Virus record (IMG/VR): IMGVR_UViG_3300045988_048025
Strand: one strand, 5' to 3'
Length of the DNA: 44,090 bases
From: a virus
Lineage: Duplodnaviria > Heunggongvirae > Uroviricota > Caudoviricetes
The position numbers were made by a program, and so were the translations under genes. Below the pieces are notes generated by a model. It ran no database searches. It saw only the letters and a program-made list of their open reading frames with translations, and was not told the origin of the DNA. The first letter of the stretch is position 1. Each line of letters opens with the position of its first letter. Shown here piece by piece: positions 1-44,090 of the stretch.

Positions 1-55
1 ACGCGGCCTATATAACTGATACAAGCCCTCTATGGAGGGCTTTTCTGTACATCCC
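1..55. repeat. 55-bp direct repeat, identical to 44036..44090 (terminal redundancy or circular-assembly overlap)
   Basis: Exact identity of window positions 1..55 with 44036..44090, read directly. Confidence 0.9.
25..44 (+). terminator. Rho-independent terminator-like hairpin inside the terminal repeat
   Basis: Stem gccctc / gagggc with loop tatg, followed by TTTT; same element at 44060..44079 downstream of the last + strand gene. Confidence 0.5.
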
Positions 56-81
56 ACCCAATCCACTTATATAATCCCTTT

Positions 82-100
82 AGACGCGTAGGGCGCGTCT
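82..100. promoter_or_regulatory. Inverted repeat immediately upstream of the small terminase gene (candidate regulatory or packaging-related site)
   Basis: agacgcg-taggg-cgcgtct, 7-bp arms, preceded by a TATAAT hexamer at 70..75. Confidence 0.2.
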
Positions 101-140
101 GGTGCGCTCTGATGGTCAGACGCATACGAAAGGGGATTCT

Positions 141-686
141 ATGAAGCTGAAACTTAAGCGGCCATCGCCAGAGGTGGTGCAAGCTGCACATGAAGAAGCT
201 GTTAGCGCAAATCGTCGCCGTAAACGACCGCGCGGTAAACAGAGCCTTTATCAATCATCCCGTAATTCCGCCGCGCTGTGGGACCCGGACTATTGCGACG
301 CGTTAATCGAGTTCTTCGACCGCACGTCGTGGGAACTTGTGCCTACGTCCAAGGGTGATGAACGCCCGTTGATTCAGGATAAACCACCGTCACTGGCCCG
401 ATTCGCCTTACACATAGGCGTCACTATCCCGATTATTAAGCTGTGGCTGCGTGAGATTCCCGCATTTGCGGAAGCCTATGAAACAGCACAGGCACTGGAA
501 GAGGCGTATTTCACCGAGACAGGGGCCGCCGGCATCTCTGCTACGTTTGCTGCCGCTAAGCTGGGCCTTAGTAAAGAGAAACCTGTTGAATCGACAGAAG
601 AAACCGCCCCGACGGAGATTGTTTTCAGTGTCGCGGAGCCTGTAGGTAAAATCGTAACAACGAATATGGGTGAGGTAGAGGAATGA
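141..686 (+). CDS. Terminase small subunit (putative)
   Basis: ORF directly upstream of and overlapping the large terminase start (ATGA overlap at 683..686); ATG at 141 preceded by aggggatt; basic N-terminus. Track ORF begins at GTG 102. Confidence 0.5.
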   Translation: MKLKLKRPSPEVVQAAHEEAVSANRRRKRPRGKQSLYQSSRNSAALWDPDYCDALIEFFDRTSWELVPTSKGDERPLIQDKPPSLARFALHIGVTIPIIKLWLREIPAFAEAYETAQALEEAYFTETGAAGISATFAAAKLGLSKEKPVESTEETAPTEIVFSVAEPVGKIVTTNMGEVEE

Positions 687-1933
687 GTATTCAGCTATCG
701 GCCCCTCAGGCACTGTTCCTGAATTGTGACAATAAATACAAGGCATACGTCGGCGGCTTCGGTAGTGGCAAGACATTTGTTGGCTGCCTTGACCTGCTTA
801 CGTTTATGCTCAAGCACCCTGGTACGCGCCTTGGCTACTTCGGCCCGACCTACCCGGCTATCCGTGACATCTTCTACCCGACATTCGAGGAAGCGGCTAA
901 CCTGCTCGGCCTTGATGTGCTGGTTAAATCCGGCGACAAAGAAGTCGTGGTTACTCGCGGTAAGACGGTGCTAGGAACGGTTATCTGCCGTTCGATGGAT
1001 AACCCTGGCTCTATCGTAGGTTTCAAAATCGCTGCTGCGGTCGTGGATGAGCTGGATGTACTGAGCCGCGAGAAAGCCGAGCTGGCGTGGAACAAAATAG
1101 TAGCCCGTATGCGTCTGGTTATCCCCGGTGTAATTAACCACATCTCTGTCACCACGACGCCGGAAGGGTTCAAGTTCGTCTATGCCAAGTTCAAAGAGAA
1201 TCCAACACCGAGTTACTCGATGGTGCAGGCTTCCACACACGAGAATGCGCGATTCCTGCCACCGGATTACATCAGTTCGCTGACCGAGACTTACCCGGCG
1301 CAACTGATTAACGCGTATCTGAACGGTGAGTTCGTCAACCTGACATCCGGCAGCGTGTATTACGCCTATGACCGTCGCAAGCACCGCAGTAAAGAGACAA
1401 TTCAGCCGGGCGATACACTGTACATCGGGCAGGACTTCAACGTTACAAAGAACGCCAGCGCTGTGTATGTGCAACGTAAAGACGGCTGGCACGCGGTGGC
1501 GGAACTGAAGGGCCTGTTTGACACGCCGGACACCGTGCGTGTTATTACTGAGAAGTGGAAGTCGCAAGGCCACCGCATCGTCGTTTACCCGGACGCCAGC
1601 GGCAAGAACCGCAAAACCAACTCGGCGTCAATCTCCGATATCGCGTTACTACAGCAGGCAGGGTTTGATGTTCGCGCTAAATCCGCCAACCCCCCTGTTA
1701 AAGACCGTGTTTTAGCGGTGAATACCGCGCTGGAAAAAGGTAAGCTGTGGGTTAACGACCACTTATGCCCTGAGATAGCGAAGACGCTGGAGCAGCAGGC
1801 ATACGACGATAACGGGGAGCCAGCTAAAGATGGCGTCATTGACCATATGGCGGATGCTCTCGGCTATCCTGTAGTTTACGAGATGCCGGTGGTTAAACCC
1901 GTAATCAACATCCCGGTGACTTTCGCACTTTAA
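683..1933 (+). CDS. Terminase large subunit
   Basis: Walker A-like GGFGSGKT and Walker B-like VVDELD in the N-terminal ATPase part; first large gene of the packaging/head operon. Confidence 0.85.
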   Translation: MSIQLSAPQALFLNCDNKYKAYVGGFGSGKTFVGCLDLLTFMLKHPGTRLGYFGPTYPAIRDIFYPTFEEAANLLGLDVLVKSGDKEVVVTRGKTVLGTVICRSMDNPGSIVGFKIAAAVVDELDVLSREKAELAWNKIVARMRLVIPGVINHISVTTTPEGFKFVYAKFKENPTPSYSMVQASTHENARFLPPDYISSLTETYPAQLINAYLNGEFVNLTSGSVYYAYDRRKHRSKETIQPGDTLYIGQDFNVTKNASAVYVQRKDGWHAVAELKGLFDTPDTVRVITEKWKSQGHRIVVYPDASGKNRKTNSASISDIALLQQAGFDVRAKSANPPVKDRVLAVNTALEKGKLWVNDHLCPEIAKTLEQQAYDDNGEPAKDGVIDHMADALGYPVVYEMPVVKPVINIPVTFAL

Positions 1934-1945
1934 GAGGATTATTCA

Positions 1946-3427
1946 ATGTTAACAATGAACGGTCAGAATCAGGGTGTTAAGACAAAACACCGGGAATGGC
2001 TGCATCACTTCAATAAATGGCAGAAGGTACGCCACGCGCTGGAAGGTGACCTTATTCGCTATCTGCGCAACGTCGGGAAGAACGAACCCGACCCGGCCTA
2101 CGCGGCGCAGCGCCAGGAAGAATACGAGAATGGTGCTATCTGCTACAACTTCACTAAACGTACCCTGGCGGGGATGGTGGGGTCGGTGATGCGCAAAGAC
2201 CCTGAACAGATTATTCCGCCTGAACTGGAGTACCTGTTACGTAACGCCGATGGTTCTGGTGTCGGGCTGTGGCAGCACGCGCAGGATACGCTAATGGAGA
2301 TTGACTCGGTTGGTCGTGGCGGGTTGCTGGTGGACGCCCCGGAGACAGCCGCGGCAACGGCGGCAGAACAGAACGCGGGATTACTAAACCCGGTCATCGC
2401 TTTCTATACCGCAGAGAACATCATCAACTGGCGACTAACTCGCGTTGGTTCAGTTAACCGCGTGACAATGGTCGTGTTGCGCGAAGTATGGGAATACTCA
2501 GAACCGGGTGCAGAGTTCGAAACAAAGTTCGGTGAGCAGTATCGCGTTCTCGATTTGATTGACGGGCGCTACCGCCAGCGCATTTACCGCTTCGATGCCG
2601 GAGGTGGTGCTCAGGGTGAAGTAATCGAAATATTCCCGGAACTTGGCGAACAGTTGCGCGGCAAAATCCCCTTCACGTTCATTGGGGCGAGCAACAACGA
2701 CGCAACCATCGACGATGCGCCTTTGCTACCGTTGGCTGAGCTCAATATCGGACATTTCCGCAACAGCGCGGACAATGAGGAGTCCAGCTTCGTTGTAGGC
2801 CAGCCCACTCTGTTCATTGCCCCGGGCGAGAACATGAGCATGGAACAGTGGAAAGAAGCTAACCCACACGGCGTGCGCATGGGGTCGCGTTCAGGTCATA
2901 ACATCGGTTACGGCGGCAATGCGTTTCTGGTTCAGGCCGGCGAGAACAACCTCGCCAAGCAGAACATGCTGGATAAAGAGAATCAGGCCATCCAGATTGG
3001 TGCGCAGCTTATTACCCCGACGCAGCAAATCACCGCTGAATCTGCCCGACTGCAACGCGGCGCTGACACCTCAGTTATGGCGACAATCGCACGTAACGTA
3101 AGTATGGCGTATACAGATGCGTTGCGCTGGGTAGCTGCGATGCTAGGGTTGCGCGAAGACACAGAGATTGAGTTCAAGCTGAATATGGAGTTCTTCCTGC
3201 AACCTATGACAGCTCAGGACCGCGCTCAGTGGATGGCGGATATTAACGCAGGCCTGTTACCGGCTACGGCCTACTATGCTGCGTTGCGCAAGGCCGGGGT
3301 AACTGACTGGACAGACGAGGATATCCAGAACGCTATCGAAGACGCACCTCTGCCGTTGGGTGCTGTTGCTCAGGTGGCGGGAGAGATTCCGCAGTCGGCG
3401 CAACAACAGGACACCACTCAGCCGTAA
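1946..3427 (+). CDS. Portal protein
   Basis: 493-aa ORF after the large terminase with RBS aagagga; position and size typical of a portal; acidic C-terminus. Confidence 0.75.
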   Translation: MLTMNGQNQGVKTKHREWLHHFNKWQKVRHALEGDLIRYLRNVGKNEPDPAYAAQRQEEYENGAICYNFTKRTLAGMVGSVMRKDPEQIIPPELEYLLRNADGSGVGLWQHAQDTLMEIDSVGRGGLLVDAPETAAATAAEQNAGLLNPVIAFYTAENIINWRLTRVGSVNRVTMVVLREVWEYSEPGAEFETKFGEQYRVLDLIDGRYRQRIYRFDAGGGAQGEVIEIFPELGEQLRGKIPFTFIGASNNDATIDDAPLLPLAELNIGHFRNSADNEESSFVVGQPTLFIAPGENMSMEQWKEANPHGVRMGSRSGHNIGYGGNAFLVQAGENNLAKQNMLDKENQAIQIGAQLITPTQQITAESARLQRGADTSVMATIARNVSMAYTDALRWVAAMLGLREDTEIEFKLNMEFFLQPMTAQDRAQWMADINAGLLPATAYYAALRKAGVTDWTDEDIQNAIEDAPLPLGAVAQVAGEIPQSAQQQDTTQP

Positions 3428-3437
3428 GTTCACATAT

Positions 3438-3458
3438 AGCCCCGAAAGGGGCTTTCTT
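3438..3458 (+). terminator. Terminator/attenuator-like hairpin between portal and head morphogenesis genes
   Basis: agcccc-gaaa-ggggct followed by ttctt. Confidence 0.4.
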
Positions 3459-3463
3459 ATAGT

Positions 3464-5356
3464 ATGCTATTAACTTTAGCACCACAGGGTTTAACTATGA
3501 GCTTACTTACATCACTCATCAGCCATCAGATATGGCTGCAACGCACCGCATCCGGTGAGGTGAAAGACCTCGCACCGTTCATTAAGGAGATGCGGGATGA
3601 AATAAAACGGCAGGTGCTGTTATTCGGTGATGACGGGCGGAGCACTGCGCGACTGAATAAACTGTTACTCGACCTTGAAGAAGCGCTAACCGGACTTACC
3701 GGCGATTGGCAAACAAAGCTGACAGAAGACCTTAAGGAACTGGCGGCATACGAGGCTGAGTGGAACGTAAAGACACTAACCGCCAACGTTAACGCGGAAT
3801 TTGTTACGCCTACCGCCGAACAGGTGTGGGCCGCCGCCGATTTTCAGCCATTATCGTTAAACGACAAGCCTGTTGACTTCACTAAATTGATGTCTGGTTG
3901 GGGTGAAACCGAAGTCGCCCGCCTCGTAACTGGAGTTAAGATGGGCTTTGTACAAGGTCAAACCACACGGCAGATTGTTAAGAATGTCGTAGGCTCTGGT
4001 GGGCTGGCCGACATCTCAGAACGTAACGCGGCTACAGTAATCCGCACCGCGCTGTCTCATGTATCCAACGAAGCCCGTAACGAGACGTACCGCCAGAACG
4101 ACGACATCATCGAGAAATACGAGTGGGTATCAACGCTGGACAGCCGTACCAGTACGATTTGCAGAGCCAGAGACAGGATGACGTGGGAAATCGGTAAAGG
4201 GCCGATGCCTCCGGCCCATCATAATTGCTTACTTGGGGATACTGTAGTATCTACCGGTAGTCCGGTTTCTAACATTTTTAAACGGGCGTACAAAGGCACT
4301 ATAGTCTATGTCTCTACAAGGTCCGGTCGCACCTTGTCTATCACCCCAAACCACCAGGTATTGACTACCAATGGTTGGGTTGCTTCCGGCCTTCTCAATG
4401 TAGGCGACAAGCTCGTGTGCGCTAAGGACTCTGCGCTCTCTCTCAAGCATAAGGAACACAACGTTGTAGCCAAGTTCTCCGATTTGTTTAGTGCGGCTAA
4501 TGTAGCGGTCAATCCTGCGGCGGTCCGTACAAGCCCAACCACCACCGAAGACTTCCACGGCGACGGAACCGACGGCGAAGTCGAGATTGTACTTGTCAAC
4601 CGCCTTTCCTGGGATAAAGTCAAGTCCGGACTGAATAAGCAAATCATTGACAAGGAACTCCCAGTGGCTTCCCGCATTTATGACTCCCTCTCTGGCTTTG
4701 GCTCTGCGAAGCAGTTCAGCATGGTCGGCCTTTCTCCCTCGGACAGCTTCATGCGCCGCGGCGGAGAGAGCGAGGCGCTCCTCGGGAGTAGCTTTAGCCA
4801 TTCTGATAAACATAGCGTCGCTGACACCGCGAATACTAACGCCGTTCTCTCTGAGAACGCGTATGACTGGGTTACACGAAACGCCGATAATCTTTCCGAT
4901 TTCAACTGGTCCGATGCCGTCGGTATAGAGCTTGATGATGTTGTCGATTTGGTCTTTAGTGAAGCTGATTTTTGCGGGCATGTTTATAACCTCGAAAATG
5001 AACAGAACTGGTATCTCGCAAATGGAATTATAGCACATAATTGTCGCTCAACAACCGCGCCAGTAATCAGTTCTGAGTTCGACTTCCTCGATAAAGGCGC
5101 AAAACGCGCGGCTAAGGGTGCGGACGGTGGTATGCAGGTAAGTGCAGACACCACCTATTATGAGTTCCTCAAACAACAACCTGCGTGGTTTCAGGACCAG
5201 GCGCTCGGCCCTGTTCGCGGTAAGATTTTCCGTAACAGCGGTATATCACCGGAAGAGTTTCGCGTAATATCTGTAGATGGTTTCGGGAATCCGCTCACGC
5301 TTAAGCAGATGGCGGAACTCGATAAACGTGTTGCTGATTATCTGAAAGGGGATTAA
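3464..5356 (+). CDS. Head morphogenesis protein (phage Mu F-like / SPP1 gp7-like) interrupted in frame by an intein-like element
   Basis: EWVSTLDSRTSTICRARD...PPAHHN then, after the insert, CRSTTAPV, which resembles the conserved H-x-N-C-R region of Mu F-like proteins; located after the portal. Alternative start ATG 3497. Confidence 0.75.
   Translation: MLLTLAPQGLTMSLLTSLISHQIWLQRTASGEVKDLAPFIKEMRDEIKRQVLLFGDDGRSTARLNKLLLDLEEALTGLTGDWQTKLTEDLKELAAYEAEWNVKTLTANVNAEFVTPTAEQVWAAADFQPLSLNDKPVDFTKLMSGWGETEVARLVTGVKMGFVQGQTTRQIVKNVVGSGGLADISERNAATVIRTALSHVSNEARNETYRQNDDIIEKYEWVSTLDSRTSTICRARDRMTWEIGKGPMPPAHHNCLLGDTVVSTGSPVSNIFKRAYKGTIVYVSTRSGRTLSITPNHQVLTTNGWVASGLLNVGDKLVCAKDSALSLKHKEHNVVAKFSDLFSAANVAVNPAAVRTSPTTTEDFHGDGTDGEVEIVLVNRLSWDKVKSGLNKQIIDKELPVASRIYDSLSGFGSAKQFSMVGLSPSDSFMRRGGESEALLGSSFSHSDKHSVADTANTNAVLSENAYDWVTRNADNLSDFNWSDAVGIELDDVVDLVFSEADFCGHVYNLENEQNWYLANGIIAHNCRSTTAPVISSEFDFLDKGAKRAAKGADGGMQVSADTTYYEFLKQQPAWFQDQALGPVRGKIFRNSGISPEEFRVISVDGFGNPLTLKQMAELDKRVADYLKGD
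4226..5041 (+). mobile_element. Intein-like in-frame insertion (272 codons)
   Basis: Begins with Cys (CLLGDTVVSTG, block A-like), contains ITPNHQVLTTNGW (block B-like TxxH), ends VYNLENEQNWYLANGIIAHN (block F/G-like, terminal HN) followed by +1 Cys; excision would restore HHN-CRST. Confidence 0.75.
4229..4981 (-). CDS. Antisense ORF nested in the intein: putative HTH plus PD-(D/E)xK (Vsr/DUF559-like) nuclease, candidate homing endonuclease
   Basis: ATG at 4981 with GAGG 8 nt upstream; HTH-like IDNIIKLYTDGIGPVEIGKIIGVSCNPVIRVLRENG; nuclease-like core YNLDFAVGSVAVEVFGGGW...DRRRIDRYISRTKQIGELGYNVVFL; protein-like composition while the sense strand here is Ser-rich linker. Track ORF is 4229..5038. 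Confidence 0.4.
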   Translation of the reverse strand: MPAKISFTKDQIDNIIKLYTDGIGPVEIGKIIGVSCNPVIRVLRENGVSIRGVSDAMFIRMAKATPEERLALSAAAHEAVRGRKADHAELLRRAKAREGVINAGSHWEFLVNDLLIQSGLDFIPGKAVDKYNLDFAVGSVAVEVFGGGWACTDRRRIDRYISRTKQIGELGYNVVFLMLERERRVLSAHELVAYIEKAGSNPTIGSQYLVVWGDRQGATGPCRDIDYSAFVRPFKNVRNRTTGRYYSIPK

Positions 5357-5817
5357 TGATGGGCTTTTTCAAAGTAACTGATGTGCCGTCGCGTCGCGTA
5401 GTCCAGTACGCTCGTGTGTCTGGCTCCGGCGAGAACGTAACCTACGTTGAAGATGAAAGTGTACTAGGTACACCTGTAGACGAGATGCCGTACGCGGATA
5501 AAACCGGTATCGCACTCTCCGCGGCAGGTATGCTTTATGAAATTCCGTATCTGGCCGATGCTGGCGATGTGTATTTCTCCGTACAACCGCAAGGCACCGA
5601 ACTGGTGGACGGCAGCGCAATTATCACTGTTGAAGTTAAGGCGGGTAAAGCCCCGTACGCGCTGACCTGGTACAAAGACGGTAAGGAAGTTGTAAACGCC
5701 CCGGAAGAGGCCTCGTCACTGACGGTTAATGCGGTCGGTGAATACTTCGTTAAAGTTACTGATGCCGATGGGGTAGAGGCGGTGAGCAAGGCGGCGAAGG
5801 TCACTAAACCAGAATGA
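5356..5817 (+). CDS. Virion-associated protein with C-terminal Ig-like domain (putative)
   Basis: Start overlaps the upstream stop (TAATG); C-terminal YALTWYKDGKEV...VGEYFVKVTDADG resembles Ig-like domains of phage decoration proteins. Confidence 0.5.
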   Translation: MMGFFKVTDVPSRRVVQYARVSGSGENVTYVEDESVLGTPVDEMPYADKTGIALSAAGMLYEIPYLADAGDVYFSVQPQGTELVDGSAIITVEVKAGKAPYALTWYKDGKEVVNAPEEASSLTVNAVGEYFVKVTDADGVEAVSKAAKVTKPE

Positions 5818-5820
5818 TAA

Positions 5821-5840
5821 AAGGCCCCTTACGGGGCCTT
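5821..5840. terminator. Hairpin terminator between convergent genes
   Basis: aaggcccc-ttac-ggggcctt, between the + gene ending at 5817 and the - gene ending at 5845. Confidence 0.55.
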
Positions 5841-5844
5841 AGTT

Positions 5845-6096
5845 TCAATACCCAGTCTCTTGGGTTAAGTTAATCTCTTTATTCCAGACGTTTTGGTTAT
5901 ACTTTTCACGAATCTGGCGCATACTTCTACCGAGCGCGGCGGATAGAGACATATCCCCGTCTTCTTGCGCGTCCAGTTGCATCTGCTGAAGCTCAATATA
6001 CGCCGAAATATCGCCGCGTAATTCAGCCTGTTCATACTCTTTTTTAAGAAAGGAACCAAGGTCCTGTACACGATGTTTTGCTGGTTTCGTAATCAT
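5845..6096 (-). CDS. Hypothetical protein (83 aa)
   Basis: ORF on the - strand with its own upstream promoter motif; no recognisable domain. Confidence 0.5.
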   Translation of the reverse strand: MITKPAKHRVQDLGSFLKKEYEQAELRGDISAYIELQQMQLDAQEDGDMSLSAALGRSMRQIREKYNQNVWNKEINLTQETGY

Positions 6097-6125
6097 TTCT
6101 TCTCGCCTCTTGTTGGTGTGAGTGA

Positions 6126-6154
6126 ATAGTACCCTATTATATTGGTGTCTGCAA
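6126..6154 (-). promoter_or_regulatory. Sigma70-like promoter for 5845..6096 (-35 TTGCAG, 17-bp spacer, -10 TACTAT) overlapping a 16-bp operator-like motif
   Basis: Read on the - strand: TTGCAG-acaccaatataataggg-TACTAT, then leader tcactcACACCAACAA. Confidence 0.4.
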
Positions 6155-6220
6155 ACTATTTGTTTACGTATTCCAGTTATTCTTCGTAATTGTAAATGTT
6201 AGAATAAACTATTCGAATAG

Positions 6221-6249
6221 TTGACTTTTCACTAAAAATATGATAAGCT
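6221..6249 (+). promoter_or_regulatory. Sigma70-like promoter (-35 TTGACT, 17-bp spacer, extended -10 TGaTAAGCT)
   Basis: TTGACT 6221..6226, TG 6241..6242, TAAGCT 6244..6249; near-identical copy at 37507..37535. Confidence 0.5.
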
Positions 6250-6362
6250 CCACCTGAGCTTGTGAAGTATGAACAAGCGACCGCGGCGCGGGCAGGTAAC
6301 GGAGCGGGACGTAAGTCCTGAGTGTAGTTACGCTGACGCGTTCGGAAGGGCCGTACTCTATT
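6250..6362 (+). ncRNA. Candidate conserved structured RNA element / leader, copy A
   Basis: About 110 nt downstream of the promoter, largely identical to 37536..37650; hairpins gcttgt...acaagc and ggac-gtaa-gtcc, the latter replaced by gtgcc-atta-ggcac in copy B. Confidence 0.35.
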
Positions 6363-6429
6363 GCTTGTGTAAAAAGTAACTGGTTTACTGAGATTACGCC
6401 GTTTCTATGTTTAAATGATAAGGACTAGC

Positions 6430-6449
6430 GCCCCGCTTTATGGCGGGGC
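6430..6449 (+). terminator. GC-rich hairpin downstream of RNA element copy A (weak terminator-like)
   Basis: gccccgc-tttatg-gcggggc followed by ttta. Confidence 0.3.
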
Positions 6450-6473
6450 TTTACTTATCGAGAAAGGAGAAAC

Positions 6474-6860
6474 ATGAATCTTAAAGCGACTGTCGTAGCG
6501 GGGGCATGTTTCATCATCCTGGCTTACGCACACGGCATCTACCAGTATCGCGCCGGCTGGAACGAAGGCCGGGCGAATCTCGTTTCGCAGCAACAGCAGA
6601 AAGCACAGGCTGAGTTAGCTAAGAAAACACAACGGCAGCAGCAGGACGAATCAAAGGCCGCAGCCGCGGACAACGAAGGCAAGACGAAATCGGAGGTGAT
6701 TACCCGTGAAGTCGTTAAGTACATTAAAACGCCTGGCCGCAGCGTGTGCACTTTTGACCATGAGCGCGTGCAGCTCAAGTCCCGCGCCGTCGCAAACGCC
6801 AATTCCATACCCGGATACGACGATGATGCAGCCGCCGTGCAAACTGGCCCCGCCAAGTAG
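6474..6860 (+). CDS. i-spanin (Rz-like), putative
   Basis: N-terminal TM segment VVAGACFIILAYA, then Q/K/E-rich predicted coiled coil; contains an embedded +1-frame lipoprotein ORF. Confidence 0.5.
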   Translation: MNLKATVVAGACFIILAYAHGIYQYRAGWNEGRANLVSQQQQKAQAELAKKTQRQQQDESKAAAADNEGKTKSEVITREVVKYIKTPGRSVCTFDHERVQLKSRAVANANSIPGYDDDAAAVQTGPAK

Positions 6861-6969
6861 CGACGCAGACGAGGATTTGGCTATTGACGTTCAGAACGCC
6901 GAATGCGCACGGCAACTGCGACTGAAAGTGTTCATGTTGCAGGATTACGTGAGGAATATTCTGGAATAG
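6706..6969 (+). CDS. o-spanin (Rz1-like lipoprotein), putative, overlapping the i-spanin gene
   Basis: GTG start with RBS ggaggtga; signal peptide ending LLTMSAC (lipobox-like, Cys), then Pro-rich PAPSQTPIPYPDTTMMQPP; starts inside 6474..6860 and extends past it. Confidence 0.45.
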   Translation: MKSLSTLKRLAAACALLTMSACSSSPAPSQTPIPYPDTTMMQPPCKLAPPSSDADEDLAIDVQNAECARQLRLKVFMLQDYVRNILE

Positions 6970-7007
6970 TTGCCTTAGTAAGTGGAATAATTTATTCTTG
7001 ACATGTA

Positions 7008-7026
7008 AATCCGGGTGGCCCGGATT
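7008..7026 (+). promoter_or_regulatory. Perfect 8-bp-arm hairpin just upstream of the scaffold gene
   Basis: aatccggg-tgg-cccggatt, with TTGACA at 6998..7003 immediately upstream and no matching -10. Confidence 0.25.
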
Positions 7027-7051
7027 CCAACGTCCAGGGGACATACTGACT

Positions 7052-7756
7052 ATGAATCGTTTTTTACGTTATCCGTTCCAGGAAGAAGCTGGGGTAGAAG
7101 ATAAATCTGGTGGCGGTGACGCGCCGAAAATGTTCACAGCCGAAGAAGTTCAGGCGCTGATTGAGAAAGAAGTCGCCGGGCTTAAGGCCAATCAGGAAGC
7201 ATTGCTGGCGGAGAAGAAAGAAGCCGCTCGTAAAGCAAAAGAGGCCGAAGAAGAACGGCAGCGTGCCCACCAGGAGGCGTTAAAAGCCGCTGGTAAGATG
7301 GACGAGTTTGAAAAGACGATTCGTAGCCAGTATGACCCGGTGTTAGCCGAGAAAGATGGTCGCATCTCCAGAATGGCAGAGCGCATCCTCGGCAGCGAAC
7401 GTAAAGCGGTGTTAGGCTCTTTCGCGGGCGACTTTATCACCCCGGAAGCAGTAGACATTCTTGCGCCGTTCGTCAAGACTGAGTTTGAAGGCGATGATGT
7501 GGTTACTAAGTTTGTTGGCGCAGATGGCAACGTAATCACGACTGACCCGGAACAGTTCCGCAAATACCTGCGCGAACACAAAGCGTTTTCGCATTTGATT
7601 AAAGCAAATGCAGCTTCCGGCGGCGGGGCTTCCGGTAGCAAAGGCGGCGGGGCCGCACCAGCGTTTAAAGACATGAGTGAAGCGGAGCGTATCGCTCTGT
7701 ACGAATCGAACCCTGCCGAATTTGAACGGCAACTTAAAGCCCTGAGGAAAAAATAA
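7052..7756 (+). CDS. Scaffolding protein (putative)
   Basis: ATG 7052 with RBS cagggga; E/K/A-rich coiled-coil-like sequence; immediately precedes and overlaps the major capsid gene (TAATG). Confidence 0.55.
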   Translation: MNRFLRYPFQEEAGVEDKSGGGDAPKMFTAEEVQALIEKEVAGLKANQEALLAEKKEAARKAKEAEEERQRAHQEALKAAGKMDEFEKTIRSQYDPVLAEKDGRISRMAERILGSERKAVLGSFAGDFITPEAVDILAPFVKTEFEGDDVVTKFVGADGNVITTDPEQFRKYLREHKAFSHLIKANAASGGGASGSKGGGAAPAFKDMSEAERIALYESNPAEFERQLKALRKK

Positions 7757-8805
7757 TGGCAATTACTACTATCGGCGACATCGTAACCGGTAAAGAATCG
7801 GTCATTCTGTCTTACATGACAGAAGACCCGGTAGAAAAAACTGCGTTCTTCCAGTCTGGTATCCTTACCCCGACTCCGTATGCCGCTGCTATCGCTAACG
7901 GCCCGTCTAACAAAGCTGTTCTGCCGTACTGGAAAGCGATTGATACCTCTATCGAGCCGAACTACTCGAACGACGTATACCAGGACGTCGCTACCCCGCG
8001 TAACGTGCAAACCGGTGAGATGGACGTTCGCGTAGCCTACCTGAACGAAGGCTTTGGACAGGCTGACCTGACTGTTGAACTGACCAGCCAGCAGCCGCTG
8101 CGCTCCGTAGCGTCCCGTCTGGATAACTTCTGGCAGCGCCAGGCACAACGTCGTCTGATTGCTACCGCGCTCGGCCTGTACAACGACAACGTAGCCGCTG
8201 ACGATGATTACCACAAGCAGAATGACATGGTTGTAGACGTGTCTGCTTCTCTGGGCTTCGACTCCGGCGCGTTTATCGACGCTACCCAGACTATGGGCGA
8301 TGCGCTGATGGGCAACGGTGGTGAAGTGCTGGGTGCTATTGCTATGCACAGCTTCGTTTATGCGCAGGCACGTAAGCAGCAGCTTATCGACTTCATCCGT
8401 GACGCCGACAATAACACCATGTTCGCCACCTACCAGGGCTATCGCGTGATTGTTGACGACAGCATGACCGTAGTTGGCTCCGGCGTCAGCCGTAAGTTCA
8501 TCTCCATCATCTTCGGCAACGGCGCTATCGGTTACGGTGAAGGTTCTCCGTCCAACCCGCTGGAATACGAGCGCGAAGCATCTCGCGGCAACGGCGGTGG
8601 TGTTGAAACCCTGTGGACCCGCAAGACCTGGTTGCTACATCCGTTTGGTTACAGCTTCACCAGCGCGGTAATCACCGGTAACGGTACTGAGACTACCCCG
8701 CGCTCTGCTTCATGGCAGGACCTGGCGAACGCCTCCAACTGGAATCGTGTTGTTGACCGTAAGCACGTACCGATTGCCTTCCTGGTAACTGGTGTCGGTG
8801 CTTAA
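7756..8805 (+). CDS. Major capsid protein
   Basis: 349-aa ORF after the scaffold with strong RBS and highly optimised codon usage; followed by a strong terminator. Confidence 0.7.
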   Translation: MAITTIGDIVTGKESVILSYMTEDPVEKTAFFQSGILTPTPYAAAIANGPSNKAVLPYWKAIDTSIEPNYSNDVYQDVATPRNVQTGEMDVRVAYLNEGFGQADLTVELTSQQPLRSVASRLDNFWQRQAQRRLIATALGLYNDNVAADDDYHKQNDMVVDVSASLGFDSGAFIDATQTMGDALMGNGGEVLGAIAMHSFVYAQARKQQLIDFIRDADNNTMFATYQGYRVIVDDSMTVVGSGVSRKFISIIFGNGAIGYGEGSPSNPLEYEREASRGNGGGVETLWTRKTWLLHPFGYSFTSAVITGNGTETTPRSASWQDLANASNWNRVVDRKHVPIAFLVTGVGA

Positions 8806-8821
8806 GGTTAAGCTATAATAG

Positions 8822-8845
8822 AGAGGGGCTTCGGTCCCTCTTTTC
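8822..8845 (+). terminator. Rho-independent terminator after the major capsid gene
   Basis: agagggg...ccctct hairpin followed by TTTT. Confidence 0.6.
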
Positions 8846-8864
8846 ATTTACTAAGAGGTAAATT

Positions 8865-9170
8865 ATGGCCAAGACCGGAAAAGGCTTGCCGCGCAGCCTT
8901 CAGAATGTCGATTTCGGCGACTTTGATATCCCAGTCACGCCTGCTACTACCAGCGTAGTTGGTGGGGTTAAAAAGTCAGCTACTGTGACTGCACCTGCGG
9001 CCATTACCGCCGCCGCCGCCGCCGGGGCGCAGTCCGCTGCGGATCCGACTAAAGCCGAGTTCGATGCGCTTGTAGCGGAATACAACAAACTTCTAACTGA
9101 TGTTACCGCGCTGCGCACTACCGTAGCGAACCTGTTAACCGCGCTTAAAAACGCAGGAACTGTAAGCTAA
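8865..9170 (+). CDS. Hypothetical virion protein (Ala-rich, 101 aa)
   Basis: ORF with RBS aagaggt in the head gene block. Confidence 0.45.
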   Translation: MAKTGKGLPRSLQNVDFGDFDIPVTPATTSVVGGVKKSATVTAPAAITAAAAAGAQSAADPTKAEFDALVAEYNKLLTDVTALRTTVANLLTALKNAGTVS

Positions 9171-9182
9171 AGGAGCTTAAAA

Positions 9183-9530
9183 ATGGTTGATGTAATCAAG
9201 CGTCGTATTACCGGTGTTTCTGATCAAGACTCTGACGGTCAGGTTGAAATCGATATGGCAAATATCTCTCCAGCGTCTTTTTCTACCGCACTGAACGCTA
9301 CCACAGCAGTTACAGCCAGTCAGACTATGACACTGACCGTAGTTGTTACCGGCGGTCTGGCTCCGTACACCTACCAGTGGTACAAGGATAACAACGCTAT
9401 CGCCGGGGCAAACGCTGCTTCCTATGTGAAGGCGTCCACTACTACCGCAGATTCTGGTACGTATAAAGTGGTTGTTCACGATGTGTATGGTAATATTATC
9501 TCCAGCAGCACTGTAGCAACTGTGTCTTAA
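9183..9530 (+). CDS. Ig-like domain protein (putative head decoration)
   Basis: PYTYQWYKDNNAIAG...DSGTYKVVVHDVYGN resembles Ig-like/Big domains of phage decoration proteins. Confidence 0.5.
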   Translation: MVDVIKRRITGVSDQDSDGQVEIDMANISPASFSTALNATTAVTASQTMTLTVVVTGGLAPYTYQWYKDNNAIAGANAASYVKASTTTADSGTYKVVVHDVYGNIISSSTVATVS

Positions 9531-9566
9531 TACCACGGCCCTTCGGGGCCGTAATAAGGAAAGGTC

Positions 9567-9776
9567 ATGGTAGATAATTATGTAATCCGCGAAAAATACA
9601 CCCACGTTGACGTTGTTGATGGTCAGGTGATGCCTGTTCGCGGTGTTGATGGTCAGGTGATGCCTGTTCGCGGTGTGGTAGAAGCGGATGAACTGGTTGC
9701 GACTCAACCGGACAACGAAGAAGCGCACAACAACGGCGGTGGTACTAAGCGTCGTCGCCGTAAGTCAGAGGAATAA
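9567..9776 (+). CDS. Small protein with internal tandem duplication
   Basis: ORF with RBS aaggaaagg; contains DGQVMPVRGV twice; basic C-terminus RRRRK. Confidence 0.4.
   Translation: MVDNYVIREKYTHVDVVDGQVMPVRGVDGQVMPVRGVVEADELVATQPDNEEAHNNGGGTKRRRRKSEE
9618..9677 (+). repeat. 30-bp near-perfect tandem duplication inside a coding sequence
   Basis: gatggtcaggtgatgcctgttcgcggtgtt repeated, 29 of 30 identical. Confidence 0.85.
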
Positions 9777-9779
9777 TTT

Positions 9780-10292
9780 ATGCCGCTAATCGTGGAAACT
9801 GGGGTGATCGTCCCGAATGCCGACAGTTACATTAGTCTGGCTGACGCCCGCGCGTTAGCGGCTAATTATGGCCTTGAGCTGCCAGAAGACGATACCGCCG
9901 CGGAGGTGGCCTTGCGCAATGGTGCTACTTATGTCGGGCTGGCAGAGCCGCAGATGTGTGGTCGTCGCGTATCCGCTGAACAGTCTCTTGCATACCCTCG
10001 CGCTGGTGTAACGTTGAATGGTTTCCCTGTCGAGAACAATGTCATTCCGAAACAGGTAATTCTTGCGCAGGTAATCGCCGCTGTTACATATGGTGCCGGT
10101 ACGGAAGTGCGGGCTAACTCTGATGGGCGCTCCGTGCAGACTGAGCGCGTAGAAGGCGCAGTGACCGTGACCTACTTCAACAACGGCAGCAGTGGCGCTA
10201 CAACCGCGATTACAGCTGCGGACGACGCCTTACGCCCGTTATTGTGTGGTGGTCTTAACAATGGCTTCTCGTTTAACGTGTACCGGGGTTAA
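9780..10292 (+). CDS. Head-tail connector / head completion protein (putative)
   Basis: Position between head and tail genes; 170 aa. Confidence 0.4.
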   Translation: MPLIVETGVIVPNADSYISLADARALAANYGLELPEDDTAAEVALRNGATYVGLAEPQMCGRRVSAEQSLAYPRAGVTLNGFPVENNVIPKQVILAQVIAAVTYGAGTEVRANSDGRSVQTERVEGAVTVTYFNNGSSGATTAITAADDALRPLLCGGLNNGFSFNVYRG

Positions 10293-10294
10293 AA

Positions 10295-10909
10295 ATGGCG
10301 AAGACTAAAACAGAGATGTTCACCCTTATCGGTGCGAACCTCCCCGATAGCACCACCGGACTTATTACCCCAGAGAAGCTACGCGAGGTAATGACGCAGA
10401 TGGCTGACTCGCCTATTTACGCCACTCCTGGCGTTAAAGAGGTCGAAGTTCTCCGCGCCGCGTCTACCGTAACACAAGCGCCTACCGCGGTAGATACGGC
10501 GTTGCAGGTATCGTTCGGCTCTGCTCAGGGTAGTGCATCTGACCCGGTAATGATTAATGCTGCGGGGCTGGTTACGTTCAACACCGCGGGTAACTACGCC
10601 GTTCGCATCAAGTTACAGGCAGGCCGCACTGGTGCTAGCGGAACCTCTATCTTGCTATCGCGCATTCTGGTTAATGGCGCACAATACGGCTCGCCAGCCG
10701 CTACGAAACTGGTAAGCGCGGATACTACAATTCCTATTGAGTCTCGTGTTGCTATTAACCCGACCGCAGGCCAGACGTTTGCCGTTCAGATTATGCGGGA
10801 TAGCGCCGGGAGTAACTTCGGCGGCGTATACCCACAAGCCGCTACCGTAACTGCATGGGGTACAGCGCCGTCCGCGCTATTGGTTATTTCGAGACTGGAG
10901 GCCGACTGA
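10295..10909 (+). CDS. Hypothetical structural protein
   Basis: ORF in the structural operon; 204 aa. Confidence 0.4.
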   Translation: MAKTKTEMFTLIGANLPDSTTGLITPEKLREVMTQMADSPIYATPGVKEVEVLRAASTVTQAPTAVDTALQVSFGSAQGSASDPVMINAAGLVTFNTAGNYAVRIKLQAGRTGASGTSILLSRILVNGAQYGSPAATKLVSADTTIPIESRVAINPTAGQTFAVQIMRDSAGSNFGGVYPQAATVTAWGTAPSALLVISRLEAD

Positions 10910-11003
10910 TGAATAAGTTCACATGTGGTGTAGTTTTTGGTTTTCTTACCGCGGTAGCCTTGCACAGTTACGGTGTTCTTTTGACGCTGCAAGAGGTGCT
11001 AAA

Positions 11004-11363
11004 ATGAGCACCGCTTTCAGTAAACGTATGCAAGGCGTCGGTACACGCCTGCTAACCAAATTCGGTAGCACGGTATCTCTTGTTCGCGCTGGCTCGAAAG
11101 TGTGGGATGAAGTTCTCGGTGAGTATGTCCGGTCCGCGGATGAAGTGCTGCCGTTGAAAGCTGTTCCGGTTCCTGTTAACGCAGGACTGGTGAACGGTAC
11201 TACGATTCAGGCGGGCGACATGATTGCTAAAGCGGATTGCAGTGTCGTCCCGAAAATGGAAGACAAGGTGCAATTCGGCGGCGAGCAATGGTCTGTCGTA
11301 GCTATCGAGAAGAAGATGGTTAACAATGATGTCGTGGCCTACTTTATTCAGGTGAGAAAATGA
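11004..11363 (+). CDS. Head-tail joining protein (putative)
   Basis: ATG 11004 with RBS aagaggtg (track ORF from 10923); structural operon context. Confidence 0.4.
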   Translation: MSTAFSKRMQGVGTRLLTKFGSTVSLVRAGSKVWDEVLGEYVRSADEVLPLKAVPVPVNAGLVNGTTIQAGDMIAKADCSVVPKMEDKVQFGGEQWSVVAIEKKMVNNDVVAYFIQVRK

Positions 11364-11755
11364 GTTTCGCGCTTGATGTCTCTAAGTTCGTGGAAAAGGC
11401 GAAGAAGAATCCTGAGAAGGTGATGCGTCAGGTGTCTATCAAGCTGTTTTCCGCTATCATAAAGGCTAGTCCAGTGGACACCGGCCGCTTTCGTATGAAC
11501 TGGATGGCGTCTGGTGGTACTTCTGCTTCCGGGATTACGGACGCCACCGATAAATCAGGAAACACGGCAACCGGAAACGCTACAAGTTTCGTACTGAAAG
11601 CCGCAGACTGGCACGAGTTCACGCTGACAAATAATCTGCCGTATGCACAACGGCTGGAGTATGGCTGGTCGCAGCAAGCGCCACAAGGATTTGTCCGGGT
11701 GAATGTGTCCCGCTTCCAGCAACTCATTAACGAAGAAGCCAACAAGGTGAAATGA
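11360..11755 (+). CDS. Tail component, HK97 gp10-like (putative)
   Basis: Motifs VDTGRFRMNW and NNLPYAQRLEYG resemble the HK97 gp10 family. Confidence 0.5.
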   Translation: MSFALDVSKFVEKAKKNPEKVMRQVSIKLFSAIIKASPVDTGRFRMNWMASGGTSASGITDATDKSGNTATGNATSFVLKAADWHEFTLTNNLPYAQRLEYGWSQQAPQGFVRVNVSRFQQLINEEANKVK

Positions 11756-12168
11756 TGGGCTACTTTGAGGACTTAACCAAAGCATTTGATGTGCCGCTGG
11801 TAGCCTTCGGAACCGCCAACGGCATCAAAGTCGCGCTTGAAAACATCGACGCGCCGACGTCAACCGATACACCGTATCTGGCGAGTTACATGTTACTTGC
11901 GGATACAGAACAGGCAGATTTGTTCTTCACAGAACAACGCTCAGGTGTTTATCAGGTCGACATTAACTACGCATCGGTGAAAGGTAGCGCGCCAATCAAT
12001 AAAATGGCAGACTTACTTAACACGGCGTTTAAAGCAGGTAAGTCATTTTCGCGTAACGACATCTGCGCCGAGGTTCAATCGGTTAGCCTGGGGCCGCTGA
12101 TTGTAGAAAACGGATGGGCCAAACGACCATTGTCAATTAACTTTATTGCATTCACCAAGAGGCTGTGA
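11752..12168 (+). CDS. Tail terminator / tail completion protein (putative)
   Basis: Position immediately upstream of the major tail gene; overlapping starts and stops. Confidence 0.4.
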   Translation: MMGYFEDLTKAFDVPLVAFGTANGIKVALENIDAPTSTDTPYLASYMLLADTEQADLFFTEQRSGVYQVDINYASVKGSAPINKMADLLNTAFKAGKSFSRNDICAEVQSVSLGPLIVENGWAKRPLSINFIAFTKRL

Positions 12169-13337
12169 ATATGGCTACAACTCCTTTTAAGGGCGCGAAT
12201 ACCGCGCAATTCTATGTGGCGGAAGTGACCCCTGGCGTAACACCGACTAACCCGGTCTGGTCGCCGTTGCGTAACACTGGCGGTGTTCCTGCGGTAACCC
12301 GCGATGCGCTGACTTCCAACGAACTCGACGGCAGCAGAGAAACCACATCCATCCGCACCGGTAACAAACAGGTTAGCGGGGAGTACGCCATCGAACTTAG
12401 CTCACGTAGCCAGGATGATTTCCTTGCGGGTGCTATGACTTCTACGTGGCAGGACGGGGTAGAGATTACGGGTGCTGAAATTACGGTCGCTCCAGCAGGT
12501 AAAACATTCACCCGCGCTGCCGGTAGCTTCATTACTGACGGTGTAGAGGTTGGCGACCTGATTGCATTCACCGACTTAACCGGCGACAACGCAAAACCGT
12601 TTATCGTGACCGCGGTTTCTGCTCTTGTAGTTACGGGTGCGGGTATCCAGCACACGCTGACAGCAGAGACTGTAACCACCGACGCTAAAACAGGCGATAA
12701 ATTGGAAACCGGTAACGCATGTAAGACGTTCTCCATCCTGACATGGTTCAAAGGACAGTGCAGGAACCATGACGCGTACATGCTGACCAAAGGCGTGGAA
12801 ATCTCCGGTTTCACCATTGAACAGGCCGTAAACGCGATGGTGACAGGCAGCTTCCCGTTCATCGGTCTGAGTCAGGAAATTCTTTCTGCACTGCCAGCAG
12901 GTTCTGATTTCTCTCAGGTGACGTTTACCGATGAGCCGTTCTCATCCGTAGATGTGTCTGTGTTCGACGGTTCTACGCCGTTGCGTTGCGATACTCTGAC
13001 CATCACCAACGACAACGGTGCTTCCGCGCAGTTCGAACTCGGCAACAGTAGTGTTGCGTTCGTGGAACGTGGCCGCGCAGCTAACACATTCTCCATCTCT
13101 GGTAAGCTGTACGACATGGCGATGATTCAGAAGTTTATCAACGAACAGCAGGTAGAGATTAACTCTATTCTGGCGGGGGTAAACGGGGCTATGTCTTTCA
13201 GCCTGAAACGCGCAGAGCTTACGGCGGTTACGCCAGAAATATCTGGCCCGGAATCAATTACGCAAAGCATAGAAGGACAGTCCACAGGCAATCAATATCA
13301 ATCTTCTATTGTAATACAGCGTATTAGCTACGCGTAA
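12165..13337 (+). CDS. Major tail (tube) protein (putative)
   Basis: 390-aa ORF upstream of the chaperone and tape measure genes; followed by a strong terminator. Confidence 0.55.
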   Translation: MNMATTPFKGANTAQFYVAEVTPGVTPTNPVWSPLRNTGGVPAVTRDALTSNELDGSRETTSIRTGNKQVSGEYAIELSSRSQDDFLAGAMTSTWQDGVEITGAEITVAPAGKTFTRAAGSFITDGVEVGDLIAFTDLTGDNAKPFIVTAVSALVVTGAGIQHTLTAETVTTDAKTGDKLETGNACKTFSILTWFKGQCRNHDAYMLTKGVEISGFTIEQAVNAMVTGSFPFIGLSQEILSALPAGSDFSQVTFTDEPFSSVDVSVFDGSTPLRCDTLTITNDNGASAQFELGNSSVAFVERGRAANTFSISGKLYDMAMIQKFINEQQVEINSILAGVNGAMSFSLKRAELTAVTPEISGPESITQSIEGQSTGNQYQSSIVIQRISYA

Positions 13338-13341
13338 GGAA

Positions 13342-13361
13342 AAGGCCCCGAAAGGGGCCTT
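13342..13361. terminator. Hairpin terminator between the major tail gene and the convergent HNH gene
   Basis: aaggcccc-gaaa-ggggcctt. Confidence 0.6.
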
Positions 13362-13362
13362 A

Positions 13363-13857
13363 CTATTTACCGTGGTTCTCGTGGAACCCTAAATCTCTTT
13401 CAGCAACTCTCCTCGCGGCAACTGCATCTAGTAGCGTTTTAAAGCACCCGATGTGTGTTTTTACGTTATTGTTGAATATCTGTGCGTACCACAACCTTTC
13501 TTTCGCGTTCCAGTAAACCCCGGTTACTCCTGATTTATTATTACGCTGTTTTGACATATTTTTATGGTTTTCCGCATTGGACTTTTTAGCTAAGTTAAGC
13601 GGTCTATTGTTTATTCGGTCATGGTCTAGATGGCCTATTTGATCTGACGAGGTTAGCTTATCGTTAGGATTGTTTAAGTCCCAAGCTATACGGTGCGCCG
13701 CGTGCCATTTACCTCGGAAAAATATCCTTCTATATCCGTCTCGCTGGACAGTACCCGCTTCCTCTCCAGCCTTAGCCCTCCCGGACCGGGTTACTCTGTT
13801 AAATATCCTTCCTGAAATTAAGTCGTATATGAAAAATTCATTCCAGTCCATAATCAT
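13363..13857 (-). CDS. HNH homing endonuclease with AP2 DNA-binding domain
   Basis: HNH region GYRRIFFRGKWHAAHRIAWDL...IGHLDHDRINNRPLNL...NHKN; AP2-like SGVTGVYWNAKERLWYAQIFNNNVKTHIGCFKTLLDA. Confidence 0.7.
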   Translation of the reverse strand: MIMDWNEFFIYDLISGRIFNRVTRSGRAKAGEEAGTVQRDGYRRIFFRGKWHAAHRIAWDLNNPNDKLTSSDQIGHLDHDRINNRPLNLAKKSNAENHKNMSKQRNNKSGVTGVYWNAKERLWYAQIFNNNVKTHIGCFKTLLDAVAARRVAERDLGFHENHGK

Positions 13858-13893
13858 CTCCTGTTGCGATAAGACCCCTTTCGGGGCCTTTTC

Positions 13894-14124
13894 TTACTCA
13901 TCAATGTTACCCCTGTACTCCCGTAACTTCTCCAGGCTTTCAATTGCTTCCGCTAAGTCTGTTCCTGTGTCTTTGTGTCCGCGAAGGCCCATACACAATA
14001 GCTTCTTCAATGCGTGCTGTAACGCTGGGTCCCGTATGTCGAAGGCGCGTAGCACGTCGTAAACGTCAACCGTCATAGTGCTGCCGTGAATGTTTGTCAT
14101 TGTGCGGTTGTATTTATTTGTCAC
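13894..14124 (-). CDS. Hypothetical protein
   Basis: ORF in the inverted island; no domain recognised. Confidence 0.4.
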   Translation of the reverse strand: MTNKYNRTMTNIHGSTMTVDVYDVLRAFDIRDPALQHALKKLLCMGLRGHKDTGTDLAEAIESLEKLREYRGNIDE

Positions 14125-14314
14125 TGTTAACTCTCTTAAATCGGGCTATGCCTGACTCGTTAATGTTGCCTATTTCAAAGAAGCTGCGATATTTAGGCGA
14201 ATACATTCTTACGTCGCCGTTCTCTAGGGTGACCCCTTCATATACCGCACCTACTTCGAATCCATTTTTCTCCGCGTACGGACTCACATCGGTACATTCA
14301 TACATATCTTTCAT
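14114..14314 (-). CDS. Hypothetical protein
   Basis: ORF in the inverted island; overlaps neighbours at start and stop. Confidence 0.4.
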   Translation of the reverse strand: MKDMYECTDVSPYAEKNGFEVGAVYEGVTLENGDVRMYSPKYRSFFEIGNINESGIARFKRVNSDK

Positions 14315-15441
14315 CCCAGCATCTCCGGTGAAATAGTTAAACGTGCGACCTCGCCATATTCGGCGCTATAAGTAATTACATTTGCACTACGGCCCGACAT
14401 CCATCCGCCGCGCGAGGCGTAGGCGTCTTTAGCCGCTAAGGTGCGGTGTTGCTCAACAATCATGTTACGGCTTTCTACAATCTTCTGGTGGTGCAGATGG
14501 CCTACGTGGGCGTAGCTGTAAACACTCTCGCCGAACGCTTTACGGAACTTGGCAATCATTACCGGTTCGATAGCGTCGAATCGCGCCTTATGCCCGTGGT
14601 GAAAGAACAGCGTAGTTTTGCCGTGTTGGACCATCTTGTAAACATCCGGCGACGTATCGACGAACACACGCGGCTCATTGTCGTACAGCGTACTAAACAT
14701 CTCAGCTAACCAAATCATTCCGCTTTCGTCGTGGTTCCCTTGCACGATAAGCAAGCGAACAGATTTATGCTTAACCAGCGCCATGTCAACAACACGGCGT
14801 ACCATACGAATCATGTATCGGACCAGTTTCTGATAACGAGTGTCCGCATCAAGAACATGACCACTCGCTGGCGTAACCGCATCCAGACTATCGAAGTGCG
14901 CGAAGTCACCCAGCAGGTTAATAACCCCAGTTCCTGCATCTGGTGCTTTCTGAAACGCCGCATCGAACCATCGGGAGAACAGGTCTTCCGCAATCTTCAT
15001 ATCCCAGTCGTCGCCGCTCTCGTCAGCCCAGGCCAGCATACCAAGATGGAAATCAGATACCGTGTACAGATTGAGTAGTTTATCATCGCGTTTGGCTCGA
15101 GTCGCTTTAACCGGCGCAACTGGCGTAATCTCCGACTTCATTCCTTCGATCACGGCTTTCATTAACTCGACCTGACGTTCGGCGTCGGTGTCTGTCTTAA
15201 CCCATTGCAACTTAGTGTTGCCGAACTCGTCCACCAGTGACGACGTTCCTTTAATTTTGTAGCCGTCCGGGACAAGATGGCTAACGTCACGACCGTGACC
15301 TACGCCTTTCTTCGCCAGCTTCGCTTTACGGATACGAATAACTCGGTCTGAGATGCCGTATTTACGGGATATGTCGATAATCTTTGTTCCGGCGTTCAAT
15401 TCTTCCTGTAACTGTTCGTCGGTTATTTTCTTCCGGGCCAT
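14311..15441 (-). CDS. N-terminal HTH domain fused to calcineurin-like metallophosphoesterase
   Basis: HTH-like ISRKYGISDRVIRIRKAKL; phosphoesterase motifs SDFHLG, LLGDFAHFD, GNHDE, HHGH, GHLHH. Confidence 0.6.
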   Translation of the reverse strand: MARKKITDEQLQEELNAGTKIIDISRKYGISDRVIRIRKAKLAKKGVGHGRDVSHLVPDGYKIKGTSSLVDEFGNTKLQWVKTDTDAERQVELMKAVIEGMKSEITPVAPVKATRAKRDDKLLNLYTVSDFHLGMLAWADESGDDWDMKIAEDLFSRWFDAAFQKAPDAGTGVINLLGDFAHFDSLDAVTPASGHVLDADTRYQKLVRYMIRMVRRVVDMALVKHKSVRLLIVQGNHDESGMIWLAEMFSTLYDNEPRVFVDTSPDVYKMVQHGKTTLFFHHGHKARFDAIEPVMIAKFRKAFGESVYSYAHVGHLHHQKIVESRNMIVEQHRTLAAKDAYASRGGWMSGRSANVITYSAEYGEVARLTISPEMLG

Positions 15442-15479
15442 GCTTACTTCCTCGTGTTTAGGATTTGTCCTATACTAGC

Positions 15480-15671
15480 TCACTTCTCTTTGACATTCGA
15501 GTTGCAAGCCCAGATTAAAATAAATACCCACGGCAGCAGAACCCAGCCGAGAAACAGATTAGCCATGAATATCGCCAGTTTCGCTTTATGTCCGCGCATA
15601 TGGGCCACTAAAAACGGGATAAAATAAACTAAAACGATAATGATTAAGAAGAACATAGTAATACCTGTCAT
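15480..15671 (-). CDS. Small membrane protein (two predicted TM helices)
   Basis: ATG at 15671 with RBS aggagc; MTGITMFFLIIIVLVYFIPFLVAH...LFLGWVLLPWVFILIWA. Track ORF extends to 15809. Confidence 0.45.
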   Translation of the reverse strand: MTGITMFFLIIIVLVYFIPFLVAHMRGHKAKLAIFMANLFLGWVLLPWVFILIWACNSNVKEK

Positions 15672-15712
15672 GGTGTAGCTCCTGTTTGAGTTAACATTGT
15701 TGGTGTAAGTGA

Positions 15713-15741
15713 ATAGTATCCTATTATGTTGGGGTGCGCAA
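15713..15741 (-). promoter_or_regulatory. Sigma70-like promoter for the inverted island (-35 TTGCGC, 17 bp, -10 TACTAT) with operator-like motif
   Basis: Same architecture as 6126..6154 and the same leader ACACCAACAA. Confidence 0.4.
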
Positions 15742-15849
15742 GTAATGTGATAGAATAATTTTGCGCCTAGTGTCGCACACGAAAAGCGGGTGGTTCCCGT
15801 CTGGCGCATTTACCATTAACCTGTAACCTCTTAACCAAAGGATTAAAGA

Positions 15850-16266
15850 ATGAAACTTTCTGATTTTTATTACGAAGCTGAGGCAGAAAAAGGCGCCCGT
15901 ATGCCGATACCACTGAAAGACGGCACCGATTCAGGGGAGTGGCTGAACGTTGTTTCACCGGAGGCAGACGTTGCTGTTAAAGCTATGAGGGCGTTTACAC
16001 TTGCGTACCGCGCGGCATTAGGTAAATTGAAACCGCTTCGCGATAAATGCGAGGAACTGAAAGATTTCTCGGAATACAACATCAAGATGGAAGACGCCGC
16101 AACGGACCTTAACCGCCAGTTAGCGCTTGAACTGGTTAACGGTTGGAGTCTCGACGATGAATTTAATAAAGAGAACCTGAATACTCTTTTCTCACAATAT
16201 AAACGACTCGCTGAACACGTTGTTGTTTTCCACAATGAACAGCTTCACCAATTGCAGGAAAAGTAG
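15850..16266 (+). CDS. Tail assembly chaperone (G-like)
   Basis: 138-aa acidic ORF immediately upstream of the tape measure gene, with a downstream overlapping -1-frame ORF. Confidence 0.55.
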   Translation: MKLSDFYYEAEAEKGARMPIPLKDGTDSGEWLNVVSPEADVAVKAMRAFTLAYRAALGKLKPLRDKCEELKDFSEYNIKMEDAATDLNRQLALELVNGWSLDDEFNKENLNTLFSQYKRLAEHVVVFHNEQLHQLQEK

Positions 16267-16631
16267 ACGCGTTGCTCCAGTTTGCCCGTTGGAACTTCAT
16301 AACCCGCCACAAACGGCGGGAGTTTGACAGTATCGCCGACGGGCATAAAGCCGCGCTAATTGCTATGGGGGTTATGCAAGACGCGCCGGAAGCAACGCAG
16401 GACACAGGGCCGGAATGCCCCCCTGAGCTATTAACCACCTTCGAGAAGTACAGGGAAATCAAATTCACCCGCCGAGTGGACGATGATGGCATCAAGATGT
16501 ACCCGCGCGAACAGTTAAGATGGTCGGATTTAGTGGCATACAGCACCGTTTCAGGCCAGAATATAGGCATGTTCGAATCTGACATCATCATGAGCTTAGA
16601 CGCTATTTTCGAGGGTAGAAACGATGGCTGA
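16239..16631 (+). CDS. -1 frame extension of the tail assembly chaperone (GT-like frameshift product), putative
   Basis: The -1 frame opens at 16239 (after a stop at 16236..16238) and overlaps the last 9 codons of 15850..16266; candidate slip site GGAAAAG at 16257..16263; ends overlapping the tape measure start. Confidence 0.4.
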   Translation, partial: TASPIAGKVDALLQFARWNFITRHKRREFDSIADGHKAALIAMGVMQDAPEATQDTGPECPPELLTTFEKYREIKFTRRVDDDGIKMYPREQLRWSDLVAYSTVSGQNIGMFESDIIMSLDAIFEGRNDG

Positions 16632-18960
16632 TGTAGCTAGTTTAGTTGTAAAAGTATCAGAGCAAGGCGCGAAAGCTACATCAGACCGTCTTGATAACCT
16701 TTCCAAGTCTGCAAAGGTAGCCGGAGCTGCGGTAGCGGGCCTCGCTTCCATCGTCGCCGCTACCGCGTACAAGGCCGCACAGGAACTGGTAGACTCCCAA
16801 CGGCAACTGGACAAGATGTCCGCCAGCCTGAAAACACTAACCGGAAGCACGCAGGGTGCAAGACAGGCGTTAAGCATCCTGCAAGACTTCGCGCGCGACA
16901 CCCCGTATGGTCTTGAACAGGCGGTAGAGGGATTCCGTAAACTGGTGGCTCTCGGCCTTACACCGTCAGAAGAAGCGTTGCGCTCCTATGGCAACACTGC
17001 CGCTGCTATGGGTAAAGACCTTAATCAGATGATTGAGGCCGTTGCGGACGCCAGTACATTTGAATTTGAGCGCCTTAAAGAATTCGGCATCAAGGCCAAG
17101 CAAAACAAAGACGATGTTGAATTTACATTCCAGGGCACCACTACGGTAGTTAAGAAGAGCGCTGCCGACATCGAGCAATACCTGCTCAACATTGGTAACG
17201 TAAACTTCGCGGGGGCTATGGCGGACCAGGCCAACACACTTAACGGGGCCATCGCCAGTGCCAGCGATTCCTGGTCGCAGTTAAAAATGACACTGGCTAC
17301 CAGCCTTGATGTTGGTGCTCTTGCGGAACCTATCCGGTACATCGATGATTTAATCCAGGAACTTAACGCACAGGTGGCATCCGGTGAACTCGCCGCCGAG
17401 ATGCGTATGTGGGGTGACATCGCATCAGAAGTGGGCAGCGCGATAGAGATGTCGTTCGACGCGGCATTTGGTTTCGTAGGCGACGCGATAAACGGGCTGA
17501 ATGAACTTTGGGATTTTAGCAGTAAAAGTATCACCGATAGCGGTGAACAAACGGCGACAACCATCGCGGAATCAGCCGCCGATGCACTCGATTTCATAGC
17601 GGAAGAATTTACCGCGATGGAGCGATTCTTTGAAGATATGGTTAAAGGGGCACAGGACGCTGGCCGGTTGGTGAAAGCTGCCTTCACACCAGGGGAATCC
17701 GTAGACGTAGCAAAAAACATTAACTTCCAGTTAGGGATGGCACTGGATACTCAGCGTGATGTTGCGGACCTGACCCGTAAAAGTTTCCGCGAACAGGTGG
17801 AGGCTCAGCAAAATATTGTCGCGCTTAAACGCGCGGCATATGACATCGACAAAGAAGCCGCTAAGGAAGAAGGTCTTAGTAAATTTAAGGTAACCGGTAC
17901 TGGTGGCGGATCCGAAGATGATAGCGCAGGTGCAAAAGCCGCTAAGAAAGCCGCAGATGCGTTCGAGCGCCAGAAGAAAGCCGCTGAGGATTTCTACTAC
18001 CAGTCGATTCATCTCAATGATGACGTATTCCAGAAAATAGAAGCCAACCAGGAACAGCAGCTAACCAAGCTACAGGAGTTTTACGGCAATCAGCTTCTTA
18101 GCGACCAGCAATACGAGAACGCTAAAACTCAGATTATGTTGGAGGCGGACACCGCTCGCCAGGAAGAACTCGCCAAGCGGGAGAAAGAACGACAGGAGAA
18201 GAACCAGAAAGGTGAAGACTTCATGGCTCAGATTATGGGTCAGAATGCCGCAGAGCTTGAGCTTCTGGAGATTCAGGAACAACAAAAACTTGACGTTGCA
18301 GACCGATATCGCGAACAGAACCTTATTAACGAGGAGCAGTACCAGGCTGCGGTTAATGCTATAAACGACCAGTATGCCTTGAAACGTGCCAACGCTACCG
18401 GTAACGCTTTCGGAATGATGGCGGATAATATTAAATCGTCGCTTGGCGAAGCGTCTACCGCTTATAAAGCGTTTGCTATCGCCCAGGCCACCATCGCCAC
18501 ATACACATCCGCCATCGAGGCTTATAAATCTGCGTCCGCGATTCCTTTTGTTGGTTGGATACTTGGGCCGATAGCAGCAGCTACAGCGGTAGCGGCAGGT
18601 CTCGCTAACATCAGCAAGATTCGTTCGGCCCGTGAACAGGGTGGTAACTTAGCTGCCGGGCAGCTATCCACCATTGCAGAACGTAACAAGCCCGAAGTTA
18701 TTATGCCGGCAGGTGCGTCACGCGTCCGTACCGCAGAACAGATGCGCCAGATTATGGGCGAGAACGGCAACAAGTCAGGCGGTGACAGCGTGACAATCGT
18801 CAACAACACCACCGGACGAGTTGATTCCGCCGTTACAGAGCGTGACGACGAAGGGCGGTTACGTGTTATCATCAGTGAAACAGTATCGGCGGCGTTACAA
18901 GACAGCAACAGTGCAATCTCCAAGTCCCGCCGGGCTACACGAAACCAGCCGGGGTATTAA
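16624..18960 (+). CDS. Tail tape measure protein
   Basis: 778 aa, Ala/Gln/Glu-rich and largely helical, Gly/Ala-rich hydrophobic segment near the C-terminus; sits after the chaperone pair. Confidence 0.8.
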   Translation: MADVASLVVKVSEQGAKATSDRLDNLSKSAKVAGAAVAGLASIVAATAYKAAQELVDSQRQLDKMSASLKTLTGSTQGARQALSILQDFARDTPYGLEQAVEGFRKLVALGLTPSEEALRSYGNTAAAMGKDLNQMIEAVADASTFEFERLKEFGIKAKQNKDDVEFTFQGTTTVVKKSAADIEQYLLNIGNVNFAGAMADQANTLNGAIASASDSWSQLKMTLATSLDVGALAEPIRYIDDLIQELNAQVASGELAAEMRMWGDIASEVGSAIEMSFDAAFGFVGDAINGLNELWDFSSKSITDSGEQTATTIAESAADALDFIAEEFTAMERFFEDMVKGAQDAGRLVKAAFTPGESVDVAKNINFQLGMALDTQRDVADLTRKSFREQVEAQQNIVALKRAAYDIDKEAAKEEGLSKFKVTGTGGGSEDDSAGAKAAKKAADAFERQKKAAEDFYYQSIHLNDDVFQKIEANQEQQLTKLQEFYGNQLLSDQQYENAKTQIMLEADTARQEELAKREKERQEKNQKGEDFMAQIMGQNAAELELLEIQEQQKLDVADRYREQNLINEEQYQAAVNAINDQYALKRANATGNAFGMMADNIKSSLGEASTAYKAFAIAQATIATYTSAIEAYKSASAIPFVGWILGPIAAATAVAAGLANISKIRSAREQGGNLAAGQLSTIAERNKPEVIMPAGASRVRTAEQMRQIMGENGNKSGGDSVTIVNNTTGRVDSAVTERDDEGRLRVIISETVSAALQDSNSAISKSRRATRNQPGY

Positions 18961-18963
18961 CCA

Positions 18964-20376
18964 ATGAGTGATTTGAGATTCCCTATGTCCCTTCGACCAA
19001 TAGTGTCGAAGGGGTACTCCCAAACGCGAGGGAGTAATATCTGGCGTACAGAAGTTCAGGGCGGTGTGCCTCGTCAGGGGCGTGATACATACTTCGAACC
19101 GGTGCCGATTAGCGTTACCCTGGTCGTATCATCGCTCGGTCGCCAGGCTTTCTATAGCTTCCTGAACAACATAGACGGCGGTGCGTCTTCATTTACCATG
19201 CCGCACGATACGGGTTTAGGTCTCGAAGACCACCAGGTACTTATTACGTCGGACATTAGCGATAGCACAGACGACGGCAAGAACTGGGTCATTACGTTTA
19301 CGGCTACAGCAGAGCGCACAGCAATTCAGGAAGACACATGTCTTACTAAGAATCTGCCAGATTTGTATGGTTGCTACGGGGATTGTCTGGGTAGTTTCCT
19401 GAAAATATACGCGAACTATGAGACTACGTTCCCGCGCATCTGGAGCGATGAAGGGCCCGCAGGATACCCGCCGATTAACCTTCTGGCGTCCGCCCTGGCT
19501 AGCCGCATTGTGTACGACGGGCCGCAGGTTTATTACATCAATCGCAACGGAAATCTTGTGCAGTCCGCCACTAATGAATGGCCTCTTACGTTTATTGATG
19601 GTGTTGCGGTTGGGCGTGTGCCGCCGGAAAATATGGCGGAAAATATTTTGCCGGATAGCCGTGATTTTAATGGCGCAAATTGGAATCTTCGCAGTAGGAT
19701 TATAACGACGCCAAATACTGATATGTTGTTTAACGGCGTTGAGTCTTCTTCTCTTATACCTACCACGGCGACAGGGTCGCACTATATAGGAGGTGCTATA
19801 CCATTAGCACCTATTGGCACAAAATTAACATGCTCTGTCATCGCCAAAGCAAACACGGCATCGACTCTGCAAACTCTATATTTTGGCGGATCAACTGGCG
19901 TCTCAGAATTGTACGCTAATTTTGACTTGGAAGCCGGGGTCGTTTCCGCAGGAAGTGCAGAGGATAAGTTAATATATCCTCTTGGTAATGGGTGGTACTA
20001 CTGTGCCATGTCGGTAGTTATTACCGGCGATATGTCGGTAAATAGACAATTCATAATATCTCCCGCGGCGTCTCCTTCATCTACAAGACTCGCCTCATTT
20101 ACAGGGGATGGCGTCCGCGGCATTTTAGTAGCACACTCACAAGTTGAAAAGTCAGAATTCTCCACATCCCCGATAGTAACAGAAGCATCGCCGGTGGCCA
20201 GACCTACAGCAACCGCAAAAGTAGTAATGAACGGTGCAACAAGCATTGATATTACATATTCAGACGGCTCTGTGGTAAACGTTCAAGCTGTTGATGATTA
20301 CGCCGCCATCCCCCGAGCGGATTCGGCGTGGGGCAGTAAATATATTACTCGTATTGATTTTAATGTGGACGGTTAA
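18964..20376 (+). CDS. Minor tail protein (distal tail protein-like N-terminus with C-terminal extension)
   Basis: Position directly after the tape measure; 470 aa. Confidence 0.45.
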   Translation: MSDLRFPMSLRPIVSKGYSQTRGSNIWRTEVQGGVPRQGRDTYFEPVPISVTLVVSSLGRQAFYSFLNNIDGGASSFTMPHDTGLGLEDHQVLITSDISDSTDDGKNWVITFTATAERTAIQEDTCLTKNLPDLYGCYGDCLGSFLKIYANYETTFPRIWSDEGPAGYPPINLLASALASRIVYDGPQVYYINRNGNLVQSATNEWPLTFIDGVAVGRVPPENMAENILPDSRDFNGANWNLRSRIITTPNTDMLFNGVESSSLIPTTATGSHYIGGAIPLAPIGTKLTCSVIAKANTASTLQTLYFGGSTGVSELYANFDLEAGVVSAGSAEDKLIYPLGNGWYYCAMSVVITGDMSVNRQFIISPAASPSSTRLASFTGDGVRGILVAHSQVEKSEFSTSPIVTEASPVARPTATAKVVMNGATSIDITYSDGSVVNVQAVDDYAAIPRADSAWGSKYITRIDFNVDG

Positions 20377-20379
20377 TTT

Positions 20380-20895
20380 ATGAGCCAGGAATCTGTAGAA
20401 GCAGCCTACCGCCGTAAGCTGGCCTCAAATCCCGACGGCGAAATTGACTACACGACGCTGGAGATAGTACACCCGCTTCTTTCAAAGCGGTATTTGCTTG
20501 TGCGCGGAACTTCCGACCTGACGGCGACGTTAGAGACCGGAGAAGTCGTAACGTTTGAGGCTACCCCTATGGAGGCTAAAGGGGCCGCCAACAATAACGA
20601 CATGGACCAGCGGGCGTCGTTCGCATTACCTGATATTGGTAACCAGTTAGATGATGAGATGGACAGGATACCGCCTGATAATACCGTGCTACCTAAATTC
20701 ATATTCCGCCGTTTTGTTGGTACTGATTTGTCTTACCCGGCTGATGGGCCTGTTGTGTACGAGTTGCAGTCGATAAACCAGGAAAAGGGGCTATTTACCG
20801 CCGACGTTGGCGTTCCTATGTTGAACCAAAGGGCCACTGGTGAACTAATGACCCCTTCAGTAATCCCATTGTTACGGGGCGTTTTGTCCACATGA
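20380..20895 (+). CDS. Minor tail protein
   Basis: Position in the tail tip cluster; 171 aa. Confidence 0.4.
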   Translation: MSQESVEAAYRRKLASNPDGEIDYTTLEIVHPLLSKRYLLVRGTSDLTATLETGEVVTFEATPMEAKGAANNNDMDQRASFALPDIGNQLDDEMDRIPPDNTVLPKFIFRRFVGTDLSYPADGPVVYELQSINQEKGLFTADVGVPMLNQRATGELMTPSVIPLLRGVLST

Positions 20896-21257
20896 ATATT
20901 AATTCTTATACAGGGTTGCCGTACGACTTTCGCCGTCGTAATTGCTGGCACCATGTCCGTAACGTTCGTGCGGATGTAGGCCTCTTTACGCCTGAGTTTA
21001 ACGTCGCTTCGCCAACACAGATTAACGACGCCTTCGAAGAAGGCCATAAAGATACTAAAGGCCTTGTACGCGTAGAAACTCCGCAAAACTTCGATGCCGT
21101 GCTGATGGCAACACGGCACAGAAACCGTGTAATCTGGCACGCCGGAGTATACTATGACGGTATGGTTAGTCATTGCGAGCTGGCGAGTCGCCAGGTACGG
21201 TTAGACCGTCTGGAAGACTTGCGCGAAACTTATGCGGAGATAGAATTTTGGCGCTGA
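20892..21257 (+). CDS. Tail assembly protein, NlpC/P60-like (lambda K-like), putative
   Basis: Conserved Cys and His (NCWHHV ... HAGVYYDGMVSH) suggest a Cys-His peptidase fold; tail tip context. Confidence 0.4.
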   Translation: MNINSYTGLPYDFRRRNCWHHVRNVRADVGLFTPEFNVASPTQINDAFEEGHKDTKGLVRVETPQNFDAVLMATRHRNRVIWHAGVYYDGMVSHCELASRQVRLDRLEDLRETYAEIEFWR

Positions 21258-23803
21258 CATTACATTACACCCGTAACGAAGACGGTACTTTCGACCGCGA
21301 ACGGCACAACGTACCGCCGATGGAATACGTCGTCGCTAACATCCCCGACGGGGTGCCTGTACGTATTTACCGTGGCGAGATCGGCGAGGACACGGAAGTA
21401 ACTGAAGATTTCGAAGCGCTGAAAGAAGACGATGTTTTCCATATTATCGAAGGCGCTGGTGGCGGTGGCGGTTTTCTGGGTAAACTCCTGGACCCTTTGG
21501 GTGTGCTTAAATTTGTTACCAAGTTGATTTCTCCGTCGCAGAAAACGCCTAAAACGAGTTTAGCGAACCGGCAGGCTGAGTCCCCCAACAACAGCCTGAC
21601 GGACCGAAACAATAAACCCCGTCCATATGAACGGTCGTATGATATTTGCGGCAGAGTCCAGACTATCCCTAATGACCTCATGACTACCTATAAAATATTC
21701 GATGAATCTGGTCGCATTATTGAATACGGATACTACGATGCCGGTCGTGGGTATCTGGACATCAAGGCCGAAGATATTACCGACGGCGATACTAAGGTAC
21801 AGGAGATTACGGGGACCTCTGTCGCGGTGTACGCGCCGTTTACATCCCCCAACAATACAAATACCCCGCAGCTTCTGGTGGGGGAACCTATCAATCAGAA
21901 TCTTTATATAACTATCGCGTCTAATGAAGTAGATGGAGCCGTTCTTAAAGCCCAGAACGATATTCGGGTCAACCCAAGCGACACGGGCCGCGTGAGATAT
22001 GACTCTGCTACAAAAATTGGATACCTGTATGACGGCACGGGGGATTCTGGCTTCGCGGAAATATTATCTGTTGGTGACACCGCGTCGTTCAATAACTTTG
22101 ACGTTCCGGACGTAACAAATACCAACGGCAACTTTCGTGTTCTTTATGTCGATAACTTCGAGCTGCGGGTCGACACCGGCGGCGCGTCTAATTGGGCTGC
22201 TTTAGGCTCAACCACCTATTCACTTTCCCAGAGAAGTGACACGTGGGTAGGCCCCGTGGATACGTATAAAAGAACATTAACCGACTGGACCACCTTAAAC
22301 CGCCTGGAAGTTGAACGCGTAGTAGCCAACATCGCTGCCGCTAACGGTATGTATAAAGACAACGGCAGTAAATTGCGTACGTCGGTAACTATTGAACTCC
22401 AATACCAACTACTCGATGAAACCGGTGCCCCATACGGGAGTATCTATTCAAAACAGGCCGTTATATCTGGTCGGTCCGCCGACTACACCGGAGTTACTAT
22501 TTACGCCGACTTGCCCGTTCGGTCGAAAGTTAGGGTACGCGCCCGCCGTGTAACTAATCTGGACCTCGATTTCGAGGGTACCGTGGTAGATGAGGTTTCG
22601 TACATCAACCTTTATGGGCAGGTTCGCGACACTACGCCACATTATGGCAACCGTACTACCGTACACTCCGCGCGTAAGCAAACGCCGCGTGCCGCGGAGA
22701 TTAAGCAGCCACAACTACGTATGGTTGCCACGGAGATGGTGTACAAATACCGCGGCAACGGCGTATTCGACACGGTTATGACGCCGAATACTCAGGCAAT
22801 TCAATCCTTAATCCGTCTTGCCCGCGACCCGGTAGTCGGTAATCTGAACCTAACAACATCCAATATGGACAAGTTGTTAGCGACTCAGACCGAGATAGAA
22901 AACTATTTCGGTAACGTGGAGGCGGGTCAATTCTGCTACACTTTTGACGACTATAAAATGACCATGCAGGATATCATCAGCACAATAGCCGATGCTATTT
23001 TCTGCACTCCATATCGTAAAGGGCAAGACATATTACTGGATTTCGAGCGCCCGCGTATGGGGCCGGAAATGGTATTCACACATCGAAGTAAGACAACAGC
23101 TTCGGAAAAGTGGACGCGCACATTCAACGACGCTCAGGTATACGATAGTCTTAAGTTCTCCTACATCGACCCAGATACTAACGTAAAAGAGACCATCAGC
23201 ATTCCCGCCGAGGGCGGTGTTAACACAGAAACGTATGACTCTAAAGGTATACGTAATTATCGTCAGGCGTACTGGGCGGCGTACCGTCGGTACCAGAAGA
23301 ACCTGTTGAAGAAGGTGACGGTATCATTCACGGCGACAGAAGAAGGGGTTTTTGTGCTTCCAGGACGGGCAATAAGCGTAGTTAAAGGCTCGCGAGTAGC
23401 ACCTCAAGATGGTTATGTCGTTGCCGTTAATGGGCTTACCCTTACTCTTTCTCAGCCGGTTACGTTTACTCCGGGGGATGACCACTCACTGATTCTTAAG
23501 AAGAGAGACGGCGGAGTTCAAAGTGTTGCTGTTGTGCCTGGAAGCCACGACCGTGAAGTGGTTATGCTCTCTGCGCCTCAAGAGGCGATATACACAGGGA
23601 ATAGCGCACTAAAAACTGAGTTTTCATTCGGTAACGAAGCAAGGCATAATGCTCAGATGATTCTTGTTTCTACAGTTGACCCCGGAGACGACAGAACGGT
23701 TAAGATTACCGGGATTAACTATGAAGCAGATTTCTATAAATACGACGGCGTCGCGCCATACGGCAGCGGTTTCTCCGACGGATTCAGCGATGGTTTTAAT
23801 TAA
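21248..23803 (+). CDS. Tail tip / central tail fibre protein (host specificity, J-like), putative
   Basis: Large ORF after the K-like gene; TTG 21248 with GGAG 8 nt upstream (track ORF begins 21173, overlapping the upstream gene). Confidence 0.45.
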   Translation: MALTLHYTRNEDGTFDRERHNVPPMEYVVANIPDGVPVRIYRGEIGEDTEVTEDFEALKEDDVFHIIEGAGGGGGFLGKLLDPLGVLKFVTKLISPSQKTPKTSLANRQAESPNNSLTDRNNKPRPYERSYDICGRVQTIPNDLMTTYKIFDESGRIIEYGYYDAGRGYLDIKAEDITDGDTKVQEITGTSVAVYAPFTSPNNTNTPQLLVGEPINQNLYITIASNEVDGAVLKAQNDIRVNPSDTGRVRYDSATKIGYLYDGTGDSGFAEILSVGDTASFNNFDVPDVTNTNGNFRVLYVDNFELRVDTGGASNWAALGSTTYSLSQRSDTWVGPVDTYKRTLTDWTTLNRLEVERVVANIAAANGMYKDNGSKLRTSVTIELQYQLLDETGAPYGSIYSKQAVISGRSADYTGVTIYADLPVRSKVRVRARRVTNLDLDFEGTVVDEVSYINLYGQVRDTTPHYGNRTTVHSARKQTPRAAEIKQPQLRMVATEMVYKYRGNGVFDTVMTPNTQAIQSLIRLARDPVVGNLNLTTSNMDKLLATQTEIENYFGNVEAGQFCYTFDDYKMTMQDIISTIADAIFCTPYRKGQDILLDFERPRMGPEMVFTHRSKTTASEKWTRTFNDAQVYDSLKFSYIDPDTNVKETISIPAEGGVNTETYDSKGIRNYRQAYWAAYRRYQKNLLKKVTVSFTATEEGVFVLPGRAISVVKGSRVAPQDGYVVAVNGLTLTLSQPVTFTPGDDHSLILKKRDGGVQSVAVVPGSHDREVVMLSAPQEAIYTGNSALKTEFSFGNEARHNAQMILVSTVDPGDDRTVKITGINYEADFYKYDGVAPYGSGFSDGFSDGFN

Positions 23804-23815
23804 AGAGGACTCTAT

Positions 23816-25810
23816 ATGTCAAGCGGATGCGGTGACGTTTTAAGCCTGGCGGATTTACAAACCGCCAAGAAGCACCAGATTTTCGAAGCCGAGGTTATCA
23901 CCGGTAAATCCGGCGGTGTTGCTGGTGGCGCTGATATTGATTACGCGACCAATGCTGTTACGGGCCAGACTCAAAAGACGCTCCCTGCCGTGTTGCGTGG
24001 CGCTGGTTTTTCTCCTGTATCGTGGGACTTTTCCACCGGCGGTACGTTAACAGTTAATGACCGCGACAAAGTGGTGTATGACCCTGTAAGTAAAACGTGG
24101 TACTCATACGCGGGTACGCTTCCGGTTGTTGTCCATGCATCGTTTAACCCGGTCGGTAACGCTAACTGGAAGCCGCAGACCGACCCATATCTACGCGATG
24201 ATTTAGCAAACACGGACGATGTGCAACTAGGCGACGCCATGGTCGGGGTTAAATCTGTACTGGCCGGAGCCGTTGGGAGAACCCTACATAGCAAGGTAAG
24301 TGATGCCGTGAGTATTTATGACTTCGGCGCTACATGGGATGGTGACATCCACCCACTAAGCGAGAAATTCTCTACTCTTACAGCAGCCCAGATGGTTTAC
24401 CCCTTTGTTACCAGCCTTGACCAGTCAACTGACTACGCCGCCATCCAGGCCGCATGCAACTCCAAAAAGACAGTGCTAATCCCAAAAGGAACGGGCTTCG
24501 TTAACTCCACCATCTATTTCAATAATAGCGTCAGAATCGTCGGCGAGAACACCGACGGCATCAACCGTGCCCAGTCGTTTATATCCGTTGACGGAGATAT
24601 ATCCCTTTTCGCGCTCGCTCAGGGCAGCTCTTCCGGTGGGACGAAAATGATTCAACTGTTCATTGATGGATTGTATATTTTCTACAATCCGGGAGATACG
24701 CCAACCGTCACAACAGGAAATAGTGGGAAGATAGCATTTAATTTCTATTCCACTGAAGCCGGTACTACTGGTCTTGAAATGTCTGAGATTAAAAACTGCA
24801 CAGTACATGGCGCATGGCGCTGTTTCTCCGACACCACCGGGACTTATCTGACTAAGTTACAAAACGTATGGGCGCGAAATTGTCATGATGGTTTTATTAA
24901 GGCGCTTGGGACGACCATTTTGATGGAGACTTGCTACACTTCCGGGTGCGTATCGCCGTATCAATTTGGCGCCGTTATGTCTGTAACTATGCTCAACTGC
25001 GCTATGGACCAATCAAGCATTACACTTTCTGGTGGTTCATTCGGCGGAGCAGGTGTCCATTTCGTTAACTCACACAGCGTTAACATTGTGGGATTTGATG
25101 CGGAAGGAAATATAATTTCCACAGATGGTAGTGGGGATGCAACTCTTTTCCATTTTGAGAATACTAATGGCAAAATATCAGGCCTAACAGCCCATCAAAA
25201 CCAGATGAAAACTGTAGCCCCCGCGGCAAGTGGTGTCGTTTCTTTCATAAAGGCATCCGGAACAAGTCAGGTTATAATTGATTCTTCTGAGGATGACTTG
25301 TCGGAGAACGCAATCCCTTACACCGGAACTGGATACCCTGTTACGTTATACGCTAAGGACGCAACATCCCGAATTGACGTGTACAGCGGACGCTGGCGCG
25401 CGCCTGCAGGTGGCACCCCCGCTATATCAGTGGTTAGTCAGGGTAACGTTAACTGGTTCTGCACCCCGATATCTGGTCTTGTATCTGGTGGGTACACCCA
25501 ACAAGTATCATCCACTGGTCTACAGACCCCCGGTTTCTACACCGCGAAAGGAACGCAACCAGTAAATGCCCGTACGCAAACAACATTGTTTACATTGCCA
25601 AATATGCAGGGGATGTATCTCATTAGTGTATGGGCTTCGGGTAGCGGAACCAACTACTCTTCTACCCAACTAGCGATGTATAATGGTGCGTTAGCTCTAA
25701 CGCCATTAAAAGCGGGGGCATTCATAACGTTTTCTGCATCAGGAAGGAATGTAGCGATAACAAGTCAGGGCACGACGACATTTAACTGGACGTATACAAA
25801 ACTAGGATAA
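23816..25810 (+). CDS. Tailspike / receptor-binding protein (putative beta-helix fold)
   Basis: 664 aa, last structural gene, Gly/Ser/Thr/Asn-rich repetitive central region; followed by a strong terminator. Confidence 0.55.
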   Translation: MSSGCGDVLSLADLQTAKKHQIFEAEVITGKSGGVAGGADIDYATNAVTGQTQKTLPAVLRGAGFSPVSWDFSTGGTLTVNDRDKVVYDPVSKTWYSYAGTLPVVVHASFNPVGNANWKPQTDPYLRDDLANTDDVQLGDAMVGVKSVLAGAVGRTLHSKVSDAVSIYDFGATWDGDIHPLSEKFSTLTAAQMVYPFVTSLDQSTDYAAIQAACNSKKTVLIPKGTGFVNSTIYFNNSVRIVGENTDGINRAQSFISVDGDISLFALAQGSSSGGTKMIQLFIDGLYIFYNPGDTPTVTTGNSGKIAFNFYSTEAGTTGLEMSEIKNCTVHGAWRCFSDTTGTYLTKLQNVWARNCHDGFIKALGTTILMETCYTSGCVSPYQFGAVMSVTMLNCAMDQSSITLSGGSFGGAGVHFVNSHSVNIVGFDAEGNIISTDGSGDATLFHFENTNGKISGLTAHQNQMKTVAPAASGVVSFIKASGTSQVIIDSSEDDLSENAIPYTGTGYPVTLYAKDATSRIDVYSGRWRAPAGGTPAISVVSQGNVNWFCTPISGLVSGGYTQQVSSTGLQTPGFYTAKGTQPVNARTQTTLFTLPNMQGMYLISVWASGSGTNYSSTQLAMYNGALALTPLKAGAFITFSASGRNVAITSQGTTTFNWTYTKLG

Positions 25811-25814
25811 AACT

Positions 25815-25836
25815 AAGGCCCCAATCGGGGCCTTTT
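25815..25836. terminator. Hairpin terminator separating the + structural block from the - replication block
   Basis: aaggcccc-aatc-ggggcctt followed by ttctct. Confidence 0.6.
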
Positions 25837-25972
25837 CTCTAATCTTCGGATAACTTCTCCAGTACAAACGCCAGTTGCGCATTAGCGGCGTCTCTTTGCT
25901 GTCGTAGTCGTAGAACCTCCTCCTCAAGTTCCTTGATACGTTTTTGCAATGCCGGAATCGGAGCTATGATGT

Positions 25973-26158
25973 TCATTTCTTACCTTCGCTTTTCTTGAAA
26001 CTGCGCTTTATGTCCGGCAGCGTGTAGCAGCGTGACTTTTCGTATTTACCGTCCGAGCTTACCAAGACAAAGCTGTTGCCGTCTTTTGATATGTACTCGA
26101 TGGTGAAAGTATTGAATGAATGTACGCTGTATATTTCATCGCCAACATTAAGTTTCAT
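25973..26158 (-). CDS. Hypothetical protein (61 aa)
   Basis: Last ORF of the - strand operon, overlapping the helicase stop. Confidence 0.4.
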   Translation of the reverse strand: MKLNVGDEIYSVHSFNTFTIEYISKDGNSFVLVSSDGKYEKSRCYTLPDIKRSFKKSEGKK

Positions 26159-27585
26159 TTCTTACCTCGTCTCTTCATGTAATTAAGCAATTCTTCCTGT
26201 ACAGATTTCTTCTCGTCGGTGCGCGCGGCAACAACCTCGTCCAGCGTGTCTTTAGCAACGATGTGATAGAGGAATACCGGGCGCTCGTGGCCTGCCTGCT
26301 TCTGGCGTACCGGGCCTATGCGCTCGACAACCTGCAAATAGTGCTCGAGGTTCCAGCCTTGCGAAATAAACGCCAGATGATGTCCGCCGTCCTGTAAATT
26401 CAAACCATGACCAGCGGACGCTGGGTGGACGCATAAGATTTCGATTTCGCCACGGTTCCACGCCTCCATCTGTTTATTACCCTTAGCACCTTTTGCAAAC
26501 GCCTGCGCCTGCGGGAATCGCTTAAGGATGCGCTCCAGTTCGTGCTTGAACTGATAGGCTACCAGTAGCGGCGCACCCTGTAACTCCTCAACAATGGACT
26601 CCAGCGCATCCAGTTTCGTGTCGTGCACTTTCTCCCAGTCTTTCGTTGCTTCGCCGTCCGGGCCCGATACATACACGGCACCAGAGGCAATCTGCAAACA
26701 CTTCGACGTCTTCGCCGCAGCGTTAGCCGCTTCAACTTCTCCGCTCTCCAGTTCCGCGAATAACTTCTCCTCCATATCTATGTACGCCTGACGCGCTTTC
26801 TTAGGCAGGTCGATTTCAACCGGCACGATAATTGGTGCTTCACATCCAAACCACTCAGCAGGGTCGATGGTAAGGCTGATGTCTTTCATCTTCTGATGAA
26901 TCTCATTATCTGCACCCGGGCGCGCGTGATATTCACGCGCCATCGCCGACTTACCTTTCTGTACCGAGTTAAACCAGCGGTCTGTGAATGCTGTGTACGA
27001 TGAGCCGAGTCGCTCGCCAGCGTCGATAAACCAGTTCTGACCCCACAAGTCTTTGAGTCCGTTTGGCGACGGTGTGCCAGTCAGGTTGATGAAACGTTTA
27101 ACCTTTCCAAATGCCACTTTACTAAGCGCCTTTGCTCGCTTGCTTCCGCCAGAACGGCTACGGAATGATTTAAGCTTCGTGCTTTCATCGGCAACGATAA
27201 CCGTAAAAGGCCAGTCGTCTTTGCCGTAGTAGTCGATAAGCCACTCGATAACTTCGTAGTTAGTGCACACCACGTTAGCATCAGACTCCAGCGCCGCGAT
27301 GCGGCGCTTCTCTGAACCCGTAGCGTCGACAACACGCAGACAAGGGAAGTTCCATTTCTCTTGTTCAGCAGGCCACGTGCCTGACGCAACTCGCAATGGG
27401 GCGAGGATTAACACGCGGTCCTCTTCTGTAAGTTGCCCGTTGCGAAACAGGCGGTTTAGCACCCACATAGTGGAGGAGGTTTTACCCCCTCCCATGCCGC
27501 ACCAGATATTACAGCGCGGGTGTTGCAGCATGAACGAAGTCATGAGCTTCTGGTACTCTCGACGGATAAATTTAGACATACTCAA
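26155..27585 (-). CDS. SF2 ATP-dependent helicase (SNF2/DEAD-like)
   Basis: Walker A GMGGGKT, Walker B VADEST, C-terminal helicase-type motif region (GHGLNLQ). Start may be ATG 27579 rather than TTG 27585. Confidence 0.7.
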   Translation of the reverse strand: MSMSKFIRREYQKLMTSFMLQHPRCNIWCGMGGGKTSSTMWVLNRLFRNGQLTEEDRVLILAPLRVASGTWPAEQEKWNFPCLRVVDATGSEKRRIAALESDANVVCTNYEVIEWLIDYYGKDDWPFTVIVADESTKLKSFRSRSGGSKRAKALSKVAFGKVKRFINLTGTPSPNGLKDLWGQNWFIDAGERLGSSYTAFTDRWFNSVQKGKSAMAREYHARPGADNEIHQKMKDISLTIDPAEWFGCEAPIIVPVEIDLPKKARQAYIDMEEKLFAELESGEVEAANAAAKTSKCLQIASGAVYVSGPDGEATKDWEKVHDTKLDALESIVEELQGAPLLVAYQFKHELERILKRFPQAQAFAKGAKGNKQMEAWNRGEIEILCVHPASAGHGLNLQDGGHHLAFISQGWNLEHYLQVVERIGPVRQKQAGHERPVFLYHIVAKDTLDEVVAARTDEKKSVQEELLNYMKRRGKK

Positions 27586-27776
27586 TCCTTAACGTAGAGT
27601 ACCAGCTCTTTACGTCCGAACGCCGTAACGTTACCAGTTACATCTTCGATGACCAGTTTACCGTTTGACTCTACGAACACCGTATCAACGGCAACAGGCT
27701 GGCGAGTCTTAACGTTGAAAATCATATCGCCCGGTACGATGTCACGTGCTGGTTTGCGGTCATATTCGTGTTTCAT
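27582..27776 (-). CDS. Hypothetical protein (64 aa)
   Basis: ORF with upstream promoter motif at 27810..27838. Confidence 0.4.
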   Translation of the reverse strand: MKHEYDRKPARDIVPGDMIFNVKTRQPVAVDTVFVESNGKLVIEDVTGNVTAFGRKELVLYVKD

Positions 27777-27806
27777 TTCTCAATTCCTTATATTGTTGGT
27801 GTAGGA

Positions 27807-28091
27807 CTAACTATAATAGTTCGCTATTAGGTCGTCAACCTGTTTGAACGACCCAACGACAAAAACATTTGCGCCGCGTTTTCGGAATCTCTCGTGTTCA
27901 CGTATCTGGTGCGGGTCTGGCTTCGTATTTTCGTCTTTCTTAATCTCGACGAACCAGACGATGCCACCGGGGAGAATTACCAGGAGGTCCATGGCGGCTC
28001 GCCGGCCTTCAAATGCCATCTTGCGAACGAGGCCGCCAATGGCCTCGAATCGGTCTTTTGCGTATTTCTGAATCTTGCCTTCCGGAGTCAT
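27807..28091 (-). CDS. VRR-NUC domain nuclease (putative)
   Basis: MDLLVILPGGIVWFVEIKKDENTKPDPHQIREHERFRKRGANVFVV fits the VRR-NUC (PD-(D/E)xK) pattern. Confidence 0.55.
   Translation of the reverse strand: MTPEGKIQKYAKDRFEAIGGLVRKMAFEGRRAAMDLLVILPGGIVWFVEIKKDENTKPDPHQIREHERFRKRGANVFVVGSFKQVDDLIANYYS
27810..27838 (-). promoter_or_regulatory. Sigma70-like promoter (-35 TTGACG, 17 bp, -10 TATAGT) with operator-like motif in the spacer
   Basis: Read on the - strand: TTGACG-acctaatagcgaactat-TATAGT, then leader tagtcctACACCAACAA. Confidence 0.45.
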
Positions 28092-28443
28092 GACCGCAGA
28101 ATCCGGGTAATGAAGGCCCCGCCTAGAAGGGCAACACCGACAAACTTAAAAAACATGCTGTAACAGAACATTGCAGCTACTCCCGCACCGAGTAACAGTG
28201 CGAGCATGGTTACTATTGCCCAAAATACAAACCTTGTCATAATACGCACCCCTCTCGTTTCGTGTGCTCAATCCCGCAGCGCGGACAGATTCGGCAGTCT
28301 TCTTCGTAGAACCAGTAAATTTTCATTCCATCACCCACAGATGAATTGCTACTAACATACCCAATACGGCGGCCATCATGCCGTATTGACCCTCGTGACA
28401 GTAGACACCGGCGGCGAATCCCGCCAGCACCGCGATAATCAGT

Positions 28444-30639
28444 TTACTTAGCATAACGTTTTAACTCCGCACCTTCCGCTACAAGAGGGAAACCCTCTGC
28501 CCACTCCGGTAATTCGCACATCAACCGTTCCAGCTCTGCGACATTGTATTCTGGTAAATCTGGTGTCTCGCAGATAATTTCATCGTGAACATGAAGTACA
28601 ATCGGGTAGCCGTTGGCCTCTACGTTCAGCAGGGCGTTAGCCAGCAAATCACGGCACAGCGCCTGAGTGCAGTTTTCCACGAGTTTACCGGAATATGTGT
28701 ACTGGAAGCCCCACTGACGGGTTAACTGGTTTTCACCCTGGTACTTTATGCGCACGTTAGTAGACACCTTCCCGTCTTCGTCTGTCTCTTTTGATACACT
28801 TAAACCAACGCCCGGGTAAGACATAACGCGGCCCGACGGCAACGTCATGCGCAACCACCAGCCCGCGACTTTGTTGCCGTTGGTGTCTGTTTCTACGTTA
28901 CGCGAAAACTTAACACCCCGCGGCCCTGCGGTGAACTCTTTACCTGGGTTGCGGATAGCCGCCATAGCTGCATCTTCAATATCTCGCCAGAAAGCTACTG
29001 TTTCCGGGTGAGACTCGCGCCACATGCGCTTGATAGCGTCACAGGTACGCCACACTTTCTTATCAAGAATATATGATGGTCGGTCATCCTTTTCACCTGG
29101 ACGTGGTGGTCGCTTGGCTTCCTGAATACGCGCCCACTCATATCCACGTGCGGTAGCGGCCCAGATGTGGTCGGGGAAAGTCCCATCCATTGTTTTTGCC
29201 ATATCAACCAGGTCGAGGCCGAGGTTCTTAGCAAACTGAACGAAAGCACCTACCCCGCCCGCATAGCCAAGTCCAAGTTCGCAGGCCTTACCTATCTGGC
29301 GCAAGTCTTTGCGTTCTTTCTTAATGTAATCCGGCTCCATGCCGAACATCTTACCTGCGGTTACGCAGTAAATATCCAGCCCGGCACGGAATGTATCGAG
29401 CGCGGTTTCTTCGCCAGCCAGCCACGCCAAACCACGGCCTTCAACGTTAGAGTAATCAGCTACGACAAACTTATGCCCAGCTTCCGGTATGATGCAGCTA
29501 CGAACCGTCGATGCCGTTAGTTTGGCTACATCGAAACGACGGTGCGCACGGCCTTTAAGTAACGCAGAAATGCCTTTATCCAGCTCATCATCGTGATAGT
29601 ACCCGCGCGCCAGGTTCTGTGGCTGGAAGCCTTTGCCAGCAAACCGTAGCGTACGCTTGGCCCCGCCGTACTGAATGCAACCGCGGCGGCGGTCGTCCGA
29701 CGAGCGACCCAACAGCAGCGGGTTATATTTCGTTGATGCGGTGGACGCAGCCCCGAGGCGCATTTCGATAATTGTGCGTGCGTCGTCCGGTAAGTCATCA
29801 TCCGCCAGCAGGTCGTTAAGCGTCGACTTCTGTGCGTTGTTGATGCGGTGCGCTGGCGCAAGTTCACGCAGAATAGGCAGAAAGTCCTTCCCAGTAAGAG
29901 AGCCGCCATATTTGCGCTGGGCTTCTTCCTGTAACTGTGCCTTGTGCTTCTCCACGGCTTCAATCGCGGCTTCCGACAGTGCAACGTCTACCTTAAACCC
30001 GCGGTCATTAATTAACTGGTCCAGCTCCAGTACACGGTCTTCGAACTCGGAGTTACCCCACCGCGGCAGCTTATGGAACACTTCACGCATCGCCGTGATG
30101 TCACTCACGGCATACTTGATGAACAGCGCCCACTCATCCGGGTGCGTTTCGGCGGTGTATCGGCGGATTTTGTAGTTCTTCGGCGTCGGTTTAGAAAAAC
30201 GCTGAATCAGCGCCTTGCCGCGTTTATCTTTCGCGTTGTCTGCGGACACGCCCAGCACTTCACACAACGCATCAAGTGAACCAGGTAGCGCGTGACGAAA
30301 CGCCCAAATCATCGTATCAACGGTGTTGCTTACCGGAATATCAAAGTCCCAGCAGTGCTTCATGATTAGGCGGTCGAACATTGAGCCGTTGTGCCACACC
30401 ATCTTAATGCGGCTGTTCGGCTTAACCAGACGGCGTAACGCGCGATGCAAATCGCCCGGCATGTCGCTGCCGTCGGTGCAATCCCATACCTGTACAGGCT
30501 CGTCGTCAAAAGCATAGGTACAGATGAGCACTTCTGTAGTCGGGTGTTCGGCGTAAGCGTAGGAGCCGACTTTCTTTAAATCGGCTTCGGAGAATGTTTC
30601 AAAGTCTAAGTAAAGCAATGTGTTCATAGTCTGTACCAC
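28444..30639 (-). CDS. DNA polymerase, family A, with N-terminal 3'-5' exonuclease domain
   Basis: Exo motif LYLDFETFS; polymerase motif A-like DYSNVEGR, motif B-like RQIGKACELGLGYAGG, motif C-like VLHVHDE; GTG start. Confidence 0.85.
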   Translation of the reverse strand: MVQTMNTLLYLDFETFSEADLKKVGSYAYAEHPTTEVLICTYAFDDEPVQVWDCTDGSDMPGDLHRALRRLVKPNSRIKMVWHNGSMFDRLIMKHCWDFDIPVSNTVDTMIWAFRHALPGSLDALCEVLGVSADNAKDKRGKALIQRFSKPTPKNYKIRRYTAETHPDEWALFIKYAVSDITAMREVFHKLPRWGNSEFEDRVLELDQLINDRGFKVDVALSEAAIEAVEKHKAQLQEEAQRKYGGSLTGKDFLPILRELAPAHRINNAQKSTLNDLLADDDLPDDARTIIEMRLGAASTASTKYNPLLLGRSSDDRRRGCIQYGGAKRTLRFAGKGFQPQNLARGYYHDDELDKGISALLKGRAHRRFDVAKLTASTVRSCIIPEAGHKFVVADYSNVEGRGLAWLAGEETALDTFRAGLDIYCVTAGKMFGMEPDYIKKERKDLRQIGKACELGLGYAGGVGAFVQFAKNLGLDLVDMAKTMDGTFPDHIWAATARGYEWARIQEAKRPPRPGEKDDRPSYILDKKVWRTCDAIKRMWRESHPETVAFWRDIEDAAMAAIRNPGKEFTAGPRGVKFSRNVETDTNGNKVAGWWLRMTLPSGRVMSYPGVGLSVSKETDEDGKVSTNVRIKYQGENQLTRQWGFQYTYSGKLVENCTQALCRDLLANALLNVEANGYPIVLHVHDEIICETPDLPEYNVAELERLMCELPEWAEGFPLVAEGAELKRYAK

Positions 30640-30902
30640 GTCTGATAGTCTGCTTCTGTGAGATGGTCGTCGCGTTCTGGTTTCTGGTTTTTACTGCGCT
30701 CTAGGATTTCTGCCCAAGTCCGGTTTGGGTCTGTGTCCTCTATTAAATGTTTATGCTCGTCGCATGCATAGTGTTTATACCAGTCTCGTAACTTGTAAGC
30801 AGGAGGATATTTAGTCATCCAAATTGCTCTAACTTTTTTACCTTCTGCCTTACAAAATTTGCAGTAGGTGATGCGTCTGTATCTCTTAAGTTCCGCTGCC
30901 AT
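30624..30902 (-). CDS. Small Cys/His-rich protein (putative zinc-binding)
   Basis: CKFCKAEGKK ... YACDEHKH; overlaps the DNA polymerase start. Confidence 0.4.
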   Translation of the reverse strand: MAAELKRYRRITYCKFCKAEGKKVRAIWMTKYPPAYKLRDWYKHYACDEHKHLIEDTDPNRTWAEILERSKNQKPERDDHLTEADYQTWYRL

Positions 30903-30917
30903 TATTTTCGACCCTTA

Positions 30918-30942
30918 GTAAAAAGGCCCAATGAAGGGCCTT
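30918..30942 (-). terminator. Rho-independent terminator (- strand) after the SSB-like gene
   Basis: On the - strand: aaggccc-ttcatt-gggcctt followed by TTTTT. Confidence 0.5.
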
Positions 30943-30961
30943 AGTTAAATTGATTCAGATA

Positions 30962-31588
30962 TTAGCGGCGGCGACGTTCGCGGCGCGGTGCTTCATCTTC
31001 TTCGTTGTCCTCAAGGTCATCGACGCTTGCAGCGACTTTAGAACCACCGAACGCTTTACCTTCGCCGACGTATTTAATCGCCAGCAGGTTAACCCCGAGA
31101 ACTTTATATTTCTGGCTGAACCAGATTTCAACGCTTACGTTAGCTACGCAGCCGCTGTAAACCTGTTCGCCTTCAATCTGTTCGCCGTCTACATTGAAGT
31201 CCTGCTCTACCTGAGTCTCGCCTTTTTTAGAGGTTACAATCAGCGGTTGTTTCTGTGCCTTCGCTTTGAAGTAGAAGCCTTCCGGGAAGTCTTCAAACGG
31301 ATTGTCACGCTCGGCAATGTCTTTAATCGCGCATTTATCCATGTGCTTTCCTTCGCCGTAGTTGGACTTCATCCACTTCTCTGCGGCGGCTGCGCCTAAC
31401 GCTTCTTCAACCACAGCGTAAACGGTGTCGTAGAGCGCGTCGATTTGTGCGTGGTCAGACGGCAGGATGATAGTCGCGCTGTACTGGCCTTTAGTGATTG
31501 AGCCATCATCGTTTTCACGGTCTTTTTCGCGTTCGAATACGTTAACCCATGCAGTGTTTACTTTACGCAGATTTAATTTCAGTCCCAC
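30962..31588 (-). CDS. Single-stranded DNA-binding protein-like, acidic C-terminal tail (putative)
   Basis: 208 aa with C-terminus DDLEDNEEDEAPRRERRRR; sits next to the exonuclease gene; GTG start. Confidence 0.4.
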   Translation of the reverse strand: MGLKLNLRKVNTAWVNVFEREKDRENDDGSITKGQYSATIILPSDHAQIDALYDTVYAVVEEALGAAAAEKWMKSNYGEGKHMDKCAIKDIAERDNPFEDFPEGFYFKAKAQKQPLIVTSKKGETQVEQDFNVDGEQIEGEQVYSGCVANVSVEIWFSQKYKVLGVNLLAIKYVGEGKAFGGSKVAASVDDLEDNEEDEAPRRERRRR

Positions 31589-31653
31589 AGTTCAGCCCTC
31601 ATTAAGTTTAGATTTTCAGTTTACTCCGGGAAGCTGCCCGGCCAGTGATTAGA

Positions 31654-31682
31654 ACTATAATAGCTAACTATTCAGGTGTCAA
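31654..31682 (-). promoter_or_regulatory. Consensus-like sigma70 promoter (-35 TTGACA, 17 bp, -10 TATAGT) with operator-like motif in the spacer
   Basis: Read on the - strand: TTGACA-cctgaatagttagctat-TATAGT; paralogous to 34251..34279. Confidence 0.5.
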
Positions 31683-31686
31683 CACT

Positions 31687-32973
31687 TTATTCTAAATCGT
31701 CTTCACTAACCTGATTCCACTCAGGCCGTTTATCATCTGCCGTTGCGACACATGGTGTGCCGTGGTTACGAGTTACGTGTTTCTCCAGCGCAGCCCATAG
31801 CTCTGAGCCCTTATGCTGCTTCTCAGCCTCGGTCGGGGACATTAGGACTTCTTTATGGAGCATTTCGACACCAAGCTCAAATCGAGACAGGGTGTCCATA
31901 AGCGCCTGCTTATCTTTCCACGCGCGATTTCCTGGGCGGCCCTCAACCAGCTTGTACCCCGGCACTTTCTTACCGGAATGCAACGCGGCTGCCATAGCTT
32001 TCTCAACCTTGTCGATGTGCTGGTGCAATAACGGCAACTTCTCATACTCAGCTACGAGTTGCTCCGGCGTAAGCTCCAGCGCAAAGTCGTCTTCCAGTTC
32101 TTCCGCCAGTACAGCGTTAACGGTTTTTGTACGTGCGGCGCACTGTTCAGAGAACCGACACCACTGGCAGCCATCAACCGACGGCTTGAAGTCCGACGCT
32201 TTCAGGTTCTTCTTACCACGGAAATAGGCATCAAGGGCTAACAGTGCTCGTTTCTGCGCGAACTTAGCGAACAGTTCCAGACCTTCAACCGAGATGTCCC
32301 ACTCCGACGCACCGCCAGCATACGGCTGGAAGACGACCAGACGAACCACGGTGATGTTATAACGTCTCTTGAGTCGGCGATAAACACCGAGAGCGTAAAG
32401 CATAAGCTGCTTGTTTTCTTTCGCTTCGACACGATGCCGTCCTGTTTTAAGGTCTCCAATAACGAGCATGTGCTCGTCGGTGTTAGCCAGTTCCTGTACG
32501 GCAACAAGGTCGGCGGTTCCGAACGTCTCAACGCCTTCGTAGCCCGGATGCAATACCTCAGTAAGATTGACGCGCATTTCCAGCCTGGCGTAAGTCGCTA
32601 CATCTATAATCGCTTTGCAGTAGTCGGTGTACTTGCGCACCTGCTCAATCATATCCGCCGTAATCAGTACCTCGCCTTTCATCGGACTGATTAGTGCCTT
32701 AATCTGACCTTTACCCTCATCCAGCACATAAGCACCAACTTCACGCTCTAACGGCAACGCAGTGCCTTTGATGTACTGGTTTAAGTGCATCTCCGCTATG
32801 GTGTGCATAGCCGTACCTAATACCGCGGCTTTACCAGACGTGTTAGGAATATCTTTTTCACAGGCCAGTGATGCGGCGCAGGTTAACCACTTTTTAGCGC
32901 CGGATGGTGACAATAAGGCGTGCACATCGTTATTGCCACCACGTTCTTTAAGAATCATGCTCTGCTCTCCCAC
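31687..32973 (-). CDS. PD-(D/E)xK exonuclease, Cas4/RecB-like with C-terminal Cys cluster
   Basis: DLKTG...QLMLYA nuclease motifs and C-terminal CQWCRFSEQC. Confidence 0.65.
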   Translation of the reverse strand: MGEQSMILKERGGNNDVHALLSPSGAKKWLTCAASLACEKDIPNTSGKAAVLGTAMHTIAEMHLNQYIKGTALPLEREVGAYVLDEGKGQIKALISPMKGEVLITADMIEQVRKYTDYCKAIIDVATYARLEMRVNLTEVLHPGYEGVETFGTADLVAVQELANTDEHMLVIGDLKTGRHRVEAKENKQLMLYALGVYRRLKRRYNITVVRLVVFQPYAGGASEWDISVEGLELFAKFAQKRALLALDAYFRGKKNLKASDFKPSVDGCQWCRFSEQCAARTKTVNAVLAEELEDDFALELTPEQLVAEYEKLPLLHQHIDKVEKAMAAALHSGKKVPGYKLVEGRPGNRAWKDKQALMDTLSRFELGVEMLHKEVLMSPTEAEKQHKGSELWAALEKHVTRNHGTPCVATADDKRPEWNQVSEDDLE

Positions 32974-33227
32974 TGGTCAATTAAATGTCGTGTCTTATGG
33001 TCGCAGTGCATAGCCCAGCCATACATCGACTCGAAGACGTAAAAGTCCGGTTTGGCGAAAGTCGTGCGCTTAATATGTGACACGTGGCGGCCTATGTCTT
33101 TAGGCCGTGGCACTTTGCCTAAGTACGCCATCTCTTCCATCTGGTGTGCACCGGACGGCGCGCGCAACAGCCATAGCGCCTCTGTGTTATCCCGCCTGTC
33201 TACGGCGCGGTAGAGTTGGTAAATCAT
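32955..33227 (-). CDS. Hypothetical protein
   Basis: ORF in the - strand early block. Confidence 0.4.
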   Translation of the reverse strand: MIYQLYRAVDRRDNTEALWLLRAPSGAHQMEEMAYLGKVPRPKDIGRHVSHIKRTTFAKPDFYVFESMYGWAMHCDHKTRHLIDQWESRA

Positions 33228-33427
33228 TTCTTTACCCTCGCAGAGTTAATCCACGTGAAAACATCGTCAATAGAAAAATCGCCGTCGAAAACCTTCTCAA
33301 CTTTGCTGACCTTCTTTACCGTCGTAGGGTGTTTGTTGTCTACCGCCTGAAATACGTAAACCAAATCATTTTCAGAGACAACGCTACCAGAAATCATAAG
33401 ACCACTTTTCTTAACTAAAATAGCCAT
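33224..33427 (-). CDS. Hypothetical protein
   Basis: ORF preceded by a conserved 19-nt translation-initiation region shared with the next gene. Confidence 0.4.
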   Translation of the reverse strand: MAILVKKSGLMISGSVVSENDLVYVFQAVDNKHPTTVKKVSKVEKVFDGDFSIDDVFTWINSARVKK

Positions 33428-33438
33428 AATTCTGACCC

Positions 33439-33654
33439 TCAGTAGTACGGTGCGAATTCACCTTTAACGGCGGGACGAATTGTATGTACCGCTGTTTTAT
33501 CGGTTGGGTACATGTCTGCCCAGTATTCGCCGGTGGCATAGTCAAGAGTCCCGCGCCACGCACCATTCAAAACAAAGAATTGCTGGCAACCCACATCTGA
33601 GTCACTTATTTCTACAACTATTTGTTCGTTTATTACTTTGTATACGTTACTCAT
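33439..33654 (-). CDS. Hypothetical protein
   Basis: ORF preceded by the same 19-nt translation-initiation region. Confidence 0.4.
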   Translation of the reverse strand: MSNVYKVINEQIVVEISDSDVGCQQFFVLNGAWRGTLDYATGEYWADMYPTDKTAVHTIRPAVKGEFAPYY

Positions 33655-33697
33655 AATTCCGACCCTCAGTTAAAGCGGCCCGAAGGCCGCGTGATAG

Positions 33698-34219
33698 TTA
33701 TTCTTCTTCGAAATACTTGTTCTTGATTGCCGTCAGGCGCTCCAGGTACTCGGCGAGGTCTTCGTCTTTAATCGCGGCAATCTTCATCTTCTTACCGGTG
33801 AACTCTTCCAGCAGTTCATCGGAATCATCACACGCGGCATCGCTCGGACCTTCGTTAATCGCATCGTCGATAGCCTGAATCTGGTCGCGCAGAGACTGGT
33901 AATCTACTTCTTCCTTCTCTTCTTCCGGCTCTGGCGTTGGTTCCTCTACTTTAGCTTTACGCGGCTTACGTTTCGGCTTCTCTTCTTCCGCCGGTTTAGT
34001 GTCAACGAGGTCTTCACCTTCGACCGGGATTTCTTTCGCCTTCTCGACTTCTTCAAGTGCTTTAGCCAGTTCTTTTTTAACTGTCTCTACCCCCGTTACC
34101 GCTACGTCAACAGTCAATTCACCTATAGATTTATTGGTCGGTTGTTTCGCACTATTCGCAGCAATCAGTTCATGTGCAACTACGAAACGTTCCAGTAATA
34201 CTAAGAATTTCTCTAACAT
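33698..34219 (-). CDS. Acidic hypothetical early protein
   Basis: E/K/D-rich 173-aa ORF directly downstream of the promoter at 34251..34279. Confidence 0.45.
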   Translation of the reverse strand: MLEKFLVLLERFVVAHELIAANSAKQPTNKSIGELTVDVAVTGVETVKKELAKALEEVEKAKEIPVEGEDLVDTKPAEEEKPKRKPRKAKVEEPTPEPEEEKEEVDYQSLRDQIQAIDDAINEGPSDAACDDSDELLEEFTGKKMKIAAIKDEDLAEYLERLTAIKNKYFEEE

Positions 34220-34250
34220 TTGTTTCTCTCCTCTCGTTTGGTATGGGCTA

Positions 34251-34279
34251 ACTATAATAGTGAACTATTCACATGTCAA
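34251..34279 (-). promoter_or_regulatory. Consensus-like sigma70 promoter (-35 TTGACA, 17 bp, -10 TATAGT) with operator-like motif
   Basis: Read on the - strand: TTGACA-tgtgaatagttcactat-TATAGT; a second similar element lies at 34295..34323. Confidence 0.45.
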
Positions 34280-34343
34280 TGGGCTTTTCTAAAATAATTA
34301 ATATGGTACTATTCACATATCAACTAACTAAGGAGTAATTGTC

Positions 34344-34559
34344 ATGCAACCATCTGAACTAGGCATCCGTGTAGAAAAACGCCGTAAAGAACTCGGCATC
34401 TCCCAGCGCCGTCTGGCGGTGCTGACCGGGGTTTCCCAGAGCGCAATTAACCAGCTGGCACTTGGGGTAACCCAGGACGTCCGCCCGGCAACGCTGTTTA
34501 AACTGGCGGAAGTGCTGGAGGTAGACGCCAAGTGGCTGGCGTTCGGTGAAGGGGCTTAA
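34344..34559 (+). CDS. XRE-family HTH transcriptional regulator (Cro/CI-like)
   Basis: LGISQRRLAVLTGVSQSAINQL is a classic HTH_3-type motif; RBS aaggag; divergent from 33698..34219. Confidence 0.65.
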   Translation: MQPSELGIRVEKRRKELGISQRRLAVLTGVSQSAINQLALGVTQDVRPATLFKLAEVLEVDAKWLAFGEGA

Positions 34560-34575
34560 CGCCCCTTTCTTTTTA
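34550..34575 (+). terminator. Rho-independent terminator after the XRE regulator gene
   Basis: aggggc-ttaac-gcccct followed by TTTCTTTTT. Confidence 0.6.
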
Positions 34576-34887
34576 TTGCAACTTATCAAGTTCTTCCAAG
34601 TTCTTAATTGTGTGTTGCACCTTCAGGTACTGAACCCAGGCAAGAAACCACACACTTACAGGGAAACTTACCGCAATAGCTGTGGCAATAATTGATTTGG
34701 AAAGGCGTTTTATAATCTCTGCCAGTGTCATATCTAAAATGTCTTTAAACTCCGCAAAACTCCCCGCCGTATACACACAAAAAGTCCACCAGTGGCCGCT
34801 TATCGCGGAAACACATGTCAGGTATGACGGGCGGTATCCCGCCCTCACTGCTTTAAACGGGTTATCTATAAAATCGTAGATGTTCAT
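34573..34887 (-). CDS. Hypothetical protein with C-terminal hydrophobic segment
   Basis: Start overlaps the primase-helicase stop (ATGA). Confidence 0.4.
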   Translation of the reverse strand: MNIYDFIDNPFKAVRAGYRPSYLTCVSAISGHWWTFCVYTAGSFAEFKDILDMTLAEIIKRLSKSIIATAIAVSFPVSVWFLAWVQYLKVQHTIKNLEELDKLQ

Positions 34888-37172
34888 TCCAAATCCTCCT
34901 CTGTCACTATCAGCATCTCATTCGGTTCGTATATTGTCTTCGGAATCTTGTTATCAGTTATCCGGGTGTTCAGCCTGTAACGGCCAGGGATTATCTGATT
35001 GTTTTCGTCAGTCCCCGGAACAAGATACCCAGCCTCAACCATTTTCTTAATCTTCCCGCGTTCTATGGCTTCTTTGGAGTTAAACGCCTTTGCGTTGGGG
35101 TCTGACTGTGCGAGCTTATTAGCTGCTGCGACTGTGATGCCTTCGTTGCCGTTGTAGGTTCCTTCCGCCAGTTCAAACGCTGCCAGTATCGTGGCCTCCG
35201 AGCTGTTGACAGCGTTCTCTACGGTTTTACGTACGTTTTCTTTACCTTCTTTCGGCAGCCCTTCTTCCCGTTCTTTCTCCTCGTCAGTCTTGAACGGTTC
35301 GAAGCCCCACGGCATCAATACAAGCGCCTTGTGTGGCTCGGGCAGGTCGAGGTTTACGATTGTGCCGTACCCCTCGGTGCTGCCGAGGAACTCGACAGCG
35401 CGATACTCTTTCGGTGGCGGTGCTTCACGGAACTGTACTGACTCAAGTACCATGCCAACCGTTTTCTGTTGAGGGCCGTGCTTAAACTTAGAGTGGTATA
35501 CGTTTATCTGGCGGTCGGTTGCACGTTCGATTGTCAGTTCCACGTCGACACCCGCATACAGCGCCCCGCTGCCACGGGCTTTCTTTCCGCCCTTCGGTGT
35601 ATGGTGGACGACGCCCACCGCAGCTTTAGTCGCGTCACGTACTTCTTTCAGGATGGCGATAACCTTACCCATACCGATTGCCGTCGATGAACTGTTCTCG
35701 TCGAACTTATCAATCGTCAGAGCCAGTGTCTGGTTGAGAGTATCGAACGCAACCATGCCGATTGGCTCGTCGCCAGCAGTTTCACGCATTAACTTAATCA
35801 GGCTTTTCAGTTTTCCGACCTCGCCCATATCGATAACATGTACATAATCTTTACCTTCCCCGCCATACTTAGCCGCGAGCGCGTCGATACGGGTGCGAGT
35901 AGCCGCGCCACCCTCCCCGTCGATATAGAAATGGTGGCAACGCTGGGTGTCCGCCCCCGCAAACCGGTATCCGGCGGCGCTGAGGTACATCATCCCCAGC
36001 GTATAGAAGGATTTATACGTACCGGACTCCCCGACGATATCCCATATGCAATCAGACGGCATGTACCCCTCAACGACGAAATCAGCCTTTAACGGTTCCG
36101 GTAGCTCGTCCTCCCCTGAGTCCTCGTCCTCCCCTGAGTCCTCGTCATCATCTTCCAGGTCGTCGAGGCTGCATGAAACGGACTCCCGCGCGCCCCATCC
36201 GATAGCCTCTGCAACTTCACTGAACGGCAGCCCGGTAGCGTCGCACGCATACTTCCACACCTCCTTCGGTGACATGCCCTCGGTCGCCGTGATGTCAGTG
36301 TCATGAATCATGGTTACGTTCGGCGCTTCGTACCCTTCACGCGGGAAACACAGCAGGAAGTCGTCCGGGCGCGGCGTCGGGTCGCTGTAGTTTTCTGCGT
36401 GTTCCGGCGTAGCGGGCATCTTCAGGCCCCGCGGCGTCATGATGCCGCCGTACTCGAATGCCAGTGCTTCAAACGCATCTGTAAACGCGGTGCGCAGTTC
36501 TTCCGGTATCTGGTAATCCGATGCGCTGCTAACGTCAACGGCGGGGATGCCTTCCAGTAATTCGTCCGGGTCAATCAGGTCGTTGCGGCGCGACAAGATA
36601 ACCTGCGAGCCAACTGGTGGCAGGTACATCGGCTGGGACAGAGTAAACCCGCTGCGGTCCGCCCCCATGCCTTTGAAGAAGTGCTCTAGCAATCCATGAC
36701 GAACGCGGATGATGTCACCGCCTTCAACCGGGCGGGCAAGCGGCATGACGACCCGAAAGCGTGGGGACTCATCGGTATGTGACGCCGTGGTGTAAAGGCA
36801 CATAACCAGGCGGCTGCGCTTAACCAGGCGCACCGCTTCCTGATACTCTTCCGGTGTTGCACTGTCGAAGTCCAGATACGCCAGCGACGATTTGCTTACA
36901 GACGCATCGCAGCGATAGAAGAAGCCTTTACGCGCTTGCTTAAAGTCACCGGTTTCCGGGTCTTTTACGGTGCTGTGTGCCGAGTCGCACGCGGCAGTGA
37001 TATAGCCAGGTGCGGTCTTCGGGTTAATCCCGCCACGAACAGCATCAAGCGGCTTGATTAGCTCTTTCAGGTCGTCCAGTGTTGCCGTGTGGGTGGTTCT
37101 GACGTTTATATCCTTTTTCTCTGCACGCGCGTTGCGACGAGACCACGAGTAGGATAAAATTACATCGGACAT
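34884..37172 (-). CDS. DNA primase-helicase (AEP/PrimPol-like N-terminal domain plus RecA/DnaB-like P-loop ATPase)
   Basis: AEP-like AYLDFD and SHTDESPRFRVVMPL; P-loop VGESGTYKS; acidic linker with tandem repeat. Confidence 0.75.
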   Translation of the reverse strand: MSDVILSYSWSRRNARAEKKDINVRTTHTATLDDLKELIKPLDAVRGGINPKTAPGYITAACDSAHSTVKDPETGDFKQARKGFFYRCDASVSKSSLAYLDFDSATPEEYQEAVRLVKRSRLVMCLYTTASHTDESPRFRVVMPLARPVEGGDIIRVRHGLLEHFFKGMGADRSGFTLSQPMYLPPVGSQVILSRRNDLIDPDELLEGIPAVDVSSASDYQIPEELRTAFTDAFEALAFEYGGIMTPRGLKMPATPEHAENYSDPTPRPDDFLLCFPREGYEAPNVTMIHDTDITATEGMSPKEVWKYACDATGLPFSEVAEAIGWGARESVSCSLDDLEDDDEDSGEDEDSGEDELPEPLKADFVVEGYMPSDCIWDIVGESGTYKSFYTLGMMYLSAAGYRFAGADTQRCHHFYIDGEGGAATRTRIDALAAKYGGEGKDYVHVIDMGEVGKLKSLIKLMRETAGDEPIGMVAFDTLNQTLALTIDKFDENSSSTAIGMGKVIAILKEVRDATKAAVGVVHHTPKGGKKARGSGALYAGVDVELTIERATDRQINVYHSKFKHGPQQKTVGMVLESVQFREAPPPKEYRAVEFLGSTEGYGTIVNLDLPEPHKALVLMPWGFEPFKTDEEKEREEGLPKEGKENVRKTVENAVNSSEATILAAFELAEGTYNGNEGITVAAANKLAQSDPNAKAFNSKEAIERGKIKKMVEAGYLVPGTDENNQIIPGRYRLNTRITDNKIPKTIYEPNEMLIVTEEDLE
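36105..36146 (-). repeat. 18-bp tandem repeat (2.3 copies) in the primase-helicase acidic linker
   Basis: ctcgtcctcccctgagtc repeated; encodes DSGEDE repeats. Confidence 0.75.
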
Positions 37173-37230
37173 GTTGTATTTCCTTCAGCAAGTAATTTGG
37201 CCTCGGCGTTCACCGCGTCGGGGCTTTCTT

Positions 37231-37401
37231 TTATTTAACGTTCTCTTTAACCCACGATTCAACTTTATTACGGTCAAATGTACCCGGCATTCTGCGACCC
37301 ATTACTTTAACGCTGCAATCAGGAAACTTTCCACTCTTAATCCAGTTATTAATTGTCTGGCGGGTGACGCCGATTAATTCTGCAACTTCATTGATAGTCA
37401 T
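37231..37401 (-). CDS. Small HTH DNA-binding protein (AlpA/excisionase-like fold, putative regulator)
   Basis: ATG 37401 with RBS aggaga; MTINEVAELIGVTRQTINNWIKSGKFP. Track ORF extends to 37491. Confidence 0.5.
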   Translation of the reverse strand: MTINEVAELIGVTRQTINNWIKSGKFPDCSVKVMGRRMPGTFDRNKVESWVKENVK

Positions 37402-37506
37402 TTCACGCTCTCCTGTGTAACATGTATCGAAGTATAAGGCGGTAACTTTGTAAAAGCAACCAAAACCGAACACAAAGTTACTAAGATACAAAAGATGCTA
37501 CTGGTA

Positions 37507-37535
37507 TTGACTTTTACTTAAAAATATGCTAAGCT
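37507..37535 (+). promoter_or_regulatory. Sigma70-like promoter (-35 TTGACT, 17 bp, extended -10 TGcTAAGCT), paralogue of 6221..6249
   Basis: Near-identical to the promoter at 6221..6249. Confidence 0.5.
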
Positions 37536-37650
37536 TCACTGAGCTTGTGAGATATCGCAAGCGACCGCGGAGCGGCAGGGAACGCAACGCGTGCCATTAG
37601 GCACTTGAGTGTAGTTCCGCTGGCGCTTTCGGAAGGGCCAAAGTCTATTG
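37536..37650 (+). ncRNA. Candidate conserved structured RNA element / leader, copy B
   Basis: Largely identical to 6250..6362, with a compensatory change in one hairpin (gtgcc-atta-ggcac versus ggac-gtaa-gtcc). Confidence 0.35.
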
Positions 37651-37736
37651 TTAATCCCGCCTAAATACCCAAGCCACTGATAATTAAAAGTTTCTATAGT
37701 TGCCGTAAGCAAGGTAGAGAGTACTTCACTCCGCTG

Positions 37737-37756
37737 GGGTGGGCTAACGCCCACCC
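37737..37756 (+). terminator. GC-rich hairpin downstream of RNA element copy B (weak terminator-like)
   Basis: gggtgggc-taac-gcccaccc; T-run only 15 nt further on. Confidence 0.3.
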
Positions 37757-37815
37757 ACTGCGTTGCGTACTCTTTTAAGAAACGAAAGAATCACAACGGC
37801 ATCGTAACTATTCTC

Positions 37816-37844
37816 TTGCACACCCCAATATAATAGGACACTAT
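37816..37844 (+). promoter_or_regulatory. Sigma70-like promoter (-35 TTGCAC, 17 bp, -10 CACTAT) with operator-like motif
   Basis: TTGCAC-accccaatataatagga-CACTAT, 35 nt upstream of the first + strand early gene. Confidence 0.45.
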
Positions 37845-37878
37845 TCACTTATCGGAACGAGACAGAGGAGTTGGGGTT

Positions 37879-38148
37879 ATGTTTAAGAAGGGTCAGTTGG
37901 TGAAAACGAAACGCGGTGGGCAGTACGTAATAGTGTTGCAGGACGAGAACGAGTATGACGAGGATAATATAGTCGACGTATGGGGCCTGGTAAGAAAGAA
38001 ACCCGGGTTCGCCTTACGCGATAATCTGGAATTAATTGGCAACAATTTTAAATTCAAAGGGGTATTCGATGGCGGACTGAAAGCCTCATTCACAACGGCA
38101 TCGAATCATGATGCTCGTGCCGACGACTCTGAGGGAGGTTGCCGTTAA
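37879..38148 (+). CDS. Hypothetical early protein
   Basis: ORF with RBS gaggag. Confidence 0.4.
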   Translation: MFKKGQLVKTKRGGQYVIVLQDENEYDEDNIVDVWGLVRKKPGFALRDNLELIGNNFKFKGVFDGGLKASFTTASNHDARADDSEGGCR

Positions 38149-38339
38149 TGAGGATTCGAATAACTGATGTTGAACAAACATGCCCTGAGGAATACCAGGA
38201 CGTTAGCCTTGCGTACTTTGGCGTCTCTGTTGGAGATGAGTTCGACGTAGGGATTAGTTGCGAATATGGGTTTGTTGTAAATCATCGCGGCGAGAATTTG
38301 TTCGTCCGAAATTCTGAATGCGAAGTTCTGGAGGACTAA
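38139..38339 (+). CDS. Hypothetical early protein
   Basis: ORF overlapping the upstream stop. Confidence 0.4.
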   Translation: MPLMRIRITDVEQTCPEEYQDVSLAYFGVSVGDEFDVGISCEYGFVVNHRGENLFVRNSECEVLED

Positions 38340-38342
38340 GTT

Positions 38343-38510
38343 ATGAAAGAAGCATTCGAACGGTGGGCCGTTGTCGAGGGTCTGCCCGTTAACAAGGGTT
38401 CGAAGAAAGAGTACCTGAACGTCAAGACGCGTCTCGCGTGGCGGGCGTGGAAAGCTGGTGTGTTGTCTGTTGTGTTGTCTGTTGTGTTGTCTGTTGCGAA
38501 TCCGAGGTGA
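38343..38510 (+). CDS. Small protein (55 aa) with VLSV repeats encoded by a 12-bp tandem repeat
   Basis: ATG 38343 directly after the upstream stop; below the ORF-track size cutoff. Confidence 0.3.
   Translation: MKEAFERWAVVEGLPVNKGSKKEYLNVKTRLAWRAWKAGVLSVVLSVVLSVANPR
38460..38495 (+). repeat. 12-bp perfect tandem repeat, 3 copies
   Basis: gtgttgtctgtt x3. Confidence 0.9.
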
Positions 38511-38513
38511 GAT

Positions 38514-38708
38514 ATGGGTAAGTGGATTAAGTGTAGTGAGCGGATGCCTGATGACTTTGAAGATGTGCTGGTTTCAGATGGCGTGGATGTAGAAGTTAAA
38601 TGGCTTGATGGAAATTACTGCTGGGATAGTTTCACGGAGAACAATTCAAATATTCGTAGCTGCGACGTGGTGTACTGGATGCCGTTACCGCAGCCGCCAG
38701 AATTGTGA
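38514..38708 (+). CDS. DUF551-like phage protein
   Basis: WIKCSERMPDD...VLV...VVYWMPLPQPP matches the DUF551 pattern of a Trp/Pro-containing N-terminus and a C-terminal WMPLP motif. Confidence 0.5.
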   Translation: MGKWIKCSERMPDDFEDVLVSDGVDVEVKWLDGNYCWDSFTENNSNIRSCDVVYWMPLPQPPEL

Positions 38709-38749
38709 TGCTATATTGTAACAATAGTTTGAGATTTTACTGAGTGACT

Positions 38750-38786
38750 TACGCTGCTACACAGCAGCGTATCATTTTTCTCATTT
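38750..38786 (+). terminator. Rho-independent terminator
   Basis: Perfect 9-bp stem tacgctgct-acac-agcagcgta followed by tcatttttctcattttt. Confidence 0.65.
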
Positions 38787-38864
38787 TTGTTCTATTTCAC
38801 CAAACGCAACAATCGAAGCGACTATTGCAGGAGATGCAACAATACAAACACCAATAAAATTTAC

Positions 38865-38893
38865 TTGCACACTGGGGGAGAATAGGATACCAT
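38865..38893 (+). promoter_or_regulatory. Sigma70-like promoter (-35 TTGCAC, 17 bp, -10 TACCAT) with variant operator-like motif
   Basis: TTGCAC-actgggggagaatagga-TACCAT. Confidence 0.35.
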
Positions 38894-39063
38894 TCATTTA
38901 CACAAACGAGAGGAGAGGCAGAATATGGTTACTTTGATGATTATGGAGTTCGAAAACAGCGCTGCAACTTACCGCGAGATGACTATGGCGCAGGCGTACC
39001 ACCTGGCTAAACACGGCAACTTCTACAAGGCTCAAATCATTAATGAGTTTGGGGTAATTGACT

Positions 39064-39336
39064 ATGAATTTTAACAGCTACACCGTGACCGTTGATTTTG
39101 AGGGGCTGGAGTTGCCCCTCCCTAACAACTACCGGTACATAACGCGCGATAATAATGGGTTTATTCAGGGGTGGAGGAACAAACCGACGGACACTGAGTT
39201 CGGGATGTCAGGAGGAGAAGAGTTGCCGGTCACTTTCGGGCATCAGAGTAGCAATGGAGAACTTAAAACGGTGATTCGTAAGTATCGTCGCCGCGATAAC
39301 ACCGGGCTTATCGCAATAACAGGCGCTGTTGAATAA
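39064..39336 (+). CDS. Hypothetical protein
   Basis: ATG 39064 (track ORF from TTG 39058); a 49-codon ORF at 38925..39074 with a strong RBS precedes and overlaps it. Confidence 0.4.
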   Translation: MNFNSYTVTVDFEGLELPLPNNYRYITRDNNGFIQGWRNKPTDTEFGMSGGEELPVTFGHQSSNGELKTVIRKYRRRDNTGLIAITGAVE

Positions 39337-39355
39337 GCGAGAGGAGAGACAGAAG

Positions 39356-39868
39356 ATGAGTAACAAAAACGAAGTATTCGAGTGGCTGATTGACCAACTA
39401 CGGCAGCAGGTAAATAGCAACCCGTACAAGCAACAGTGCGAAGACCTGGCGCACGAGGTGTTGTCACTTAAGAATCAGTTACGCGACGCTTCGGCACAGA
39501 TTAAGGAGTTGCACCTGGCCTTGGTCAAAGCAACAGGTGATGCGGAGGCCTACAAACTTATACGCAAGGGTGGGTACATCGATGGTGGTAAGCGCTATGT
39601 AGTGGGTGAACATGTGCCTGGGACAACGGTAAATTGTCGGTGTACCTCGACGCCTGTACCGCCGGAACAATCTGGTTGCCGGAAAGAAGACGCGCAGGAA
39701 TGCCACCATAACTGGCGATTAGTTAACGGAAAGGCTCCCGCCGTATGTATTAATTGCGGTGTGACCAAAGCTGATGAGTGCAAGCACGCCAACACAGCGC
39801 AGTTACGTAAAGGCTTCGCGCCGGGGTTTACTAAAAAATGTCTGGATTGCGGGGCTAAACTTAAATGA
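39356..39868 (+). CDS. Cys-rich (putative zinc-ribbon) protein
   Basis: ATG 39356 with RBS gagaggagaga; C-terminal CRC...CINC...CLDC pairs. Confidence 0.45.
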   Translation: MSNKNEVFEWLIDQLRQQVNSNPYKQQCEDLAHEVLSLKNQLRDASAQIKELHLALVKATGDAEAYKLIRKGGYIDGGKRYVVGEHVPGTTVNCRCTSTPVPPEQSGCRKEDAQECHHNWRLVNGKAPAVCINCGVTKADECKHANTAQLRKGFAPGFTKKCLDCGAKLK

Positions 39869-40068
39869 CCAGCATCTTATTTATATGGGTATTGTCCGCG
39901 GGCCAGATGCAACTGGCGGCATCAGAAACGTTTTACTCGATGGAGGCGTGCCAGTCAGCGGCACGCGCCGCAGAAAATGCGCACTTCCTGTTTCAGGGGG
40001 ACAAACCCAACGATTCAGAGGTACGCGCTATCTGCTCCCCTAAGCGACTTGGTAAACAGGAGAAGTGA
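39865..40068 (+). CDS. Small protein with N-terminal hydrophobic segment
   Basis: MTSILFIWVLSAGQMQLAA. Confidence 0.35.
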   Translation: MTSILFIWVLSAGQMQLAASETFYSMEACQSAARAAENAHFLFQGDKPNDSEVRAICSPKRLGKQEK

Positions 40069-40268
40069 TTATGGCACAGAGATACGATTTAAAAGAAGAC
40101 TGGGTTACTGGGTGTATTGACTTAGAGAAAGACGCAGACGGTGACTGGGTTGGCCACAGAGACTATGCGAAACTTGAAGCAAAGTTACGTGAATTCGCCG
40201 AACAGGTAATTAACGAACCTTGTTCGAAAGTTACAGAAGAAATGGCCCGCGAGATTCTCGGAATATGA
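40065..40268 (+). CDS. Hypothetical protein
   Basis: ORF overlapping neighbours. Confidence 0.4.
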   Translation: MIMAQRYDLKEDWVTGCIDLEKDADGDWVGHRDYAKLEAKLREFAEQVINEPCSKVTEEMAREILGI

Positions 40269-40558
40269 GCCTTGCAACTGACATCCTGAAACGAAGCGGC
40301 CTTGCGCCGCTTTCACCGAGAGCGAACACCAGAATACACAAGCGACGCCGTAACGCGCTGCACCCGGAGATTCAAGCCAGACGCAAAGCAGTCCGCGCCT
40401 GCGGATTCCAGAACGGGAAGGCCGTGAATCTCGGTGAGTTTAAAACAAAGGAACGTGCAGCAATCGCTAATCGGTTATTTAATTACTGGAAATCGCTGGG
40501 GTACGATGATATTCCGACGAAACCGCAGAGACGACAATACATCTGGAGACACAAATAA
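40265..40558 (+). CDS. Basic hypothetical protein
   Basis: ATG 40265 overlapping the upstream stop (ATGA). Confidence 0.4.
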   Translation: MSLATDILKRSGLAPLSPRANTRIHKRRRNALHPEIQARRKAVRACGFQNGKAVNLGEFKTKERAAIANRLFNYWKSLGYDDIPTKPQRRQYIWRHK

Positions 40559-40633
40559 ACAACTATTAGGATAATTCCTACCCGTGGTATCCTCCAGTTA
40601 CTGCATACTTAATACGCACCTGGAGGATTCATC

Positions 40634-40942
40634 TTGGATAAATTTACTGAAACAGTGACGGGGTGGCTTCTCGCCGCCGCACTGGTCGGTGGATTGGTCG
40701 GACTAAGACAACATAAAAAGTCTATATCCGGGCCGATTGACGGACTGGTATTTCTTCTAACCGGCTTTGCGTGTGCCATTTTCGGTGCGCCTCTTGCCGC
40801 TCAATGGTTCGGTATTACCGGTGAGCGCGAGATAGCTGGCCTCGGATTCATCATTGCCATTCTCTGGATGCCTATCTATTCCCGCCTTTCTGGCATCGTA
40901 TCGGGTGGCGATATTTCCCGCCCGGGAGGACCTCATGACTGA
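40634..40942 (+). CDS. Holin (putative, multi-TM)
   Basis: TTG start with RBS ggagga; three hydrophobic segments; immediately upstream of the endolysin. Confidence 0.5.
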   Translation: MDKFTETVTGWLLAAALVGGLVGLRQHKKSISGPIDGLVFLLTGFACAIFGAPLAAQWFGITGEREIAGLGFIIAILWMPIYSRLSGIVSGGDISRPGGPHD

Positions 40943-41207
40943 GCTATTCTGGTTTGTCGTAATGCTGGCAATGGGCGCTTCGTCCCTGTTCAACGTGTAT
41001 AATGAGCACGTGGACGACGGGTTATTCGGGCGTGTGCTCTATATCCTGACTGCGATTGTCTGCGCCGCCGGATGTATCCACCTGTTACAGGGCAGCGTGT
41101 CACCAACGTTGCCTGAGACGTTAATCACATTAGTCGCGCTGCGTCAGATTCGTCAGGCGTGGCTGTCGTACGGAGGACATAAGCGTGTCTCGAAACATTT
41201 CAGATAA
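40935..41207 (+). CDS. Second small membrane protein of the lysis cassette (holin/antiholin-like)
   Basis: ATG 40935 with RBS gggagga; two hydrophobic segments; overlaps the endolysin start. Confidence 0.4.
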   Translation: MTELFWFVVMLAMGASSLFNVYNEHVDDGLFGRVLYILTAIVCAAGCIHLLQGSVSPTLPETLITLVALRQIRQAWLSYGGHKRVSKHFR

Positions 41208-41670
41208 TGGATTGCATTTCACCGCCGCGTTCGAGGGATTCCGTGGTACTGCGTATCGTGCTACGCCGAACGAGAAGTATCTGACTATTGGTTATGGTCA
41301 CTACGGGCCGGACGTAACACCAGGTAAGACCATCACGCCGGGGCAAGGCATCCTGTTACTGAATCGTGATATGGCTAAGGCCGTGGCTGCGGTTGATGCC
41401 GCAGCACACCATTCACTGGCACAGGCGCAGTTCGATGCAGTGTGCGACCTGGTATATAACGCGGGTGCTGGCGTGATTGCAGCTACTACTGGCACAGGTA
41501 AGGCACTGCGATCTGGTGATGTTGCGATACTTCGCGCCAAGCTAACGCTGTTCATCAACCAGAACGGCAAACCATTACTCGGCCTGCGCCGCCGTACAGC
41601 AGGTCGTCTGGCGCTGTTCGACGGTAAACCGTGGCAGGAGGCTGAGGCTATCGGGAGGGCTGTTAAATGA
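41185..41670 (+). CDS. Endolysin, lysozyme (GH24-like)
   Basis: FEGFRGTAYRATPNEKYLTIGYGH fits the phage lysozyme catalytic region; GTG start with RBS ggagga. Confidence 0.7.
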   Translation: MSRNISDNGLHFTAAFEGFRGTAYRATPNEKYLTIGYGHYGPDVTPGKTITPGQGILLLNRDMAKAVAAVDAAAHHSLAQAQFDAVCDLVYNAGAGVIAATTGTGKALRSGDVAILRAKLTLFINQNGKPLLGLRRRTAGRLALFDGKPWQEAEAIGRAVK

Positions 41671-41836
41671 TGGACGAATACGAAGGCGTTTAGTATTCTG
41701 GTTAGGCCAAGTTTTTCGTATTTGCTAACGGCAACAGAAGATTAAACAACATTGAGGGCATTCCGGGTATCATCACCCTCGCGGACCTGTAACAAGGTCG
41801 GGCCAAAGTGCGATAACGCGTGCCGGAGAATCTCTG

Positions 41837-41865
41837 TTGACACCTAAGACTAATCCGACGATACT
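41837..41865 (+). promoter_or_regulatory. Promoter-like element (-35 TTGACA, 17 bp, -10 GATACT) inside a 350-bp non-coding region
   Basis: TTGACA 41837..41842, GATACT 41860..41865. Confidence 0.35.
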
Positions 41866-41904
41866 TAAATCACCTCCTGTTCCATCCCTCTGCTCTCCAG
41901 TTTT

Positions 41905-41936
41905 ATCCCGGCCCTGACCCAGCTGGGATTTTTTTT
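41905..41936 (+). terminator. T8 tract preceded by a GC-rich imperfect palindrome (terminator-like)
   Basis: atccc...cccagctggg followed by TTTTTTTT. Confidence 0.35.
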
Positions 41937-41958
41937 ATCTATTTTCTGCAATGACTAG

Positions 41959-41987
41959 TTGACTATTACCCTCGACCCTATTATATT
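41959..41987 (+). promoter_or_regulatory. Sigma70-like promoter (-35 TTGACT, 17 bp, -10 TATATT)
   Basis: Near-consensus hexamers 35 nt upstream of the next gene cluster. Confidence 0.5.
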
Positions 41988-42021
41988 TACTCCATCGACA
42001 ACGAGAACGGAGTAGAGAGAA

Positions 42022-42171
42022 ATGAAAATCACAGATATCGAAGCATTCAAAGACGCACAACTGATGGCACGCATCGCCGTTGGTAACCTGAGCAACAGCA
42101 TTCCGGCGGACGCGTTCTGGTTCGCCGCGATGCAGACACTGAAAGCAGCTTATGCAGGAGATGAGAAATGA
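42022..42171 (+). CDS. Small hypothetical protein (49 aa)
   Basis: RBS ggagtagagag then ATG; below the track size cutoff; stop overlaps the next start. Confidence 0.3.
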   Translation: MKITDIEAFKDAQLMARIAVGNLSNSIPADAFWFAAMQTLKAAYAGDEK

Positions 42172-42323
42172 CAGTTTATATTGTTACTGGTTGGCGATGT
42201 CTGCGTGATACAGAAATTATTAACGTGTTTGCAAATGAAGAGAAGGCCAAAAAAGCTGCGGAGTTAGTGCGAACCGCTGGCTACTACGATGTTGTTGAAA
42301 TTAATAATTACGAGGTTAAGTGA
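42168..42323 (+). CDS. Small hypothetical protein (51 aa)
   Basis: ATGA overlap with the upstream ORF. Confidence 0.3.
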   Translation: MTVYIVTGWRCLRDTEIINVFANEEKAKKAAELVRTAGYYDVVEINNYEVK

Positions 42324-42481
42324 TGAGCGAACAAGGTCAAGTAAGCCAACCATTACGGGTTGGCCGTAAAGTCAGTCACACCCCGTTCCCGACACGTGAG
42401 GAACTGATGAAACGTAACAGTTTCCCGGGGCCGGACAAGAACAAGTATCTCAATCGCATGTGGGGAGAGTGTAAAGAATGA
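42323..42481 (+). CDS. Small hypothetical protein (52 aa)
   Basis: Start overlaps the upstream stop (TGATG). Confidence 0.3.
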   Translation: MSEQGQVSQPLRVGRKVSHTPFPTREELMKRNSFPGPDKNKYLNRMWGECKE

Positions 42482-42669
42482 GACGTAAACCGTTACCAAA
42501 AGTTGGCGATAGCTGGTTAACCCCTGAGTGGAGAAGGCTGAAAATAACAGCAGTTGTCCGTGAAAGACACTCAATGCCACAGTTAGATGTTAAGGCTGTT
42601 TGGTGTCTGAATTTTAACGATGGTACTTGCGAGTACGTTGACGAGGACGAGTTTTATGACCGACCGTGA
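42478..42669 (+). CDS. Hypothetical protein
   Basis: ORF overlapping the upstream stop. Confidence 0.4.
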   Translation: MRRKPLPKVGDSWLTPEWRRLKITAVVRERHSMPQLDVKAVWCLNFNDGTCEYVDEDEFYDRP

Positions 42670-42829
42670 GTATGAAAAAGCATGCGTCGAATCCGCGACT
42701 GGTGAATCTGAAATAGTGTGGATTGACGCCCACATCGAACACCACTTACGGCAGGTAGATAATCTTATGGAACGCCGCCGTGAACTGATTAACCGCTTCA
42801 ACCTGAACAAAGGTGACGCCAATGCCTAA
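42656..42829 (+). CDS. Hypothetical protein
   Basis: ATG 42656 (track ORF from 42620). Confidence 0.4.
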   Translation: MTDREYEKACVESATGESEIVWIDAHIEHHLRQVDNLMERRRELINRFNLNKGDANA

Positions 42830-43070
42830 AATCACAATCACATCACTTGAGCGCCGTATTCTGGTACTCGAGTCAGAGAAACAGACGTTAGGCGGACAAC
42901 TGTCAATTAACGGTGAGTACCAGTTAGCCGCATTTAAGGTTCTTCTCATGTTGTTGAGAGGAGAAGAGGAAAAGATGAACGCCTGCGAGCATGATTACCG
43001 CCTGCATTTAGTTGATGGGGTACATCGAGCCACATGCTTAAAATGTGGTAAAGCGTATGAAGTCGCCTAA
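42822..43070 (+). CDS. Hypothetical protein with C-terminal Cys/His pairs
   Basis: ATG 42822; CEHD...CLKCGK. Confidence 0.4.
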   Translation: MPKITITSLERRILVLESEKQTLGGQLSINGEYQLAAFKVLLMLLRGEEEKMNACEHDYRLHLVDGVHRATCLKCGKAYEVA

Positions 43071-43239
43071 ACCAGTAGTAATTGATGGTGTCCTGTGGAA
43101 GCCCTACTCGGTTAACCACATCGACGCCGACGGGAAGAAGTTTAGCTTCTACATTTTTGCAATTAGCCGTGAGCACGCCGCCTGTGTGGTCGACGATATA
43201 CGAGAAACAGCGTGGCTTGGTGATGAGATAGTGGGGTGA
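43057..43239 (+). CDS. Hypothetical protein
   Basis: ATG 43057 (track ORF from GTG 43045). Confidence 0.4.
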   Translation: MKSPKPVVIDGVLWKPYSVNHIDADGKKFSFYIFAISREHAACVVDDIRETAWLGDEIVG

Positions 43240-43326
43240 GAGTATGAGTCTTGAGGTGGTTATAGGTCTGGTCGGTCTTAGTTACTTCATTGGGCTGTTG
43301 GTTGGATTTCTGTGGGGTAGATACTA

Positions 43327-43497
43327 ATGTTCAGTGACATTAACGCAGCAATCGAGGAAGCAATCTGGCGTCGCTACAACGGCGAACAGCAACGGCACTT
43401 CTGCCTGGTGCAACACGGAAACATGATTGCCGTAGTGCAGGACCGCGATAACAAATATCCGAATGCGATGTGGACAACGAGGAATTTTTTAGGATGA
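43327..43497 (+). CDS. Small hypothetical protein (56 aa)
   Basis: ATG 43327; stop overlaps the next start. Confidence 0.3.
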   Translation: MFSDINAAIEEAIWRRYNGEQQRHFCLVQHGNMIAVVQDRDNKYPNAMWTTRNFLG

Positions 43498-43730
43498 TTA
43501 CCAGCATTCCGAACCTGATTAAAGAATTTGGCACGATGGCGGAGACATGCCGACAAACTGGACTCAATGAAATGACGATTGCGAAGTACAGCAAAGACGT
43601 CGATTGCGAGCGCCATGTAATTTATAACAATCGTCTCATGACGCACGTTAAGACAAGCCCGGTGTTATTCACGCGCCGTGGTATCACTAAAACTGAGCTA
43701 CGAATTGCTAAAGAGGAGAGCGGGGAATGA
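43494..43730 (+). CDS. Putative DNA-binding protein (HTH-like)
   Basis: ATG 43494 with RBS agga; AETCRQTGLNEMTIAKYSKD resembles an HTH. Confidence 0.35.
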   Translation: MITSIPNLIKEFGTMAETCRQTGLNEMTIAKYSKDVDCERHVIYNNRLMTHVKTSPVLFTRRGITKTELRIAKEESGE

Positions 43731-43999
43731 TTGAATATGATAACTACCACATAAACCGGTGTGAGGCCCTTGAATTTTTGTCCAGAAACTTCCACGATTT
43801 CCCAGAACACATGCCTAATGTGCGCGAAGTTGCGGAGGGTATTTCCGAGAACATATTCAAAGGCTGGCGATTCGTCGTTATTGATTCTGGTGAGTTGGTT
43901 TTCGCTGATTGCTTTTCACCATGTATTCGTAAAATAGACCTTGAGGAATTTAATGCAACTTTTAGTCTTTCCGAATGCCTGGACTATAGCCGTAGCTAA
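43727..43999 (+). CDS. Hypothetical protein
   Basis: Last + strand ORF, followed by the terminator at 44060..44079. Confidence 0.4.
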   Translation: MIEYDNYHINRCEALEFLSRNFHDFPEHMPNVREVAEGISENIFKGWRFVVIDSGELVFADCFSPCIRKIDLEEFNATFSLSECLDYSRS

Positions 44000-44035
44000 C
44001 GACCATTACGGCGGCGATGGTAAGAGAGCACCGCG

Positions 44036-44090
44036 ACGCGGCCTATATAACTGATACAAGCCCTCTATGGAGGGCTTTTCTGTACATCCC
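44036..44090. repeat. Second copy of the 55-bp terminal direct repeat
   Basis: Exact identity with 1..55. Confidence 0.9.
44060..44079 (+). terminator. Rho-independent terminator after the last + strand gene
   Basis: gccctc-tatg-gagggc hairpin plus TTTT, about 60 nt after the stop at 43999. Confidence 0.55.

Follow-up and report, generated by a model that had tools for sequence, protein, structure and literature searches.

A duplicated, promoter-proximal structured RNA in Guernseyvirinae phages with a layout like that of the HK022 put elements

To our knowledge, the put elements of phage HK022 and a few lambdoid relatives are essentially the only case in which a nascent RNA governs RNA polymerase in a factor-independent way. 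The put RNAs act in cis and need no protein factor; working through the beta' zinc-binding domain of the polymerase, they suppress both pausing and termination. HK022 has two diverged paralogs, putL and putR; each opens an early operon, directly behind its sigma-70 promoter, with terminators downstream, and each put RNA forms two stems of ~35 nt with conserved bulges and loops. put RNAs are also annotated in HK75, O276 and HK639. In phage lambda, the paired cis-acting nutL and nutR sites near the starts of two operons are ~30 nt long (boxA plus a 15-nt hairpin) and depend on the N protein. The lambda PR'-qut-tR' region combines a strong constitutive promoter, a ~200-nt transcript (the "6S" late leader; StxS in Stx phages) and a terminator-like hairpin, followed by a lysis gene and the structural genes; we know of no requirement for a conserved RNA fold in this leader. 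The Bacillus eps-associated RNA (EAR), a processive antiterminator, is a structured RNA that lies inside an operon and acts in cis to favor read-through at distal terminators.

The DNA that was analyzed (IMG/VR record IMGVR_UViG_3300045988_048025; 44,090 nt, referred to here as the window) is the complete, circularly closed genome of a Kagunavirus (Guernseyvirinae), its first 55 bases being identical to its last 55. The phage is a virulent siphovirus of E. coli, and over the region of interest it shows 99% identity to OZ035764.1. The gene map, derived by comparison with phage fPoEco01, shows a leftward replication block from ~26 to 37.4 kb and two rightward units. Unit 1 begins at ~37.5 kb with small early genes, followed by holins and endolysin, further small genes and then the terminase, portal and head-maturation genes, up to ~5.8 kb. 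Unit 2 begins at ~6.2 kb with the spanin gene, followed by the scaffold, major capsid, connector and tail-tube genes. One copy of the element described here heads each rightward unit, copy B at unit 1 and copy A at unit 2. Copy B is flanked by a leftward HTH gene (37231-37401) and then a helicase-primase gene on one side and by rightward small early genes, from 37879, on the other. An earlier reading of the window, made from the sequence only, had placed copy B in this divergent region and had seen a GC hairpin and a separate promoter-like motif behind it, all of which was borne out by the gene map and the sequence.

The same reading had taken the region from 37507 onward to be a paralog, with the same promoter, of an element at 6221-6362, and this was confirmed. 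In a self-BLAST, copy B (37507-37650) and copy A (6221-6363) were 80% identical over 148 nt (E = 7e-23), with indels of 1, 1, 1 and 4 nt, and the pair is the longest internal repeat of the genome, the 55-bp end overlap aside. The P1 promoter of copy B (37507-37535, + strand) consists of a -35 hexamer TTGACT (37507-37512), a 17-nt spacer and an extended -10 element TGCTAAGCT (37527-37535), and the same 29-nt pattern forms the P1 promoter of copy A (6221-6249, + strand). The extended -10 form common to both copies, TGnTAAGCT, is that of a sigma-70 promoter, and the 29-nt pattern occurs exactly twice in the window, at these two places, with zero occurrences expected from shuffles. The promoter spacer differs between the Kagunavirus and Jerseyvirus types. 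The structured element begins ~6 to 7 nt past the extended -10 in both copies. From the promoter geometry we infer that transcription starts at ~37541/37542 in copy B and at ~6256/6257 in copy A, so that the RNA would begin one or two bases ahead of the first hairpin.

Copies A and B have an identical fold when predicted, which in every type begins near +2 of the inferred transcript and consists of a 6- to 7-bp hairpin (P1), a two-base linker, a 68-nt hairpin (P2) and a single-stranded tail. In copy B, hairpin P1 (37543-37562, + strand), at the 5' extremity of the inferred transcript, pairs GCUUGUG with CGCAAGC around the loop AGAUAU. Hairpin P2 (37565-37632, + strand) has five helical segments, is interrupted by two internal loops that are conserved and ends in an apical hairpin that varies; its parts are P2a (CCG/CGG), P2b (GGAGCG/CGCUUU), P2c-d (CAGGGAAC/GUUCC-G-CUG), the internal loops GCAACGC and UUGAGUGUA, and the apical hairpin GUGCC-AUUA-GGCAC. 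The tail (37633-37650, + strand; AAGGGCCAAAGUCUAUUG) is conserved in alignments, and its motifs UUCGGAAGG and UAUUG, the latter 14 to 18 nt past P2, are near-invariant across all five types of the element described below. The corresponding parts of copy A (6221-6363, + strand) are hairpin P1 at 6258-6278, hairpin P2 at 6281-6345 and a tail that ends at 6363.

Sequences from GenBank records, and those that pattern scans picked out of IMG/VR and of metagenomes, fell into five types. In Kagunaviruses and some Jerseyviruses, the spanin locus is occupied by type A; in phage Jersey and most Salmonella Jerseyviruses, it is occupied by type J; and types B1 (the window), B2 (Golestan and UTI89UKE1) and B3 occupy the early-region locus. 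Each type, folded individually, gave the same architecture. The sequences were aligned by hand to fit the structure, with length differences N-padded so that MAFFT kept the register. In this hand-fitted alignment, which represents about five independent lineages and was compared with a shuffle control that ignores phylogeny, the 30 pairs of the four Kagunavirus types were paired in 95.4% of cells, versus 27 to 44% in slid controls, and 10 pairs had changed on both sides. When type J was included and P2 alone was considered (23 pairs, same hand-fitted alignment), 97.8% of cells were paired, versus 25 to 44% in slid controls, and 13 of the 23 pairs had changed on both sides. One P2b pair was seen as C-G, U-A and A-U. 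No two types share the sequence of the apical hairpin, which nonetheless pairs in all of them; the compensatory change that had been pointed out there in the sequence-only reading, GUGCC/GGCAC in copy B versus GGGAC/GUCCU in copy A, was found again, and other compensatory pairs between the two copies include C-G to A-U in P2b and U-A to G-C in P2d. Hairpin P1 is invariant among the Kagunavirus types (GCUUGU/ACAAGC) and is ACGCU/AGCGU in type J, with all pairs re-coded. That reading had staked its proposal on a conserved secondary structure, and such a structure is present, with compensatory changes across types. Two G-U pairs in P2b are invariant, and G-U pairs are kept on the + strand only, which argues for an RNA of the + strand rather than a DNA cruciform or duplex.

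What is under selection is the fold of the RNA together with particular unpaired nucleotides, and not a reading frame. A protein-coding gene was considered and rejected; the longest stop-free frame switches strand and frame between types, and no frame is conserved. A leader peptide initiated at the UUG of UAUUG was likewise rejected when the sequences were read, the resulting ORFs being 1, 3, 6 and 10 codons long and not conserved. Several database records annotate ORFs ("hypothetical protein") across the element.

A covariance model of the element (R1), with which true members score 35 to 102 bits, matched the window at copy B (37539-37650; 93.1 bits, E = 3e-28) and copy A (6254-6363; 99.7 bits). 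It found exactly two copies per genome in three Kagunaviruses and a single copy in phage Jersey. A third copy, suggested where BLAST gave "3 places," was dismissed because the model finds exactly two and the extra matches are the second promoter motif discussed below. BLAST located the type A leader in 183 phage records and the type J one in 269, 452 in total, and the major capsid protein of the subfamily (at least 80% identity) is present in 462. Judged from these record counts (~452/462), the A-locus element is essentially universal in the Guernseyvirinae, its carriers being ~450 related E. coli and Salmonella phages. Copy B is optional, missing from many Kagunaviruses and from all Jerseyviruses. 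At the B locus, K1H and Jersey have other modules, each with a strong promoter and a 220- to 350-nt leader, and what K1H has in common with the window there is only the 3' part, namely the linker, the hairpin P3 and the second promoter, behind a different 5' module. In one contig (L043), the flanks are those of the A locus and the P2 interior is of the B3 type. This chimera indicates gene conversion between the paralogs, and such an exchange of the P2 interior between loci implies that the module works independently of the gene behind it. A pattern scan of bacterial genomes gave, among the matches listed, only chance ones in GC-rich genomes (at most 18.5 bits), and a metagenome scan for new variants returned the five known types only, in contigs of up to ~45 kb. 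One further IMG/VR match (L056 type) was discarded, since the model does not recognize it and its TTCGGAAGG belongs to an unrelated terminator, of which it forms the loop.

The core of copy B is followed by a linker (37651-37716, + strand) with the motifs ACUGAUAAUU, GUUUCUAU and UUGCCGU, which in alignments are common to copy A and other leader modules; GAUUnCGCCGU and UAUCUAAGU are the linker motifs that recur between types. Next comes a two-tier hairpin, P3 (37717-37774, + strand; fold z = -3.3), in which a lower stem GAGAGUAC/GUACUCUU (37717-37724 with 37767-37774) carries an upper GC stem of 8 bp (37737-37744 with 37749-37756, loop UAAC). The strong hairpin that had been noted at 37737-37756 is therefore real, but no U-tract follows it and a scan for terminators did not flag it; the missing U-run after 37756 argues against efficient termination there. 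P3 of copy A (6417-6459, + strand), with an upper stem at 6430-6449 followed by UUUACUUAU, was flagged as terminator-like. It ends 15 nt ahead of the spanin start codon at 6474, and this distance is 15 to 25 nt at A loci. The lower stem of P3 is kept while its sequence differs between GAUAAG/CUUAUC (type A), UAUACG/CGUAUA (type J) and the B1 pair given above, and a compensatory P3 variant of copy A, GCCCUGC/GCAGGGC, occurs in L003 and L011. A U-rich, terminator-like P3 tail is found in type A only. The P3 hairpins of B1 and J lack a U-tract and went unflagged as terminators, so P3 is probably not, in general, a good intrinsic terminator.

The separate promoter that had been proposed downstream of copy B also corresponds to a real motif. 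It lies at 37816-37848 (+ strand; -35 TTGCAC, 17 nt, -10 CACTAT), ahead of the first early gene (37879), and is found again on the - strand at 6122-6154 and 15709-15741. These are the three occurrences of the 33-nt motif in the window, with zero expected, and a degenerate fourth copy is at 38866-38898. The second-promoter motif is also conserved in Jerseyviruses without copy B. Past P3, copy B has AAGAAACGAAAGAA where copy A has GAGAAAGGAGAAAC just upstream of its start codon. This difference tentatively suggests that the whole leader was duplicated and that the ribosome-binding site then decayed, while the core may have stayed under selection.

The gene order around copy A bears on what its RNA might do. 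A strong terminator closes the operon that precedes the A locus (5821-5840 in the window; 7187-7207 in Jersey), and behind it come the P1 promoter, the core, a linker of ~55 nt, P3 and, directly after P3, the ribosome-binding site of the spanin gene. The P1 promoter of copy A is the only recognizable promoter ahead of the spanin, scaffold and capsid genes. With the ribosome-binding site directly after P3 there is no room for a promoter between P3 and the spanin gene; on this layout, the predicted A-locus RNA must be, at least partly, the leader of the late genes. Inside the copy A operon, just past the major capsid gene, lies a canonical intrinsic terminator (8822-8850, + strand; the Jersey equivalent is 9859-9885) that is conserved between the genera. 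The next gene follows it within ~15 nt, so that the genes behind it would depend on read-through. At the B locus, the P1 promoter, core, P3 and second promoter are followed by five small genes, then by a canonical intrinsic terminator after this first early gene cluster (38750-38780, + strand, the same orientation as copy B) and by the degenerate second-promoter copy.

Known RNA families and antitermination factors were sought in the window and its relatives. Rfam 15, with its riboswitches, ribozymes, 6S, C4, small RNAs and other families, gave no match to the whole window at gathering thresholds, and in E-value mode the two regions gave only chance-level matches (at most 17.8 bits, versus thresholds of at least 35). 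No tRNA or tmRNA was found in the window. putL and putR were taken from the HK022 genome, with numbering checked against the structure paper (PMC9378689), and a put covariance model (R2) was built from six putL-type sequences, including diverged ones; it recovered HK022 putR, an independent control, at 34.8 bits. With this model, the window, Jersey and UKE1 gave nothing at an E value of 10 or below, the best score for copy B with filters off being 1.8 bits, and the element model R1 found nothing in the HK022 put region. Covariance models thus detected no homology to put in either direction. Searches of ~30 small or unassigned ORFs against PHROGs and Pfam detected no N-like, Q-like or other antiterminator protein, and a PDB sequence search with three candidate ORFs gave no match, a likeness to Q in structure only lying outside the range of a sequence search. 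The RfaH ops sequence GGCGGTAGnnTG is absent from the coding strand of the leaders, the sole matches in the vicinity of the elements having 2 mismatches and being on the opposite strand (6274-6285 and 37558-37569, both -). When the sequences were read, a boxA-like UACUCUUUUAAG was present after P3 in types B1 and B3 only and absent in A, B2 and J, and no boxA is conserved across the five types. Mimicry of a CRISPR repeat (type I-E or I-F) was rejected on reading the sequences, as a 7-nt coincidence in copy B only. A literature search for put-like elements or transcript maps in Guernseyvirinae found nothing; a time-course RNA-seq study of Kagunavirus vB_Eco_K1B4 covers annotated genes only (PMC12645636).

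The RNA family is real on the strength of the comparative sequence evidence, strongly supported and new to description, and it has a put-like layout without put homology. The anatomy agrees best with an RNA that acts on its own polymerase. In our favored explanation, which is tentative and to which we give less than even odds, the element may be a leader that, like put, acts in cis and enables RNA polymerase to withstand pausing and termination. Host sigma-70 RNA polymerase would transcribe the element from the strong extended -10 promoter; the nascent RNA would fold into P1 and the long P2 hairpin while emerging; and the folded RNA would act in cis on its own polymerase in the manner of HK022 put, turning it resistant to pausing and termination. 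The resistant polymerase would pass P3 and then the terminator at 8822-8850 (copy A) or 38750-38780 (copy B). We infer for such a mechanism that the RNA would contact RNA polymerase and that read-through would depend on the RNA and need no phage protein.

Several lines of evidence point to this put-like action. The fold lies at the 5' end of a transcript from a strong host-type promoter, and two interchangeable paralogs stand at the heads of two rightward units, mirroring putL and putR; selection is on helices and specific unpaired bases, with no conserved frame; terminators lie downstream, and the one behind the capsid gene is conserved with genes beyond it that need read-through; P1 is the sole recognizable promoter for spanin, scaffold and capsid after the upstream terminator; and no dedicated N- or Q-type protein was recognized. 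putL folds from the first nucleotides of its transcript (PMC9378689). The likeness to HK022 thus extends from two diverged paralogs per phage, each behind a sigma-70 promoter heading an operon, to two stem-loops with conserved bulges and loops (with covariation here), a fold from the first nucleotides, terminators downstream, and a dedicated protein that put does not need and that was not found here. The systems differ in their proportions, a 20-nt P1, a 68-nt P2 and a conserved 3' tail standing here in place of two similar stems, and in their setting, a virulent Guernseyvirinae siphovirus rather than a lambdoid phage; one copy here heads a late structural operon, whereas put heads early operons, and the activity here is predicted. 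There are also observations that speak against a put-like action. Homology to put is not detectable and the stem proportions differ; P3 is a convincing terminator in type A only; copy B is dispensable, and relatives have other leader modules at the B locus; the early clusters have their own promoters after each terminator, so that processive antitermination is not obviously required there; and a constitutive RNA-only antiterminator driven by a strong sigma-70 promoter offers no obvious delay of the late genes. The more far-reaching proposal is possible but on the doubtful side; it would have put joined by another class of RNA, without sequence relationship to it, that reprograms the bacterial polymerase unaided so that pauses and terminators are ignored, that drives the late operon of the virulent Guernseyvirinae and that was duplicated at the early region in some of them.

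The downstream hairpin and the promoter behind copy B raise the alternative that the sequence-only reading had suggested for copy B, an independent short transcript of ~200 nt rather than a leader. It would be a stable small RNA of ~200 to 235 nt, ended or processed near P3, with its 5' end protected by P1 and acting in trans on targets of the host or the phage. StxS RNA, which is made from the lambdoid PR' short transcript, provides a precedent for such an RNA alongside a leader role. A strong promoter and a GC-rich two-tier hairpin downstream are present in every type, the tail in type A is terminator-like, the gene after copy B has a promoter of its own, the short linear linker motifs GAUUnCGCCGU and UAUCUAAGU recur between types, and the duplication retained the RNA and not a functional ribosome-binding site. 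However, the hairpins of B1 and J have no U-tract, and a large share of transcripts must continue at the A locus, where the late genes have no other visible promoter, so that a discrete small RNA could arise only via partial termination or processing. The best-conserved part is, moreover, the structured core and not an accessible seed, and there is no known or predictable target. We therefore consider a small RNA rather unlikely, though this role may coexist with that of a leader. The layout of type A (strong constitutive promoter, ~200 nt of RNA, terminator-like hairpin, the lysis gene for spanin, structural genes) also parallels lambda PR'-tR'-S/R/Rz, and the RNA could by analogy be a site for a phage or host protein that controls elongation or termination, a counterpart of nut-N or PR'-qut-tR'-Q, with the late genes behind copy A turned on only after an early protein has been made. 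This would account for the timing of the late genes; the conserved internal-loop nucleotides would suit protein binding, and many small early ORFs have no assigned function. Against it stand the failure to detect N, Q or other antiterminator families among ~30 ORFs, a promoter spacer that is not conserved between Kagunaviruses and Jerseyviruses and so offers no conserved Q-binding DNA site, a boxA-like sequence restricted to B1 and B3, and the absence of RfaH ops from the coding strand. The resemblance to the lambda late leader is further limited in that neither a Q gene nor a Q-binding site was detected and J and B1 lack the U-tract of the hairpin, and the resemblance to nut in that the core here is 110 nt long, with no conserved boxA and no N-like protein. 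A protein-binding site of this kind is accordingly judged unlikely. EAR differs in host and architecture, and neither EAR nor any other Rfam family gave a match here.

Two further alternatives need neither a read-through mechanism nor a small RNA. An ordinary 5' untranslated region might stabilize the late mRNA or control spanin translation, with P1 protecting the 5' end and the leader pairing with the Shine-Dalgarno sequence. A stem at the 5' end is an established mRNA stabilizer, and the type A leader offers GUUUCU (6401-6406) as a pairing partner for GGAGAAAC, directly upstream of the spanin AUG, as type J offers CUUUC for GAAAG in the same region. These anti-Shine-Dalgarno segments are nevertheless unlike each other in A and J, an elaborate 110-nt core with invariant loops is unnecessary for such a role, and the core of copy B is under purifying selection though no gene start follows and the remnant of the ribosome-binding site has decayed, all of which makes this explanation improbable. 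Still less probable, to the point of being hardly credible, is a role at the level of DNA or replication, with the transcript priming or activating an origin, or with the repeat bound as DNA by a protein. Copy B does lie at the minimum of cumulative GC skew and adjoins the replication genes, and the GC content of the element (58%) is higher than that of its surroundings; however, GC skew tracks gene orientation throughout and is thus uninformative on replication, the universal copy A is far from the replication module, copy B is missing in most relatives of the same genome layout, and the invariant G-U pairs of the + strand favor RNA over duplex or cruciform DNA.

If the element does act like put, two unrelated RNAs with the same layout could be compared for how an RNA can lock the elongation complex so that it resists termination. 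The phages that carry it are easily grown, are held in BASEL and phage-therapy collections and are represented by more than 450 sequenced genomes. The compact promoter-plus-RNA module, which has moved between loci, is a candidate part for synthetic biology. Whatever its mechanism, the element is a newly described and strongly conserved RNA family, often misannotated as a "hypothetical protein," and it marks the late operon promoter of the Guernseyvirinae.

Open reading frames that cross the RNA element are annotated or can be called in many GenBank records, where they are described as "hypothetical protein." Examples are gp08 of phage Jersey (positions 7265 to 7456), UTI89UKE1_018 and UTI89UKE1_064 of phage UTI89UKE1 (7716 to 7826 and 38234 to 38368, respectively), and a minus-strand frame at 37536 to 37754 in the window. 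These open reading frames share no conserved frame among the types of the element and are probably spurious.

The linkers of otherwise diverged leaders have short linear motifs in common, namely, GAUU(n)(n)GCCGU, UAUCUAAG(U/A)U, and AAGUAACUG. These recur at 6390 to 6410 and 37700 to 37707 in the window, at 7419 to 7430 in Jersey, and at about 4312 to 4322 in L039, which carries a B2-type leader. In copy A, the GCGGCG of the P2 5′ strand is able to pair with CGCCGU, and when the full leader is folded, the minimum-free-energy structure contains this pairing, which hints at an alternative conformation. In the B2-type leaders of L039 (about 4350 to 4385), L048, L050, and UTI89UKE1, the core is separated from the hairpin downstream of it by a (CTCA)n microsatellite, whose copy number differs among phages, from about 3 to 7.

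A second promoter-like motif of 33 nt (TTGCAnACnCCAAyATAATAGGnnACTATTCAC) is present in the window at 6122 to 6154 and 15709 to 15741 on the minus strand and at 37816 to 37848 on the plus strand, with a degenerate copy at 38866 to 38898 (plus strand). It comprises a −35 hexamer (TTGCAC), a 17-nt spacer, and a −10 hexamer (TACTAT or CACTAT). Among the leftward genes, the copies precede one that encodes 83 amino acids and the immunity/phosphoesterase block; among the rightward genes, they precede the early clusters. The motif is also kept in Jerseyviruses, and its conserved spacer may have an operator role.

Near-identical hairpins (AAGGCCCC-loop-GGGGCCTT), which look like bidirectional terminators, are found where convergent or consecutive transcription units end, both in the window (5821 to 5840 and 25815 to 25834) and in Jersey (7187 to 7207 and 14328 to 14347). 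In the window, the endolysin gene is separated from the gene cluster that comes next by a region in which a promoter at 41837 to 41865 (TTGACA, 17 nt, GATACT) is followed after ∼40 nt by a hairpin with a U8 terminator (about 41898 to 41938) and then by a further promoter at 41959 to 41987. A small RNA of ∼80 nt could be made here as a unit of its own.

Repeats were also found elsewhere. Positions 1 to 55 of the window are identical to positions 44036 to 44090, which indicates that the assembly is circular or terminally redundant, and a 30-nt unit is tandemly repeated with 97% identity at 9611 to 9676, within the open reading frame at 9567 to 9776.

The copy B locus is a mosaic hot spot. Phage K1H (236 to 460) and Jersey (38860 to 39240) carry alternative modules there that differ from each other. 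In each, a strong promoter is combined with a structured leader of 220 to 350 nt, and the covariance model of the element found no match in either module. K1H and the window have only the 3′ part of the locus in common (linker, P3 hairpin, and second promoter). In IMG/VR contig 3300045988_039442, the A-locus element upstream of the spanin gene (2158 to 2330) has a B3-type P2 interior, a composition that indicates that the two paralogues have undergone gene conversion or recombination with each other.
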